Source: Octopus vulgaris (taxonomy: Eukaryota). Taken from it: 64,000 nucleotides of DNA. Position 1 is the first letter of the stretch; every line of letters starts with the position of its first letter. Positions 1 through 64,000 of this stretch are shown piece by piece. The notes below the pieces were generated by a model. That model was not told the origin of the DNA. It saw only the letters and a program-made list of their open reading frames with translations, and ran no database searches. The position numbers and the translations under genes were made by a program. Location of the stretch: contig OX597835.1 of NCBI GenBank assembly GCA_951406725.2, positions 3,038,001 through 3,102,000 on the forward strand. The letters run 5' to 3'.

Positions 1-350
1 CAAACAAGCTAAATCACTTAAAAAGATTCTCACAAAGGCAAAATTGTTTTCTGAAATTACGGATGCAAAAGTAAAAAAATGTGGTAGACCAAACTGTGCA
101 ACATGCCCAAACCTTCTAGAAGGATCAGAATTCCTTTTCAAAGAGGGAAAAAAAATTCAAGATCAGATCTAATTTTACTTGTACTTCTGAAAACATAATT
201 TATGTCATAAGATGCTCGGGCTGCCACCAAAACTACGTGGGGTCCACGGGGCTATCACTCAGACGCCGCTGCACTCTGCATCGACAACAGATTGCATTCC
301 CAGAATACAGAATGATACCCTTTAGTGAGCATATTGAGAAATGCGCAAAG
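1..350 (+). mobile_element. Penelope-like (Neptune-type) retroelement fragment: Cys-rich linker plus GIY-YIG endonuclease, frameshifted
   Basis: Manual translation gives KQAKSLKKILTKAK..KCGRPNCATCPNL, a frameshift in the A-run near 148-155, then FKIRSNFTCTSENIIYVIRCSGCHQNYVGSTGLSLRRRCTLHRQQI..EHIEKC. This is the IIY..YVG..R..H GIY-YIG pattern. Confidence 0.85.
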
Positions 351-397
351 CAACTACTACCACAATGACTGAAACAAGTAAAAGAGAGAAAAAGAGA

Positions 398-437
<40 letters not shown>

Positions 438-1108
438 ATGTATTATACGTACATGCATACACATATATTTATACATATTCATATATGCATATATGTGTGT
501 ATATGCATGTATTATGCATGTATGAATATATGCATGCGTGTATGTACGTAAGAATGAATGCATGTATGTATGTATGTGTGTGTGTATGTATGTATGTATG
601 TATGTATGAAACATTCAAAATAGGATACGTAAAATAACTATTTTGCAAGAATTGTGTTATTTATTACACCCATTCCCTGTCTAATGGAAGTCGAAAGTCT
701 GCGGTTGTGCAATCATGTTTTTATAAAGACACAGTGATAATATTTCAAGTAGATATTGTCTTTACGTGACGACAAACAGACTTCCTTGGAAATGGAGTTT
801 TATATCTTCTCATTTTCCATTTATAAATTCTTAATGATTTCCATCATTTCCTATATATCAAGTCGGAAATAATTAAAATCTAGAAAAATTCTAATGCGTT
901 TGTGTGTATGTTTTTCTTTCTGCATGTAATTACACAAATGCTATCATCCAAGCACAAACAATCGCACACTAATTCACGAAAATACATATCTATGTACACG
1001 CAGGCGACATGTATGTGCAACCTACGCTCCACATTTATACATAGATATATATATACATGTATATACATTTACATATACATACATACATACATACATACAT
1101 ACATACAT

Positions 1109-1197
<89 letters not shown>

Positions 1198-2241
1198 CAC
1201 ACGCATGCATACATATGCACACACTCACACACAGATATGTATTCAGTGATACTTACGTTTGTATATATAGGCTTACGAAAATATAAATACATCGTATGAA
1301 GCACAGGCAGAAGCGATTTGTAAATGTATATGCATATATAAGTAGTGTACGAGTATGCATAATGTGTTTACATATACAGGTGTAGAAATTAATGTTGACA
1401 CACCTTCGCACACACACATACACACACACAGACATATAATATATAAATTTCTTTGCACATACTTCCAAGACTCTATTTATACACAACCGCTTATATGCAT
1501 GCAAATTTGTATATACACACATGTAAGCACATTGTACAAAATTGCATGTGTAGCAACAGATATGTCTGTCCACATAAACAAATATATATGTGCACTTACC
1601 ACATTCATACACATCAACAAATCTGAGAATCCAACGATTCAGTATTGAAAACAGTATGAAGACATAAATCTCAATATTATATTGTATTAACACCATTAAG
1701 ACTGACAGAATCTCTGCTTGCAATTCGATACTTGACACTTAAATGTCTTTCTAATCGACTATAATATCTGAAACTGTTAATTGTTATAGCGTTTCGTTCC
1801 GTTTATGGTCGTCTTCGTTTCAGGAAATTAGAATTAAATTTCTATGAAATTGAATTTCCTTATTTTACAGCTTTTAACCATTGGATTGTGATTATGCTGA
1901 GCTTCTGACTCCAAAGGATTTTACTCGAGGATATCTATATTTTGCACCTATAATATATAATCATATAATATATAATATATAATATATAATCAGAGAAGTA
2001 CCTAGTTCTAAAATCTCTAGACGAGATATAGGCAGGCAGATATTCATTACCGATGTCGGGTAAAGACCCAGAAACAATGATCTATTGGTGTTGCCAAGCT
2101 GGGGTGGGGAGTGATTCGTTTCCTTACTCACAATATCTCGAACATAGGTTTTTTGTCGTTAACCAGCTGGAAAATACGTTTTCCTGGGTTTAAGATTTAG
2201 TAACACAGTTCTGTATAGAACAAACATGTTATAGTGACAAG

Positions 2242-2272
<31 letters not shown>

Positions 2273-2439
2273 CCCACAGACAACTCAGATAGCCACTAAA
2301 TCCAAGAGCTCTATAGATTTAAACACGTGAGTGTGACCCTTCCTTTGTGACTTGTTTGAAAAATGCAAAGGAAAATGTTTTAATAAATCGTATATACATG
2401 CCTATGACAGGTTTCTCAAATACTGTAGAATGTTAGTTT

Positions 2440-2647
2440 CACATTTTGGCACAAGGCCAACAGGTCTGGGGGTGGAGTAAGTCAATCAGCTTAATCCCGG
2501 TGTTCAATTGGCACTTATTTTATCGACCCCCAAGAAAGATGAAAGCAGGGTCGACCACAGCTGGTTTTGAACACAGAATGTAAAGGCGGACAAAACGACG
2601 TTAAACATTTTCCCGGTGTGCTAACGATTCTGCCAGGTCACCGCCTT
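2440..2647 (-). mobile_element. tRNA-derived SINE, family B (Nin/Deu-like central domain), diverged
   Basis: Matches the copy at 29825-30055 (ttttatcgacccc..gatgaaag..gtcgacc..tgctaacgattctgcca..ccgcc). Confidence 0.7.
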
Positions 2648-3517
2648 ACTTTACTGTAATACGTTGATGACCCTTAAGTGATAATAGAACCCTAAGCCAA
2701 GATCGTTGATCAGCAGCAGTAGCGAACTCAGAACCACGTGATTACGAAGTCAACTTCTTAACGTCTGGAGTGGATAAAATGAAAGAAAGAATATAATAAA
2801 CACATATACAAAAGTGTTGAATGTCTGTGAGTCATGAAGAGGAGGATGTGTGGGGATTGACACCAAACGGCAGAGAATTTGGTAGGGCAGGAAGAATCTT
2901 ACTGGTGACGGTTTCCATTATTATAACCAATATTTCAAATGTAGTTGTTTCCAAGACTAGTTTCCTGATAGAAAAATTGACACGTCCATCTCATTAACGC
3001 AGAAAAGAATCGAAGTCGTTTTCAGTCTCTTTTTCATCCCCTCTCACTCCCTCTCCTTCACACACTCTTATTCTCTCTTCTATTCCATCTATTTGCCCCA
3101 CCCCCGCTTGCTACAATCTTAAAGTCTCAAACATAAAATTAGGAGAATAACATTTGCTCTTGAAGTGTAGAAACTATATTCTTTATAACGTTTATTATTA
3201 AATATTCTCTAAAGACATATTCTGTGTTCACTGTCATTCTTCAGTCTATTTCTTTAATGAGTATATGAAAGAACAAAACCAAATTTGGCCAAAAACAAAA
3301 TACGATAAAAATCTCAAAGCACACTTTTCGTAAGTTCAAAAGAAATTTGAGTATTTTTTTCTTCTGTTCATTTGTTTTAATATTTATATTTTATTTTTTT
3401 TATTTATTACCTTTCCTTTTTGTAGATTATAAGACAAAGTAAGAAATAATTTTAGAATTGACAGAAAGTTAGAATATCATGGAGAATTGTCAGGAGTCGT
3501 TATTTTTTTTCAATAAT

Positions 3518-3550
<33 letters not shown>

Positions 3551-3616
3551 AATAATAATAATAACATCACTGAAAATAATTACAAGACAAGAGCAATATA
3601 TATATATGTGTGTGCG

Positions 3617-3654
<38 letters not shown>

Positions 3655-3865
3655 ATACACAAGTGTGTATATAAATAGCATGCATACATACATTTACCCA
3701 CATAGGTTTGTGAATGTATATACACATAAATATACGAATATAAATTCATATATATGTATGTATATATATATAATTATATATATATATATATATATATGTA
3801 TATAAATATACATACATAAATACATACATGCATATAAATACATACGTACACTCACACACATATCC

Positions 3866-3907
<42 letters not shown>

Positions 3908-5172
3908 GCACATATTTATACGCGGGATGTGTGTGGTGTAGTTAAATATATAAAGGGCCATTAAAAAAATACCTAAAGGAATATGAACGCCCATTTCTAT
4001 ACATATGCCATGTGTGCATATATATGTACGTGCTTATGTTTTTGCGTCTAGCAAAGAAAACCTATCCAAAGATATTACATATGCATCAATGAAATTATAC
4101 TAACATCCTTTTACTGTTGTTTGATGTTTATGAAATTTTGGAGTTGCAAGATGGAATATCACGTTTTGGGGAGGTGGAGGAGACTTCACACTTTATGGCT
4201 TACAACTTGTAGATCCTTACAACTTGTAGATGCAGACGTTGTTGTTTTGGGTTGTAGTTTGTTTTTTCTTTTGTCTTGTTTTTTTTTCACATAAATCATC
4301 GCTTTTTCTCGTTAATGAATTTTGCTGTTGCTGTTGTATACTCAAGAGACCCATGATCAAAGCTGTTTTATCAATGTCCTTTCTATCTTTTCACTTAGGC
4401 AATGCATATTTCCAGCCACATTATCCAAGGTAATTTGAAATAATAAAAGAGTCAGGATTTTTTTATATACGAAAAACACCAGATGTTGGTTTGTTATAAT
4501 GAATTACTTTTGTGAGGAATTATATAAAATTCTCTGTCAATGGTGTCTGTAAACCGGTTTCAAATTGAGGCATTAAATATTTCTTTCAGTAATTACACGA
4601 AGGAAAATCAAATGGATTATAAACTTTTGTCACATATCCAGATATCTACGTTATCTAAAATATATGCATGGTTAATCCGACATTCATACTTGTTCATGTG
4701 CGTCTCCTGATGTGTTTATTCTGTATGAAAAGCATGCTGTCCAATTTTCCGACCTAGGCATTATGTACTCTTTGCCCCTCATCAGACTCTAACCACCCTA
4801 AAATCTTCCCGAGACGTAGCTACTCTTCCTGTGACTAAGCCGCAAAAATGTAATTTATATATATGAAGCTGAAGTTGTCTGTGTGTGTGTGTGGCAGGTT
4901 TGGTAGCCTCAAGTAACATTATCTCCTCCGAGAACCTGTGGCACAAGTTGACCAAAATTGAGAGTATGATAGAAGAAAGCTTGCTCTTCATTCCGTAGAA
5001 GAAAAAATTCAGATCGGACCATGTTAAGACCAAAAATTATTTACATCAACAGGGTGGGGTTTTTTCTATGAAAATCCCTATTTTTTTACGATTTTATGAC
5101 TGCTGTGTCGTCATTTTTCTGTGTATTTCAACCAGAAAAATGTTCACTTAAAGAGAATAACAAGCTACATAA

Positions 5173-5447
5173 TGCCTCTGATTTTCACCTCTTCCTAGCC
5201 ATGAAGTTGTTTTTGAAAGGAAAGCGTTTCCCAGATGATGCAGCCTTGATTTCTGAAGTCACGTCGTGGTTGGAGGACCAAGCTGGGGTCTTCTACAAAA
5301 ACGGTCTCCAGAGCTGCATCAAACGATGGAAGAAATGCGTAACTCTGGGTGGTTCCTATGTAGAAAAAGACTAATAACTGTGCCAAGTTTCGTTGCTCTA
5401 CTGCTATGGGAAGTGGGTCAGGGGCATTACTTATTGAACGCCCCTCG
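5173..5447 (+). mobile_element. mariner transposase C-terminus plus right TIR (relic)
   Basis: ASDFHLFLAMKLFLKGKRF..FYKNGLQSCIKRWKKCVTLGGSYVEKD; the end ttacttattgaacgcccctcg|TA is a mariner-type terminus. Confidence 0.85.
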
Positions 5448-5794
5448 TATTTACAATTGGTATTTTTGAAATTTGCATTGACTTTTTTCCATTATTACAT
5501 TCGCTAATTAAATACCCATAAATTTTCTGGATTTTTTTTTTCATTCTCGTAACAAAGAAGCTTTTAAAATGAAATATTGCTGACTCTTATATCTCGAGCA
5601 ATATATTTTAAAATGTTTCTGTGTTGCTTATAATGAAATTTGTATAAGATACAAATTGTTTTTATTTCCTCCTCCTTATAGACATGCTTTTAAAATGAAA
5701 GCATTTTCATCTGTTAGCAAAAAAAATAAATTAAAAACATAAGCGTTATTTAGTTCAGTCTTACAAGTAAATCATAATGCTTTTGTAAATTAGC

Positions 5795-6037
5795 GTGGCT
5801 TTTAAATAATACGTTTGCTTCCCAACTACATGGTTCTGAGTTCAGTCCCCCTGCGTGATACCTTAGTCTAGTGTCTTCCAGGACGACTTAAGTCTTGTGA
5901 GTGGATTTGGTAAATGGAAACTGAAATAACTCGTCGTATATTTGCATACATATATGAATTTGCGCGTGTGTGTGTGTGAGTTTGCGTTTTCACCCCACTA
6001 CTCCTTAACAGTTGGTGTTTATTTGCGCCTCAGTAAC
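5795..6037 (+). mobile_element. tRNA-derived SINE, family A (diverged 5' part)
   Basis: catggttctgagttcagtcccc..tgtgagtggatttggtaaatggaaactga, shared with the copies at 47870 and 54934. Confidence 0.75.
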
Positions 6038-6060
6038 ATATATATATGTGTGTGTGTGTG

Positions 6061-6102
<42 letters not shown>

Positions 6103-6438
6103 AAGATGCATGGTTCAGTGGTTAGAGCGTCGAGCTTACGATCATGAGGTTGTGAGCTCGAATCCCGGACCGGGCTGCGTGTTGTGTTCTTAAGCAAGAC
6201 ACTTTATTTCACGTTGCTCCAGTTCACTCAGCTGTAGAAATGAGTTGCGACGTCACTGGTGCCAAGCTGTATTGGCCTTTGCCCTTCCCTTGAATAACAC
6301 TGATAGCGTGGAGAGTGGGGAGGCTGATGTGCATGGGCAACTGATGGTCTTCCGTAAACAACCTTGCCCGAACTTGTGCCTGGGAGGGTAACTTCCTAGG
6401 TGCAATCCCACGGTCAGTCATGACTGAAGTGGGTCTCA
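6103..6438 (+). mobile_element. tRNA-derived SINE, family C (CORE-like body)
   Basis: A-box tggttcagtgg and B-box-like gctcgaatcc, followed by ttcttaagcaagacactttatttcacgttgctccagttcactcagctg; an inverted copy lies at 29495-29815. Confidence 0.8.
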
Positions 6439-6595
6439 GCATTATATGTATAAATGTTTATGCTTTCCCAAATAAAATAAAATTGCACTTTATATTTGAA
6501 GCGCCAATGAAGCTATAGATGATACACGAGCATTCAACTAAGAGTGCATTGCATCTTTTAACAGAATGAGCTGTAAACTAATAGAGGTCATGACT

Positions 6596-6652
<57 letters not shown>

Positions 6653-6655
6653 CGC

Positions 6656-6698
<43 letters not shown>

Positions 6699-7310
6699 AT
6701 TTTTTAATTCTGTAATTAGATTGTTTAATTATTACATTTTAATTATTCTAAATTTTTTATTTATTTCTAAATTTATTCTTTATGTAAATTTATCTTAATC
6801 ATTCAGAATCGTAATTAAAGTGATTTTTAAATATTTCTTCTTTTAAGGAATTGAATTTTTAAAAATGTTCATTAATTCAACCTGTCTTCTACTTATTTTA
6901 TATTCAGAATCAATACTCATCATATGGCATTTCCATCGTATCCTAAAAAAATTATCTACGAAGTAGCTTGCTTCTATATACATCGACTGTATATCTGAAT
7001 TGGCTAGTATTAGTTTAAACGAGGTAGGAATTTTTCCATAAACACTTCTCCAGTTGACAGGTAAGATTGAAGAAACTCAGTATCATATTACGATTCTAGC
7101 ATGATCAGGTAATTCCAATTCCTAAGTAGGTCTGCTTAAATATCACCCGACGTCTTATTCCGGTTAAATAATTTTAGTTTTACTTTTGTCTCCCTTCAAA
7201 TGTTCGCTGTTCCAAGCAGCGCGCAAAACTGTTTAAACATTGTCTTTCTCTCCTCTTTTGTGTTTATGTGTGTGTGTCTGTGTCTGCCTGTGTCTGTGTG
7301 TTTGCGTGTG

Positions 7311-7346
<36 letters not shown>

Positions 7347-7380
7347 CATACATACATACATTCATACATACATACATACA

Positions 7381-7411
<31 letters not shown>

Positions 7412-7465
7412 TCAGATAAATATATATGCTAACAACATCACAGGATTGCAATAATAATAATGATC

Positions 7466-7502
<37 letters not shown>

Positions 7503-7504
<2 letters not shown>

Positions 7505-7668
7505 GAATATCTACAGACTTAGACTCCTTAGAAGAGCAAAAGTGGGAGGGTATCAAGGTAGAGTATGTAAGATCTGCTCTCAAAAAGTCAAGCAAACGGA
7601 AGCCTCCGGGAAAGGAGGCTAACTTCTGGTTGAACGCCTTCCCAGAGAGCCATGAACTGCTAACAACA
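7503..7668 (+). mobile_element. R4/Dong-like non-LTR retrotransposon internal fragment (start of RT) directly after (TAA)n
   Basis: EQKWEGIKVEYVRSALKKSSKRKPPG..NFWLNAFPESHELL resembles the RT domain-0 pattern ALK..NWK.PG.D...NFWL. Confidence 0.7.
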
Positions 7669-7684
7669 CTTTGCGTGTGTGTCT

Positions 7685-7769
<85 letters not shown>

Positions 7770-8485
7770 GGGTGAGATACACACATGCATACATACGTGC
7801 AGATGTAAACGAGTGTAAATATACGTGCTTATGCGTATATATTTATATGTGTACCAGAGATTTTTTTCTTTTACGCGTGTTGGGATTTGACTATGAGCAA
7901 CAGCTTAAATCGTAGCAAACTTTTCACGAATATAGAAGTTAGAGTAGAAATTTGGCCAAAAAGGACTTAAAAAGAGCAAAATAGTAATTAAATTCGTTGC
8001 AATATTTTTCTCCTCTCTATCGGTTTGTATTTTACTAACTTCGTTGTTTTTTTGTTTTTTTCTCAGTGATAATATTCAAATTTCTTCAGATAATTTCTTT
8101 ACTAAAAGATATTCTGAAAACCTAATTTTTCACCTACGACTTCTTTATTGTTCTCCTAGAAACCTTCAGGCAAAAACGGAACCAAAAATGCAAACGATTC
8201 AACGCTGACAAAAGTCGAACTTTTGTGCTGTGTTGAACGTTTCTATTTGCAAATGACAAGTGAGAAACGGCAATTCTAAATAAACAAACTCACCATTGTC
8301 TATATTGAGCATCAGCTGAACATCTGAACAAAATAAAACAGTTTGGAATACTAATATCTAAGGACAAACAATATGCAAACATATAAACAGAAATAAAAAG
8401 AAAACCAACAAATAAAAAATAATAATAAAAAACTAAAAAGGAGTAAAATAACAGCACATTTGTACTAACTAAGAATATTAGTAAT

Positions 8486-8529
<44 letters not shown>

Positions 8530-8750
8530 CCTCTCTCACCCCTCTTACAATATGCAGGTACTCAGACATACAGAGAGATTCTTCCCCACCCATACATCTA
8601 CGATTATATTTGATGTGTACATATATATATATATGTGCATATGTGTGTCTGTTCGTGTGATGTATGTATCTATCCATGTGTATATATTTGCATTCCTATG
8701 TAGTAGCTACTTACTTTTATTCATATATATATATATATATATATTCTAGC

Positions 8751-8798
8751 AAAAACTGTCCGATGAACGGCAACGTGAAACTCAGAGTAACAGGTTTT
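8751..8798 (+). ncRNA. minimal type-I hammerhead ribozyme (U4C core variant)
   Basis: ctgt-CCGATGA-acg(gcaa)cgt-GAAA-ctcagag-TA-acag. Stems I, II and III all pair; cleavage triplet GUA. Confidence 0.75.
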
Positions 8799-8895
8799 GT
8801 TGAATTTTCTGCTGCTTTAACTAAAGCATATTACCCTACCACTGGTATTTGAGTACTCTTTTTTCCACCTTGTTTCACATTTATGTGTTTACTCC

Positions 8896-8949
<54 letters not shown>

Positions 8950-8950
<1 letters not shown>

Positions 8951-9184
8951 GGGGTTGGCCCCAAAAAAGTCACCCAACGGTAAATCAAAATTACTTAAAT
9001 ACTATCTGTAATTCTGTAATGACTCGAATGGAAAAATATGCCGCTCAGGAAGGACTTCAGTTTGAACTATTTTCATGATGTTTCATATTTGATTGCTTTT
9101 ATTAAACCCATTCAGTTGTTAAACATAAATAAATCTTGGAAATAAATGGTTTTGATTTAATACCAGGTGACTTTTGGTCAACCT

Positions 9185-9186
<2 letters not shown>
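8950..9186. mobile_element. Tc1/mariner-type MITE inserted in (TA)n
   Basis: TIRs cggggttggccccaaaaaagtcacc / ggtgacttttggtcaaccttg, flanked by TA on both sides. Confidence 0.75.
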
Positions 9187-9265
<79 letters not shown>

Positions 9266-9699
9266 ATAATAGAAATATTAAAATTACTAAGTCTCTCTAA
9301 AGGAGATTACGGCAGCGTTACTGGAAATTAATAGTTATCGCCATACTTATATGGCTGTCTTATAAATATAAGACTAAAGCTGTCGCTGATTAGCTCCAAG
9401 AGGCCACCGCCTCAAGCTAGCTATTTGACACACAACCTGCGTCCATTATAAACCTTCGAACAGGGGATATGTATATACTTATGTATTTATGTATTTACGT
9501 ATGCTATAATTTATATGAATCCGATAAAAACAAAGTAGTAAAAACAATATAGTAAAATAATGATTCAGACAGAATCAGGACTTGAAAAGATTGGCACCAG
9601 GTAGGTTTGGATAAACCTGTGGTTCCAGCTTATGGTTGGTATCAAATAGGATATTCCGGTTGTGTACTCAGAGAAAACCAACCCTATGGGTATTTAACA

Positions 9700-9990
9700 C
9701 CTAGGGGCTGGTCCAAAGCAGTCATTACATTGAATTGTACATTTTTGGTATACTCTAGGGTGTCCAACAAGTTGTAAATCCCCTTGGTGTATTATAATCC
9801 AATGAATAATAACAGACGATGGATAATTGTCAGCTCATTACAACTGTTTCTTATGCACCTTTTTAATAGAAGAATGAGAACATTACTCCGTTACAAAAAT
9901 CCGTAATCATTAGATGAGAAGTAATTTTACAAACAAAAGAATATACCAAGAATACAGTAGAGGTTTGACTGAAGTCTGTCGAGGCCAACA
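9700..9990 (-). mobile_element. dispersed repeat (probable Penelope-like terminal repeat), same family as 60558-61225
   Basis: Reverse complement aligns by eye with 60960-61225 over about 260 bp. Confidence 0.7.
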
Positions 9991-11384
9991 TTTCATAGTT
10001 GGCCTTTCAATATGGCAATAGTGGATGAACTTTTGTTTTCTCACTATGTTCAGGACATGTCGTCTTTTACCTACTTGTGGTAACACCCAATCATTTGTCA
10101 ATCACGTTGTATAACTTCAGGAATATTAATAATGAGAAATAAGAAGTGGTTTTATCAATCAATTTTGGGTATATATAATCACAAACGTAATTTCATGTAT
10201 ATATGATTACGTATAAACATGACCACGTGGACATATATATACATATATGTATATAGTCACAATTAGTGACGCCTAAGTTTGGTTTTACGTATTATGTTGC
10301 ACCCATATATTTCTTTACATGACCGTCTCTCAATTGACGAATCTAATTAAATACGCTTGTATACGTATATCAGTTCGTATTGTATAGTATGTTTGCATTC
10401 ACGTAACAGATTAGGTTATATACTGTACTTACTTAAAGGTAATGTAAACTTAACCGTCATGTAAATCCCACGTTTATAAATCAACTTTAACAACTTTTAA
10501 ACAGAAAAAGCGTTATTAACAATTACACAAAATATGAACAATGCATCAGAGAAAAGAAAATAATCCATATATTATACGGTTCAACTATGTTTTTATTCCA
10601 TTTTTCTATCATTATATAAAATATCTTCAAGATTCATTTTTAAAATATAGTTGTTTATTTTATTTTCACCCGTTGTTATATCAAACAAAGGCAGAAAATT
10701 TACAAACTACAATGAATTAAAGGACAAAAAAGAAAACGTGGAGATTTGAATGTTTTTTTAAACTACCATTAAATTCGAAAATTTGAACAGAAAATTCACT
10801 TAACAAATAGCAAAATACAATGTGACAAAGACAAATTCTTCTGCTGTCTACAAAAGTGAAGAAATATGTGTCACTTCCAACGCATTTGTTCAAATTCTGT
10901 TTATATTCTTGATATTTTATTTTATCTTTTAATTCATATAATATAACCATTCATTCAGTTTCGTGTCTTTTAATTCATTTCTAACGCTGACAAAAGACCA
11001 CATTTCTTAGAAACAGTTTCGATTCTATAGGTTTCGGTTCATGACTGGTCAACTTTGCCTCCCATCCTGTGGGCTCGATAAAAAAAAATTACCCGTTCGT
11101 GGTAGTGGATGGGCGAAGCTCTTAGAGCAGGGAACCAGGTGTCTTTGGGTATCTATTCCGGCTCTGCACACCCTCTTCTCCAAATCGCGTCCTTTCTCGC
11201 AGGAGTTGCCACAGTCAGATAGTATCAGAAACTTGAAAAGCTAATGGCAACATCGTTTCCTTCTTAGTTCAATGGGGAAATCAGCCCTCACGGCCCATGA
11301 AGGGCTCATATTTTATTTTATCGATCAACACTCGCAGAATGATGAAAAGTAAAGTTGACATTTTAAAAAATCTTTTCTGTTTTT

Positions 11385-11584
11385 TACTCTTTTTTACTTG
11401 TTTCAGCCATTTAACTGTGGCCATGCTGGAGCACTGCCTTTAGTCGAGTAAATCGACACCAGGACTTAGTCTTTGTAGGCTTAGTACTTATTCTATCGGT
11501 CTCTTAAGCCGAACCGCTAAGTTACGAGGACGTAAACACACCAGCATCGGTTGTCAAGCGATGTTGGAGGGACAAACACAGACA

Positions 11585-11666
<82 letters not shown>

Positions 11667-11749
11667 TACGACGGGCTTCTTTCAGTTTCCGTCTACCAAA
11701 TCCACTCACAAGGCTTTGGTCGACCCGAGATTATAGTAGAAGACACTTT
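11385..11749 (-). mobile_element. SINE family A, 5'-truncated
   Basis: tttacttgtttcagccatt..ggccatgctggagcac..tttcagtttccgtctaccaaatccactcacaaggc, with an internal CA/TA tract. Confidence 0.85.
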
Positions 11750-12244
11750 CCATGTACGAAAATCCAATTCTTTACATGCAACACCGTACGTATTGCGCGT
11801 CTTGTTAGTCCACTTTCACGAGCTGCTTGACACTTTGATTTTTGCGGGCTGCCATTAAACATTTCCTGCACTGTTGCCACGCTTTTCACTGATCGCGATG
11901 TGGTTGGACGGCCATTTCTTCTTGCATCGTTCACAGTGACCGTGGTCATCAGCTTTGCATGACAAATTTTTATTGTCTCCGGACTTAGTGTTGCATGCTT
12001 ACCTTTCCGTTCAGGCCTCCATCGCTGAACCAAAAACAATAGAATTCCACACTTCATAGCGCGCTACTATATTAACTCGCTCCTGAACAGTCAGGTGACC
12101 GGCCATCTAAGATATAAGACAATGAGAAAATAAAACATCGCCATTAATGTCGTCTGTTTAAAAAATTGTTTTCGTCGTGACTTCAGTGATAGTAAAAAAT
12201 TTTTCTAAGCAATCTTAATACTCAGTTACTTTCTACCGACTCTG
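11750..12244 (-). mobile_element. Tc1/mariner-superfamily (Tc3-like) element: left end plus transposase N-terminal HTH
   Basis: ETIKICHAKLMTTVTVNDARRNGRPTTSRS..VQEMFNGSPQKSKCQAARESGLTRRAIRTVL; terminus TA|CAGAGTCGGTAGAAAG on the minus strand. Confidence 0.75.
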
Positions 12245-12656
12245 TACATTCTAGATGGAAACCTTCAAATTCAAGCACTCGTTGCTCTGACGATGTGACA
12301 ACTGACCAGAACTGCCATTCTGAAACAATCAAGCTAAAGGCCAAACACTCTCACCGTCCTGTAAGTGGTACGGAGAGTAGAAGGATAAAAGAATCAACCC
12401 AGGCACAAATACCGTGCATGAGACTGCAGATAGTTTCTTACCAAATTGAGCCAAGTGTCAGAGAACTCCCACGTCCCAATTCGCCAGACGAATCTCCAGC
12501 CATTCTTAACACTTCTTGCTCCTAGATCCAGATCATCCTGGGCACCAGGGGTGGGGGACGACCTTACACAAGTTCTCGCCCTTTAAAATTGGGTTATGTG
12601 CTATACGTACCTGTGGACCCAACACGACGCAAGGTACTAGGAATCACAATCAGATA

Positions 12657-12711
12657 CAGTGACCCCTCGCTACTTCACGGTTCAACAATCGCGGATTCAA
12701 GACTTCGCGGA

Positions 12712-12784
<73 letters not shown>

Positions 12785-13193
12785 CGCCTAAAATTTTTTT
12801 GTTAAATCCATTAAAATATTAATAATAAATATTATTTCCTAGTCTACGAACAAAACAAGCATAAAATAGCAAAAAAGCATATACAGGGGTATTTGAACTT
12901 AAGATGAGCTGTGATTGGTGCAATGGACGAATCACAGCTTTGTATTTTGTAATCTGGCCTGTGAAACATTAACAATCTTTATTTTTTAAAAATCTAAAGT
13001 GTTATTGCTTAACAGTTGTCCTTGTTATTAATAGACTACTGTAATGGGTGGGTTGTTAACAGTACAGGAAGGGTTTTAAAAGTCCAAATACACGTTAAAT
13101 AAATACTGTAAATATGGTGTCCCTACTTCGCGGAAATTCAGTTATAGCGGCCGGTCACGGAACCAATCTACCGCGATAAACGAGGGATCACTG
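12657..13193. mobile_element. Tigger/pogo-like MITE
   Basis: TIRs TA|CAGTGACCCCTCG...CGAGGGATCACTG|TA; subterminal cttcgcgga motifs. Confidence 0.85.
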
Positions 13194-13431
13194 TAGCAGA
13201 ACTTGCGATATGAATGTTGCGACATTATAGCTGTGCCAATGGACAGTTAACTTACCTTACGTTCCTCGATTACAAGAAGACGAACAATTGGAGGAAACAG
13301 TTATTATTCACACAGGCGCGCGCACACATGCACATATACAAACAAACACACACACACAGCTACGCAGCAAACACTACTCCCTTAATCAGTGAAGCACCTC
13401 GCAGCCAAAGTTATCGAATTCTTCTGTATGT

Positions 13432-13509
<78 letters not shown>

Positions 13510-13512
<3 letters not shown>

Positions 13513-14270
13513 CAAATCAAATTTCACCTGCGCCTCAGCAAATGTAATCTAAGTCATGACATGCATAGGATATGATAAACTCTATATTGGACAAACAGGA
13601 ATTTCGCTCCGTCAAAGAATCACCATTCACATAGAGCAAATCCGTCACCCACAATACAGACAATTGAAGAGGGTGAACACATAGAAAGATGTGCCTGGAA
13701 TCTTAATCCCAATTTCCAAATATTTTCCTTTTACCAATGTTCACAGAACACCACAATGCAACAAAGGTTGAATACAGAGGCATTTTTCATCAATAAATTT
13801 CTCCCCCAACTAAATATGAACACACAACACAATACAGAACATCACTAACTCTTCAATTGAAACCACTAAACCCTATACACTTCCTACACCACTCACATCT
13901 CTAAATCCAGAACTACTTATCTCCCTTACAAATAAACCAGAACTACTTACCTCCCTTACAAATAATTTTTTTTGCTCAGGAAGTATAAGACCTGACACCG
14001 TGTATTAACCGGTGTTGTTCAAACGATGGATACCTTTGCGTAAACCATTGGTCCGTTTTGTTTTCTTACTTTATTATCATCTTATAATCATCTCATAATA
14101 ATGACCTTTATGACTCTTATTACTACCTCAGTCAATCTAAATATATATATATTTGTCGTTACCTGTCATAAATAGCCTTTTTCTATTTGCAATATGCATT
14201 TTCGTTGATTTTTCATATTTTACCCTTACATTTACACGTATATTTTATATTTTCTTTACGTAACATATTT
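13510..14270 (+). mobile_element. Penelope-like element 3' end: degenerate GIY-YIG plus 3' UTR running into (TA)n
   Basis: IKSNFTCASANVI*VMTCIGYDKLYIGQTGISLRQRITIHIEQIRHPQYR..EHIERC..QRLNTEAFFINKFLPQLN, homologous to 1-350. Confidence 0.85.
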
Positions 14271-14293
14271 CTACAATATATACATATATATAA

Positions 14294-14361
<68 letters not shown>

Positions 14362-14517
14362 TATATACATATATATATATGCGTGTGTGTGTATACACAC
14401 AAATACATGTGTATAGGTGTATCTATCTATCTATATATATGTGTGTGTCTGTGTATACACACAAATACATGTGTATAGGTGTATCTATATCTATATATAT
14501 ATGTGTGTGTGTGTGTT

Positions 14518-14907
<390 letters not shown>

Positions 14908-15283
14908 TATGTGTGTGTGTATGTATGCACATATATATACATAGACAAATGCATATACATACATGCATACATATGCATGCGTAGAGTGTGGCTGGTGTGC
15001 ATATATATTTAGTAAGCAATATCTTCCGTAGTGGCTAGGATAGTGTAGGCAGCCAGTGTTCGCTTATGTTGATGCTCAGATCTTGCTTAGCTCTGGCTGC
15101 GAAGATTTATGACCAATAGCATTCCTTGCATGACCATCCCTTTTATTAATTAAACATAGTGCACTAATGACTGCATTATCCAAATCGTTCTTTATCTAAA
15201 ACGGTGGTGAGAGTCTGTAAGATATCGGGGTTGCGATTTTCGGCTGCTACATCGACCTCACTGAGCCTCTCGTCGGCTTCTTG

Positions 15284-15415
15284 TGACGTAATATGGATGT
15301 GGAAATTGCGTTACGTCATAATCACGCTGAGAACTATTCCAAGATGAATATGACGTCAGTGTATTAGCGCAATGCATATCAGGGAAACCTCGATAAAACG
15401 CAAGCATATTTGCAT
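15284..15415. promoter_or_regulatory. candidate enhancer: CRE/bZIP cluster plus octamer
   Basis: TGACGTAA 15284, TTACGTCA 15311, TGACGTCA 15351 and ATTTGCAT 15408, in non-repetitive-looking sequence. Confidence 0.35.
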
Positions 15416-15978
15416 ATGATATGCGTGGGAGGAGAGAACATCAACATCGCATAAATACATTTAAATAAGATATTAGAAAGATAGGGAGAGAGAGAGAGAG
15501 AGAGAGAACGAGAGAGAGAGAGAGATGTCAATATAATATATATGTAGCATTTTGAACAGAGTGTGCAAAGTAGGCGGTGCCAATAGAATGAGACAATTGT
15601 TATGCTTCTGGAAAGACAGAAGAGAAAAAGGCGTGGCGTATGTAAATGAAGTGGAAAGTGATGTCATTGTGACAGTGTCAACGTGAATGATATGAAGTGT
15701 TGAGAATATATTAATGTATGAGATACCAGTAGGGGTGGAAGCACACACAACTGGAATATTATTAATATCTATATATGGTAGTTCATGGTACTGTGACGTA
15801 TTACCTACTTTGGTGGTGAGATAGATGTCTTGTGGTGTATATGTGTGTGTGTCTGTAGGTGAATGACTAGAGAAAGTACAGTGAAACGTAACCATAACAC
15901 AGAATGATACACACACACACGATTACATACGCACACACATGTACATATATATGTACATAAATAGATAGGTAGGTAGGT

Positions 15979-16037
<59 letters not shown>

Positions 16038-16354
16038 CATATTTATGTGTATTTATGTATAGGTCTAGCTATATGTGGATATTTGTTTTATGTACGCGTG
16101 TACACATGTACATGCATACCTGCGTCGGTGAGGACGCATACCGCAGTGGTTAGGGTGGTTGCACTCCGATTGGCAGAGCGTAATTTCCATTCTCGGAGCG
16201 CCCAGTACGTTGTATTCTTAAGAAAAACGCTTTATTTTACATTGTCTTGCGATCACTTCGACATCTGAGATGTGGCACGACGTACATCAATACAGGTGAT
16301 ATACAGGTGTAGAGAACTAATATACAACACAAACATTTCATGACTCTACCGGCT

Positions 16355-16474
16355 GTATGGTTCCGGATCCAGTCCCACTGTGTGGCATCTTGGCCAAGTG
16401 TCTTCTGCTATAGCCTCGGGCTGACCAACGCTTTGTGAGTGGATTTGGTTGACGGAAACTGATAGAAGCACGAC

Positions 16475-16475
<1 letters not shown>
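16355..16475 (+). mobile_element. SINE family A 5' fragment
   Basis: tggttccggatccagtcccactgtgtggcatcttggccaagtgtcttctgctatagcc..ggaaactga. Confidence 0.75.
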
Positions 16476-16512
<37 letters not shown>

Positions 16513-16513
<1 letters not shown>

Positions 16514-17549
16514 AGTTGCCAGATCTTTCGTCTACGAAGTTTGTAAGGAGCTAGAGACTGAACATGGAAACGTATCGCCAGTATCAAAGCATAAAAAGCA
16601 TTCTAAACGCTCTGAAATCAAATCATCAGAACACCGGAATTTATCCAACAAATTCAACAGACCATTGATTACAATCCCGAAAAGTCCATGAGGTCAATTG
16701 CTAAAGATTTCCATGTATCAGAAAGAACAGTCAGAAATGTTGTCCACGAAGATATCAGATACAAGTCTTATATGTTGAGGAAAGTTCAATTTGTCAGAAA
16801 AGGCAAAAGAAAATCACAGCATCAGATCTAAAAGGCTCTTAAACAAATTGAAAAATCCAGCTGAAGAAGATCTGGTTTGGTTTTTCTCAGAAAAACTTCG
16901 ACCACAATCAAAAGTTAACCAGAGAAACGACAGATGGTTATATGCAGACCCTTCTTAAGTTATGCATACAAAATTTCCTGGAACTGTCATGGTTTTGGGG
17001 GTTGTCAGCAATGAAGGACATGTGATATACCTCCTTACTTCTTTCCACAAAGCCCTTAGAGTTAACTCTGCCGCCTACATTGAGGTCCTGGAAATAATTG
17101 TTAAGCCCTAGATAGATAGTATATGCAATGGAAGGCCAAATGTGTATCAGTAAGACTCTATTCTATCACACACGGTTCTAGTAACACAGGAATGAATGGC
17201 TGAATGATCACATGACCCCTAACATTTGGCCTCCTAATTCTCCAGATCTCAATCCAGTGGACTATTACATGTGGAGCTTTGTTAAGAGAGAGGTCAATGA
17301 ACATGCCTACAATACCAAAAGTTCTTTGAAAGCAGCCATAATCAGAATAATGTTCAAAATGAACCCGAACAACTTGATTCGAGCATATAGAAGCAGCCGT
17401 TGAAGCTTAAGGTGGCTTGATTGAATAACATTCTAGAAAAGAAGGTTTATTTTTATCTTCAGAGCATTTTTTGATAGTTATTATCTGTTATTATAGATTT
17501 GTTTTTTTTTATAAACATAAATCTGTCCTCAAATATCTTACGCACTCTG
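16513..17549 (+). mobile_element. maT/DD37D-type (Tc1/mariner) transposase pseudogene with right TIR
   Basis: KSMRSIAKDFHVSERTVRNVVHEDIRYKSY..WFFS..NQRNDRW..TKFPGTVMVLGVVSNEG..WPPNSPDLNPVDYYMW, with many stops and frameshifts; ends cttacgcactctg|TA. Confidence 0.9.
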
Positions 17550-17579
17550 TATATATTGTGTGCGCGCGCGCGTGTATAA

Positions 17580-17812
17580 AGGCTCATGGGCCAGTGGTAA
17601 GGCTGTTGCACTAACGATCTCTAGATCGTGGATTCGATTCCCTGTTTGGTGGGCGTGTTGTGTTCTTGAGCAAAACAACTCATCTCACGTTGCTCCAGTT
17701 CCCCTTTCGATCAGTGGGTAATATTGGCCTGCTAGCCTAGCGAGCTGGGTGGCGTTATTTGAAGACTAAAACCAATACAAAACGCATTGTGACCAGCGAT
17801 GTGTAACAACAT
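17580..17812 (+). mobile_element. SINE family C head with alternative tail (tail also at 57008-57115)
   Basis: gattcgattccc, ttcttgagcaaaac..cacgttgctccag, then cgcattgtgaccagcgatgtgtaacaacat. Confidence 0.7.
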
Positions 17813-18332
17813 TATATACTCTCTTTCCCTCAGTTCTATCTCCCTCCCCCCTCTCTCTCTTCCTCTCTGTCTCTGAAGACCAGAATAAATTGGAGACTCG
17901 TTTATTCGGTTTCAAAATACTTTTATTATTACATCATAAATTACATAATATTTGCACGTATTTCACGTATACTTCAAGGTAGTTATTAGAAAGTCTGTTG
18001 CATAATCACCCTATTACGCTCGACCATCAGAAGAAAATGATGATTTATTCCGTCGTTGGTTACCGACCTCCGTTGTTCGGCTGATACAGGCTCAGAACGG
18101 CGAGTACACTCATTAGAATACTTTATGTATAGCCGCAATAGAAGACAATTTTACTCTTTTTTTCCCGCTGAAATGAAAAAAAAATAAATAAATAAAGACG
18201 AAGAGAGAAGTTGGTTCAGAGTGCAGCCAGGGTGTCTGCTAGAAGAGACTAAATTCGGCGAATCAAAAGAAGTCTTTAAGTTATTAGTGATAAATGATTA
18301 AGACATTCGTAGCAGAAAAAATTCTTGTTACA

Positions 18333-18375
<43 letters not shown>

Positions 18376-18466
18376 CTAATTCTGTCGTTAAAGGACTTTT
18401 CGTCAATTTATGTATCTGGAGTGAGTGTGTATTCTAGGTCATCAATAAGTTTGGTTGGCAAAACAA

Positions 18467-18526
<60 letters not shown>

Positions 18527-18538
18527 GTATGCACACGA

Positions 18539-18581
<43 letters not shown>

Positions 18582-19156
18582 CACATACACAAGCTTTTAC
18601 ACACACATGTATGTATTACTAATATTTTATAGTATAAACAAATTGTACACTTTCTCTTGCATCATTCGACTTTCTTCAGCGTCGGTTTTATTTCTAATTT
18701 TCTTATTTTTTTCATTTCTAGTTTTTTACTTGTATTTTCAAATTATTATTTTTTTCTTATGTTTTATTACTTTGATGTATTCTACAAGTTGATTTCTTCT
18801 ATCATTTATTTCGCTCACCACCTATTCCTGTCATTCACTCATTCTAATTTAATTCTTCATAAGATTTTTCTTTCTTTCTTTTTCTCTTTTGGTATATCCA
18901 TTAGGAATGTCAACGTTTCTTTTTTGTTTTTTTAAAATTCTTTTGCAAATTCTTTCAATCAATCGGTTATCGAAAGTGAAGTTCTCACACTTACATCTGG
19001 TTCGGGAACGTGACGAAAGTACTTCTAAATTATGGAGGTCAATCTACGAAATAAAAATACGTGTACCTACCTTCCTATATACATATTTACATACAAACAT
19101 GCATACAAACACATATATATATATATTACGTATATACATACACACATGCATATATA

Positions 19157-19395
19157 TATACTTTGTTGATAAAACTGCAAAGGCATCACAGAAACTGTTA
19201 CTCAGAGTTCCACGTAGCCGTTCGTCGGACAGTTTTGGTTGAGAATGGAGCAAAAATAAGGTATGTATTAATAAAGGTTATGCATATAACCTTATTTTTA
19301 TTCCATTTTCAACCAAAATTGTCCGGCGAACGGGAACGTGAAGCCTTGAGCAGCAGTTTTTGTGATGTCTTTGCAGCTTTAGTAATAAAGAATAT
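19157..19395. repeat. fold-back inverted repeat of the 8751-family hammerhead unit
   Basis: Arms about 19157-19265 and 19290-19395, each containing the ctgtccgacgaacg..cgtg(g/a)a motif. Confidence 0.8.
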
Positions 19396-19474
19396 TACTC
19401 TACCGCCGGTATTCGAGTACTATTTTATTTTTAGCTTGTTTCATATTTATATGCTTACTCTGGCATATATATAT

Positions 19475-19623
19475 AATCAAAATAAGCAACAAGGATATCC
19501 AGAAGTAATTCAGCACGTTCGTTTCATTAAATTGATGTAATGATTGCATTGTTCAATTAAATGGAGTTGCATGAAACGATCGTACTGCATTACCTCTGGA
19601 TATCCTTGTTACTTATTTTGATT
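19475..19623. repeat. inverted repeat, about 53-bp arms
   Basis: aatcaaaataagcaacaaggatatccaga..gtttcat / atgaaac..tctggatatccttgttacttattttgatt. Confidence 0.85.
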
Positions 19624-19703
19624 TTAATCACCCTACTTTGAAATTGTATGGGTAATACCGTAATAAATTCTGGTGCTTCAACTTAAGTACCAAATTCATC
19701 TGA

Positions 19704-19822
<119 letters not shown>

Positions 19823-20501
19823 TACATACATGCACATATGCATATATACATACTCAAACACGCATTCCAATATGTGTTGTGATTGAGCGCATGCGCGCGC
19901 GCGTGTGTGTGTGTGTGTGTCTGTGTGTGTGTGCGTGTGGGGGGAGAGAGAGATACTCTTGGCACACTTTAATGCATTCAATAAAAAAAGCCAAGGCGTT
20001 GCTCAGAAAACAAGAATTCAATAATAAAATCAATAAATTAAATTAGAGCAATGACAGCGCCTCTGAGAAAGCCAAATGGAGGTTGAAGAATCTCAAATAT
20101 ATTGGCTTGACAGAAGAATTCATTCGCTTCAATCCAATGTTATTTGATCTAATACGTAAACTATTTTTTATCGTAGTGTTTTGTGGTATTTTTGTAGTTC
20201 TATTGTTACTCTACAACCTTTGTTTATTGTTTTTGAAATTGGAGTTCAAAACTTCGTATTGAACTTTCGCTCTTATAGGATAGCAGAGTATGTACATCTC
20301 AGTGTGCTTGGCTTCCAACAATTAACAAGTGTAATTAACAAGTTGAATGGTTAGCAGTAAGAAAGATGTACAAGTTTCTTGAAAATTCATTGTGCAAAAT
20401 ATTCTGAGAAAAAGTATCTTTTTTTTGCCACATCAAAACACACATTTACACACACACACAAGGTCTGTTTTATCATATAATATATATACGTACATACAAA
20501 T

Positions 20502-20560
<59 letters not shown>

Positions 20561-20661
20561 TAACAATAAAGGGTGAAATTAATTAATTTGGAATAATTAA
20601 TAATTACACCAAGTAGATTTCGGCATGTAAAAGCCTCATTCGAGGAAAATTTAAGTAATAC

Positions 20662-20910
20662 TAAGCAATTAAGGGTTTAGCAACGAATTGCCTCACCACA
20701 CACCGAATTTAGAAATAGCAGTCAAAGAGTTATAGCTATTCTTTCTACTAAAAGGGAGATCTCAGTAAAAACACAGCAACTTGAAAGGCCTTTCAAGTGC
20801 TGTGTTTTTACTGAGATCTCCCTTTTAGTAGAAAGAATAGCTATAACTCTTTGACTGCTATTTCTAGATTCGGTGTGTGGTGAGGCAATTCGTTGCTAAA
20901 CCCTTAATTG

Positions 20911-20914
<4 letters not shown>
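20662..20914. repeat. near-perfect 253-bp palindrome with no spacer
   Basis: Centre gaaagg|cctttc at 20788/20789; the arms are complementary except for one bulge and a few mismatches. Confidence 0.95.
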
Positions 20915-20966
<52 letters not shown>

Positions 20967-20979
20967 TATATATATATAT

Positions 20980-21044
<65 letters not shown>

Positions 21045-21069
21045 CATATACACATATATATATATAGCA

Positions 21070-21283
21070 GATGTAGGGGTTTTTAAATGAAAGCTGGACC
21101 TCTTCTTGTCGAGAGTCCCAGATGAACCTACCTCACGGCAAGAGGTGCAAATGAGGGTAGCTATATCAAACTCCATTCTTCACCAAGTGCCACATATTAG
21201 AGGAGGCTCTTAGTAATAACAGTGTAGCAAAACGGCGGTGCATCAGCATGGCCACAGCTCTGAGCTGAAACTAGAGAGAAAAA
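21070..21283 (+). mobile_element. CR1/L2-group LINE 3' end
   Basis: [32 protein letters not shown], then a 3' tail with stem-loop cagc-tctga-gctg. Confidence 0.75.
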
Positions 21284-21288
21284 GGCTG

Positions 21289-21367
<79 letters not shown>

Positions 21368-21779
21368 TTTCCCCAAAATAAATGGCTGTCTATTTTCTAA
21401 AAATGGTTTCACTATAAACGTGAAGTAAGATAGGACAGTACCAGAAAATAATATTACATTGTATGGGCCGATAATAACGTATATAATACTATACCATTAA
21501 GCTGCAATCAAGCAAAACATTCTGCTCTGACTACCTCCATTATTATGCACAATAGAAATACGGTATATCCGGAAAAATCTGCTTACTGTTGCTGCTGCTC
21601 TTGTTGTTGTTGCTGTTGTTGCTGCTGCTGCAGGTGATTATAGAAACATGTTGCTGTAGTTGCTATTGTTGTTACTGCTATTATTTGTGACATTTAGAGT
21701 CACACTATGTGTTGTGGGAAGTCTGTAGAGATTATGCGTTTTTAAAAATATGGCTGGTATAAATTGTAGTATTAATGCT

Positions 21780-21786
21780 ACTGCCG

Positions 21787-21878
<92 letters not shown>

Positions 21879-21892
21879 ACTGCTACAACTAC
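21780..21892. repeat. compound (CTA)n(CTG)n microsatellite
   Basis: Direct inspection. Confidence 0.95.
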
Positions 21893-21921
21893 TCTCATTG
21901 TTACTGTTAGTATTAAGATGA

Positions 21922-22095
21922 CTGGCTGGCAGAATCTTTAGCACACCGGGCTAACTGCTTAGCAGAATTTCGTCTACATTCCCGTTCTAAGTTCAAATTC
22001 CACAAAGGTCGACTTTGCCTTTCATCGGTTCGGATTCGATAAGAATAAGTACCAGTTGCGCACTGGGGTCGATGTGATCGACTTACCCCCGCCCC
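21922..22095 (+). mobile_element. SINE family B
   Basis: ctggcagaatctttagcac..gttcaaattcc..gtcgactttgcctttcatc..aagtaccagttgcgcactggggtcgatg. Confidence 0.8.
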
Positions 22096-22179
22096 TACTT
22101 ATCTTACTGGTCTTGTTCTAAGTGAATGTCTGATCAACTAGACAACGTAACAACTACAGTCTCCCTCAAACCGTAACCT

Positions 22180-22415
22180 AGCGGACTTTATCTTGAGTTA
22201 ATTCCGTGCCATACATTGTCAGTTCTGTCATGTTGCGGTCTGAGAATATTGTCGGTGATATATTTACGTTGTAGACAAAAATCATCTTTGTAAAACAGAG
22301 GTCCAGGATATTTTTGTGCTTGGTTGGAGAGAGTATGATCTGCTCCATGAATAGCATTTTCGTAAGATCAAGTAGAGATTCTGCTTGATTTCGCTCTTTG
22401 TGCGTCATTCCTGGT
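22180..22415 (-). mobile_element. CR1/L2-group LINE AP-endonuclease fragment (copy 1)
   Basis: FMEQIILSPTKHKNILDLCFT..NISPTIFSDRNM, the APE PT..NILDL..SDH motif. Confidence 0.8.
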
Positions 22416-23514
22416 GCTTAGGCGAAGTCGACCTCGGCGGAATTTGAACTCAAAATGTAAATACGGACGAAATGCCGCTAAGCAGTTTTCCCGGAGTGCT
22501 AGAGTCTGCCAACTCGCCGTCTTCCACAAAAACAATTTTAACAAAAACTTGTAGTAGAGCATGACTTCAGAGAGTTCTTGCTATTATTTCTAGTATAAGA
22601 AGTGGCTACGTAGAAGCTGGGCTCTTCGTTAGTTCGTCTGCGGAGGTTTTGCGATATTATGAAGAAATTTTAGAGATATCTTCACGCGCTTATTAAAGAG
22701 AAAGATGTTTACAAAATGCCTTCAAAGAAAATTTGAGAAAAGATACATTTATCACTAAATTTATATCCTGTCAAACTTGTTAATTATTTTCGACAAAAAT
22801 AAAAAGTAAATTGTTTGTGAAATAAACTTTCAATATGCAATGTTGAAATAATTGTCTAGCAAAAAGAGAAAAAGTAGCTCACAATCTATGTTTCTGAATA
22901 TGCCGGCATTCATTATATTTAATCGTCTGTATACGCGCGTATTTACAAGCACGACTATCATATACACTTAGGTATACACACCCACATTTGTCACATGTGC
23001 ACTTATATGCATATATGTATATATGTGTGTGTGTGAGGACGCGCACACATGTGTGTGGGTTCATATATATATATGTTCGCGTTTGCATGTATGTATCTCT
23101 GTGTCGGTGAGTTCCTCTGTGTATGATACCGTTTGAATATACATAATATATAAATACCGAAGTGGAAGAGTGTGGGTTGAGAAATAAGAAGATATGTAGA
23201 CGATCTCGTTTACTTTCACTTGAGAAACTACTTTCAGTAGGAAAAGCCGATTGAGAGATCTGCAACAATACATTGAATAACTCTAGGTTCAGCATACGTA
23301 CATTCTATTAAGTTAATATTGAGTATTTTCCTTTATATATAAACGAATAAATAGGCAAATGCAATTTCCTTCAGTTTCCGGGTATCTAGTCCTTGCTCTA
23401 GAAGCTACAGCAGAAGGCACTTGCGCAAGGTGACACAGAGTGCAATTGAGCAAGTGGGCATATGAGTTGGCAAGTTTTAGTATATCCCAGAAGCCTAATG
23501 CATATGGCTCGCAT

Positions 23515-23722
23515 GATGTTGGATAGGGTTTGAGCGCCATCTGTGCGGAGTTTATCTTTAGTTACTTCCGGGCCATACATTGTCAGTTCTATCATGTTGT
23601 GGTCTGAGAAAATTGTCGGTGATATATTTACGTTGTGGATAACTTCCACATTGTTTGTAAAACAGAGGTCCGGGATATTTTTGTGCCTGGTCGGAGAGAG
23701 GATGATCTGCTCCATGAATAAA
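23515..23722 (-). mobile_element. CR1/L2-group LINE AP-endonuclease fragment (copy 2)
   Basis: LFMEQIILSPTRHKNIPDLCFTNNVEVIHNVNISPTIFSDHNMIEL. Confidence 0.85.
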
Positions 23723-24176
23723 TTGATAGATAAATATAAACATAGGCAAAGCAATTTTAATAATTTGAGTGGGATGTTTTTCACACTTGTGTATCACATA
23801 TGATGCACAAGACATATTTCTCTGGCGTCTATGCATCGTATATGATACACATATCCAATTGTTTTAAACCACCAGAGTGACTTGGGACTAGGGAAAGAAA
23901 AAAAGAACTTTATATTACTTGGAACGTATGAAACAAGGATTAACTAAAAGACTTGAGAACAATCATGGACGCTTAGAGAAAGCTTATGAAAACGATTCGG
24001 AGAGGCAAAAGGTTAATCATACTGAATCGACAATGACTAAACAAATATTCGGTGTTGTGTTATCTTTCAGGCATTCGTCGTGCTACGATTTTATCTGATG
24101 CTGACAATAATGACTGCCATTGCATATCAGTGTAGTCAAGTGTGTTCTTCATAACTTATGCTCAGCGAAGTATATT

Positions 24177-24240
<64 letters not shown>

Positions 24241-24321
24241 CATTTATATTTTTATATATGTATATATATATATATATATAGGCATCTGTATATATCTGTA
24301 TATAATTGTGTGTGTGTATAC

Positions 24322-24361
<40 letters not shown>

Positions 24362-25181
24362 CTGTATACATATGCATCTTTATATATCTGTATATTAAGT
24401 GTGTGTGTGTGTGTGTATGTGTGTGTGTGTGTGTGTGTGTATGTGTGTGTGTGTGTGTGTGTATACGTGAGCATTTCTCTATGTGAGCATTTAATCTGTC
24501 TGTGTGCATCAGAGCCTGTGTGTCGTATGCCTGTGGACTTAATGCTATGTTTGTGCGTATGGCTCCCCATGTGTGCCTGTGTCTTCGCTAATGTTTCTCT
24601 GCAGATGTGTGTGTATGTAGATGCCGCCTTCACTATATCTTCATTTACGTGTTTATATGTGTGCGTATATGCGTCATCGTGTCTATATATATATATATTT
24701 ACTACTCTGTCTATGTAAGTCCATGTGTGTATGCTTCTGTATGCATATATGTATGTATGTTGTGTGCATATGTGTATATATGCGTATGTGTATGTGTGTG
24801 AATGTTCGTGGAAAAATTCCGTACAAAAGTTACTTTATTCAATTACAACAAATCTTTCTTTTGTTTTTGGTTATTTGCGTAAATACCGAGAAAATCATTT
24901 TACAAAGTTTAAAAAGAAATCTTCATAAATTCCACTGTTGACAACTAAAGTAGGTTTTAAAACCTCGACGATCTCTCATTAAATTCTGGGATTAATGACA
25001 AAATTAAAATCAATGAAAAAAAAAACTTATAGTAAATAACAAATAGCAAACAAAACTTTTTCCATTGATTTTTCTTCTTCTCTTTAGTGATCTCACAATC
25101 TCCCTAATCATCTTCCTTCAAAAAACTTGATCAATTTGTCTTTTCTAACATCAGATATTTAAAACAAGTTTTGCTAGGATA

Positions 25182-25241
25182 TTATTATTATCATTATCAT
25201 TATAATTATTATTATTATCATTATAATTATTATTATTATTA

Positions 25242-25314
<73 letters not shown>

Positions 25315-25323
25315 CATTATTAT
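25182..25323. repeat. (TTA)n microsatellite
   Basis: Direct inspection. Confidence 0.95.
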
Positions 25324-25386
25324 ATTCGCTTAGAGATCAGGCGATTACACGTTCTAAATTTATGTGTGCGTGTATCTGTATGTATG

Positions 25387-25485
<99 letters not shown>

Positions 25486-28400
25486 AAATACGTATATATG
25501 TATATAAATATATATATATATATATCATTATATGTATATATGTATATACATACATACATGCATACATACAAACATGCATGCATGCATACATACATAAATA
25601 CAGACAGACAGACACGCGTGCGCACACACACACACATAAATACATATACATATACATATTTTAACTTGGTAACTCGTATTAAAAAATGCTTGGAAACCGG
25701 ATGTAAGGGCAGATAATTACTACTGATATAAATGGAAACGAAACGAGGCGAAATCAAAATACAAATTGCAATCTTTTTTGATATCGTATGATCTGTTAAA
25801 TCGATATCATTAGTAATATTTAAAAAATATACTAAAAACTTATTAAGATTTTTTTTATTATTAAAATTAAAATAAAATAAAAGGTGAAACTGTACGATCG
25901 TCCATTTTAGTTCTATCCCTATCTGCAGTTCATCTTTATCCAGAATGATTGATCTACTTGCGGGTACATTTGTTTTATTTGTTTATGTGGCTGCTGTTGT
26001 TTTTTGTTTGTATTTATCATTTTCCTCATTTTATTCAACGATTAAAGTAACAATGTTTGCGATGTATATCTGTGTGTGTGAGTGTGTTTGAATTATACTA
26101 CTAAAATGTCTCCTCAACTGTCCACCTTGTGGCAATAACGAAGACAATCTTCAAAGCAAAACAAAAATACAAAAAAAATCAATCATTTAATGTATTGCCT
26201 TCAGTTTGTTATCGAACCTCGTAATGTTTTGATAGAAGCAAAGAAAAATGGCTGTGGATTGGCCGAATTTGTAAAGTGGTTGATGAAAGGCCTTAGTTAA
26301 CTCCCTTTATGTCTTGAATTCTAACAGCCGTTGAATTGCACTTAACCTTTTATCGTTTCTGGGTCGATAAAACGTGTATCGGCCAAGTATTTGTAGGAAA
26401 TTTAAAGCAACTAAACACGCCTTCACACACACACACGCACGCACACGCACGCACACACACACACACACACACACGCACACACACACACACACACACACGC
26501 ACGCACACACACACACACACACACACCTCCTCCTCCTTCCTCTTAATGTGTGACATTGTGCCCCAGTTAGAAAACCAGCGTTATGTTTTTTCAAAATTCT
26601 CTTAATGCATTACGTCAGCTTTGATCTCACTCCTCTTAATATTTTGATAAAAGCAATATGCCGAACCGAGACTTTGTATTACACTAATAGTACTCCAAAC
26701 TTTTTCATTTTAAAAAACTCTCTGCAAGCACTTCATTGTGTCTTTGAGCAACAGATTTAATTCCAAAACTTTCAATTCTTCTAACCACCGTAAATATATT
26801 AGCTGGTTGATGTTTTCGTTGAGCTATCCTTGCCGAATAGACCTACAATCAAAAGTATTCTAGCTGTGGCTATCTCGGATTTTGTGAATATTTACAGACT
26901 ATATTATCCAATGTGTCCCCATCTACCTTTCTTTCTTTTCAAGGTAACAAGGTTTAATTTCAAGGAAGTTTGAATGTTGTTGGTATAAGGTTAAGTAACA
27001 ACGTAGAAATATCTTTATTTCACGATTTAAAATTTCTCTTAATAAAGATTGGTACTTAGTGTCTCTGGTGCTTTACAGGGCCTCCAAAACTGGTGACAGA
27101 ATGGAAACAATTCCACAAACCATGGGGCTGGGTCATGAGATTACTGCAGAGTGGACTCGACTAAAGGTGTTGAAACGTCAAATAGCGTTCTTATACCGGA
27201 TGATGTATGAAATCAATCGTGATTTACTTGTATATCTTTCAATATATATTCACTATTGTGATAGAAATCGATATGGATATGTAATTATGACATCAGGAAA
27301 ATATGCATCTGACGTTTCGGGTTGTTTGTGCGCCTGATTGAGAAGAAAAAAAAAGAATTTTTTCCCTCAGATGATGCAGCAGTTCCGAAACATTATATTT
27401 AACTTTTCCTGGTGAAAAGTTAAACTCATACGAACTCATCCTTTGTCACAAACTCTGCAGCAAAAGTTTTGACGACCCAGACCACCAATTGTACTTTTTT
27501 ATCGTTTAATGCTTAACGCTAATTTTAATAAGCCATATTTTGAGGGGAACAACCTGGTGAAGCGAGAAAATGCTTGTAGCTGTAAATTCTAGCTGTGTAT
27601 TTAAATTGTAGATTTTTATACGATGAACTTCGTTTACATTTTTCGATAGAAGCAAAATGGCGAGGTGATAAAATGCCATGGACTGACAGAATTAGTAGAG
27701 AAATAGCTAAAATATCTTGTTGCACAAAGATACAACCATTTATGCGCGTCCTCGGCTCAAACACTGCCACCATTGGTTTTATCTTTCATCTCTCTGGGGT
27801 CGATAAAATAAGTATCAGTCAAGCATTGCAGTTCGATTTTCATCAGCCATAACTTTCGCTCGGTAAAATCCTATCTTCTGCCTGTGTTGGAAATCAATAT
27901 CAATTCTCAAAGACGTACTTTTTACTACCTTTCATATGGCGTCTCACCATTAAACAAAATGGCAGATAGCTAGAAAAAGCGGTCGATTAAGGAAATCTGA
28001 AAGTTTTGGAGGAGAGTCTACTGAAATCAACCACCAATATTTTTATTGATAGATTACTTCGTAGAACCCGGAATCATAAAAGAATAAAAATTAGTTTGGT
28101 AGTATTTAATCTCAGAACGTAAATTGCAACTTAGACATTTTTTTGCAACTCGTCGGCATTAAATAGCAGAGGATTTGCCAGCCAATCAGAGCTCCTCTGT
28201 ACCGTCACTCCACCTGATAGTTAAAAACATAATTTTAAATACAGTGTGTATGAAATAAGCAGATGGAATGGTCACTGTTGGAACGTTTTTCATCACTACT
28301 CTGCTTAATAAAAACCTATATGAAACTAAACAGTAATTAGTTCATCGGATTTTCGATAAATTTTGTCTGGAAAAAAGATGTAATGGTCACGGTTGGAGCA

Positions 28401-28737
28401 TTTTTATTCAGAGGTCCACTAACAATAGCCATACGACAAAAGAGTGCAGCAATATTAATTCGATCCGCTAGACGGCTGTCTTGGACAAGACAAAATAGAT
28501 CAATATTTATATAGTAACTGATCGATTAATATCCGTTCGTTGGTATCTTCAATAGAATTAACGAAAATCTTCATTTATTTATTTATTTATTTCAATACTC
28601 CAGGCAAGAATTTAATAATATTTTATTAATGATCTGATTCCAAAATGTAATACATTCTTTACAATTAATGGATTTCGCATCAACTAATAATAGAAATGTA
28701 TGTGCATGGTATATATATATATTTATATATATATATA

Positions 28738-29147
28738 TGTGGTTGTGTAGTAAGTAGCTTGCTTACTAACCACATGGTTTTGGGTTCATTCCCACTGCGT
28801 GTCACCTTGGGCAAGTGTCTTCTACTATAGCCTCGGACGGACCAAAGTCTTATGAGTGGATTTGGTAGACGGAAACTGAAAGAATCCCGTCGTATATATG
28901 TATATATGTATATATACGCCATGATAGATCGTTAGCCACTACACACATTTTTTCTATCCTTGTTTCTCTCCTTGTTTTTTCTGTGTACCTATCTGTAGAA
29001 GAGCGTAGGCTCGAAACGTAAAAGACTTTTTCTATTCCTGAGCGCTATACTAATACATCTGTTTGTTTTGTACACCACCTTATACCGGATGATGATTGAA
29101 ATCAATTGTGATTTACTTTTGGTTTGTCTTTTTTCGTAAACTTTCCC

Positions 29148-29184
<37 letters not shown>

Positions 29185-29420
29185 GTATGTGTGTGTGTGC
29201 ATATGTTTGTGTGTCTGTGCTTGTGCCCCCAACATCGTCGCTTGACAACCGATGGTGGTGTGTTTACGTCCCCCTAACTTAACGGTTCGGCAAAAGAGAT
29301 CGGTAGAATAAGTACTAGGCTTCCAAAGTCCTGGGGTCGATATGCTCGACTAAAAGGCGGTGCCCCAGCATGGCCGCGGTCAAATGACTGAAACAAGTAA
29401 AAGAGTAAAAGAATAAAAGA
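28738..29420 (+). mobile_element. SINE family A, split by an insertion (about 28918-29148) in its internal TA tract
   Basis: 5' half 28738-28893 and 3' half about 29200-29420 are colinear with intact copies. Confidence 0.85.
28989..29024 (+). ncRNA. minimal hammerhead-like motif (A6U variant)
   Basis: ctat-CTGTAGA-a-gagc(gtag)gctc-GAAA-cg-TA-aaag; related copy at 54738-54766. Confidence 0.6.
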
Positions 29421-29494
29421 ATATATATATCGTATATGTGTATATATACATATATACACATATAGGATATATATATTCATATATAAAGGCTAAA

Positions 29495-29815
29495 GGTCCT
29501 TTTCGATCATGAATGACCATAGGATTGCACCTAGATGGGTTACCCTCCGAAACACATGTCCGGGCAAATTTGCTTATGAAAGACCAGCAATCATCCATCT
29601 ATACCAGCCTCCCCTTTTGACACCACCGGTGTTATCCTAGAGAAAGGCAAAGGGGCCGATACAGCTTGGCATCAGTGATGTTGCAACTCACTTCTACAGC
29701 TGAGTGAAGTAGGGCAACATCTTACTCAAGGACACCACACACAGCCCGGTTTGGGAATCGAACTCACTACTTCACGGTTGTGAGCCCAACGCTTTAACTA
29801 CTGAACCATGCGCTT
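29495..29815 (-). mobile_element. SINE family C
   Basis: Reverse complement of 6103-6438. Confidence 0.8.
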
Positions 29816-29824
29816 TCGTATATA

Positions 29825-30055
29825 TTTCTTTACTGCCCACAAGGGCCTAAACACAGAAGGAACAAACAAGGACAGACAAACGGATTAAGTCGATTACATC
29901 GACCCCAGTGCGTAAATGGTACTTAATTTATCGACCCCGAAAGGATGAAAGGCAAAGTCGACCTCGGCGGAATTTGAACTCGGAACGTAACGGCAGACGA
30001 AATACGGCTATGCATTTCGCCCGGAATGCTAACGTTTCTGCCAGCTCGCCGCCCT
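29825..30055 (-). mobile_element. SINE family B, near full length
   Basis: Minus strand reads ggcggcgagctggcagaaacgttagca..gagttcaaattccgccgaggtcgactttgcctttcatcctttcggggtcgataaattaagtacc. Confidence 0.9.
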
Positions 30056-30132
30056 ATGCGGTTTCATATATGTACATATGTTTATACACACATACATATA
30101 TATTCAAGTTTGTATTTATAAATGTATATATG

Positions 30133-30178
<46 letters not shown>

Positions 30179-30749
30179 GGTAAGAAAATGCCAAAAAGTC
30201 ATATAATATAATAGGTACATACATATTAATCTAGCATTAATATTCATTGAAATAAGAATTGGTTACAGGCAATGTACATGTCAAGCTAAAGTAGCTATGA
30301 ATAGACTGTTGCAAGGCATCAATTCATTTATTCGAAAGAGAGTAGAGAAATGCATAAATTTATTGGAAAAGCAAAAGAGTCCGGAAAATGAAAGTTCATA
30401 ATGATTCGGCATAGGAAATTCAAACAGTAATGTCCTTAATGAAATAAAGGAGAATTTGAGATGTCCTTCGTATTGGTTCAACTTTGATCGGTAAATAAAA
30501 TTTATGGGATCAATAATAATAATTTCTGGGGTAATTGATAGGAAAGTGCAAGTAGTTCTTTACAGCTGTTTCTGGTATAGATATTCATTAGAAGCAGTTA
30601 TGTGCATTGCCTCTACATATATTAAAAGATAGATTTGTATTAATATGTTTCAGTTGGAATGGTGAAAAACCGAATTTGATCTACAGAAAGATGAGTGGCA
30701 AAATCCAAACACAGAAATATGGAAACCAATATATAAGAACACATAAGCA

Positions 30750-31112
30750 TCAGGCACAAATGTGGCTGTGTGGTAAGAAGTTTGCTTCATGACCACATGG
30801 TTCCGGGTTCAATCCCTCTGAGTGGTATTTTCGACAAGTGTCTTCTAATTTAACCTCGGGCCGTCCAAAGCCCTGGACTGACCAAAGTTTTGTGCGTGGA
30901 TTTAGTTGACGAAAATGAAAGAAACCCATTGTGTATGTGTGCATCTGTGTGTGACTTCACGTCCCGTATCCAAGTGGTTCGGCAAAACAGACCGATAAAA
31001 CAAATACCAGGCTCCCCAAATGATAGTAATGAGGTCGATTCATTCGACTCAAAATTGTAGAAGGTGGTGCCCCAGCATGGCCGTGTTATAACGACAGAAA
31101 CAAGTAAAAGGT
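30750..31112 (+). mobile_element. SINE family A
   Basis: gtggctgtgtggtaagaagtttgc..catggttccgggttcaatcc..ggtggtgccccagcatggcc..gaaacaagtaaaag. Confidence 0.85.
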
Positions 31113-31184
31113 AAGATTTATAACTATTCATCCATCTTTTGCCTTGTTATGTGTGTGTGTGTGTTTTGCGTGTGTTAGGAGGAG

Positions 31185-31340
31185 AGGCTTAAGTCGATTG
31201 TATCGACCTCAGTTCTCAACTGGTACTTATTTTATCGACCCCCGAAAGAATGAAAGGCAAATTTCACCTCGGCGCAATTTGAACTCAGGGCGTAAAGACG
31301 AGCGAAATGCTGCTAATCATTTTGCACGACGTGCTAACGA
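31185..31340 (-). mobile_element. SINE family B
   Basis: Matches 29885-30055. Confidence 0.8.
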
Positions 31341-31360
31341 TTCTGCCAGACCGCCGCCTT

Positions 31361-31548
31361 ATGTGTATGTGTATATGTGTGTTTTTGTGTGTGTGTGTGT
31401 GTATGTGTGTGTATTTGTGTGTTTGTGTGTGTGTATATGTGTGTTTTTGTGTGTGTGTGTGTGTGTATGTGTGTGTGTGTTTGTGTGTGTGTTTGTGTGT
31501 ATGTGTGTTTGTGTGTGTGTGTATGTGTGTGTGTTTGTGTGTTTATGT

Positions 31549-31624
<76 letters not shown>

Positions 31625-31628
31625 ATGT

Positions 31629-31672
<44 letters not shown>

Positions 31673-31706
31673 ATGTGTGTGTTTGTGTGTGTGTGTGTGT
31701 TTATGT

Positions 31707-31778
<72 letters not shown>

Positions 31779-31806
31779 GTTTGTGTGTGTGTATGTGTGT
31801 GTGATT

Positions 31807-31841
<35 letters not shown>
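31361..31841. repeat. about 480-bp imperfect (TG)n array
   Basis: Direct inspection. Confidence 0.95.
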
Positions 31842-31842
<1 letters not shown>

Positions 31843-32491
31843 ATACATATTAGCATGCATTCTATATGACCTAAAATATAATGTAACTATACGAAAATAT
31901 ATAGAAATACAACCAAATTGTCTCTTAATAATGATAAACCTGCAAATTTTTTGGAACTATTTTCTCCATATTTGCTCCTGGCTTCATTGCTTTCAAGTAT
32001 TTCGGTCAATTAAACATTACACCTCTATAAATATTACTTTTGCAGTATTTGTCTATGCTTATTCGTTGGGTTAACTAACAACTACTAAGATTGGAACGAA
32101 TGACTATGAAATATCATCCAATTATTGCATGAGATTTAACTATTGCTCATAAATTTCGTTTGTACAAATCAGTGGTTCTCACTATTTGATTCCAGATTAT
32201 GGCTAAGCAATTAAGTACCAGAAACGTATGTCCATTTATAATTATTTCGACATATTTACACTTTGAACTGTTTTTTTTCCAGCCAATTATATAGCATGTG
32301 TATATGCGTGTGTTACATCGGAGGTGTGGGGCGTTAAATAGATTACATCGACCCCAATCTTCAACTGGTACTTATTTTATCGACCCCGAAAGGATAAAAA
32401 GCAAAGTGGACCTCAGTGGAAATTCTTTTTAATAATAGTTGATATGAACGTTAGTTTCTTCATTTCTTCAGTCGTTTCACATCGTTTAGTT

Positions 32492-32734
32492 CAGCGGTTC
32501 TCAACCATTTTTAAAACCTTATGGACCTCTTTTATTCTTGTTTTACTTAGATGAACCCATATAGCCATTCGACTTTTAAAGAGATAGGAATTTTATTAAA
32601 AAATGTATCGTATGAAAAAAACAACAACTTTGTATATTGTGGTAATATAACTGATTTATTCTGCATAAATTTTAACAACAAAATCTTATATGGACCCTCC
32701 TAAGGGTCATGTGGGCCCCGGTTGAGAACCACTG
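32492..32734. mobile_element. hAT (Charlie/MER5-like) MITE
   Basis: TIRs CAGCGGTTCTCAACC / GGTTGAGAACCACTG; degenerate 8-bp flanks gtttagtt / gaatagag. Confidence 0.8.
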
Positions 32735-33004
32735 GAATAGAGAGAAAGGAAGAGGGTAATATAGAGAAACAGGGGTAGTGTTATTACACGTACTTGGGTA
32801 CGCAATGTGTAAATGAAAGCTACACTTGCACACATAATGACAGGACGGCGAGCCTGGCGGGGAATAATCTATTACATTTTTCTTTTTGAAAGTAAATTGG
32901 CATTTATTTTATTATTCATGTAACCAGCAAGAAATTTGATAAAAGTTAAATAATATCTATTGTATACATTTCCTGATATTTCTCTTTGGGTAAATATCAG
33001 GAAA

Positions 33005-33257
33005 CAATTGCAGCGTGGAAGGTGTTTGTAAGCCATTTAAGAAACACACAAAAGCCGTTCGATTCACTTCAACATTTAAATTTAATTTGTCAAAATATTT
33101 TCGTGGCAGAGATTTTTGTCAGTGAACAGGTCGCGGTCTTATAACGACGAAAATATTTTGACAAATTAAACTTAAATGGCTTACAAACACCTTCCACCTT
33201 TTTTTCGTTTCAGCACACGATCTCAGATCAAATCACTTGCTATGCAAGTACATCTCC
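33005..33257. mobile_element. 253-bp fold-back insertion carrying a hammerhead, flanked by a 15-bp direct repeat (probable TSD)
   Basis: gtaaatatcaggaaa at 32990-33004 and 33258-33272; internal inverted arms. Confidence 0.7.
33115..33165 (+). ncRNA. minimal type-I hammerhead ribozyme, G3:C8 core variant
   Basis: tttgtca-GTGAACA-g-gtcg(cggtcttataa)cgac-GAAA-atat-TT-tgacaaa; 7-bp stem I, palindromic stem III. Confidence 0.75.
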
Positions 33258-34150
33258 GTAAATATCAGGAAATACATATTATAAAGGGTAAGACACACAC
33301 ACACACACATACACACAAACACACACATACATACACACGCACACATGTGGTCTCGCTCGCTGTGGGGTGGTTATCTCCCCTGTCAGTGCATAGACATGTG
33401 TTTCTCTGCAGCTGTAAATGCTTTTAGCTCTTATTTCTAGCAAGGTAGCTGCTCCTCCAAACCGTCAGCCACAATTAGTGACAATCGAATTTTTCCTTTT
33501 TGGTTATAAATTGCGTATAGCCGTCTTTATTTTTATAATTTTCACATTACCATTTTGCTGAATCAGCCATTGATTCTTTTGGCAAATACTATATATAGTG
33601 ATAATTGGCTTTCAGTAATCACCACTGATGAGCATTAATTTTAAGCGAAACTTTTTATGACTGCAACAAGTCAGAGATAAAAGATAAAGAAACCACTCCG
33701 AAAGAAAAACACACAGCGAAATGGAAGAGCCTCTACAACGCCAGTGGTGCTGCTAGAAATAGTCGCTAAACCCTTCAAGAATAACCTACCATTTTAAAAA
33801 GAATGTAAGAGCGCATCGATAATATGGTGTTTCTTAAGTAAAGTCCGGTAAGGGTAAATTAGGGGCTTAACAACAAAGTAGCATCCAGACGGGGAGAAGG
33901 GTCCCCAGCACATTGATATGAATGAGTAGGGCTCTTACTGTTGACCGTCACGGCAATTTCACTATACCCTGCTTATTACTCTTGTGCGCGTGCGTGTGTG
34001 TGACTGTGCGCGCGTATGTGTTTGTATGTGTGTTTGTGTTAGTTCGAGTGCGTGAGTCTGTGAGTGTGCGCTTGTGTGTGTGTGTAATTGTGTGTATACG
34101 CACAAATGCATTTTATCTTTAAATGCGTGTATCATTATATGAATACATAC

Positions 34151-34188
<38 letters not shown>

Positions 34189-34315
34189 TGTCATAATACA
34201 TTTGAAACTAGATTATATATACACACATGTATGTATCTATATATATATATATATATACATACATATATATTCATAAATATATATACATACATGCATATCT
34301 ACATATATATATATG

Positions 34316-34369
<54 letters not shown>

Positions 34370-34372
34370 TAA

Positions 34373-34437
<65 letters not shown>

Positions 34438-34802
34438 CATGTGTATATATACACTGACATACTTTAGTCTAACATGATTTATGAGACTTCTTAATGTGAG
34501 ATTAACGATGGAGAAAGAGAGGAGAGAGTAAGAGGGGGAGATTGAGGAGAGAGACAAAATAATGAGACGTTTGGAGAAGGCAAACCATGCAAAGAATAAT
34601 AAAGAATCTCTGATTATATTTAATGGTTCGTCTAACAAGTTTTCCTTCCCATAAGTCTACGGAGATCGAGAAGTAAAGGGGCGACATTAAAGCAACAGCG
34701 GAGGGGAAGTGTCGCATGTGGAATTATATTTTCCTGGTTAATAATTTAATTTCAACCAATATTACTCTTGCTATTACAGACGCATATATTTGTGTTCGCG
34801 CG

Positions 34803-34846
<44 letters not shown>

Positions 34847-34867
34847 TGTGTGTATGTGTGTGTATGT

Positions 34868-34917
<50 letters not shown>

Positions 34918-34936
34918 GTGTGTATATGCCTATATA

Positions 34937-34985
<49 letters not shown>

Positions 34986-35697
34986 CACATACAAACATAC
35001 ATGTATACATATTTACATGCGTACATACTACATAAATCCATACATACTACATACATGTTTGTGCGTCTGTGCGTATATATGATTATATGCATAAATGCAT
35101 GTATGTATGTGCGTATGTATATATGTATATATTAGAGACACACTAAACTGCGTCGAATGAAATATAAGCGTGTACAATTACATTAACATGTTCGTGTACA
35201 CTTGACATAAAGCGACAGACTGCAAAATTGTCTCGAGAGACAAAATTTCCTCAGAGATAATCACCTAAGTTTGATTCAACGTTGCCCAATGCGTTGGTAA
35301 TTAAATTTAACATACGAAAATGTGCCCATCCATCCATTCCTCTTTCCCATGCATTATTCCCGGAGGTGTCGCAGGCTAGACACCTCAGGCACCTTCTCCT
35401 TACACTTTCTGAATGGATCGCCATGGCTGAATCTATAAATATTATGCAACCAACCATCTGGTTCTTGGTTTACGCTTATGTCTCCTGCTGCGTTCTAATC
35501 TCATGTTGATAGTACCGGAGCTGTGACTTCTCGTTGCGAAGAAGCAGCACATCGTCCAGGAAAGACTCCTATTATAATAATGCCTGTATTTTCTATTTCT
35601 TTATAATACCCGTATTTTCTATTTTCATAATAATAATAATGATAATAATAATGATAATAATAATAATAATAATAATGATAATAATAATAATAATAAA

Positions 35698-35775
35698 CAA
35701 AAAGTTCAAGCAAAAGCTCAGAGAATACGCAGATTTGAGAAAAGAATCAAATTCTACAAACAAAATAAGATGTTC
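35698..35775 (+). mobile_element. R4/Dong-like internal fragment directly after (TAA)n
   Basis: QKVQAKAQRIRRFEKRIKFYKQNKMF, typical of the region just upstream of the R4/Dong RT. Confidence 0.6.
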
Positions 35776-36221
35776 TAGTATATTCTTCCTAACCAAATCC
35801 TCCTCACTAGCACACATGCATCCGAACTGGTAGAATCTCTCGATACCACCATTTACCCTGTAGCGAAATCGAAACGTAAATCTTGTGAATTCATAAGCAA
35901 CTTATTCCACCTGAAGACGCACTTTTACACTGTGCATTACATCTGGTATTATTTCATCTTGCCAAGCCCACGAGAGAGTAATGCAACTTGAATTCGAAAC
36001 AATTGTGCTAATAAATGTTTTTGTTATACTCCATCTTTTCCATTAATCTTTAATATATATTCTACCCTTATGAGGCTTTCTTTTAGGGGAAATTAATGCA
36101 TTTGTATTGCAATATCATTTTTCATTGAAAACATTTTCACTATTCTCGCTCTGTTAACGGCTAGGCGTTCAGGCGAGTATACTAGCATTGATGTGGTACC
36201 ATTTGAAATATTGTCTAGGTA

Positions 36222-36294
36222 AATGCAGCTGATGAAGACAAACCAAATTTACGTTGTCAAGCGTATTTGCTGAGTCAGAAACCGGTCCTGCATT
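36222..36294 (+). ncRNA. type-I hammerhead ribozyme with canonical core
   Basis: aatgcag-CTGATGA-a-gac..gtc-a-GAAA-ccgg-TC-ctgcatt; 7-bp stem I, palindromic ACCGGT stem III, GUC triplet. Confidence 0.85.
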
Positions 36295-36473
36295 ATCCGA
36301 ATCTGGGTTGTCCATTTATCTAATGTTCTTCCTAGAGATAAGACAAACTTTGCCAGTATATACGCAGTGAACCTATACTATAGCGTCGTATTTGTATCGA
36401 TTGCTATTTTCCAGTAAATATTGGTGCCTTGTTGTACCACTCATTTGTTTATATACATACATACATACATATG

Positions 36474-36517
<44 letters not shown>

Positions 36518-36613
36518 CGTTTTTGGATTTCGTTTGCAAGATTCTTTATATGAATTCGTGTATTGAAGCATATTCTGTTATCATTTTGTTTTTGTACCTT
36601 ATAATAGTCAAAA

Positions 36614-36650
36614 CTATTGAAAAGGTTGCAAGACGCAACGAAAATTTTAG
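36614..36650 (+). ncRNA. minimal type-I hammerhead ribozyme, U3:A8 core variant
   Basis: cta-TTGAAAA-g-gttgc(aagac)gcaac-GAAA-at-TT-tag. Confidence 0.6.
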
Positions 36651-36744
36651 GAAAATAAAAATAAGAAAAATGTGGAAATTTTACCGGTGAGTGTGTTATA
36701 TTATAAAGCACAAAAAGAAAATGATTCTCCCTAGACACAACAGA

Positions 36745-36803
<59 letters not shown>

Positions 36804-36919
36804 TATATACATGTGTGTGTGTGTTCGGTATATAAGCTTGAACGAGCTGGGTTTCTGTAAGTGGCCTGCAAAACTTTAAGACGCATGGAGCCGTATCAAA
36901 CTTTTTTACATGCTATATA

Positions 36920-36983
<64 letters not shown>

Positions 36984-37471
36984 GTAAATATTATGTACAT
37001 ATCATATGTTTAATATGTGTTGAAAATCAATAAATTTTATATTTTGTTTACAATTTTATAATCTTCATAATTTTTTTTTTAGTTTTATTTTATTCCTGTT
37101 CGGTCCCGCCTATCTACCCACGACAACTATTTTTTCAGTTTGTCTGCAATCGATAACTCCACCTCCATCTCTATTACGGAGCAATAGTTTAGCTGAACTT
37201 TAAAAACGTGTTCAGTTAAATACTGAAATGCTTCGAAATGTGTTTCGCAACACAGATGTCATAGTTGCAAGAACACAGACAGAGCACACGTTGAAAATTT
37301 CCAATAAAGTTTGGCGCAAGATTTATAAATCTAATTATTTTGGTATCATAATTAAGTAACAAACCTAGAATTCGGTCTGCTTCTTTTTAGAATTTACCTA
37401 ATTTCATTGAAAGAGATAGTACATTCTAGGATACCGTATTTAAGTATGCATATATATATATATATATATAT

Positions 37472-38390
37472 ATATACTACATATGTGGAAATCTGTGGGT
37501 GTGTTTGCTTGTAGCGTTGTTATTTAACTCTTCCTACATCGTTTTATCGATTTTGATGAAACTTGACACGTGAATATAACTCAGGTCTGGAAAATTAGAG
37601 ACATACTTAGATTGTTGAAAAATTCGATAATAGGGCCCCTGGAATGGATTCTTATATGTACTATATATAACTAATATATTATTTTTAAACAACTAAAAGA
37701 AATAAGCCATTCGCTCCTGAAAGGGATCCTTATATATAGCCAATGGAAAGAACCCATTCATGTTCGTAGATTATTTCGTATAAATCAAATTTTGCTTATT
37801 TCTTAGTATTTGAACTATTTGAGTTATTTTCGCAATGTATCCAGTACAACGCTTAAACAAGAAAATAGTATTCTCCTAAACAATAGATCCACTTATTTCG
37901 CTTAATGAATTTTTCACGAATATACCAACACTGGCGTTACTGAGGGTAATATTGTCTGTGGATGCACAAAAGCTTTTTTTCAGAGTTATTTACTTTGAAT
38001 TGTTATCATCTCATATCTGATTAGCCTCTTATTACGTATAATGCTTCACGAGTTTAGTATACATACCTTATTAGTATTTCCTCCTAAGTTCTATATACTC
38101 TGGGAACGTATTAAACTCCTTATCGAGGCTACGTTATTTGAATTCTTACTATCGGGTAATTAATTTCATTTTATTACATAACTGACTTCACAACTTGTGT
38201 ATTCATAACTTATTGGGAATCCCTAAAAGCAAGATCATGTGTAACACAGTTCGGTATTCCCTGTAAATTCACAAAGACCGTCTTAAGGACTCATACTTTG
38301 TATTGTTGTTACTGGATTACCGAAACGATTATGAGAACGGAACCAAGGGATAAGCCCCGCTTTCCTGGGAATTACCGGGTAGTCAGCTAG
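37472..38390 (+). mobile_element. non-autonomous Helitron
   Basis: 3' hairpin cctgg-gaatta-ccggg, followed by CTAG|T at 38387-38391; the 5' end merges into a TA tract, so that boundary is approximate. Confidence 0.65.
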
Positions 38391-38396
38391 TATATT

Positions 38397-38445
<49 letters not shown>

Positions 38446-38528
38446 GCATATTTATATGCATACATGTCTAGATATATGTGTATGCAGGCATACACCTATG
38501 TGTATGTGAGGTTGAAGTTGCTTTCACA

Positions 38529-38565
<37 letters not shown>

Positions 38566-38625
38566 ATATATATATATATACATATATATGTGTGTATATA
38601 TATACGTATATATATATATATACAC

Positions 38626-38672
<47 letters not shown>

Positions 38673-39013
38673 TGTGTGTACACGTGTGTGTGTATGGGTA
38701 TGTGTATGAACACGTAAATGCACATATATGTTTCTGTGTGTGTGGGCATGTACATATACCTGTTTGCGTGAGTGTGTACGTATGTAGACGTTATGAACTC
38801 AGGAGGTTTTATGTCCATGTATTATGAGAATATGTTTGCGTATAATTTTTATCTTTTATATTTTTCCCTACCTATTACAGTAACTTCCCTTTTATTCAAT
38901 GGTTTTTATAGCGCCTATTGTCATAATAGCCAATGAGAATACATCGTAGCTCTTAGCTCCGGCATTTGAAAACTCTGAGTCCTATTATAACAGCTTACAG
39001 ATTGTCCTGAACT

Positions 39014-39117
<104 letters not shown>

Positions 39118-39239
39118 TCTATTTACCTAATATCGAGGTCTCATTCTTTTGTTGTCATTATTATTATTTTATATATATATATAGCAATTTAATAAATAAA
39201 ACATATGCATACATACATACATACATACATATATGTACA

Positions 39240-39620
39240 TACCTTCATCTATATGTATATATACATGCATATATGAGTACAGGACACCACAAATACACGT
39301 AGAACACAACGAGAAACGAAAACAGAAACAAACGAAGGAAACGGACTTTTTTTAACAACGAAAAAACAGAAGTACAAGACAAACCACAGAGGGAACATTC
39401 CCCTTCTTCAGCTGCCCCTGTTTCAACTCAATGTGTGTTTCGAAGGTAAGGACAGAACACGGCTACGCTGAAACAATCCTTCCCGCGAAAAAATTAAATA
39501 AAATTTTTTTGCGGAGGGGTAAAAAAAGGTAACAAGAATAGGACGTAAAAGCAATACAAATAAAGAAAAATATAGTACAAATAAAGATAAAAACAGTAAA
39601 AGACAGAACAAGGAAACCAA
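39240..39620 (-). mobile_element. probable Penelope-like terminal-repeat fragment ending at a TA/TACA tract (related to 44695-44820)
   Basis: Minus-strand ctgaagaaggggaatgttcc resembles ctgatgaagggtagttct at 44707; T-rich tail then microsatellite. Confidence 0.4.
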
Positions 39621-40428
39621 TTTATTAAATTGTTATTATATGACCGAACGCACGCGTCGTCTTCTCCTTCAAGTAAGTTATATATATATACAGTTGCGGC
39701 CAAAATGTTCAGAACGGCATGGCTTTCGTCAAAAAAGTAGGTATAAGTTTTTATCAAAGTTGTTTTATATTCTATAATTTTCACAGACAATAAATACGAT
39801 ATTAATTGTTATTGTCTGCGATTTTGGTGTAATTTGAGAGGATAATAAAAAAGTTATGGATGATTTATGAGGGATCGTGTTATTGCTATGTAGTCATCCG
39901 CCCTTTGAACATGTTTTATTTCTAGCCCTACAGGGTTGCTAGCAATCCTCCTCACCAGGCAAATCTGGTGAAGGTGCCAGTTTAGTCGCTGACGACCTGA
40001 TCATGAAACAGGTTTTACTAGATTCCATGGTACAAGTAGCACTCATAAGAGGCCTCACAAGGGATTTGATATCACATTTATGTGTCGTACTTGTTTTCGT
40101 CACTGCCCTCAACACTGTGTGTGTGTTCGTGTGTGTGTGTGTGCGTGTGTGTGTATTTATGTATGCATGTATAAACAAATCACTAGCAAAAGAAGTGTTC
40201 CAAGACAAGAATATATTTGTGGAATATATTTGTTCGATGCCCGAAGAAATAAGTTACTAAGTGCCCGAAGAAATAAGTTACTAAGTGAAGTTTAAAAATA
40301 AAAGTAAGACATCTCGAGCAGACGCCTTCGTCCGATATACGAATAAAAAGTCCAGGAATAAGGAAGAAAGTGGAGAAAGAGGAACAGAGAAGGAGAAAAG
40401 CTTTATTATTATTATTATTATTATTATT

Positions 40429-40982
40429 GAGTGAGAGAGCAGTGCATGCCATCAAAGTGACACTGGGGTAAAGTATACGAAGCCCAATATACCCATCATG
40501 ACTACCCGTCTGATAAAGGTACACCAGGCACATGCATCACAACCATATGTGCGCGACATGGTGATCTCATATCAAGATAAACAGCACATGACCTTGCAGG
40601 TGGGGCCCAGTTAGAATTTTCTTCAGGTTGAGTAGCCCATCCCGCTCAAACGGTCCCTGAATAAGGGTTGTTTAAGGATGTTGAAAGAACCACCCATGTT
40701 TCCAGAGGTGAACTATTCAAACCCCAAAGAATCCCTCTCAACACATGGCTATGATGCTCCCCCACTACTTCTGCTCGTGATCAGAGATGCACATATCGTC
40801 AGCCACTAAGGGACATGCTCAACTGGTTAAGGTCAAACAACTGACAAGCAAATCTGTGGTATTGAACAGAATATTTGCTGTAGCCCATCTTTTATACCAA
40901 GACAAAACAATGTACATGATAACACTTCCAATCAGTTAAGATCAGAAGCCATGAGAGCCACTGCCTGGTACTGCATCAGGGC

Positions 40983-40984
<2 letters not shown>
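40429..40984 (-). mobile_element. 556-bp non-coding element flanked on both sides by (TTA)n
   Basis: Sharp boundaries with TTA arrays; one end is repeated, inverted, at 63786-63903, again next to (TAA)n. Confidence 0.8.
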
Positions 40985-41081
<97 letters not shown>

Positions 41082-41136
41082 CATTTTTGCAAATTAAAAA
41101 GAAATACATTTTTAATTCTCTCCATTCTCTCTTCAG

Positions 41137-41186
41137 ACATCTGATGCTGTGGATTTATTATATGTCCACGAAACTTAAAGTAATGT
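41137..41186 (+). ncRNA. hammerhead-like motif (A9C, probably inactive)
   Basis: acat-CTGATGC-t-gtgga..tccac-GAAA-cttaaag-TA-atgt. Confidence 0.6.
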
Positions 41187-41309
41187 GGATCTAATTAAAA
41201 CTTCTACTAAATGCATGTAATATGGCTGGAATAAAATATATGTCGAGTGCTATTTTCTTTCGATTGTTCAATCACATGCATGTGTGTATGTGTGTGTATT
41301 TCTGAGTCT

Positions 41310-41347
<38 letters not shown>

Positions 41348-41510
41348 GTGTGTGATTGAACTGGTTGTAAATAGATAGTTCTATTTTGTTAGATCGTTAG
41401 TGTTCGTGCAGTCTTTATATGAAAGCCATTAATTACTAAGTGACGAGGAGAGGGACATATGTGAATGAGTGTGTGTATGCATGTGTATGTAAATGTATAC
41501 ATACATACAT

Positions 41511-41596
<86 letters not shown>

Positions 41597-41776
41597 GTTG
41601 GAGGTGATGAGATAAAGATGATAGTTTTTCTCCATTTATAATCTTAGCAATCAAATATAACAGCTTTTATGATCGTCAACATGATATGCGAGGTTATCGA
41701 TTACTTCAGAAATGGAAGAATCAATACTGATATAAAGTTTCTCACGCTCCCGGTTTCATTCTCTCCCTTCCTCTCC

Positions 41777-41812
<36 letters not shown>

Positions 41813-41887
41813 GTCTCTCTCTCTCTTTCTCTCAATGTATGTATATGTTTATATACCTTCCTGTATCTCAATTCGTATACATATATT

Positions 41888-41959
<72 letters not shown>

Positions 41960-42146
41960 ATGTATATATATGCATATATATATATATAATATATATATAT
42001 ATATGTATATGTATATATATGTATATATGTATATATATACACAAACACATATATTTAAATAAATATATATACATATATATATACATGGATATATATACAT
42101 ATATATATATACATATATATATATTTATATATATATGTATATGTAC

Positions 42147-42179
<33 letters not shown>

Positions 42180-42208
42180 CACAAACACACACAAACACAC
42201 ACACACAT

Positions 42209-42244
<36 letters not shown>

Positions 42245-42300
42245 CTTTTCCTTTCCTTATCACACATTGTCTGTATATCTCAATACTTTTCTGTTTCCCT

Positions 42301-42352
<52 letters not shown>

Positions 42353-42516
42353 TGCTCACTTCTGGTTGTTTAGACGGCTGGCTGGCTGGTTGGCTGGTTG
42401 GCTGGTTGGCTGGTTGCATCGCTCGATGTTTGGTCGGGAGCCATGAGTGTCGTTTGTTTGGAAAATCTAGAATTTGCTGCGAAACTTGATTGAACGTTAA
42501 TACAAATTATAAGATT

Positions 42517-42845
42517 AATGATGGTGGTGATGGTAATGGTGTTGACGGAGCTGGTGGTGGTTGTGGGGAAGAGGGGGTGGGAGGTCGTCGACGTCGTCGT
42601 TGGGGTGATGCGATGATAAAGACACCGCTGCTGCTGCTGCTCCTGCTGCTGATGATGATGATGAAGACGATCATAATGAGGATGATGATGATTATGATGA
42701 CTATGATCATGAACAGAGGTGGTAGTGGTGCTGGTGTGGTGGTGGCGGTGGTGGTGGTAATGATGGTGTTGGTGGTGGCGGTAATGGTGGCGGTGGTGGT
42801 GGTGGTGGTGGTTGAAGTAATGAGGTTGAAGATGTTGATGATGCT
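42517..42845. repeat. degenerate (GGT)/(GAT)/(CTG) trinucleotide region
   Basis: Direct inspection. Confidence 0.85.
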
Positions 42846-43044
42846 GACTTACATAAAGTTAATATATCTGGATTACGAACAATGTCATCAACACATAATA
42901 CTTTACAAAATCTTATAAAACCCTGAGTGGACGACGTTTTGCGAACAAAAGCCCTTCTTTTATAAAAACAGAGACCTCTCACGTAATGGTTTTGTGTGTG
43001 TGTGTGTGTGTGTGTGTAAAGAACAAGTTAAAGATATTGATCAT

Positions 43045-44426
43045 TACACATTTCTTCCTTATTGGAGTAAGTTTGACTTACAGCTGTTTCGAGCAATCAT
43101 CATAGGTACATTACTGATAGGCTTACTCCATTTGTCTTGTGATCAATTGAGAAAAGTTGAACGACCTAAGAAAATTAATGCTATTTTCGGGAGAGCCATT
43201 TCTGGTTATAACAAGACAAGCGAATACATGGAGGAGGGAAAAAGATGGAAAGATGCAAGTAGAATAGAGAGAAGAGGAAGATGAGTTACAAAGAGGCGAA
43301 GAGAATTAAGGAAAAGATAGAGGAAGGGGTCAGTTAATAGAAGCAGGGGTATTGGAAGGTCAAAATTTTGGAAAAGGGCCAGTCATAAAACATTAGTGTT
43401 TGTAGTCAGGTCGACTTTGCCTTTCATCATTTCGGGGTCACTAAACTAATTACTAGCTGAACACTGAGGTTGATGTAATCGACTGAAACCCTCCCCCAAA
43501 AGGCTTCCCTTCTGGCAAATTTGAAATCATTGTTATTTATATTTTGTAATATATCATTGGTATGTTATTAATATTTGTAATATTTTATTCGTATGATATT
43601 AATATTAATATTGGTATGTTACTAATATCTTGATGTCACCAACATCATTATTGCTTTATTATCACTATTTAGTCTGTAAATTTACTTCAATTTTTTTATT
43701 CTTAGTTTGCTTTACTGGAAAATTTAGAAATATTTGACTTTAATTCAGATTTTAATCCGTAACCCATTTATTGGTTCAAACTTTAAAACTCGTGTAATGA
43801 GGTTAATTTAAATTTATATTCGTCTATCACCGCGACTTAATCCCATTTCAACCTAACATCTCTCAATTTATCGGTAATTTATATCCTAGCTAATCCGAGC
43901 ATTCTCGACCTCTTCACCACAATGTGATTACTACTGATATTCTTTCATCTTCTAATATAATTCCCCTACTATGCTTGATAGCAACAATCACCAAATATTA
44001 AAGTCTTAGTTTGTCCATGTGTATAAATAGCCCATATCAACAGTTGGAGAACACCTAACCTAAAAACATTGCTAATATGGCAATGTATGTTTTCACCTTC
44101 CAATATCACTACTTCTATTAAGAGACCCCTTTCTCTAGTCTTTTCCTACTTCTCTTCGCCCTTTTTTAACCTGACTTCCTCTTTTCTCTATTCTACTCGT
44201 ATCTTTCCATCTTGTTCTCCCTCCCCCGTGCATTCACCTTTCCTTCAGTTCTCTGCTTGTTATAACCAGAAATGGCCCTCATGAAAGTAGCATTAATTTT
44301 CTTAGGTCGTTCAATTTTTCTCAACTGATCAATAAACAAATTGAATAAATCTATCAGTAATGTACCTATGATGACTGCTCGAAACAGCTGTAAGTCAAAC
44401 TTGCTCCTGTAAAGGAAAAATGTGTA
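43045..44426. repeat. long diverged inverted repeat (arms about 43045-43365 and 44090-44426)
   Basis: The ORF track shows the same peptide (SKFDLQLFRA.IIGTLLI..DQLRK.ERPKKINA) on opposite strands; the nucleotide arms align by eye. Confidence 0.9.
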
Positions 44427-44814
44427 TTTTAAACTTGCTTTATATATCATTCTGTGTAAAAACCAGTTTGTCTGGAGTCTATCCTCGGATTTACAATATA
44501 GAACTGTGATGAGCGAAAACCCTGCACCCTGCCCTAAGAATATCAGGAGTTCTTCACTAAGTATTATTGTTAGCTTAGTGTCCCAAGACAGGGCTTATGA
44601 AGTATTTTGCCCGGATTGATAATCCCTCACTATTTCTAACACATACACACACACACACGCACACCACACACACATATATATATGAGACTAGAGAAACACC
44701 CAACAACTGATGAAGGGTAGTTCTTTATGTTTGTTTTGTTTCAGTTTCGTTGTTCGAAAGCATAGTTCATGTTCCATGTACTCGTGCATCGTACATTTTT
44801 GTTGAGCACGTTTA

Positions 44815-44875
<61 letters not shown>

Positions 44876-45131
44876 AAATGGAAAGATGAATTTTCTTGTT
44901 ACAGATTATTCAAAAGTTTAACCGATACCTAGGTAGCAAAAATCACAGCAGAAAAAAACACGGTTGGAGATAAGACCATTTGGTGTTGCAACCGTGCGTT
45001 GGTGCGGATAATTGAAGTTTAATATAATTAGTGAATGGAGAAATGGAGATGGGCTCTTAAGGAGCCTCCTCGTTCGAATTGTTTTGCTGCGCCTCTGTTT
45101 TGTTTTGTTCTGTCAACGTAATTCCTGCTTT

Positions 45132-45211
45132 TTCCTGAAGAGAAAGCTGCAATATGGTATCCTTATTTAATCAGAATTTGGAAAATTGTGGCCTTTGAAA
45201 CATGTGTAGAA
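45132..45211 (+). ncRNA. type-I hammerhead ribozyme with canonical core and long stem II
   Basis: ttc-CTGAAGA-gaaagctgcaat..attgtggccttt-GAAA-catgtg-TA-gaa, then AATAAA and (TA)n. Confidence 0.7.
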
Positions 45212-45265
45212 TGTAATAAAAGGAATTCTGTACAATCTTCGTTCAACTCCATTTCTTCCATTCAC

Positions 45266-45350
<85 letters not shown>

Positions 45351-45399
45351 GTATAGATGTATATATATATATTATTTTATTATATATATGTATATATTT

Positions 45400-45706
45400 T
45401 TTCTTTGTTTCAGCCATTTGACTGGGGCCATGCTGGAGCACCGCCTTTAGTCGAGCAAATCGACCCCAGGACATATTCTTTGTAAGCCTAGTACTTACTC
45501 TATTGGTCGCTATTGCCGAACCGCTAAGTGACGGGGACGTAAACACACCAGCATCGGTTGTCAAGTGATGTTGGGGGATGTGTGGGTGGAACAAACACAG
45601 ACACACAAATATATACATACATGTATATATATACATATATACGACGGGCTTCTTTCAGTTTCCGTCCACCAAATCCACTCACAAGGCTATAGTAGAAGAC
45701 ACTTGT
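45400..45706 (-). mobile_element. SINE family A, 5'-truncated
   Basis: Matches 11385-11749. Confidence 0.85.
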
Positions 45707-46039
45707 ATTTATATATATATATATATATTATCGTCATAGTATAAAGTTTTTGTGTTCAACCACTAGGAATTTGGCTGAGATTATCGCAGCACACAATAAA
45801 GAGAGAATTAGGGAAAATCTCAATCTTAAAACTATAGACAAGCGTAGAATAGATAATATATATTGCGAAATTAACTCTAATGTTAATCTTTCTGAACTAA
45901 GTTTCTCTAAGTAATTACGACTCTGACAATACAGTTAGGTTATCTCCTAGCTTTAATGTTAATTATAACAATAATAATCGCACCATAATGCCTAATTCTG
46001 AGAGGAGAACTAGCAGAAATTCTTTGACTATGAGCGCCA

Positions 46040-46330
46040 AATACAAGCGAATAAATGCTTGAGTAATTGTAAAGACACAAATCTGTGTAAAAGGGAAAAC
46101 ATAGTATATCAGTGTAAGGTAATAACAGACGATCTTAAGTATTTTTACATTGTTCATCTGCTACACTTTGGAAATCTAGGATTCATAATCATTCTCATTC
46201 ATTTAATTATAACAGAAAAATTAATTCTACAAATCTTAGTAAATGGGATTTGTTGCTTCCATCAGTGGATGGCCCCGGGAAGCTATAGTGTCGTGATGGA
46301 AAGATCCGAAACGTCTACAGAATTGCTTCA
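46040..46330 (+). mobile_element. Penelope-like GIY-YIG N-terminal fragment with a decayed hammerhead remnant
   Basis: NKCLSNCKDTNLCKRENIVYQCKVITDDLKYFYI; gga-aaga-tcc-GAAAC-GTC at about 46298-46315. Confidence 0.6.
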
Positions 46331-46914
46331 CCACCTGAGGAGACATCGATTTCTGCATTCGCAGACCGAATACAGCAGCACCCTCTGAACAGAGGCTTTT
46401 ATCCTTAATGTTCCAAGTTTGTAAATATGTACCGGGATTTTGTCCGTCTGTATCAGATGCCGTCGGTATATTCAGCCCTCATCATGTTGGGGGCCAGTCG
46501 AATTGTGGCGCTTACAGTAGTTTCCTTGCTTTTCTGTACAATTTGACTTCCTACCGTTTCTTTTTTTTATGCTGAAGTGGTGAGTTGGTTAACAGCTTTG
46601 TCATTTATCATCAGCTGTCATTTTCCTAACATGTTCCTAGCATGTAAGTTCCTGCACGTTTGACAAGATCAGTTTTGCTTTTCATCCATCTCTTGGGGAG
46701 GAGGTGTCTAAATAAAATAACAGCCAAGAGTTCAGAGCTATTTAATCGACAAACTCTTACTTCCAAAATTGGTGGCTCTGTTCCTATGGTTGTACTTATT
46801 AATTAGTTCGTTATTTAAACACTACGAGCCGAGAAAATTCTTTAAGCGTGGAAATAAGGTTCTGCAGTATTTCTTCCGACACGTTCCAAAAAATCATCTT
46901 TTCTGCTTACTATT

Positions 46915-47320
46915 CCTTGAAGGATCGTGAAGTTAGGGTTCTCAGGCACCTCCTCTTCCTCCTCCGTAGAGTCCTACCAGAAGCATTCGTCTTCACACTT
47001 TCCGCCCGGACTTCCGGGCCTGACCAACTGAGGCGATGAATATCATTCAATCATTTCGTTCTATGTCTAACCCTGAGTCTCCTGCCACTTGACTCGGCTT
47101 AAAAAATCCGTCTTGCGATTCTTCCCAGCGTCTTTTTTTAAACACATGTCCACATGTCCGTGGGACCGGAGCCGTGACCTCTCAATGAGGACAACTTGTG
47201 GCTTTACTTGAACAAGCTCCCTAATCTCCGAGCAACACATCCTGTCGAGCAACGTTTCTCCAAAGATCCGCTTGTGTTCGCTATCGTACTCTTTTCGGTC
47301 ATCGCACAACTTCCACAAAA
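46915..47320 (-). mobile_element. RTE-clade LINE 3' end (degenerate)
   Basis: RIFGETLLDRMCCSEIRELVQVKP..IERSRLRSHGHV, followed by a GRPRT.W-like segment. Confidence 0.7.
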
Positions 47321-47719
47321 GGTGAGGATAGGCACGAAAACTGAATTTTTTTTTTTAAGTTCGAATCCCGTCGTCAATAAAATTAGTCTACCACTCAAAT
47401 ACTTGACCGTTCCACTTTCCACTCAATATTCCTGGTCCTGTGTCAAAATTTGAAGCAATTAGATATTTTATGCAACAAACTTTCTTGTGCACGCGTTAGA
47501 TTTCGCAGGCTCTTGTCTACCCTGGCATCGATTAACCTCCCTCACTCAAAATTACACCATAATTTGGCAGGCCTTGTGGTTAAAATAAAAATAATTATTT
47601 TATACGACCAACCTTCTTGAGCGCGCATTAAATTTCGAGCGCTGAGCGCTGCAGTTGCGAAACATGTGCACACGGACACAGATTCCAGAGGGACCAATAT
47701 TTTGAGGACACAAAGGCAG

Positions 47720-48360
47720 CAAACTGCCAAAATCGTTAGAACGAAGCAAAAAGATGCTTTAGCGGCAATGCCTCTATCTTTATATTCTGAGTTCTAATTA
47801 CACGGAGGTCGACTTGTCCGTTCATCCTTTCGGTGGTCTACACAAAAAAGAAAAAACTACCAGTTTAGAGGCGTTGTAGTGGCTGTGTGGTAAGTAGCTT
47901 GCTTACGAAACACATGGTTCCGGGTTCAGTCCCACTGCGTGGCACCTTGGGCAAGTGTCTTCTTCTATAGCCTCAGGCCGACCAAAGCCTTGTGAGTGGA
48001 TTTGGTAGACAAAAACTGAAAGAAGCCCGTCGTATATATGTATATGTATATATATACGTATGTGTGTGTATATGTTTGTGTATCTGTGTTTTTCACCCCC
48101 CCCCCCCACATCACTTGACAACCGACGCTGGTGTGTTTACGTCCCCCGTAACTTAGCGGTTCGGCAAAAGAGACCGATGAAATAAGTTGTAGACTTACAA
48201 AGAATAAGTCCTGGGGTCGATTTGCTCGACTAAAGGCGGTGCTCCAACATGGCCACAGTCAAATGACTGAAACAAGTAAAAGAGTTGATCACTGGAGTCG
48301 ATGTAATCGACTTGCTTCTTTCTCCCCGAAATTTCTGCCCTTGTACCAAAATTTGAAACC
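47720..48360 (+). mobile_element. SINE family B interrupted by SINE family A (47870-48284)
   Basis: The B element breaks after ..taccagtt and resumes with gatcactggagtcgatgtaatcgac at about 48287. Confidence 0.8.
47870..48284 (+). mobile_element. SINE family A, full length
   Basis: A-box gtggctgtgtggta, B-box-like gggttcagtccc, CORE-like accttgggcaagtgtctt, internal TA/TG tract, tail cagtcaaatgactgaaacaagtaaaagag. Confidence 0.9.
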
Positions 48361-49179
48361 GATATCTTGAGAACACTACCCAAGACTTGCGCATAGTCTC
48401 ATCGCCTCCGATTAACTGTTAAAACAAAAACAACGTTCGACCTTTCGTTTCTTGCGTGGGTGTAGAAATTCACTTTGTCTTCGTTTGATTAATTCACATT
48501 CAAAGTAGCTTCATATGACGAGAGACAGTATTATAACTAACTTCTATTACTTTCAATATGATATTTAGAAAAGCGAATTCCATAAGTGATTAATCACGAG
48601 ATAGTTTGATTAGTTTTAGTAGTAAATAAATGAATTATTCTCATTTAGTTTATGTCTTTCTCTGACTAATTTATATTCTGTTTCATCGTTAATTAAGCTG
48701 ATATTTAATCTTCCCTTAAAAACAAGGTTATAAAGAATATTTTCCCAGTCGAACAAGTCAAGCACTAAAATTCCTTTTCTTTCGAAACGTAAAATATCAT
48801 TATTGCTTGCAGACAGTTTTCGAAATCAGAAACAGTAGTTACTGGGAGAAACATTAAATAAATATTTGCAAACAGGTCTCTCTTCATCGAAAACCGGTGA
48901 TTACCGTACGTTGACAAGAGGCAAATACCTCGAAACTGCAGTCCGTGCGTATCGCTTGGGTTTACGAGAGAGGGATGACCTCCCTTTGCAAATACCATAA
49001 GGCACAGAAAGTGTGCCTAAAGCCAGCTGGAGACGATGATCTTCTGGGGATAAAAGCTACAGTAACACCCACCCTTAGTGGTTAGCCATACTGAGATGGC
49101 TAGTATACTTTACATAAAATTTGGTTTTCGTCTATATTCTCGTTCTTTCTGTCTTACTGATTCTTCGTCTCCTCGTCAT

Positions 49180-49210
49180 GGTGGTGGTGGTGGTGGTAGT
49201 AGTAGTAGAA

Positions 49211-49283
<73 letters not shown>

Positions 49284-49316
49284 CAGTAGCAGCAGTAGTA
49301 GTAGCGGTGGTAGTGG
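49180..49316. repeat. (GGT)n(AGT)n microsatellite
   Basis: Direct inspection. Confidence 0.95.
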
Positions 49317-49449
49317 TATTCAATTAATGATCCCACGCACACTGCATACATCTTTTATGTGTATGTGTGTGTGTGTGTCTGTGTGTGCGTGCGTGCGCGA
49401 GCGTGTGTTTCCTGATTTCGGAAACAATTTTACGACATAGGCTTATGTA

Positions 49450-50630
49450 CGAGATGGTATCAAAAACTTCCCGGACTAGTTCTGTAGTGCGCCAACAGAT
49501 GGCAGCACACGGCTGCGTGCACAGTGAGAGCTAGTAGTGACCCGAGGGACATCGTTTTGTTTACTTTGCAAGTCGTGAAATTTGTGTTTTTGTGATCCCG
49601 TGTATGCTGTACTCAGCGATTTTGTCACGGACAGGAACAATGAGCAAACGTGACGCTCAGTAGTAGCTGTGTGGTAAGTAGCTTGCTTATTGAGGACATG
49701 GTTCCGAGTTCAGTCCCACTGCGTGGCACCTTGGGCAAGTGTCTTCTACTATAGCCTCAGGCCGACCAAAACCTTGTGTGTGGATTTGGTAGACGGAAAC
49801 TGAATGAAGCCCGTCGTATATATGTATATGTATAAATATATGTTTGTGTGTCTGTGTTTGTCCCCTAACATCGCTTGACAACCGATGCTGGTGTGTTTAT
49901 GTCATCGTAGCTTAGCGGTTCGGCAAAAGTGACAGATAGAATAAGTACTAGGCTTACAAAGAATAAGGCCTGGGGTTGATTTGCTCGACTAAAGGCGGTG
50001 CCCCAGCATGGCAGCAGTCAAATGACTGAAACAAGTATGAGAGTAAAAGAGAGAGAGTGAAATTTTGCGTTATACTTGGCAGGTCTTCTACAGATGAAGC
50101 AAAGGATCGTAGGCAATGTTTCGAGTGGCACAGGCGCCTCAAAAGCGGAAGAATACCCCTGGGAGACAATGAGCGATCCGGAAGACCTGCCATGAGCATC
50201 ACTCGCAGAAATCTGGTACTTTGCATTGCGAGTTCATCCCCTAGGGCCAGACCGTAAATCGAGAGTTCTACTGAGACGTTTTGAAGTGTTTGAGGGCGCT
50301 CATTCGGCGAAATTGACCGGATTTATGAAGCGCGAAGAAGGGGGTACTTCACCGAGCTCTCCCCCCTCGTGTGTTTCCCTCCAAAAAAAAAAAAAGAAAA
50401 CAACATGGTATCGCTTCCACCTGTGGACTTCCAGCCTCTTCCCCCAAGATGAAAATGGTGCTCAAAAGTCGCCGTTTTAACACCATTGTCGAGATCCAGA
50501 GCGAATTGCAGAAAGTCCTCGACTGGCTTACAGAAAACGACTTCTAAGCCAGATTTCACAAGTGGTACGAACGCTGGGATTGCATATTGCTGCGCAAAGT
50601 GACTATTTAGAAGGAGATGATGTTAAAACT
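49450..50630 (+). mobile_element. mariner element (left TIR plus internally deleted transposase pseudogene), interrupted by a SINE
   Basis: TA|CGAGATGGTATCAAAAACTTCCCGGAC; VKFCVILG..QCFEWHRRLKSGR..DNERSGRP; EFIPLGQTVN; LFPKMK..RFNTIVEIQ..W..DYLEGD. Confidence 0.85.
49652..50056 (+). mobile_element. SINE family A, full length, nested in the mariner element
   Basis: Near-identical to 47870-48284. Confidence 0.9.
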
Positions 50631-51113
50631 TAGGTAAATAAGTTTTGTTTTAATAATAAATAAATGCAGCCTTTTAAAGCCTATCCAGGTTCATGTGCAA
50701 AAATTATATGCGATAAATCAACTATACTTCTTCAATACGTAAAATATTTTATCAATGATTTCATACAATTCCTAATAATATTCAATTACAAAAACATAAT
50801 GGGTTTTTTTAAAACTTCAAATGGTCTTGAAGAACTACCCGAATAAATCAAGACTCAAAGGCGGCCACAGGAAAAAAAATGATTGCGACAAAACTGGCTT
50901 TTTAAGCTTCCCATTCGAAGTGAGTCAATAATGTTATATTTGATCTCAAATTGTCATAAAAGTCTAAAACCCGAGGGCCATTGCCTAAGCTACACACGCA
51001 TAACTGGAAAAATACTTTGATGCTATTTACTTCCCTCACGTTTCAGCAAATATAAAAATCTTAATATCGTATATAATAACTTTATTTCGATTTAATCTCG
51101 TTTTTTAGTTATT

Positions 51114-51172
<59 letters not shown>

Positions 51173-51288
51173 CGGAATGGTCATATTGCCAGTTTAGCCA
51201 ATAAAAACACACGCATTCCGAAATATAACAATATCTGTTTCAACACACGACTTCACATAAAAAAATCTTGCACAACAAATATTTAAAC

Positions 51289-51365
<77 letters not shown>

Positions 51366-51755
51366 ATTCTTCGTATAGCTAAAAGCATTGATTTTTTTTT
51401 TTGTGAATATAAAGAATTTAACGGTCGTACGTTCACATTTCAGCCCTTTATTCTTCTAAATCCCTACTGCTTATTCACTTCCTCGAAACACCCCCATCTT
51501 GTTTTTGTTTGTTTTTTTTTTTTGTTTTGTGTTTTTTCCTGATTCACGACTCATTGATTTCTTTCTTGTTTCATCCTTACATTCGCAATTTACTATGTTT
51601 TTCTCACTTCGAAAGTTTTCTCCCTCACTTTCTTTCTCTTTCTCTCTCTCACTCTCACATACACGCACACGCACACACACACATACATACATACATACAT
51701 ACATACATACATACATACATACATACATACATACATACATACATACATACATACA

Positions 51756-51804
<49 letters not shown>

Positions 51805-51841
51805 TTATAAATACATATATATATATACATACATATATATA

Positions 51842-51877
<36 letters not shown>

Positions 51878-52249
51878 TATATATACAACTCTGCACACAT
51901 TTATATTTATTACCATACACACACCCACACACGTATATATACACAACACATGTATGTGATGTGCACTCATTAACTTATATTTTAATAAAACTTTGTCACA
52001 TAATAAACAGATTTGTTACATACACACACACACATATATACATATATATATACGCACACACACATATATATAAACATATACACACATATACAAAAACATA
52101 TCTACCTTGCGTGCACCTATTAACCTCTTCTTTACTACCAATATGTGACCAAATAGAGTACAAAAGCCATTTATGCCAGGAACTATTCAAAAACTTCTTC
52201 TATCAAGTGTTGGGATTCTTCCATTTAATTTCTCTCCGTTGCTTTCTCC

Positions 52250-52730
52250 ATTCTTCCTCTTTCGCCCTCTTCCTTCTACCCCACCTCCTCCTCCTCCTCC
52301 TTATTTTCTTCTACATCTTCATTTTCTCTTCTTCCTTATCTTCTTTCTGTAGCACTATTATTACTAATACTACCACCACAACTACTACTACTACGACTAC
52401 TTCGTTATTTCTTTCATCTTTTACGACTTTTTTCATGTCATTTCTCTTCTTTGCCTCTTTTATTTTCTTCTTTTTTTTCTAGTCTTCATCTTTTACCGCC
52501 ATTTCTGTTTTGTTTTCTTCAATATTTACATCTTTTTCTCCTAGACCACCTTCTCCTTCCCTCCCTCCTCCTCCTCCTCCTCCTCCTCCTTCTCCTCCTT
52601 CTCCTTCTTCTTCTTACTCCTCTTCTTCTTCTTTTTCTTCTTCTTCTTCATCATCATCATCATCATCACCGTCGTCGTCATCGTTATCATCTTTTCTTTC
52701 TTCTACATCATCGTCTTCTTTTTCTCACCT
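52250..52730. repeat. pyrimidine-rich low-complexity tract (CCT/CTT/CAT)
   Basis: Direct inspection. Confidence 0.85.
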
Positions 52731-52837
52731 TCCTTAATTATAATTTTAATATTTTTTTCTGTTTTATTTTGTCGTTTTTCTTATCTATTCTCTCATCTGT
52801 TTATTAATTTAACGTCTTTTCATTTCTATATCTATTT

Positions 52838-52943
<106 letters not shown>

Positions 52944-52992
52944 CATATATATATATATATATATAAATATATAATATATATATACACACACA

Positions 52993-53075
<83 letters not shown>

Positions 53076-53315
53076 ATTGATTGATTGATTGATTGAAAAG
53101 GCTATATATTGTTCTTTTGTTTGCTATTTTCGTTAATATTATTTATGTTTTTGAACTTTAATCTCTATTCCGAGGCAACACCAATAACAACAACAACAAC
53201 AACAATAAATCCAACAAATGCAATTCCATTTTCTGAAATGCTGTTATAACTAAAGTACCAAATCTTTACTCTAGCGCCTCGCCATTAGATATAACAGCTG
53301 TCAGGTTAAATATTG

Positions 53316-53403
<88 letters not shown>

Positions 53404-54404
53404 ATAAGCAAAACAGATATTTCCTTTTATTCAAATTGCTCGAGCAATAAGTTATTTTTTCCATTTCATTTCCCGATTTTGCTTTCATCAATATTTGCGT
53501 CGTATTTTGCCATTTATTTTTTTTTTTCAAGTTCTGAGTTCAAATTTTGCCGAAGATAACTTTTCCTTTAATCACTCCATGGTCATTGAAATAAAGTATC
53601 AGACAAACTGGAGTTAATGGTATCAGTTAACCACTCCCTTCAGAGCTGCTGACATTGTATCCAAAGTAAAAGCCACATCGGGAAAATGCTTCCGGTATTT
53701 CCTCCAGCTCGCTTCATTCTAATCCGGACAATATCAACTTCTATTTTTATCCATCCGACATTCATAAAATACAGTAACATTTCAAATACTGTGGTCATCT
53801 TAGGCTTTGTACTTTCATCAAAAACAATTTAGTACTTCACAACAGGTCCGGTTTTTAGCCAATTAGACATTTATTCAAATTGGATCTCACCCCTAGTGAG
53901 GTCCCTGCGTACACGCTCGAGTTGAGGATGCTATGATAGATTTTTAGTTTATCATTGTGGATAATGGTGAAGCCTCACGCCCTCAACGCTTCTGAGCTGG
54001 AAATGGCGTATTACACGAAGTATAAAACATCAAATTTCAGCTTTTGCAGAGTAGGAGCTCCACTAAGAATTTTCTATTTGGCCGCCCACTTCCTAGCGCC
54101 AGCCCTTCCTCAGATAAATTTTCAGATAAATTATTACTGCCTCACCTGTTACACCTCCGTGTTGCTGGCGTGAGTGCAGAATTGTCTTTTTGTTGTTGGG
54201 AGTGTGCAAACTCTTCCCGGCATTGTATTGCATCAGTTTCTTTTTTATGGGGTGTAGTGTTTTCTTGTATTAGTGTGTGTATTTTGTATTGTGTACTGTG
54301 TGTCTAATGCGTTGGATAAAAGCCTGCTGGTGGTAGTTTATTTCATTGGACATTTGCTACATAGAGTGTATCTTGTGTTTGTGGATTGTTTTGTTTACGC
54401 TGTA

Positions 54405-54670
54405 TTATTGCAATGATAGTGTCTTGCGTAGGATGTGAGCTGTTCCTAGCAGGGCTATTTTGGAGGGATAAGGGGTAGTGTTGAGGATCCAGGTATAGCT
54501 TCTATGTTTTTGTTCATATATTTTGTTTATTTTTCAAGCCCAATGCTCCAATTACTGTTGGTATTGTTTTCATCTTCACGCCCCACATCTTGAACACTTC
54601 AGTTTCGAGGACTTTGAACTTTGACAATTTCTCCACTCCTTTTTGGCGAGAAGGGACTGCAATGTCCGGC
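54405..54670 (-). mobile_element. R4/Dong-like REL-endonuclease C-terminus (divergent subfamily)
   Basis: Manual translation DIAVP..EKLSKFKVLETEVFKMWGVKMKTIPTVIGALG..KIALLGTAHILRKTLSLQ*, with frameshifts. Confidence 0.85.
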
Positions 54671-54674
54671 ATTC

Positions 54675-54860
54675 ACCATGATAGATCACTAGCCATTCCA
54701 CATTCTTTATTTTCTCTCTTTGTTTCTTTCTGTGTTCCTTTCTGTGGAAGGCTCGAAACGTTAAAGACCTTTTCACTTCCCGAGCGTTATACTAATATGT
54801 CAGTTTGTTGTATACACCACCTGTTTTCGTCTTTTGTTTTTTTTTTTTGTGAATGCTCTC
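54675..54860 (+). mobile_element. hammerhead-bearing terminal-repeat unit (same family as 28918-29148) ending in (TA)n
   Basis: ccatgatagatc..cttt-CTGTGGA-aggctc-GAAACGTT-aaag..tacaccacct. Confidence 0.7.
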
Positions 54861-54893
54861 TATATATATATACATACATACATATATATATAT

Positions 54894-54933
<40 letters not shown>

Positions 54934-54936
<3 letters not shown>

Positions 54937-55098
54937 CGTGGCTGTGTGGTAGGAAGCTTCCTTTTCAACCAAATTCTTCCGGGTTTAGTCCCACTGCGTG
55001 GCACCTTGGGCAAGTGTCTTCTACTATAGCTGCGAGTCGACCAAAGCCTTGTGAGTGGATTTGGTAGACGGAAACTGAAAGAAGCGTGTCGCATATAA

Positions 55099-55141
<43 letters not shown>

Positions 55142-55365
55142 GTATATATTCATGTGTCTTTGTGTCTGTGTTTGTCCCCCTACCATCGCTTGACAACCGA
55201 TGTTAGTGTGTTTATGTCCCCGTAACTTAGCGTTTCGGTAAAAGTACTAGGCTTACAAAGAAAAAGTCCTGGGGTTCTATTTCTTCGACTAAAACCCTTT
55301 AAGGCGGTGCTCCAGCATGGCCGCAGTCAGATGACTGAAACAAGTGAAAAGAAAAGAAGAAAGAA
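54934..55365 (+). mobile_element. SINE family A
   Basis: Matches 47870-48284. Confidence 0.9.
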
Positions 55366-55469
55366 TTATAGAAGGTATATGTGTGTATTTGTGTGTGTGT
55401 GTAAGTATGTGTGTGTGTTTGTTTGTGTGTATTTGTGTGTGTGTGTTTGTGAAAGTGTGTGTGTGTGTA

Positions 55470-55509
<40 letters not shown>

Positions 55510-56215
55510 TGTGTCCGTGAGTGTTTGTTCGCTCGTGTTCGTGTGTCATTTTATATCTATTTGTACCTCACCACCGCTTGAGAAGTGGTGTTGGTTTGTT
55601 TGCATTCGCTAATTTAGTGGTTCGGTAATAAAAATACCGATAGAATAAATACCAAGCTTTCGAAATAATCCTTTGAATCGATTCGTTCGACTAAACCCTG
55701 TGAATGCGATGTCCCTTCCTAACCAAGTAAACGATAAATCATTAAAGACTCGTTTGTACGTATTGTGTGCTTCCGTGTGTATGCATATAATATGCAAATA
55801 TGTAAGCACGTACACATGCATATATGCATCTACCTGCATATATATATATATAAATATGCGTTTTCTAAGCTAAATATATGCGACAGCATGTCCCATCTAT
55901 TTTGTCTCTGCAAGTATGGCGGTGGCTTGTTGGACCACCACTTACTTCAGCTGCAAATACTCAAAGAATATCTGACAGATCATATAACATAAATAATTCC
56001 CGTTAATAGACATTCCAAACAAACATTGCTGACAACCAATCAAGAAAACCACTTTAACAAGAAAATATTACATCCGGCCATCTTCTTTCTAATATTCCCT
56101 TCCACTTTATAAAACCACTGTCAATTTGGAAGCTTTTTGCGACTTCCATTTCAATAGAAATATATTACACTTCAATTATGAGACAGGGAGTGATTATGCA
56201 AGATATATTATCGAA

Positions 56216-56937
<722 letters not shown>

Positions 56938-57007
56938 ATTCAGCAGGGGGCGGTGGCGATTCCTGCTGTATTCTTTCGCCACAACTTCTTCTCATTCTTT
57001 CTTCTGT

Positions 57008-57322
57008 TGGCCTGCTCGCTTAGCGGGGTGGCGTCATTTCAAAGCTAAAACAATGCGCTTCGCATTGTGACCAGCGATGTGTAGCAACATCTGATAGCCT
57101 GGTCGGTTACGGTGAACACGGTAATATAAAATCCTGTTTGTCCTCTCTGTGTTTAGCCCCTTGTGGGTAGTAAAGAAATAGGTAATATAAACGGGTAGAG
57201 ATCCCTTTCGGTTATGAATGACCATGAGATTGCACCTAGAAAGTTCCCCTCTGAAGCACAAGTCTAGGCAAAAGTTGTTTATGGAAGCCCAGCAGTTGGC
57301 CATGCATACCAGTCTCCCCTCT
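57008..57322. mobile_element. cluster of SINE 3' tails (alternative C tail +, B tail +, C tail -)
   Basis: 57008-57115 matches 17726-17812; 57135-57182 matches the B tail; 57200-57322 matches 29495-29615. Confidence 0.7.
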
Positions 57323-57516
57323 CAGACATCTTCCGTTCTCGTTCATCTCTGGTGCGATTCGTTTCGCCTGGTTACGAGATATTCTTTTAACCTGCACGCC
57401 TTTAAAGGGACTTTCATTGAACGAAATACTGCAACCGAAAAGGGTTTAAACAATACACATGCATTGTGTGACGTAGATAATGTTTACCTTATTAGGGCTA
57501 CTTCTGACCCAAAGTT

Positions 57517-57558
<42 letters not shown>

Positions 57559-58657
57559 CATATACATATACATGTACATATACGTTACAAGTTCTGCTGA
57601 AAGGAGAAACCCAGAAAAGAAGGAAATAAATAAAGAAAGAGAGAGAGAAGGAAAGCGAATGAAGGTGAGAGACTGTGAGAGAAGGAACACTTGCCGTACA
57701 TCATTGTCAACTGCAAATACATAAATTGCTGCTCCATTCTTTTACGCTTAAAATCCTTCTCATTCCAGTTGTGTCCCATCATCTGCTACTCATTCCCCTC
57801 CTCCCCTCCTGACCAATCGTGTATTTGATATGAAATCGAAAATATATTCTCTTGCACAATAGCAATGACAAATGCCTTTGATATTGCGTTTTATGTTACG
57901 ATTAAAAAGACATAAAGTACAGACTGTTAGACGTCTGCGTCCAACATTACCTCCATTTTACCTCCATTTTCTGTCAATTACTGGACGCTAGAGTGACGTA
58001 GATCACACAACTTTGAAAAGAGAGAAAATGAAAATAGCGGAAAGAAACAAAATGAATGAAAAATCTAAGAACGAAATTGAATCATGGGAGTTAAAACAAA
58101 CCTTCCTTCTCTCATGTTTTTATTCATTTCTTCTCCTATTCTCCCTTCCAGTTTCTATTGACCATATTTTCGTGGTACTTTCTATTCGTTTATTTGTTGG
58201 TTATTTTTCTTCCGTTGTTTATTATCGTCTGCTATAAATATTAAATGTAAAGGTGCAGACGATGATTAAGTATTACAATAACTTATACGCTGAGTTGTAA
58301 AATAAAACAAATGGCTATTATAAAAGCACAATCAGTGGTGTTTCGAAGTCTTTCTAATACAATTCACGCATGCTGAAGGCACATCAAGACAATACAATCC
58401 AAATCCTTCATTAACTCTTTCAGAAGTCTATGCAACGCACAGCGAAACCAAATATACTGATCGACAATTAAAGAATAATCGCCTTAAGCTTTATTTATCA
58501 CCCTCTTATCACAAGGTTGCATGAAATAATTAGCCTTATCGTAAATTCACATGATGCCGATTGACTATGCGATCGGTTGAATGCATGTGCGAACACACAT
58601 GTATATGTGTGTGTGTATGTATGAATGTATATATGAATGTGTATGTATGAATGTATG

Positions 58658-58690
<33 letters not shown>

Positions 58691-58711
58691 ATATACATGT
58701 ATATATACGTG

Positions 58712-58748
<37 letters not shown>

Positions 58749-58855
58749 TTGTGAACATATATATACGTCTATATCTATAGATATACATACGCACTCACAC
58801 ACACACACACATATACATATATGCATTTGTATATACGTATGTATATGTATCCATG

Positions 58856-58886
<31 letters not shown>

Positions 58887-58973
58887 GCGAGAGAGAGAGA
58901 GAGAAAGAGAGAGAGATAACACTTTTTCCAGAAGATCGTTGTGTCTGCAGGGTTTCTATATCTTATTTATATT

Positions 58974-59028
<55 letters not shown>

Positions 59029-59054
59029 TATATATATATATATTCACATGTATT

Positions 59055-59480
59055 GAGGTAGTTGTGTGGGAAGACGTTTGCTTCCCAACCACATGGTTCC
59101 AGGTTCAATTCCACTGTGTGGCAACTTGGGCAGGTGTCTTCTACTATAGCCTTGGCTCGACCAAAGCCTTATGAATAGATTTGGTAGACGGAAACTGAAA
59201 GAAGCCCGTCGTGTGTATGTGTATGAGTGCGTGTGTGTGTGTGTGTGTCTTTGTGACTATATTTGCCCCCCCCCCCCCCACAAGTGCATAACAAACGGTG
59301 TTGGTGTGTTTACGTCTCTGTAAACGGGCAGCTCTGTAAAAGACACCGATAGAATAAGTAACCGGATTGAAAAGAAAATTATTATTGGGATCGATTAGTT
59401 GGACTGAATTTCTTGAAGGCAGTGCCCCAGCAAAGCCGCAATCTAAACAACAGACTGAAACCAGCAAAGGATAAAAGATG
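59055..59480 (+). mobile_element. SINE family A, diverged
   Basis: caaccacatggttccaggttcaattccactg..ggtagacggaaactgaaagaagcccgtcg..ggcagtgccccagca. Confidence 0.85.
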
Positions 59481-59969
59481 AAAGTTAATATATGCAACTC
59501 CTGCTAAATGTATTGAGTGCAACTTAGGTTCGTTTGTTCCCTTATCCCTTTATCATTACTTTTATCCTTATTGATTGCGTTGTTGAATCATATTGACCCA
59601 CAAGACATTATTCTGTTCATAAAATGCCAAATTTATGAGATGCTGACGTTAGTTCTGTCCTCAATGTATATAATCTGCGAGTTCTTAAAAGGATTTGTCA
59701 AAAGTACTTCAATTCTCCTGCTGAATTTTCATGAATTACATTTTGCTTTCAGCGAAATTCATTTTACTTTACAATATTAATAATATAGCAAAAACAACAT
59801 ACATCTTCTCTTTTCATCTTTTCTTTACTTTTTTTCTCTCATTTTATTGCGTCCCCCACCACCGCTGCCCTTTTTCACAGTTTCACGGTCTGCAAAGGAA
59901 TCATATATGATAACGTGTGTGTGTGCGTCTTTGTCTGTTTGAGCTCGTACTGTTTATGTATATATGTAC

Positions 59970-60011
<42 letters not shown>

Positions 60012-60557
60012 ATATATATGTATGTATACGTATAAACATATATATACGTATATGTATATATATACGTATATATAGGTGTGTATATGGATGTATATAGAGA
60101 TAGAGATATATAGATATTTGTATATATACATATATAGATAGATATATACATATACACATATATAAACATATATATATATATATATATATAAATATGCATA
60201 TATATTTATATACATATATATACGTATGTATATGTATATATATATATAACTATATATACACACACATATATAGATATGTACGTGTGACTGTGCGCGTAAG
60301 TGTGTGTGGAGAGAGGGAGAGAGAGAGAGAGAGAGAACTCTGTTGGTGGCTAGGGGTAGCCAGGTAGCTATAACTAAACTTGTGAGAGTGTAAATGTTTT
60401 TGCATCTACATTTACAAGAGAGCGCGTGAATTTTATAGCAGCACTCAGACTACACAGAGTAATAACACGGAGCAATCACATTACAATACTCAGACACAAA
60501 CACAGACACAGACACACACACACACACGCATATATATATATATCGAATTAAAAACAT

Positions 60558-61109
60558 ACGAAGGACAATTGTCAGCTCATAACAGCTGTTTCTCACGTAA
60601 CTTTTAATAGCAGAATGAGAACATTACGTCATTATAAAGGACAGTAGTCAACAGATAAGAAGTAAATTTACTAAATAAAAGAATACCCAGGAATACAGCA
60701 GGGTTAAGTCTATCAAGGCCAGCTATGAATGTGAGAATGAGCAACTATGTTGGCAGTTTAGGTTAACCATGTAGTTCCTTAAAGTGTGTAATTTGGTATT
60801 TAAGGTCACTGACTCGAGTGAGAATGAGTCTGCTAGAATAGCTCATGGGTGGATTGAAGTGGGTTGTAGAAGAAAATTAATTGATCTAGTCTAGCAGGCT
60901 TCTTCTCACCCGCCAAAATAGTTACTCATTCTCCCATTTATAGCTCGTCTCGACAGACATATCCCTGCTGTATTCCTGAATATTCTTTTATTTCGTAAAA
61001 TTACTTCTCATCTATTGATTACGGATTTTTGTAACGGAGTAATGTTCTCATTTTTCTAATAAAAAGTTACGTAAGAAACAGCTGTGACGACCTGACAGTT
61101 ATCCATCGT
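60558..61109. repeat. diverged inverted repeat (arms about 60558-60756 and 60910-61109)
   Basis: Arms align by eye; same family as 9700-9990. Confidence 0.85.
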
Positions 61110-61239
61110 CTGTTATTATTCATTGGATTATAATACACCAAGGGGATTACGACTCCTCGGACACCCTAGAGTATACCAACAATGCGCTACTCAAAGTTAC
61201 GCGTGATTTGGACCAGACCCCTAGGAGATAAATACTCAT

Positions 61240-61416
61240 ACACACATACATACATACATACATACATACATACATACATACATACATACATACATACATA
61301 CATACATACATACATACATACATACATACATAAATACATACATACATACATAAATACATACATACATGCATGCATACATACATATATACATACATACATA
61401 CATACATACATACATA

Positions 61417-61447
<31 letters not shown>

Positions 61448-62345
61448 CATACATACATACATAATACATACATACATGCATGCATACATACATAATACAT
61501 ACATACATACATACATACATACATAAAGACATACATACATGCATGCATACATATATACATACATACATACATACATGCATACATGCATACATGCATGCAT
61601 ACATACAAACATACATACATACATACATGCATGCATACATACATGCATGCATACATACATACATACATGCATACATACAAACATACATACATACATACAT
61701 ACATGCATGCATACATATATACATACATACATGCATGCATACATACATACATGCATGCATACATATATACATACATACATACATGCATACATACATACGT
61801 GCATACATACATACATACACACATACATACATACATACATACATACATACATACATACATACATACATACATACATACATACATACATACATACATACAT
61901 ACATACATAAATACATACATACATACATACATAAATACATACATGCATACATACATACATACATATATACATATATACATACATACGTGCGAACGTGTGA
62001 ATGTTGACTGTACATAACTAAATATCAAATTAGCTGCATACATATCCATTTAGCTCTTCAGCCACCTGCACATCTAACTGTATGCACACACACACACACA
62101 CACGTACATACATACATACAGACGTATGCACACACACACACACACACACGTACATACATACAGACGTACGAACGTATATACACACACATACATACATACA
62201 TACATACATACATACATACATACATACATACATACATACATACATACATACATACATACATACATGCATACATACATACATACAAACATACATACATACA
62301 TACATACATACATACATACATACATACATACATGCAAACATACGT
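61240..62345. repeat. large degenerate (CATA)n satellite in two blocks
   Basis: Direct inspection; this is the source of the 250-300 aa MYVC/HTYI pseudo-ORFs. Confidence 0.95.
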
Positions 62346-62914
62346 ACGTACGCACCTCCGTATGTTAAAGCGACACACAGACACAAACAACATAATGTTT
62401 AAAACGAGACACAAGCATTTTAGCAGAAGCTAGACATGATTTCTATGTATAAAAGCGAGTGTATAGGTCTATGTATGCGCGCATGCGTGTTCGTGCGTCG
62501 ATAACTACATGGATACCATACACATATCAGACTTGAGAATTATCGAATCATAAACTCCAGCAGTTCTCGTCGCCATTTACCATTTTCACCAAGAAATAAG
62601 CTGACACTACAGAATTCCGTCATTATTTTGACTATTACTTGTCCACGATGTGACCTTACAGAGACAATGGCCGTTTCCGAAACAGATACCATTCCATATG
62701 TTACACGCGCCATTTTGGTTCTTCTGGCTACGCCCACCCTTTCCAGCTGGCATTGTTCCATTCGGGTATTGTTTAGAGTTTCGTCATTTGGATTTCCTCT
62801 GCGACTCCTTTCAACGTGTTCATTGTCTTCTTATTCTTCTTCTTTCTAATTTGGATTTACTTTCCCTCTGCTTCGTCTCTACTTCTACTTCATCATCATC
62901 ATCATCATTTTATG

Positions 62915-63259
<345 letters not shown>

Positions 63260-63581
63260 GGGAAATAGAGGTAACTCGAATGTGCAATCTAAAAACAGAA
63301 ATGGCAATAGAGGTAACTCCAATGTGGAATCTAAAAACAGAAACAATTCCTATCATAGTAGGCGCATCAGGTATGATAAAAAATATCCAGACAAATATAT
63401 AACAAAAACACCAGGACTTACAAATATATATAACATACAGAAAACAGCACAGCACACATCCTACGTAAAGCACTCTCAATACAGTAACCATCAGAGCATC
63501 ACAACAAATCACAGCACATACCCAAGGCACACAGAGCTGCGCTCGGTAGTGAAGCGAAAGCACGATACAAAAGTAAAACTA

Positions 63582-63584
<3 letters not shown>
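63260..63584 (+). mobile_element. R4/Dong-like 3' end between (TAA)n arrays (copy 2)
   Basis: IEVTPMWNLKTETIPIIVGASGMIKKYPDKYITKTPGLTNIYNIQK.., with the same 3' UTR. Confidence 0.9.
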
Positions 63585-63657
<73 letters not shown>

Positions 63658-63690
63658 GTAATAATAATAATAATAATCATAATAATAATG

Positions 63691-63739
<49 letters not shown>

Positions 63740-63785
63740 CAACAACAACAATAATAATAGTAATAATAATATTAATAATAACAAT

Positions 63786-63903
63786 ATGCCCTGATACAGT
63801 ACCAGGCAGTGGCTCTCATGGCTTCTCATCTTAACTGATTGGAAGTGTTATCATGTATATTCTTTTGTCTTGGTATAAAAGATGAGGTCCAGCAAACATC
63901 CTG
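63786..63903 (+). mobile_element. terminal fragment of the 40429-40984 element
   Basis: atgccctgatacagtaccaggcagtggctctcatggcttc.. matches the reverse complement of about 40865-40984. Confidence 0.85.
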
Positions 63904-64000
63904 AACCGTCCTCGGATACAGAGGATTCGGAATCTAAACTAGGGTCTGAAAGTTTTATCACACCATAGTGGGTTACACCATGGTTCCTCTGCTTTGTGAC

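Follow-up and report, generated by a model that had tools for sequence, protein, structure and literature searches.

Penelope-like elements (PLEs) and the small hammerhead ribozymes that they carry are the described systems closest to the locus treated here. The minimal hammerheads of PLEs cut weakly and as dimers (PMC4209133), and a natural U3:A8 core has been reported (PMC3088659, PMC4209133). For PAc/Poseidon, a PLE of the green anole, it has been shown in vitro that a tail lies between two internal reverse transcriptase (RT) start sites and that uncut RNA serves as template, and the mutation C3G/G8C rescues cutting of its hammerhead only partially (PMC11167929). This last result bears on a preliminary description of the octopus locus, made from its sequence, which had recognized a hammerhead with a swapped G3:C8 pair and had taken the swap to restore activity in model hammerheads; a restoration is on record, though a partial one.

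A fold-back insertion flanked by a target-site duplication

The window, a stretch of 64,000 nucleotides from Octopus vulgaris, contains a 253-bp insertion enclosed by an exact 15-bp direct repeat (32990-33004 and 33258-33272), for which the chance expectation is about 0.003 per 1.3 kb. Both this perfect repeat and the hairpin that takes in its left copy (32969-32981/32992-33004, 13 bp, z = -4.95) are as first described. The inverted arms of the insert had also been recorded, with limits that proved too short: they run over 33015-33041/33171-33197 (27 nt, 100%) and 33073-33104/33147-33178 (32 nt, 97%), a single inverted repeat that appears as two arm pairs because a 39-nt deletion splits the sense arm. 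The fold of the whole insert was computed at -86.8 kcal/mol (z = -9.8), a stability matched by 0 of 200 shuffles.

Judged by its sequence, the insert is made up of two degraded partial copies of a PLE 5' end, placed head to head. Positions in this 5' unit are counted from +1, where the 5' ends of family copies pile up, and the copy at locus L183 serves as the source for alignment.

32876-32994, plus strand: older dispersed AT-rich repeat that served as target
32990-33004: left copy of the target-site duplication, 15 bp
33005-33107, minus strand: partial copy of the PLE 5' unit in inverted orientation and without the tail, +149 to +44
33106-33261, plus strand: partial copy of the PLE 5' unit in sense orientation and with the tail, about +8 to +206 by alignment to L183
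33115-33165, plus strand: type I minimal hammerhead motif
33171-33178, plus strand: join left by the 39-nt deletion, at a source repeat of 8 nt
33176-33261, plus strand: remains of the PLE open reading frame (ORF; ATG at source +115), from its first ~30 codons
33202-33261, plus strand: PLE 'tail' between two inferred RT start sites (+147/150 and +205/207)
33258-33272: right copy of the target-site duplication

The inverted arm (33107-33002) corresponds to source +44..+149 with 95% identity to L183 and is likely a second cDNA. Besides the 39-nt deletion, the alignment of the sense arm to L183 reveals a second, small replacement, and the frame of its ORF remnant is disturbed near 33198-33201. 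The duplication shares letters with both ends of the element: the last 3 nt (AAA) of the left copy also match the element end at +147..+149, and the first 4 nt (GTAA) of the right copy are the element's 3' end as well, overlaps of 3-4 nt that are consistent with microhomology at both priming sites. Target-primed insertion, as the preliminary description had proposed, is supported, with a target-site duplication. What it had called a single integration event probably comprised two priming reactions.

A coding Penelope-like element as the source

The host genome is large (2.8 Gb) and rich in microsatellites. With the 253-bp insert as query it gave 863 candidates, 40 of which were scored. A pattern for the hammerhead core that left positions 3 and 8 free had 5,345 exact matches, in which inverted pairs can count twice, a pattern for the 3' tail had 2,605, and one for the very 5' end, preceded by a G, had 280; reversed control patterns had 0. 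To follow individual copies we studied 91 tail-anchored arms, drawn from the first 100 listed places and located without exception on one contig (C1). Twelve of these 91 extend upstream of the usual 5' end, and a search with that upstream DNA identified L183 (G000:C4:22952500-22962499), a 4.3-kb tandem in which two units, spaced 4,277 bp apart, enclose an ORF in the pLTR arrangement.

The first unit of L183 runs in frame from the ATG at +115 (L183:4334) into this long ORF, which is broken by one stop and one frameshift. Its motifs are YVDD, a CX3CX2C linker and, at the C terminus, YIGET. This coding sequence is also present beyond the tail in four copies, and of the 30 top hits to the upstream region 24 include pieces of the ORF that are 95-100% identical. 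The unit (~207 nt) thus divides into a ~114-nt leader, with the hammerhead at +16..+65, followed by ~30 codons. Because it runs in frame into the RT/GIY-YIG ORF in source copies, we take the window unit to be the 5' end of a PLE RNA. The preliminary description had presented the insert as a self-contained, ribozyme-only unit, which it is not: it derives from the RNA 5' end of a protein-coding PLE and includes the first ~30 codons.

A 777-aa piece of the source ORF had no Pfam match at E ≤ 0.1, but among its aligned relatives 6 of 34 match RVT_1 and 4 of 34 match GIY-YIG (PF01541) weakly. The best Foldseek match of a structural model of this piece (pLDDT 86) is telomerase TERT (E 4e-8, TM 0.33/0.41); a sequence search of the PDB gave 0 hits with the single protein and 2 weak RT hits with a profile. 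The source is an EN+ Penelope-like element with a telomerase-like RT, a GIY-YIG nuclease and a Zn-finger-like linker, the motif of which fits either the Neptune or the Nematis clade as these are given in PMC8557442. The best-scoring candidates of the source family include no fully intact ORF, the longest open frame being 1,025 aa in a 5'-truncated copy, and the N-terminal piece of the ORF is present in about 10 copies at ≥65% identity, against the 5,345 core matches.

This disproportion could suggest a stand-alone, non-autonomous ribozyme element, akin to a retrozyme or a SINE, with an RNA of its own that is mobilized in trans. Short units do far outnumber long copies, the 5' end is sharp, and animal retrozymes have been described as PLE derivatives (bioRxiv 10.64898/2026.07.22.740005). 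However, the unit, with its start codon, coincides with the 5' end of a coding element; the promoter-like sequence lies upstream of +1 and is missing from the short copies; and among the loci examined the whole unit occurs singly or head-to-head, never in head-to-tail arrays. Long copies with a promoter and a broken ORF could supply RNA in trans, which would make the short copies derivatives of a PLE and not ribozyme-only elements. We regard a stand-alone element as very improbable, and for the window locus as largely refuted.

Two other PLE families of the same genome stand beside the source. The dominant GIY-YIG PLE (781-aa frame; L092:4370-4420 and most of L067-L090) carries a U3:A8 hammerhead, and was rejected as source, having no DNA similarity and 21% protein identity. 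The sister family, at L256, encodes a protein that is 58% identical and has many intact frames of 1,310-1,312 aa.

A predicted hammerhead with a G3:C8 pair

The hammerhead layout of the preliminary description (core GTGAACA, 7-bp stem I, 4-bp stem II and palindrome) was reproduced on the plus strand, including its G3:C8 pair. Stem I pairs 33115-33121 with 33159-33165 over 7 bp; the core occupies 33122-33128, with G3 at 33122 and C8 at 33127; and an extra G, absent from the preliminary description, follows at 33129. Stem II (33130-33133/33145-33148) has 4 bp in the window and 5 bp in the family, having been weakened by a G>A change at 33144, where most family contigs have G. GAAA lies at 33149-33152 and the palindrome at 33150-33159, with palindromic stem III at 33152-33157 and a predicted cut at 33158/33159, after U17 (33158). 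The motif conforms to the core N3-UGA-N-N8-A with a Watson-Crick 3:8 pair, GAAA and UH, and its swap deviates from the CUGANGA consensus. Rfam returned nothing at gathering scores, and its 23 matches at E ≤ 10 include no hammerhead family. In 100 dinucleotide shuffles of the window we obtained 0 hits with a descriptor that asked for stem I ≥7, stem II ≥4 and any Watson-Crick pair at 3:8, and that had been set after the motif was seen; no hammerhead was found on the minus strand.

Pairing of the stem II register in the window copy was predicted with a probability of 0.13 in the sense arm alone and about 0 in the whole fold-back transcript, and in a transcript of the whole insert both stems I and II are predicted to pair at ~0. 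The fold-back is thus predicted to suppress the ribozyme, and with its stem II mismatch, 39-nt deletion and fold-back the window copy is most likely inert.

The swap is a property of the family. G3:C8 is present in 93 of the first 100 core matches listed, the others being seven single changes with 0 C3:G8, and in 74 of 75 arms; it is fixed in this Penelope family. Across 240 arms, shared subfamily variants occupy 3 of 8 loop II sites against 0 of 42 core and stem sites (Fisher p 0.003), although conservation of core and stems does not exceed that of the rest of the unit (0/42 vs 6/157 variant sites, p 0.35).

Formation of stems I and II was predicted with a probability of 0.69-1.0 for the 5' end of the source. 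Related elements have a hammerhead in the same position, with C3:G8 in the sister family (L256) and in metagenome loci L281 and L282, and with U3:A8 in L283 and the distant family of L092; the 3:8 pair of these relatives is always Watson-Crick, and of the six tabulated all have U17 and five the extra G. Stem II reads GTCGC/GCGAC where the sister family has GTCAC/GTGAC, a compensatory change. Among 11 metagenome relative loci we found hammerheads in three by script and in one by eye, none of them with G3:C8. The octopus genome by itself holds PLE families with all three 3:8 pairs, C:G, U:A and G:C. Since the 3:8 pair covaries naturally, with C3:G8 and U3:A8 at the same place, the G3:C8 hammerhead of the family is probably genuine. 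For the source motif, which lies in the 5' UTR of the element, we predict weak hammerhead cutting that depends on dimers, and the balance tips slightly towards the motif being really, if weakly, active.

Several of these relatives have peculiarities of their own. The C3:G8 hammerhead of L256 (45-110 and 4633-4700) has C9 instead of A9 as well as the compensatory stem II pair, the metagenome hammerhead at L281:4967-5020 combines U15.1:A16.1 with a palindromic stem III, and L092:4532-4954 is a fold-back inserted in TA that bears a canonical C3:G8 hammerhead with a long stem III.

Anatomy of insertions across the family

The 3' ends of family copies are sharply defined. All 91 tail arms end at +202..+209 and none continues into the ORF; an inverted partner is present for 46 of the 91, and 32 of these 46 partners end at +147..+150. 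Both clusters of ends lie inside the ORF. TA repeats adjoin 69 of the 91 tail arms. Two of the non-TA sites, which extend upstream, were left out of duplication scoring; of the 20 scored, 13 have duplications of 9-14 nt, one has 7 nt and six have none. The target duplications differ from site to site.

At the 5' side, 31 of 91 arms start at -10..+6, which produces the pile-up at +1. The letter before +1, C or T in the source, is G in 14 of 41 arms (5 of them ambiguous with the partner arm), and TATATAT occurs at about -30 of the unit. Because of this extra G at 5' junctions and the TATATAT, we infer a capped RNA start at +1, with the cap copied. The sequence before +1 (L183:4196-4222; also L141, L144, L146 and L151) can be read as a TATA-like box with an initiator or as a branch point with a splice acceptor; we considered +1 as a splice acceptor and rank it below a transcription start with a cap G because no shared upstream exon was seen.

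The same 5' ends bear on the hammerhead. Since 65 of 91 arms start upstream of the predicted cut site, most copies arose from uncut RNA, and the arms that start at the predicted cut site number 3 of 91 against about 1 expected (p 0.08), all three with microhomology. To judge by the 5' ends of these 91 arms, the genome holds no sign of hammerhead cutting. In one alternative, the fragment belongs to the same PLE but its G3:C8 hammerhead has lost catalysis and has spread as a relic, the copying of 5' ends either doing without cutting or suffering from it. Besides the arms from uncut RNA, this would agree with PMC11167929, where mutation of the anole hammerhead had no effect on insertion in vitro and none of the reads stopped at the cut site; rescue by G3:C8 is partial and the triplet ends in U17; and Naiad PLEs thrive without hammerheads (PMC8557442). 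Against a relic, passage from C3:G8 or U3:A8 to G3:C8 needs two pair-preserving changes, subfamilies retain both stems and every other core position, and relatives always retain a Watson-Crick 3:8 pair. We find a dead relic plausible without being probable.

How the two arms of a fold-back arise can be followed through their subfamilies. Among 43 arm pairs at 41 loci, five differ in loop II subfamily, two of the five by an indel plus substitutions, and 38 are concordant, where 39% would be so by chance. Fold-back insertions with arms of different subfamilies include L051, where both lie inside one 12-bp duplication, and L032. In at least 13 of 46 pairs, by hand count, the tail-less arm exceeds the tail arm at the 5' side by 20 nt or more; later deletion could explain some of these. 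The mixed-subfamily insertions suggest two RNA templates, and self-priming or shared templates may lie behind many insertion events.

Self-priming in particular would derive the inverted arm from the fold-back of one cDNA (or from an antisense template), with no second priming on RNA. It has been proposed for rotifer PLEs (PMC3846280) and would agree with the concordant pairs and with the window copy, whose inverted arm falls inside the span of its sense arm. It fits poorly with arms of different subfamily inside one duplication, as at L051, with tail-less arms that hold sequence missing from the tail arm, and with the sharp tail-less end at +147..+150, which matches an internal RT start site as in PMC11167929. 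As the origin of the inverted arm we judge it unlikely.

Two loci depart from the usual anatomy. At L052 (~1300-1600), the inversion junction holds the 5' half of the hammerhead as a tandem of four 64-bp repeats, which suggest repeated template jumps. At L098:1501-1956 (= L089:930-1385), a 5'-truncated unit has replaced, without duplication, about 58 bp of a ~400-bp TA-flanked MITE that in turn adjoins a GIY-YIG fragment.

Long inverted arms, and the presence of part of the unit within a TA-flanked TIR element at that one locus, might also call to mind a foldback DNA transposon or a MITE in which the hammerhead is a chance look-alike. The MITE family of that TIR element is without the unit piece, however, many copies of the unit show no inversion, the tail is asymmetric, the source encodes an RT, and the duplications vary (9-15 nt); we consider such an origin scarcely credible. 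A derivation of the unit from the MITE was rejected for the first of these reasons; symmetric terminal inverted repeats and a fixed duplication are also absent.

We consider it likely, taking the evidence as a whole, that the insert consists of degraded head-to-head PLE 5'-end copies made by two target-primed reverse transcriptions on uncut RNA, with the G3:C8 motif predicted to be a weak hammerhead. In the proposed sequence of events, a capped element RNA would start at +1, and the element protein, probably as a dimer, would nick both strands of AT-rich DNA 11-15 bp apart. One nick would prime at +205/207, keeping the tail, and the other at +147/150, without it, each aided by 3-4 nt of microhomology. 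Both cDNAs would then extend towards the cap and be joined at their 3' ends, which would yield both duplication and fold-back. The hammerhead of the source RNA may cut at +58/+59 at a low rate when two copies pair by their palindromic stem III, and cutting would trim tandem transcripts or remove the cap; the window copy would most likely take no part in this.

The target of the window insertion

A search with the older repeat that served as target gave 40 scored matches, one of them the repeat itself and 39 elsewhere, at 72-88% identity. The motif of the left hairpin arm is present in all five target-repeat paralogues shown, in one with a mismatch, and its inverted copy in none of these five. 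Since paralogues of the left flank hold the left arm without the inverted copy, the hairpin and the 15-mer both belong to the target. The preliminary description had asked whether the direct repeat comes from target or element; the answer is the target, its 11-nt core being present in 0 of 91 other family arms whose flanks were examined. Before insertion, the target appears as a short imperfect hairpin derived from the old repeat (32958-32981 and 33260-33283), and the element lies in its right arm.

An empty site of the window locus was not found among 15 joints shown (119 more lie beyond these) from the contigs of 4 runs. Contigs of two other organisms pass from the left flank 25-27 nt into the element, which is below our 31-nt bridging rule and gives a weak hint that the insertion is old. 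Elsewhere in the window, another very high-copy repeat lies just upstream (32632-32720, depth table), and at 51166-51291 the tail region of the sister PLE (L256) recurs as a small fold-back copy inserted in a TA repeat.

Comparison with known systems

The element type, fold-back, tail and duplication are already known, and G3:C8 is likely a natural variant. The literature searched, which includes PMC3088659, PMC3884650, PMC10085705 and PMC13725137 and covers main texts as distinct from supplements, yielded engineered G3:C8 only; priority is uncertain, and the supplementary hammerhead alignments of PMC4209133 and PMC8557442 may bear on it. A term look-up in the Octopus vulgaris repeat-annotation paper returned recently active Penelope families and no mention of ribozymes.

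The window copy itself is an ordinary dead insertion. If G3:C8 cuts, a laboratory rescue mutant becomes a natural high-copy ribozyme, standard searches miss a class of PLE hammerheads, PLEs 'lacking a hammerhead' may hide such cores, and the open question of the hammerhead's role in PLEs is affected. A bolder proposal, which we offer tentatively and rate just short of an even prospect, is that G3:C8 is a third working natural Watson-Crick hammerhead core, fixed in a Penelope family of recent success and thousands of copies and hidden from Rfam and from C3:G8/U3:A8 descriptors, and that mixed-subfamily fold-backs reflect a dimeric PLE protein copying two RNAs. The three 3:8 pairs in PLE families of one genome form a ready comparative set, and the thousands of short copies provide a genomic read-out of the PLE mechanism, including the two start sites, cap copying and the use of one or two templates.

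Insertions of the octopus family resemble those of Pen2a of Adineta (PMC3846280) and the general PLE scheme (PMC8557442). They share a ~200-bp unit with a TATA-like box 20-30 nt before an Inr-like start, the first ORF codons, an optional 3' tail on one arm, an adjacent inverted copy, 9-14-bp duplications, TA-repeat targets, a C-terminal GIY-YIG domain and a telomerase-like RT. The tail is about 58 nt in the octopus family against 30-40 there, and, unlike in those descriptions, most octopus copies are 5' ends without the ORF. Metazoan non-LTR retrozymes (bioRxiv 10.64898/2026.07.22.740005) are alike in their type I hammerhead, their relation to PLEs and their short non-coding copies; they form head-to-tail arrays, whereas the octopus copies are single or head-to-head and map to the 5' end of a coding element.

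The hammerhead has the features of minimal type I PLE hammerheads (PMC4209133, PMC3088659), namely an extra nucleotide between 9 and 10.1, G10.1-C11.1, a palindromic stem III suited to dimer activity and a position in the pLTR, but the natural covariant described there is U3:A8, and the octopus motif has a 7-bp stem I and a triplet that ends in U17. PAc/Poseidon of the green anole (PMC11167929) is alike in the two internal RT start sites that bracket the tail in the early ORF, in the uncut RNA template, in AT-rich targets and in the dimer model. Its hammerhead has C3:G8 and overlaps the start codon, whereas that of the octopus family has G3:C8 and lies 50 nt upstream of the ATG; G3:C8, an engineered double mutant in the anole element, occurs naturally in the octopus family.

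Follow-up and report, generated by a model that had tools for sequence, protein, structure and literature searches.

The stretch of DNA analysed here, referred to throughout as the window, comprises 64,000 nt of the Octopus vulgaris assembly GCA_951406725.2 (contig OX597835.1, positions 3,038,001 to 3,102,000 of the forward strand). It is AT-rich (GC 0.27–0.42) and full of microsatellites, none of its long frames is a convincing gene, and it reads as animal non-coding DNA. Between two (TA)n runs lies a short unit composed of two pieces of one repeat family in head-to-head orientation, the second of which contains a putative minimal hammerhead ribozyme (Table 1).

Table 1 Features of the TA-flanked unit and its hammerhead motif, with a second TA-flanked unit from the same window
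Feature	Position in window	Strand	Remarks
(TA)n run, left flank	36479..36515	.	likely insertion target
Piece 1	36516..36606	-	3'-terminal 91 nt of the repeat family; ends at the left TA run
Left arm	36581..36606	+	5' part of piece 1, overlapping piece 2; not a terminal repeat
Piece 2	36606..36745	+	140 nt of the same family in opposite orientation; ends at the right TA run
Minimal type I hammerhead motif	36614..36650	+	consensus-descriptor scan, folding, and comparison with Fig. S3 of PMC4209133 (available part)
Stem I	36614-36616 / 36648-36650	+	CTA / TAG, 3 bp
Core	36617-36623	+	TTGAAAA; U3 = 36617, A8 = 36622, A9 = 36623
Extra G	36624	+	between core and stem II
Stem II	36625-36629 / 36635-36639	+	GTTGC / GCAAC; 5 Watson-Crick pairs, G10.1:C11.1, 5-nt loop
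GAAA	36640-36643	+	G12-A14 = 36640-36642
Stem III palindrome	36643-36646	+	AATT; usable dimer pairing, 4 bp
U17	36647	+	predicted cut directly 3' of 36647
Right arm with extension	36699..36745	+	region of piece 2 duplicated in piece 1
(TA)n run, right flank	36746..36799	.	
Second TA-flanked unit	51171..51289	+	related 3' end, 79% over 61 nt

The core of a minimal hammerhead reads N3-UGAN-N8-A with N3 paired to N8, and GAAA follows stem II; here the pair is U3:A8 and GAAA is in place. Stem II is expected to have at least 4 bp, a closing G10.1:C11.1 pair and one unpaired nucleotide ahead of it, and the locus has 5 bp preceded by an unpaired G, where the published consensus has H. For stems III and I the pattern is a palindromic 15.1–16.1 that permits dimer pairing, H17, and a stem I of about 3 bp or more; AATT, U17 and CTA/TAG occupy these places. 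Judged by its sequence, the motif is a complete minimal hammerhead of the already described U3:A8 type. A preliminary description of this DNA had proposed the U3:A8 core, a perfect 5-bp stem II and a 3-bp stem I, and direct inspection of the sequence finds all three where they were placed. The palindrome that it quoted is also present, but at 8 nt was drawn too long: because AAAATTTT takes in A13, A14, U17 and position 1.1, stem III of a dimer is limited to the 4 bp of AATT.

Cervera and de la Pena (2014) described minimal type I hammerheads in the pseudo-LTRs of Penelope-like elements (PLEs), defined by an extra nucleotide before stem II, G10.1:C11.1 and a palindrome at 15.2–16.2 (PMC4209133; this and the other published sources are cited from the parts available to us). 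About 1,300 U3-A8 motifs are reported there from S. mansoni, whose Cercyon PLEs carry this variant, and the 56 rows of Fig. S3 include two with U3:A8, none with G3:C8, none from a cephalopod, and a single one, from Nasonia, with G as the extra base. Two entries come close to the motif at 36614-36650. A PLE-linked C. gigas motif has a 3-bp stem I, a 5-bp stem II, a 5-nt loop, AAUU and U17, the S. mansoni(4) row has the core UUGAAAA with a 3-bp stem I and U17, and together they hold every feature seen here except G as the extra base. Common to PLE minimal hammerheads and the present motif are type I topology, an open stem I, AU-rich flanks, a 4-nt palindrome and an occurrence mostly as dispersed single motifs. 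The extra G (consensus H), the lack of a linked ORF here and the absence of this family from the 56 rows set the locus apart from that collection (PMC4209133). The U3:A8 pair is a natural covariation that is active in vitro (Perreault et al. 2011, PMC3088659). The novelty implied by the preliminary description is not supported, since the combination of U3:A8, an extra nucleotide and a palindromic stem III has been published as a Penelope-type variant (PMC4209133).

Based on the available part of PMC13282606, PLE-like repeats make up 6.83% of the O. vulgaris genome and fall into 190 families. With so many families described, the present one may already sit unnamed in a repeat library. We found no report in the literature of this family or of cephalopod U3:A8 hammerheads; Lünse et al., who reportedly studied dimer cleavage of PLE hammerhead variants, may list this or similar variants.

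The layout of the unit is apparent when its two pieces are aligned. On the minus strand, the sequence 36606-36516 carries on from 36699-36745; the two align with a 13-nt gap, piece 1 being without 13 nt (equal to 36726-36738) that are present in piece 2 and in the family. Piece 2 begins 8 nt ahead of stem I and breaks off 57 nt before the 3' end of the family; about 47 nt are common to both pieces. The inverted arms reported in the preliminary description (36581-36606 and 36699-36724) are confirmed, with 23 of 26 positions matching, and they arise because the overlapping pieces 1 and 2 belong to one family. Contigs of the family show the same relationship. In three of the four runs compared (X1, X8, X9 and X15, from organisms A, C, D and E; X8 may be an RNA run) the family joins 36579 to 36738 on opposite strands, and the loose ends behind 36579 and behind 36744 each give the sequence of the other piece. 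Contig depth is high over 36516-36579 and 36604-36745 and near absent over 36580-36603, where the summed depth, which is not a copy number, is 0–4,213 compared with about 0.1–3 million in the middle of both pieces; this gap exists because family contigs fit better at 36699-36745.

Among the 15 joints listed (of 73), at least nine have other breakpoints but again link a 3'-end piece in antisense to a piece in sense, all nine in run X1 and one also in X9. Since other copies break elsewhere, the arms are not a fixed feature of the family, and we consider them a likely by-product of insertion. The earlier picture of arms and TA flanks as a unit that loops the ribozyme out is thus not upheld, because the junction is private to this locus and the breakpoints vary among copies. 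The TA on both sides is real, as the two runs adjoin the ends of the unit, but by itself it says little because the window has 70 TA runs of at least 16 nt, and 32 of the 69 gaps between them are no longer than 237 nt. We also considered the 3–5 nt TAT/ATATA overlap between the inverted pieces and the TA runs as priming microhomology, and rejected it as too weak in AT-rich DNA.

Some details of the joints are recorded as side observations. Six of the nine listed back-to-back joints in X1 start the sense piece at 36606-36622, similar to 36606 here; in these six the antisense tail pieces are only 24–38 nt long and each joint is represented by one contig. A further X1 joint, again in one contig, departs at the predicted cut site, 36647, and jumps back by 35 nt.

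The repeat family is very abundant. Part of the stretch is contained in 23 of the 24 listed runs (five organism labels, 11 studies), and the contigs fitting at 80% likeness number 11,974 in X1, 2,121 in X8, 6,901 in X9 and 4,562 in X15. Of 32 listed family pieces, 15 span the entire motif, with examples in all four runs, and at each listed motif position the letter of the window is the majority letter in four of four runs. The motif changes at the level of 4% or more are C36634T, G36635A, C36639T and G36640A, all in CpG (3.5–21%), together with one non-CpG change, A36644G, at 8% in X15 only. Because the CpG changes hit G12 too, they would resemble neutral decay after insertion. Non-CpG variable places amount to 1 of 33 inside the motif versus 8–10 of 93 downstream, a deficit that falls short of significance (p 0.29–0.44). 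In the core, the four runs list no change of at least 4%, but their coverage of the motif's 5' side is thin. Because window and family disagree at 36611-36612, alignments often begin at 36613, and a change at U3 could for this reason be clipped and go unlisted. Neither 36618 nor 36623 is the start of any of the 32 listed pieces, and 36606 and 36613 are the places with the best support among the upstream loose ends listed. The preliminary description had proposed conservation of U3, A8 and the stems as a check on the motif. The majority letters are indeed kept in four runs, but U3 and the 5' strand of stem I are under-sampled, and no compensatory change in the stems was found among the family contigs. 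Conservation among the copies is evidence of descent and not of selection.

Contigs also inform on the ends of the family. Upstream of 36606/36613 many of them continue in common sequence (16–86 contigs per place, median 34–75 nt). Behind 36744 the loose ends are long (144 contigs in X1, 102 in X9), and their consensus decays to AT-rich sequence with an agreement of 0.47. With the sense orientation of the family taken from the hammerhead itself, the core lies about 185 nt from the TA-joined end, that is 128 nt in piece 2 plus the 57-nt tail. The end of piece 2, 57 nt short of that of piece 1, gives a hint of an optional tail.

A pattern scan of viral_contigs returned no longer copy of the family, with three loci matching the 27-nt pattern only, and no match to the second motif; scans of metagenome_contigs gave no match to either motif, and genome_contigs (prokaryote) gave none. 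The three viral loci (L001-L003, 5001-5027) share one sequence in three large viral contigs without flanking similarity to the window. It combines a U3:A8-like core and an extra G with the 5-bp stem II of the motif at 36614-36650; GAAA and a hairpin come next, but stem I has no evident partner.

Our preferred reading, to which we assign a probability of about 0.72, is that the unit consists of two overlapping back-to-back pieces of one abundant repeat between TA runs, likely the truncated 3' end of a PLE (pseudo-LTR and tail), and likely the product of two reverse transcription events primed on opposite strands of the target. Membership in the PLE superfamily is likely, and each of the expected core, stem II and stem III/I features is found in the hammerhead. 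In the proposed mechanism, a GIY-YIG endonuclease/reverse transcriptase would cut both strands of a (TA)n target. One target end would prime cDNA synthesis at the tail end of the RNA and copy about 100 nt, yielding piece 1, and the other would prime 57 nt further in and copy 140 nt through an uncleaved hammerhead, yielding piece 2. Both cDNAs would stop early and their ends would be joined at 36606, leaving the overlap that appears as arms. In the parent, which may be a PLE or its dependant, cleavage by the hammerhead after U17 would require two tandem pseudo-LTRs to form a dimer through AAUU, probably with the assistance of protein. Because piece 2 crosses the predicted cut site intact, the RNA template would have been uncut or rejoined.

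An inverted 5'-truncated layout with a microsatellite target is seen at this locus, at 51171-51289, and in at least nine of the 15 joints listed (X1). The unit at 51171-51289 has a short 5' inversion of its own with a 14-nt perfect inverted match and includes no hammerhead. Craig et al. (2021) described inverted 5'-truncated copies, optional tails of 30–40 bp and (TA)n targets in PLEs; the (TA)n-targeting clades are Hydra and Naiad, with the octopus members Hydra-1_Obim and Naiad_Obim/Ovul (PMC8557442). The (TA)n target, the 5' truncation, the inverted 5'-truncated copy and perhaps the optional tail are common to these clades and to this unit, as is a hammerhead within about 200 nt of the 3' end, and in Penelope-13_HM the inverted copy includes the hammerhead (PMC8557442). 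The hammerhead of Hydra-1_oBim also has G as its extra base, but otherwise differs from 36614-36650. Unlike the U3:A8 motif here, the hammerheads tabulated in the available part of that source are C3:G8 only; Hydra motifs have a stem III of 3–4 bp with a loop, and Naiads are without canonical hammerheads (PMC8557442). The 57-nt tail of the family, which is longer than the described 30–40 bp, counts against a PLE, as does the extra nucleotide G compared with the consensus H.

The biochemistry of a related system is consistent with this mechanism. In vitro, the protein of the anole PLE Poseidon cuts both strands of the target and extends each of them; it initiates at two internal sites and works on uncleaved RNA, while the Poseidon hammerhead cuts only with the protein present (PMC11167929). 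The 5' inversions formed by twin or dual priming in L1 are similar in that opposed pieces are primed from two strands and joined at their 5' ends; in L1, however, the event is marked by an internal deletion with poly(A) and TSD hallmarks, whereas here there is an overlap of about 47 nt and a (TA)n target (PMC2837659).

The protein-coding part of such an element was sought by a Pfam scan of 148 of the 276 low-repeat frames of at least 55 aa, all of them between 26.3 and 63.1 kb and none from the first 26 kb. Among these 148 frames, no reverse transcriptase or GIY-YIG ORF linked to the family was found; the only matches were weak and sub-cut-off, and none to a reverse transcriptase or GIY-YIG family reached E <= 0.01. 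Exact 12–14-nt motifs of the family, looked for in the PLE consensus file of PMC8557442, where line breaks can hide matches, gave a single match of one 12-nt motif and no other. The family motifs are also absent from the supplement of PMC13282606, a 5-kb file that contains no repeat library.

As no such ORF is tied to the family, the repeat could be a short non-autonomous element of about 200–300 nt, retrozyme- or SINE-like, that borrows a Penelope-like protein and whose RNA would begin a short way ahead of the hammerhead. Its mode of insertion and the way in which the arms arose would be no different from those of a truncated PLE. We judge this to be unlikely, though it deserves to be weighed. 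Along with the missing ORF, it is favoured by the very high abundance of the family and by the six of nine X1 joints shown that start at 36606-36622, which hint at a preferred 5' end; yet this cluster comes from one run, with one contig per joint and 15 of 73 joints listed, and is biased by the start of the reference, and many contigs run on upstream of 36606/36613 in common sequence. Animal retrozymes have been argued to derive from PLE pseudo-LTRs (10.64898/2026.07.22.740005). Like this family, animal non-LTR retrozymes are non-coding and high-copy, carry a type I hammerhead, and have a proposed PLE origin or PLE-driven mobility (PMC7229834; 10.64898/2026.07.22.740005). However, they form head-to-tail tandems with canonical, not minimal, hammerheads (PMC7229834), whereas here a single minimal motif lies in a head-to-head truncated pair; no tandem units were seen, and head-to-tail units with canonical hammerheads are found neither at the locus nor in the rest of the window.

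The lone copy at this locus is predicted to be nearly inactive. In folding calculations, whose model ignores core contacts, the pair probability of stem II is 0.8–1.0 in four contexts, the AAUU duplex is weak (+2.2 kcal/mol), and the dimer fold with one site reaches -3.9 kcal/mol versus -16.4 kcal/mol for the best two-strand fold. No second motif of the same family was found in the window, so that little or no cleavage would be expected of this copy. Published minimal motifs show no cleavage as monomers and low cleavage as dimers (PMC4209133).

Folding also bears on the picture drawn in the preliminary description, in which the locus makes a functional hairpin RNA with arms that expose the ribozyme or act as its gate. 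Pairing of the arms is indeed predicted, and stem II is retained in the loop (p 0.94), but the fold containing the arms has a z-score of only -1.9, 10 of 200 shuffles being as stable, and the probability of stem I, 0.16–0.49 otherwise, drops to 0.004 once the left arm is included, with no second motif for a dimer. The junction belongs to this locus alone, and the different breakpoints of other copies largely refute this picture, which we regard as very improbable.

A chance match in AT-rich repeat DNA was evaluated with two descriptors. The first, a loose descriptor fitted post hoc to accept the candidates of the window, has three matches in the window (33122, 36617 and 48911) compared with a mean of 0.007 per window in 300 local dinucleotide shuffles. 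The second was built from the published consensus with all 16 N3/N8 combinations allowed; it has two matches (36617 with U3:A8 and 33122 with G3:C8), against one match in 1000 shuffled windows and none in 20,000 shuffles of the unit alone. The preliminary description had allowed some chance of coincidence, which both shuffle controls exclude at the sequence level. The stem I of 3 bp, the weak AAUU duplex and the lack of compensatory change fit an accident, as does the result with Rfam, which gives no hammerhead match at E <= 10 on 36500-36760 (six weak matches, none of them a hammerhead) and none among the 150 of 445 matches listed for the whole window, those 150 being microsatellite-driven miRNA models except for three Pestivirus-UTR rows. 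Given the shuffles, and a motif that is a near twin of published PLE motifs in a PLE-like context, an accident is scarcely credible.

Least probable of all, to the point of being negligible, is a DNA transposon, for example a MITE, that has terminal inverted repeats and a TA target duplication and contains the motif by accident. Inverted arms and TA on both sides would suit it, but the arms lie inside the unit, at 65 nt from the left TA run, and are interrupted by the 13-nt deletion and locus-specific as the overlap of two pieces of one family. Family copies without arms are present among the contigs, and the family-wide terminal inverted repeats of MITEs and Tc1-mariner elements were not found.

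The window contains two further hammerhead motifs, both on the forward strand. At 33015-33197 a G3:C8 minimal hammerhead (core at 33122) has a 7-bp stem I, an extra G and the palindrome AATATT, and its surroundings are also laid out back-to-back, with a 27-nt perfect inverted repeat (33015-33041/33171-33197) and an inner inverted stretch. The preliminary description had treated the two elements as copies. They do have the extra G and an A/T-only palindrome in common, but blastn does not support calling one a copy of the other: the best match between them is 11 nt long and lies outside both motifs (E 0.04), and 24–27 nt over the GAAA/palindrome region match at 78–79% (E 0.14–0.5). Heterodimer pairing between these two motifs was rejected on inspection, as their palindromes have 4 and 6 nt and their stems I are unrelated. 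In the parts available, neither the 56 rows of PMC4209133 nor the table of PMC8557442 includes G3:C8, and of the window's motifs this one may therefore be the more unusual. The third motif (48905-48951, core at 48911) has U3:A8, a 6-bp stem I, a 4-bp stem II without an extra base, the 8-nt palindrome ACTGCAGT and C17. This motif is the strongest candidate for activity on the folding model, because the dimer stem III and both stems I all form in the top-scoring two-strand fold predicted for it. A three-way alignment of the hammerhead-bearing stretches left the motifs unaligned and gave no family relation.

Elsewhere in the window, broken frames at 45740-46260 (+) contain motifs resembling the linker/GIY-YIG region of Hydra-clade PLEs in the available supplement of PMC8557442. 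They have no Pfam match and are not linked to the unit; in the Atlas their first matches are unnamed eukaryotic clusters (0.95), and a GIY-YIG lead stands at 0.88 with 10% of members. Two similar non-repetitive frames without a Pfam match lie in opposite orientation about 1 kb apart (42919-43284, +, and 44193-44594, -), and are probably an inverted duplicate of another repeat.

All three hammerhead motifs of the 64-kb window, from three unrelated families, have U3:A8 or G3:C8, and none has C3:G8. A broader proposal would see in the family a short Penelope-derived element, non-autonomous and present in very high copy number in related octopus-like animals, with RNA from just upstream of a fixed U3:A8 hammerhead, in genomes that have largely replaced the C3:G8 core. 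We consider this doubtful; if true, the replacement of C3:G8 would point to lineage-wide selection for attenuated or protein-gated ribozymes.

Each feature of the motif and of the insertion is already in print, and the locus presents no new ribozyme architecture and no new kind of element, but an ordinary member of a known one. If our reading of a truncated PLE is right, one abundant U3:A8 family is added to the known minimal hammerheads of PLEs, and the unit is a compact example of how the back-to-back insertions of these elements arise. Piece 2, intact across the predicted cut site, fits the use of uncleaved RNA as a template (PMC11167929). With non-standard cores in three of three motifs of the window, standard C3:G8 descriptors would miss these motifs, and ribozyme-bearing repeats could be undercounted in this animal group.
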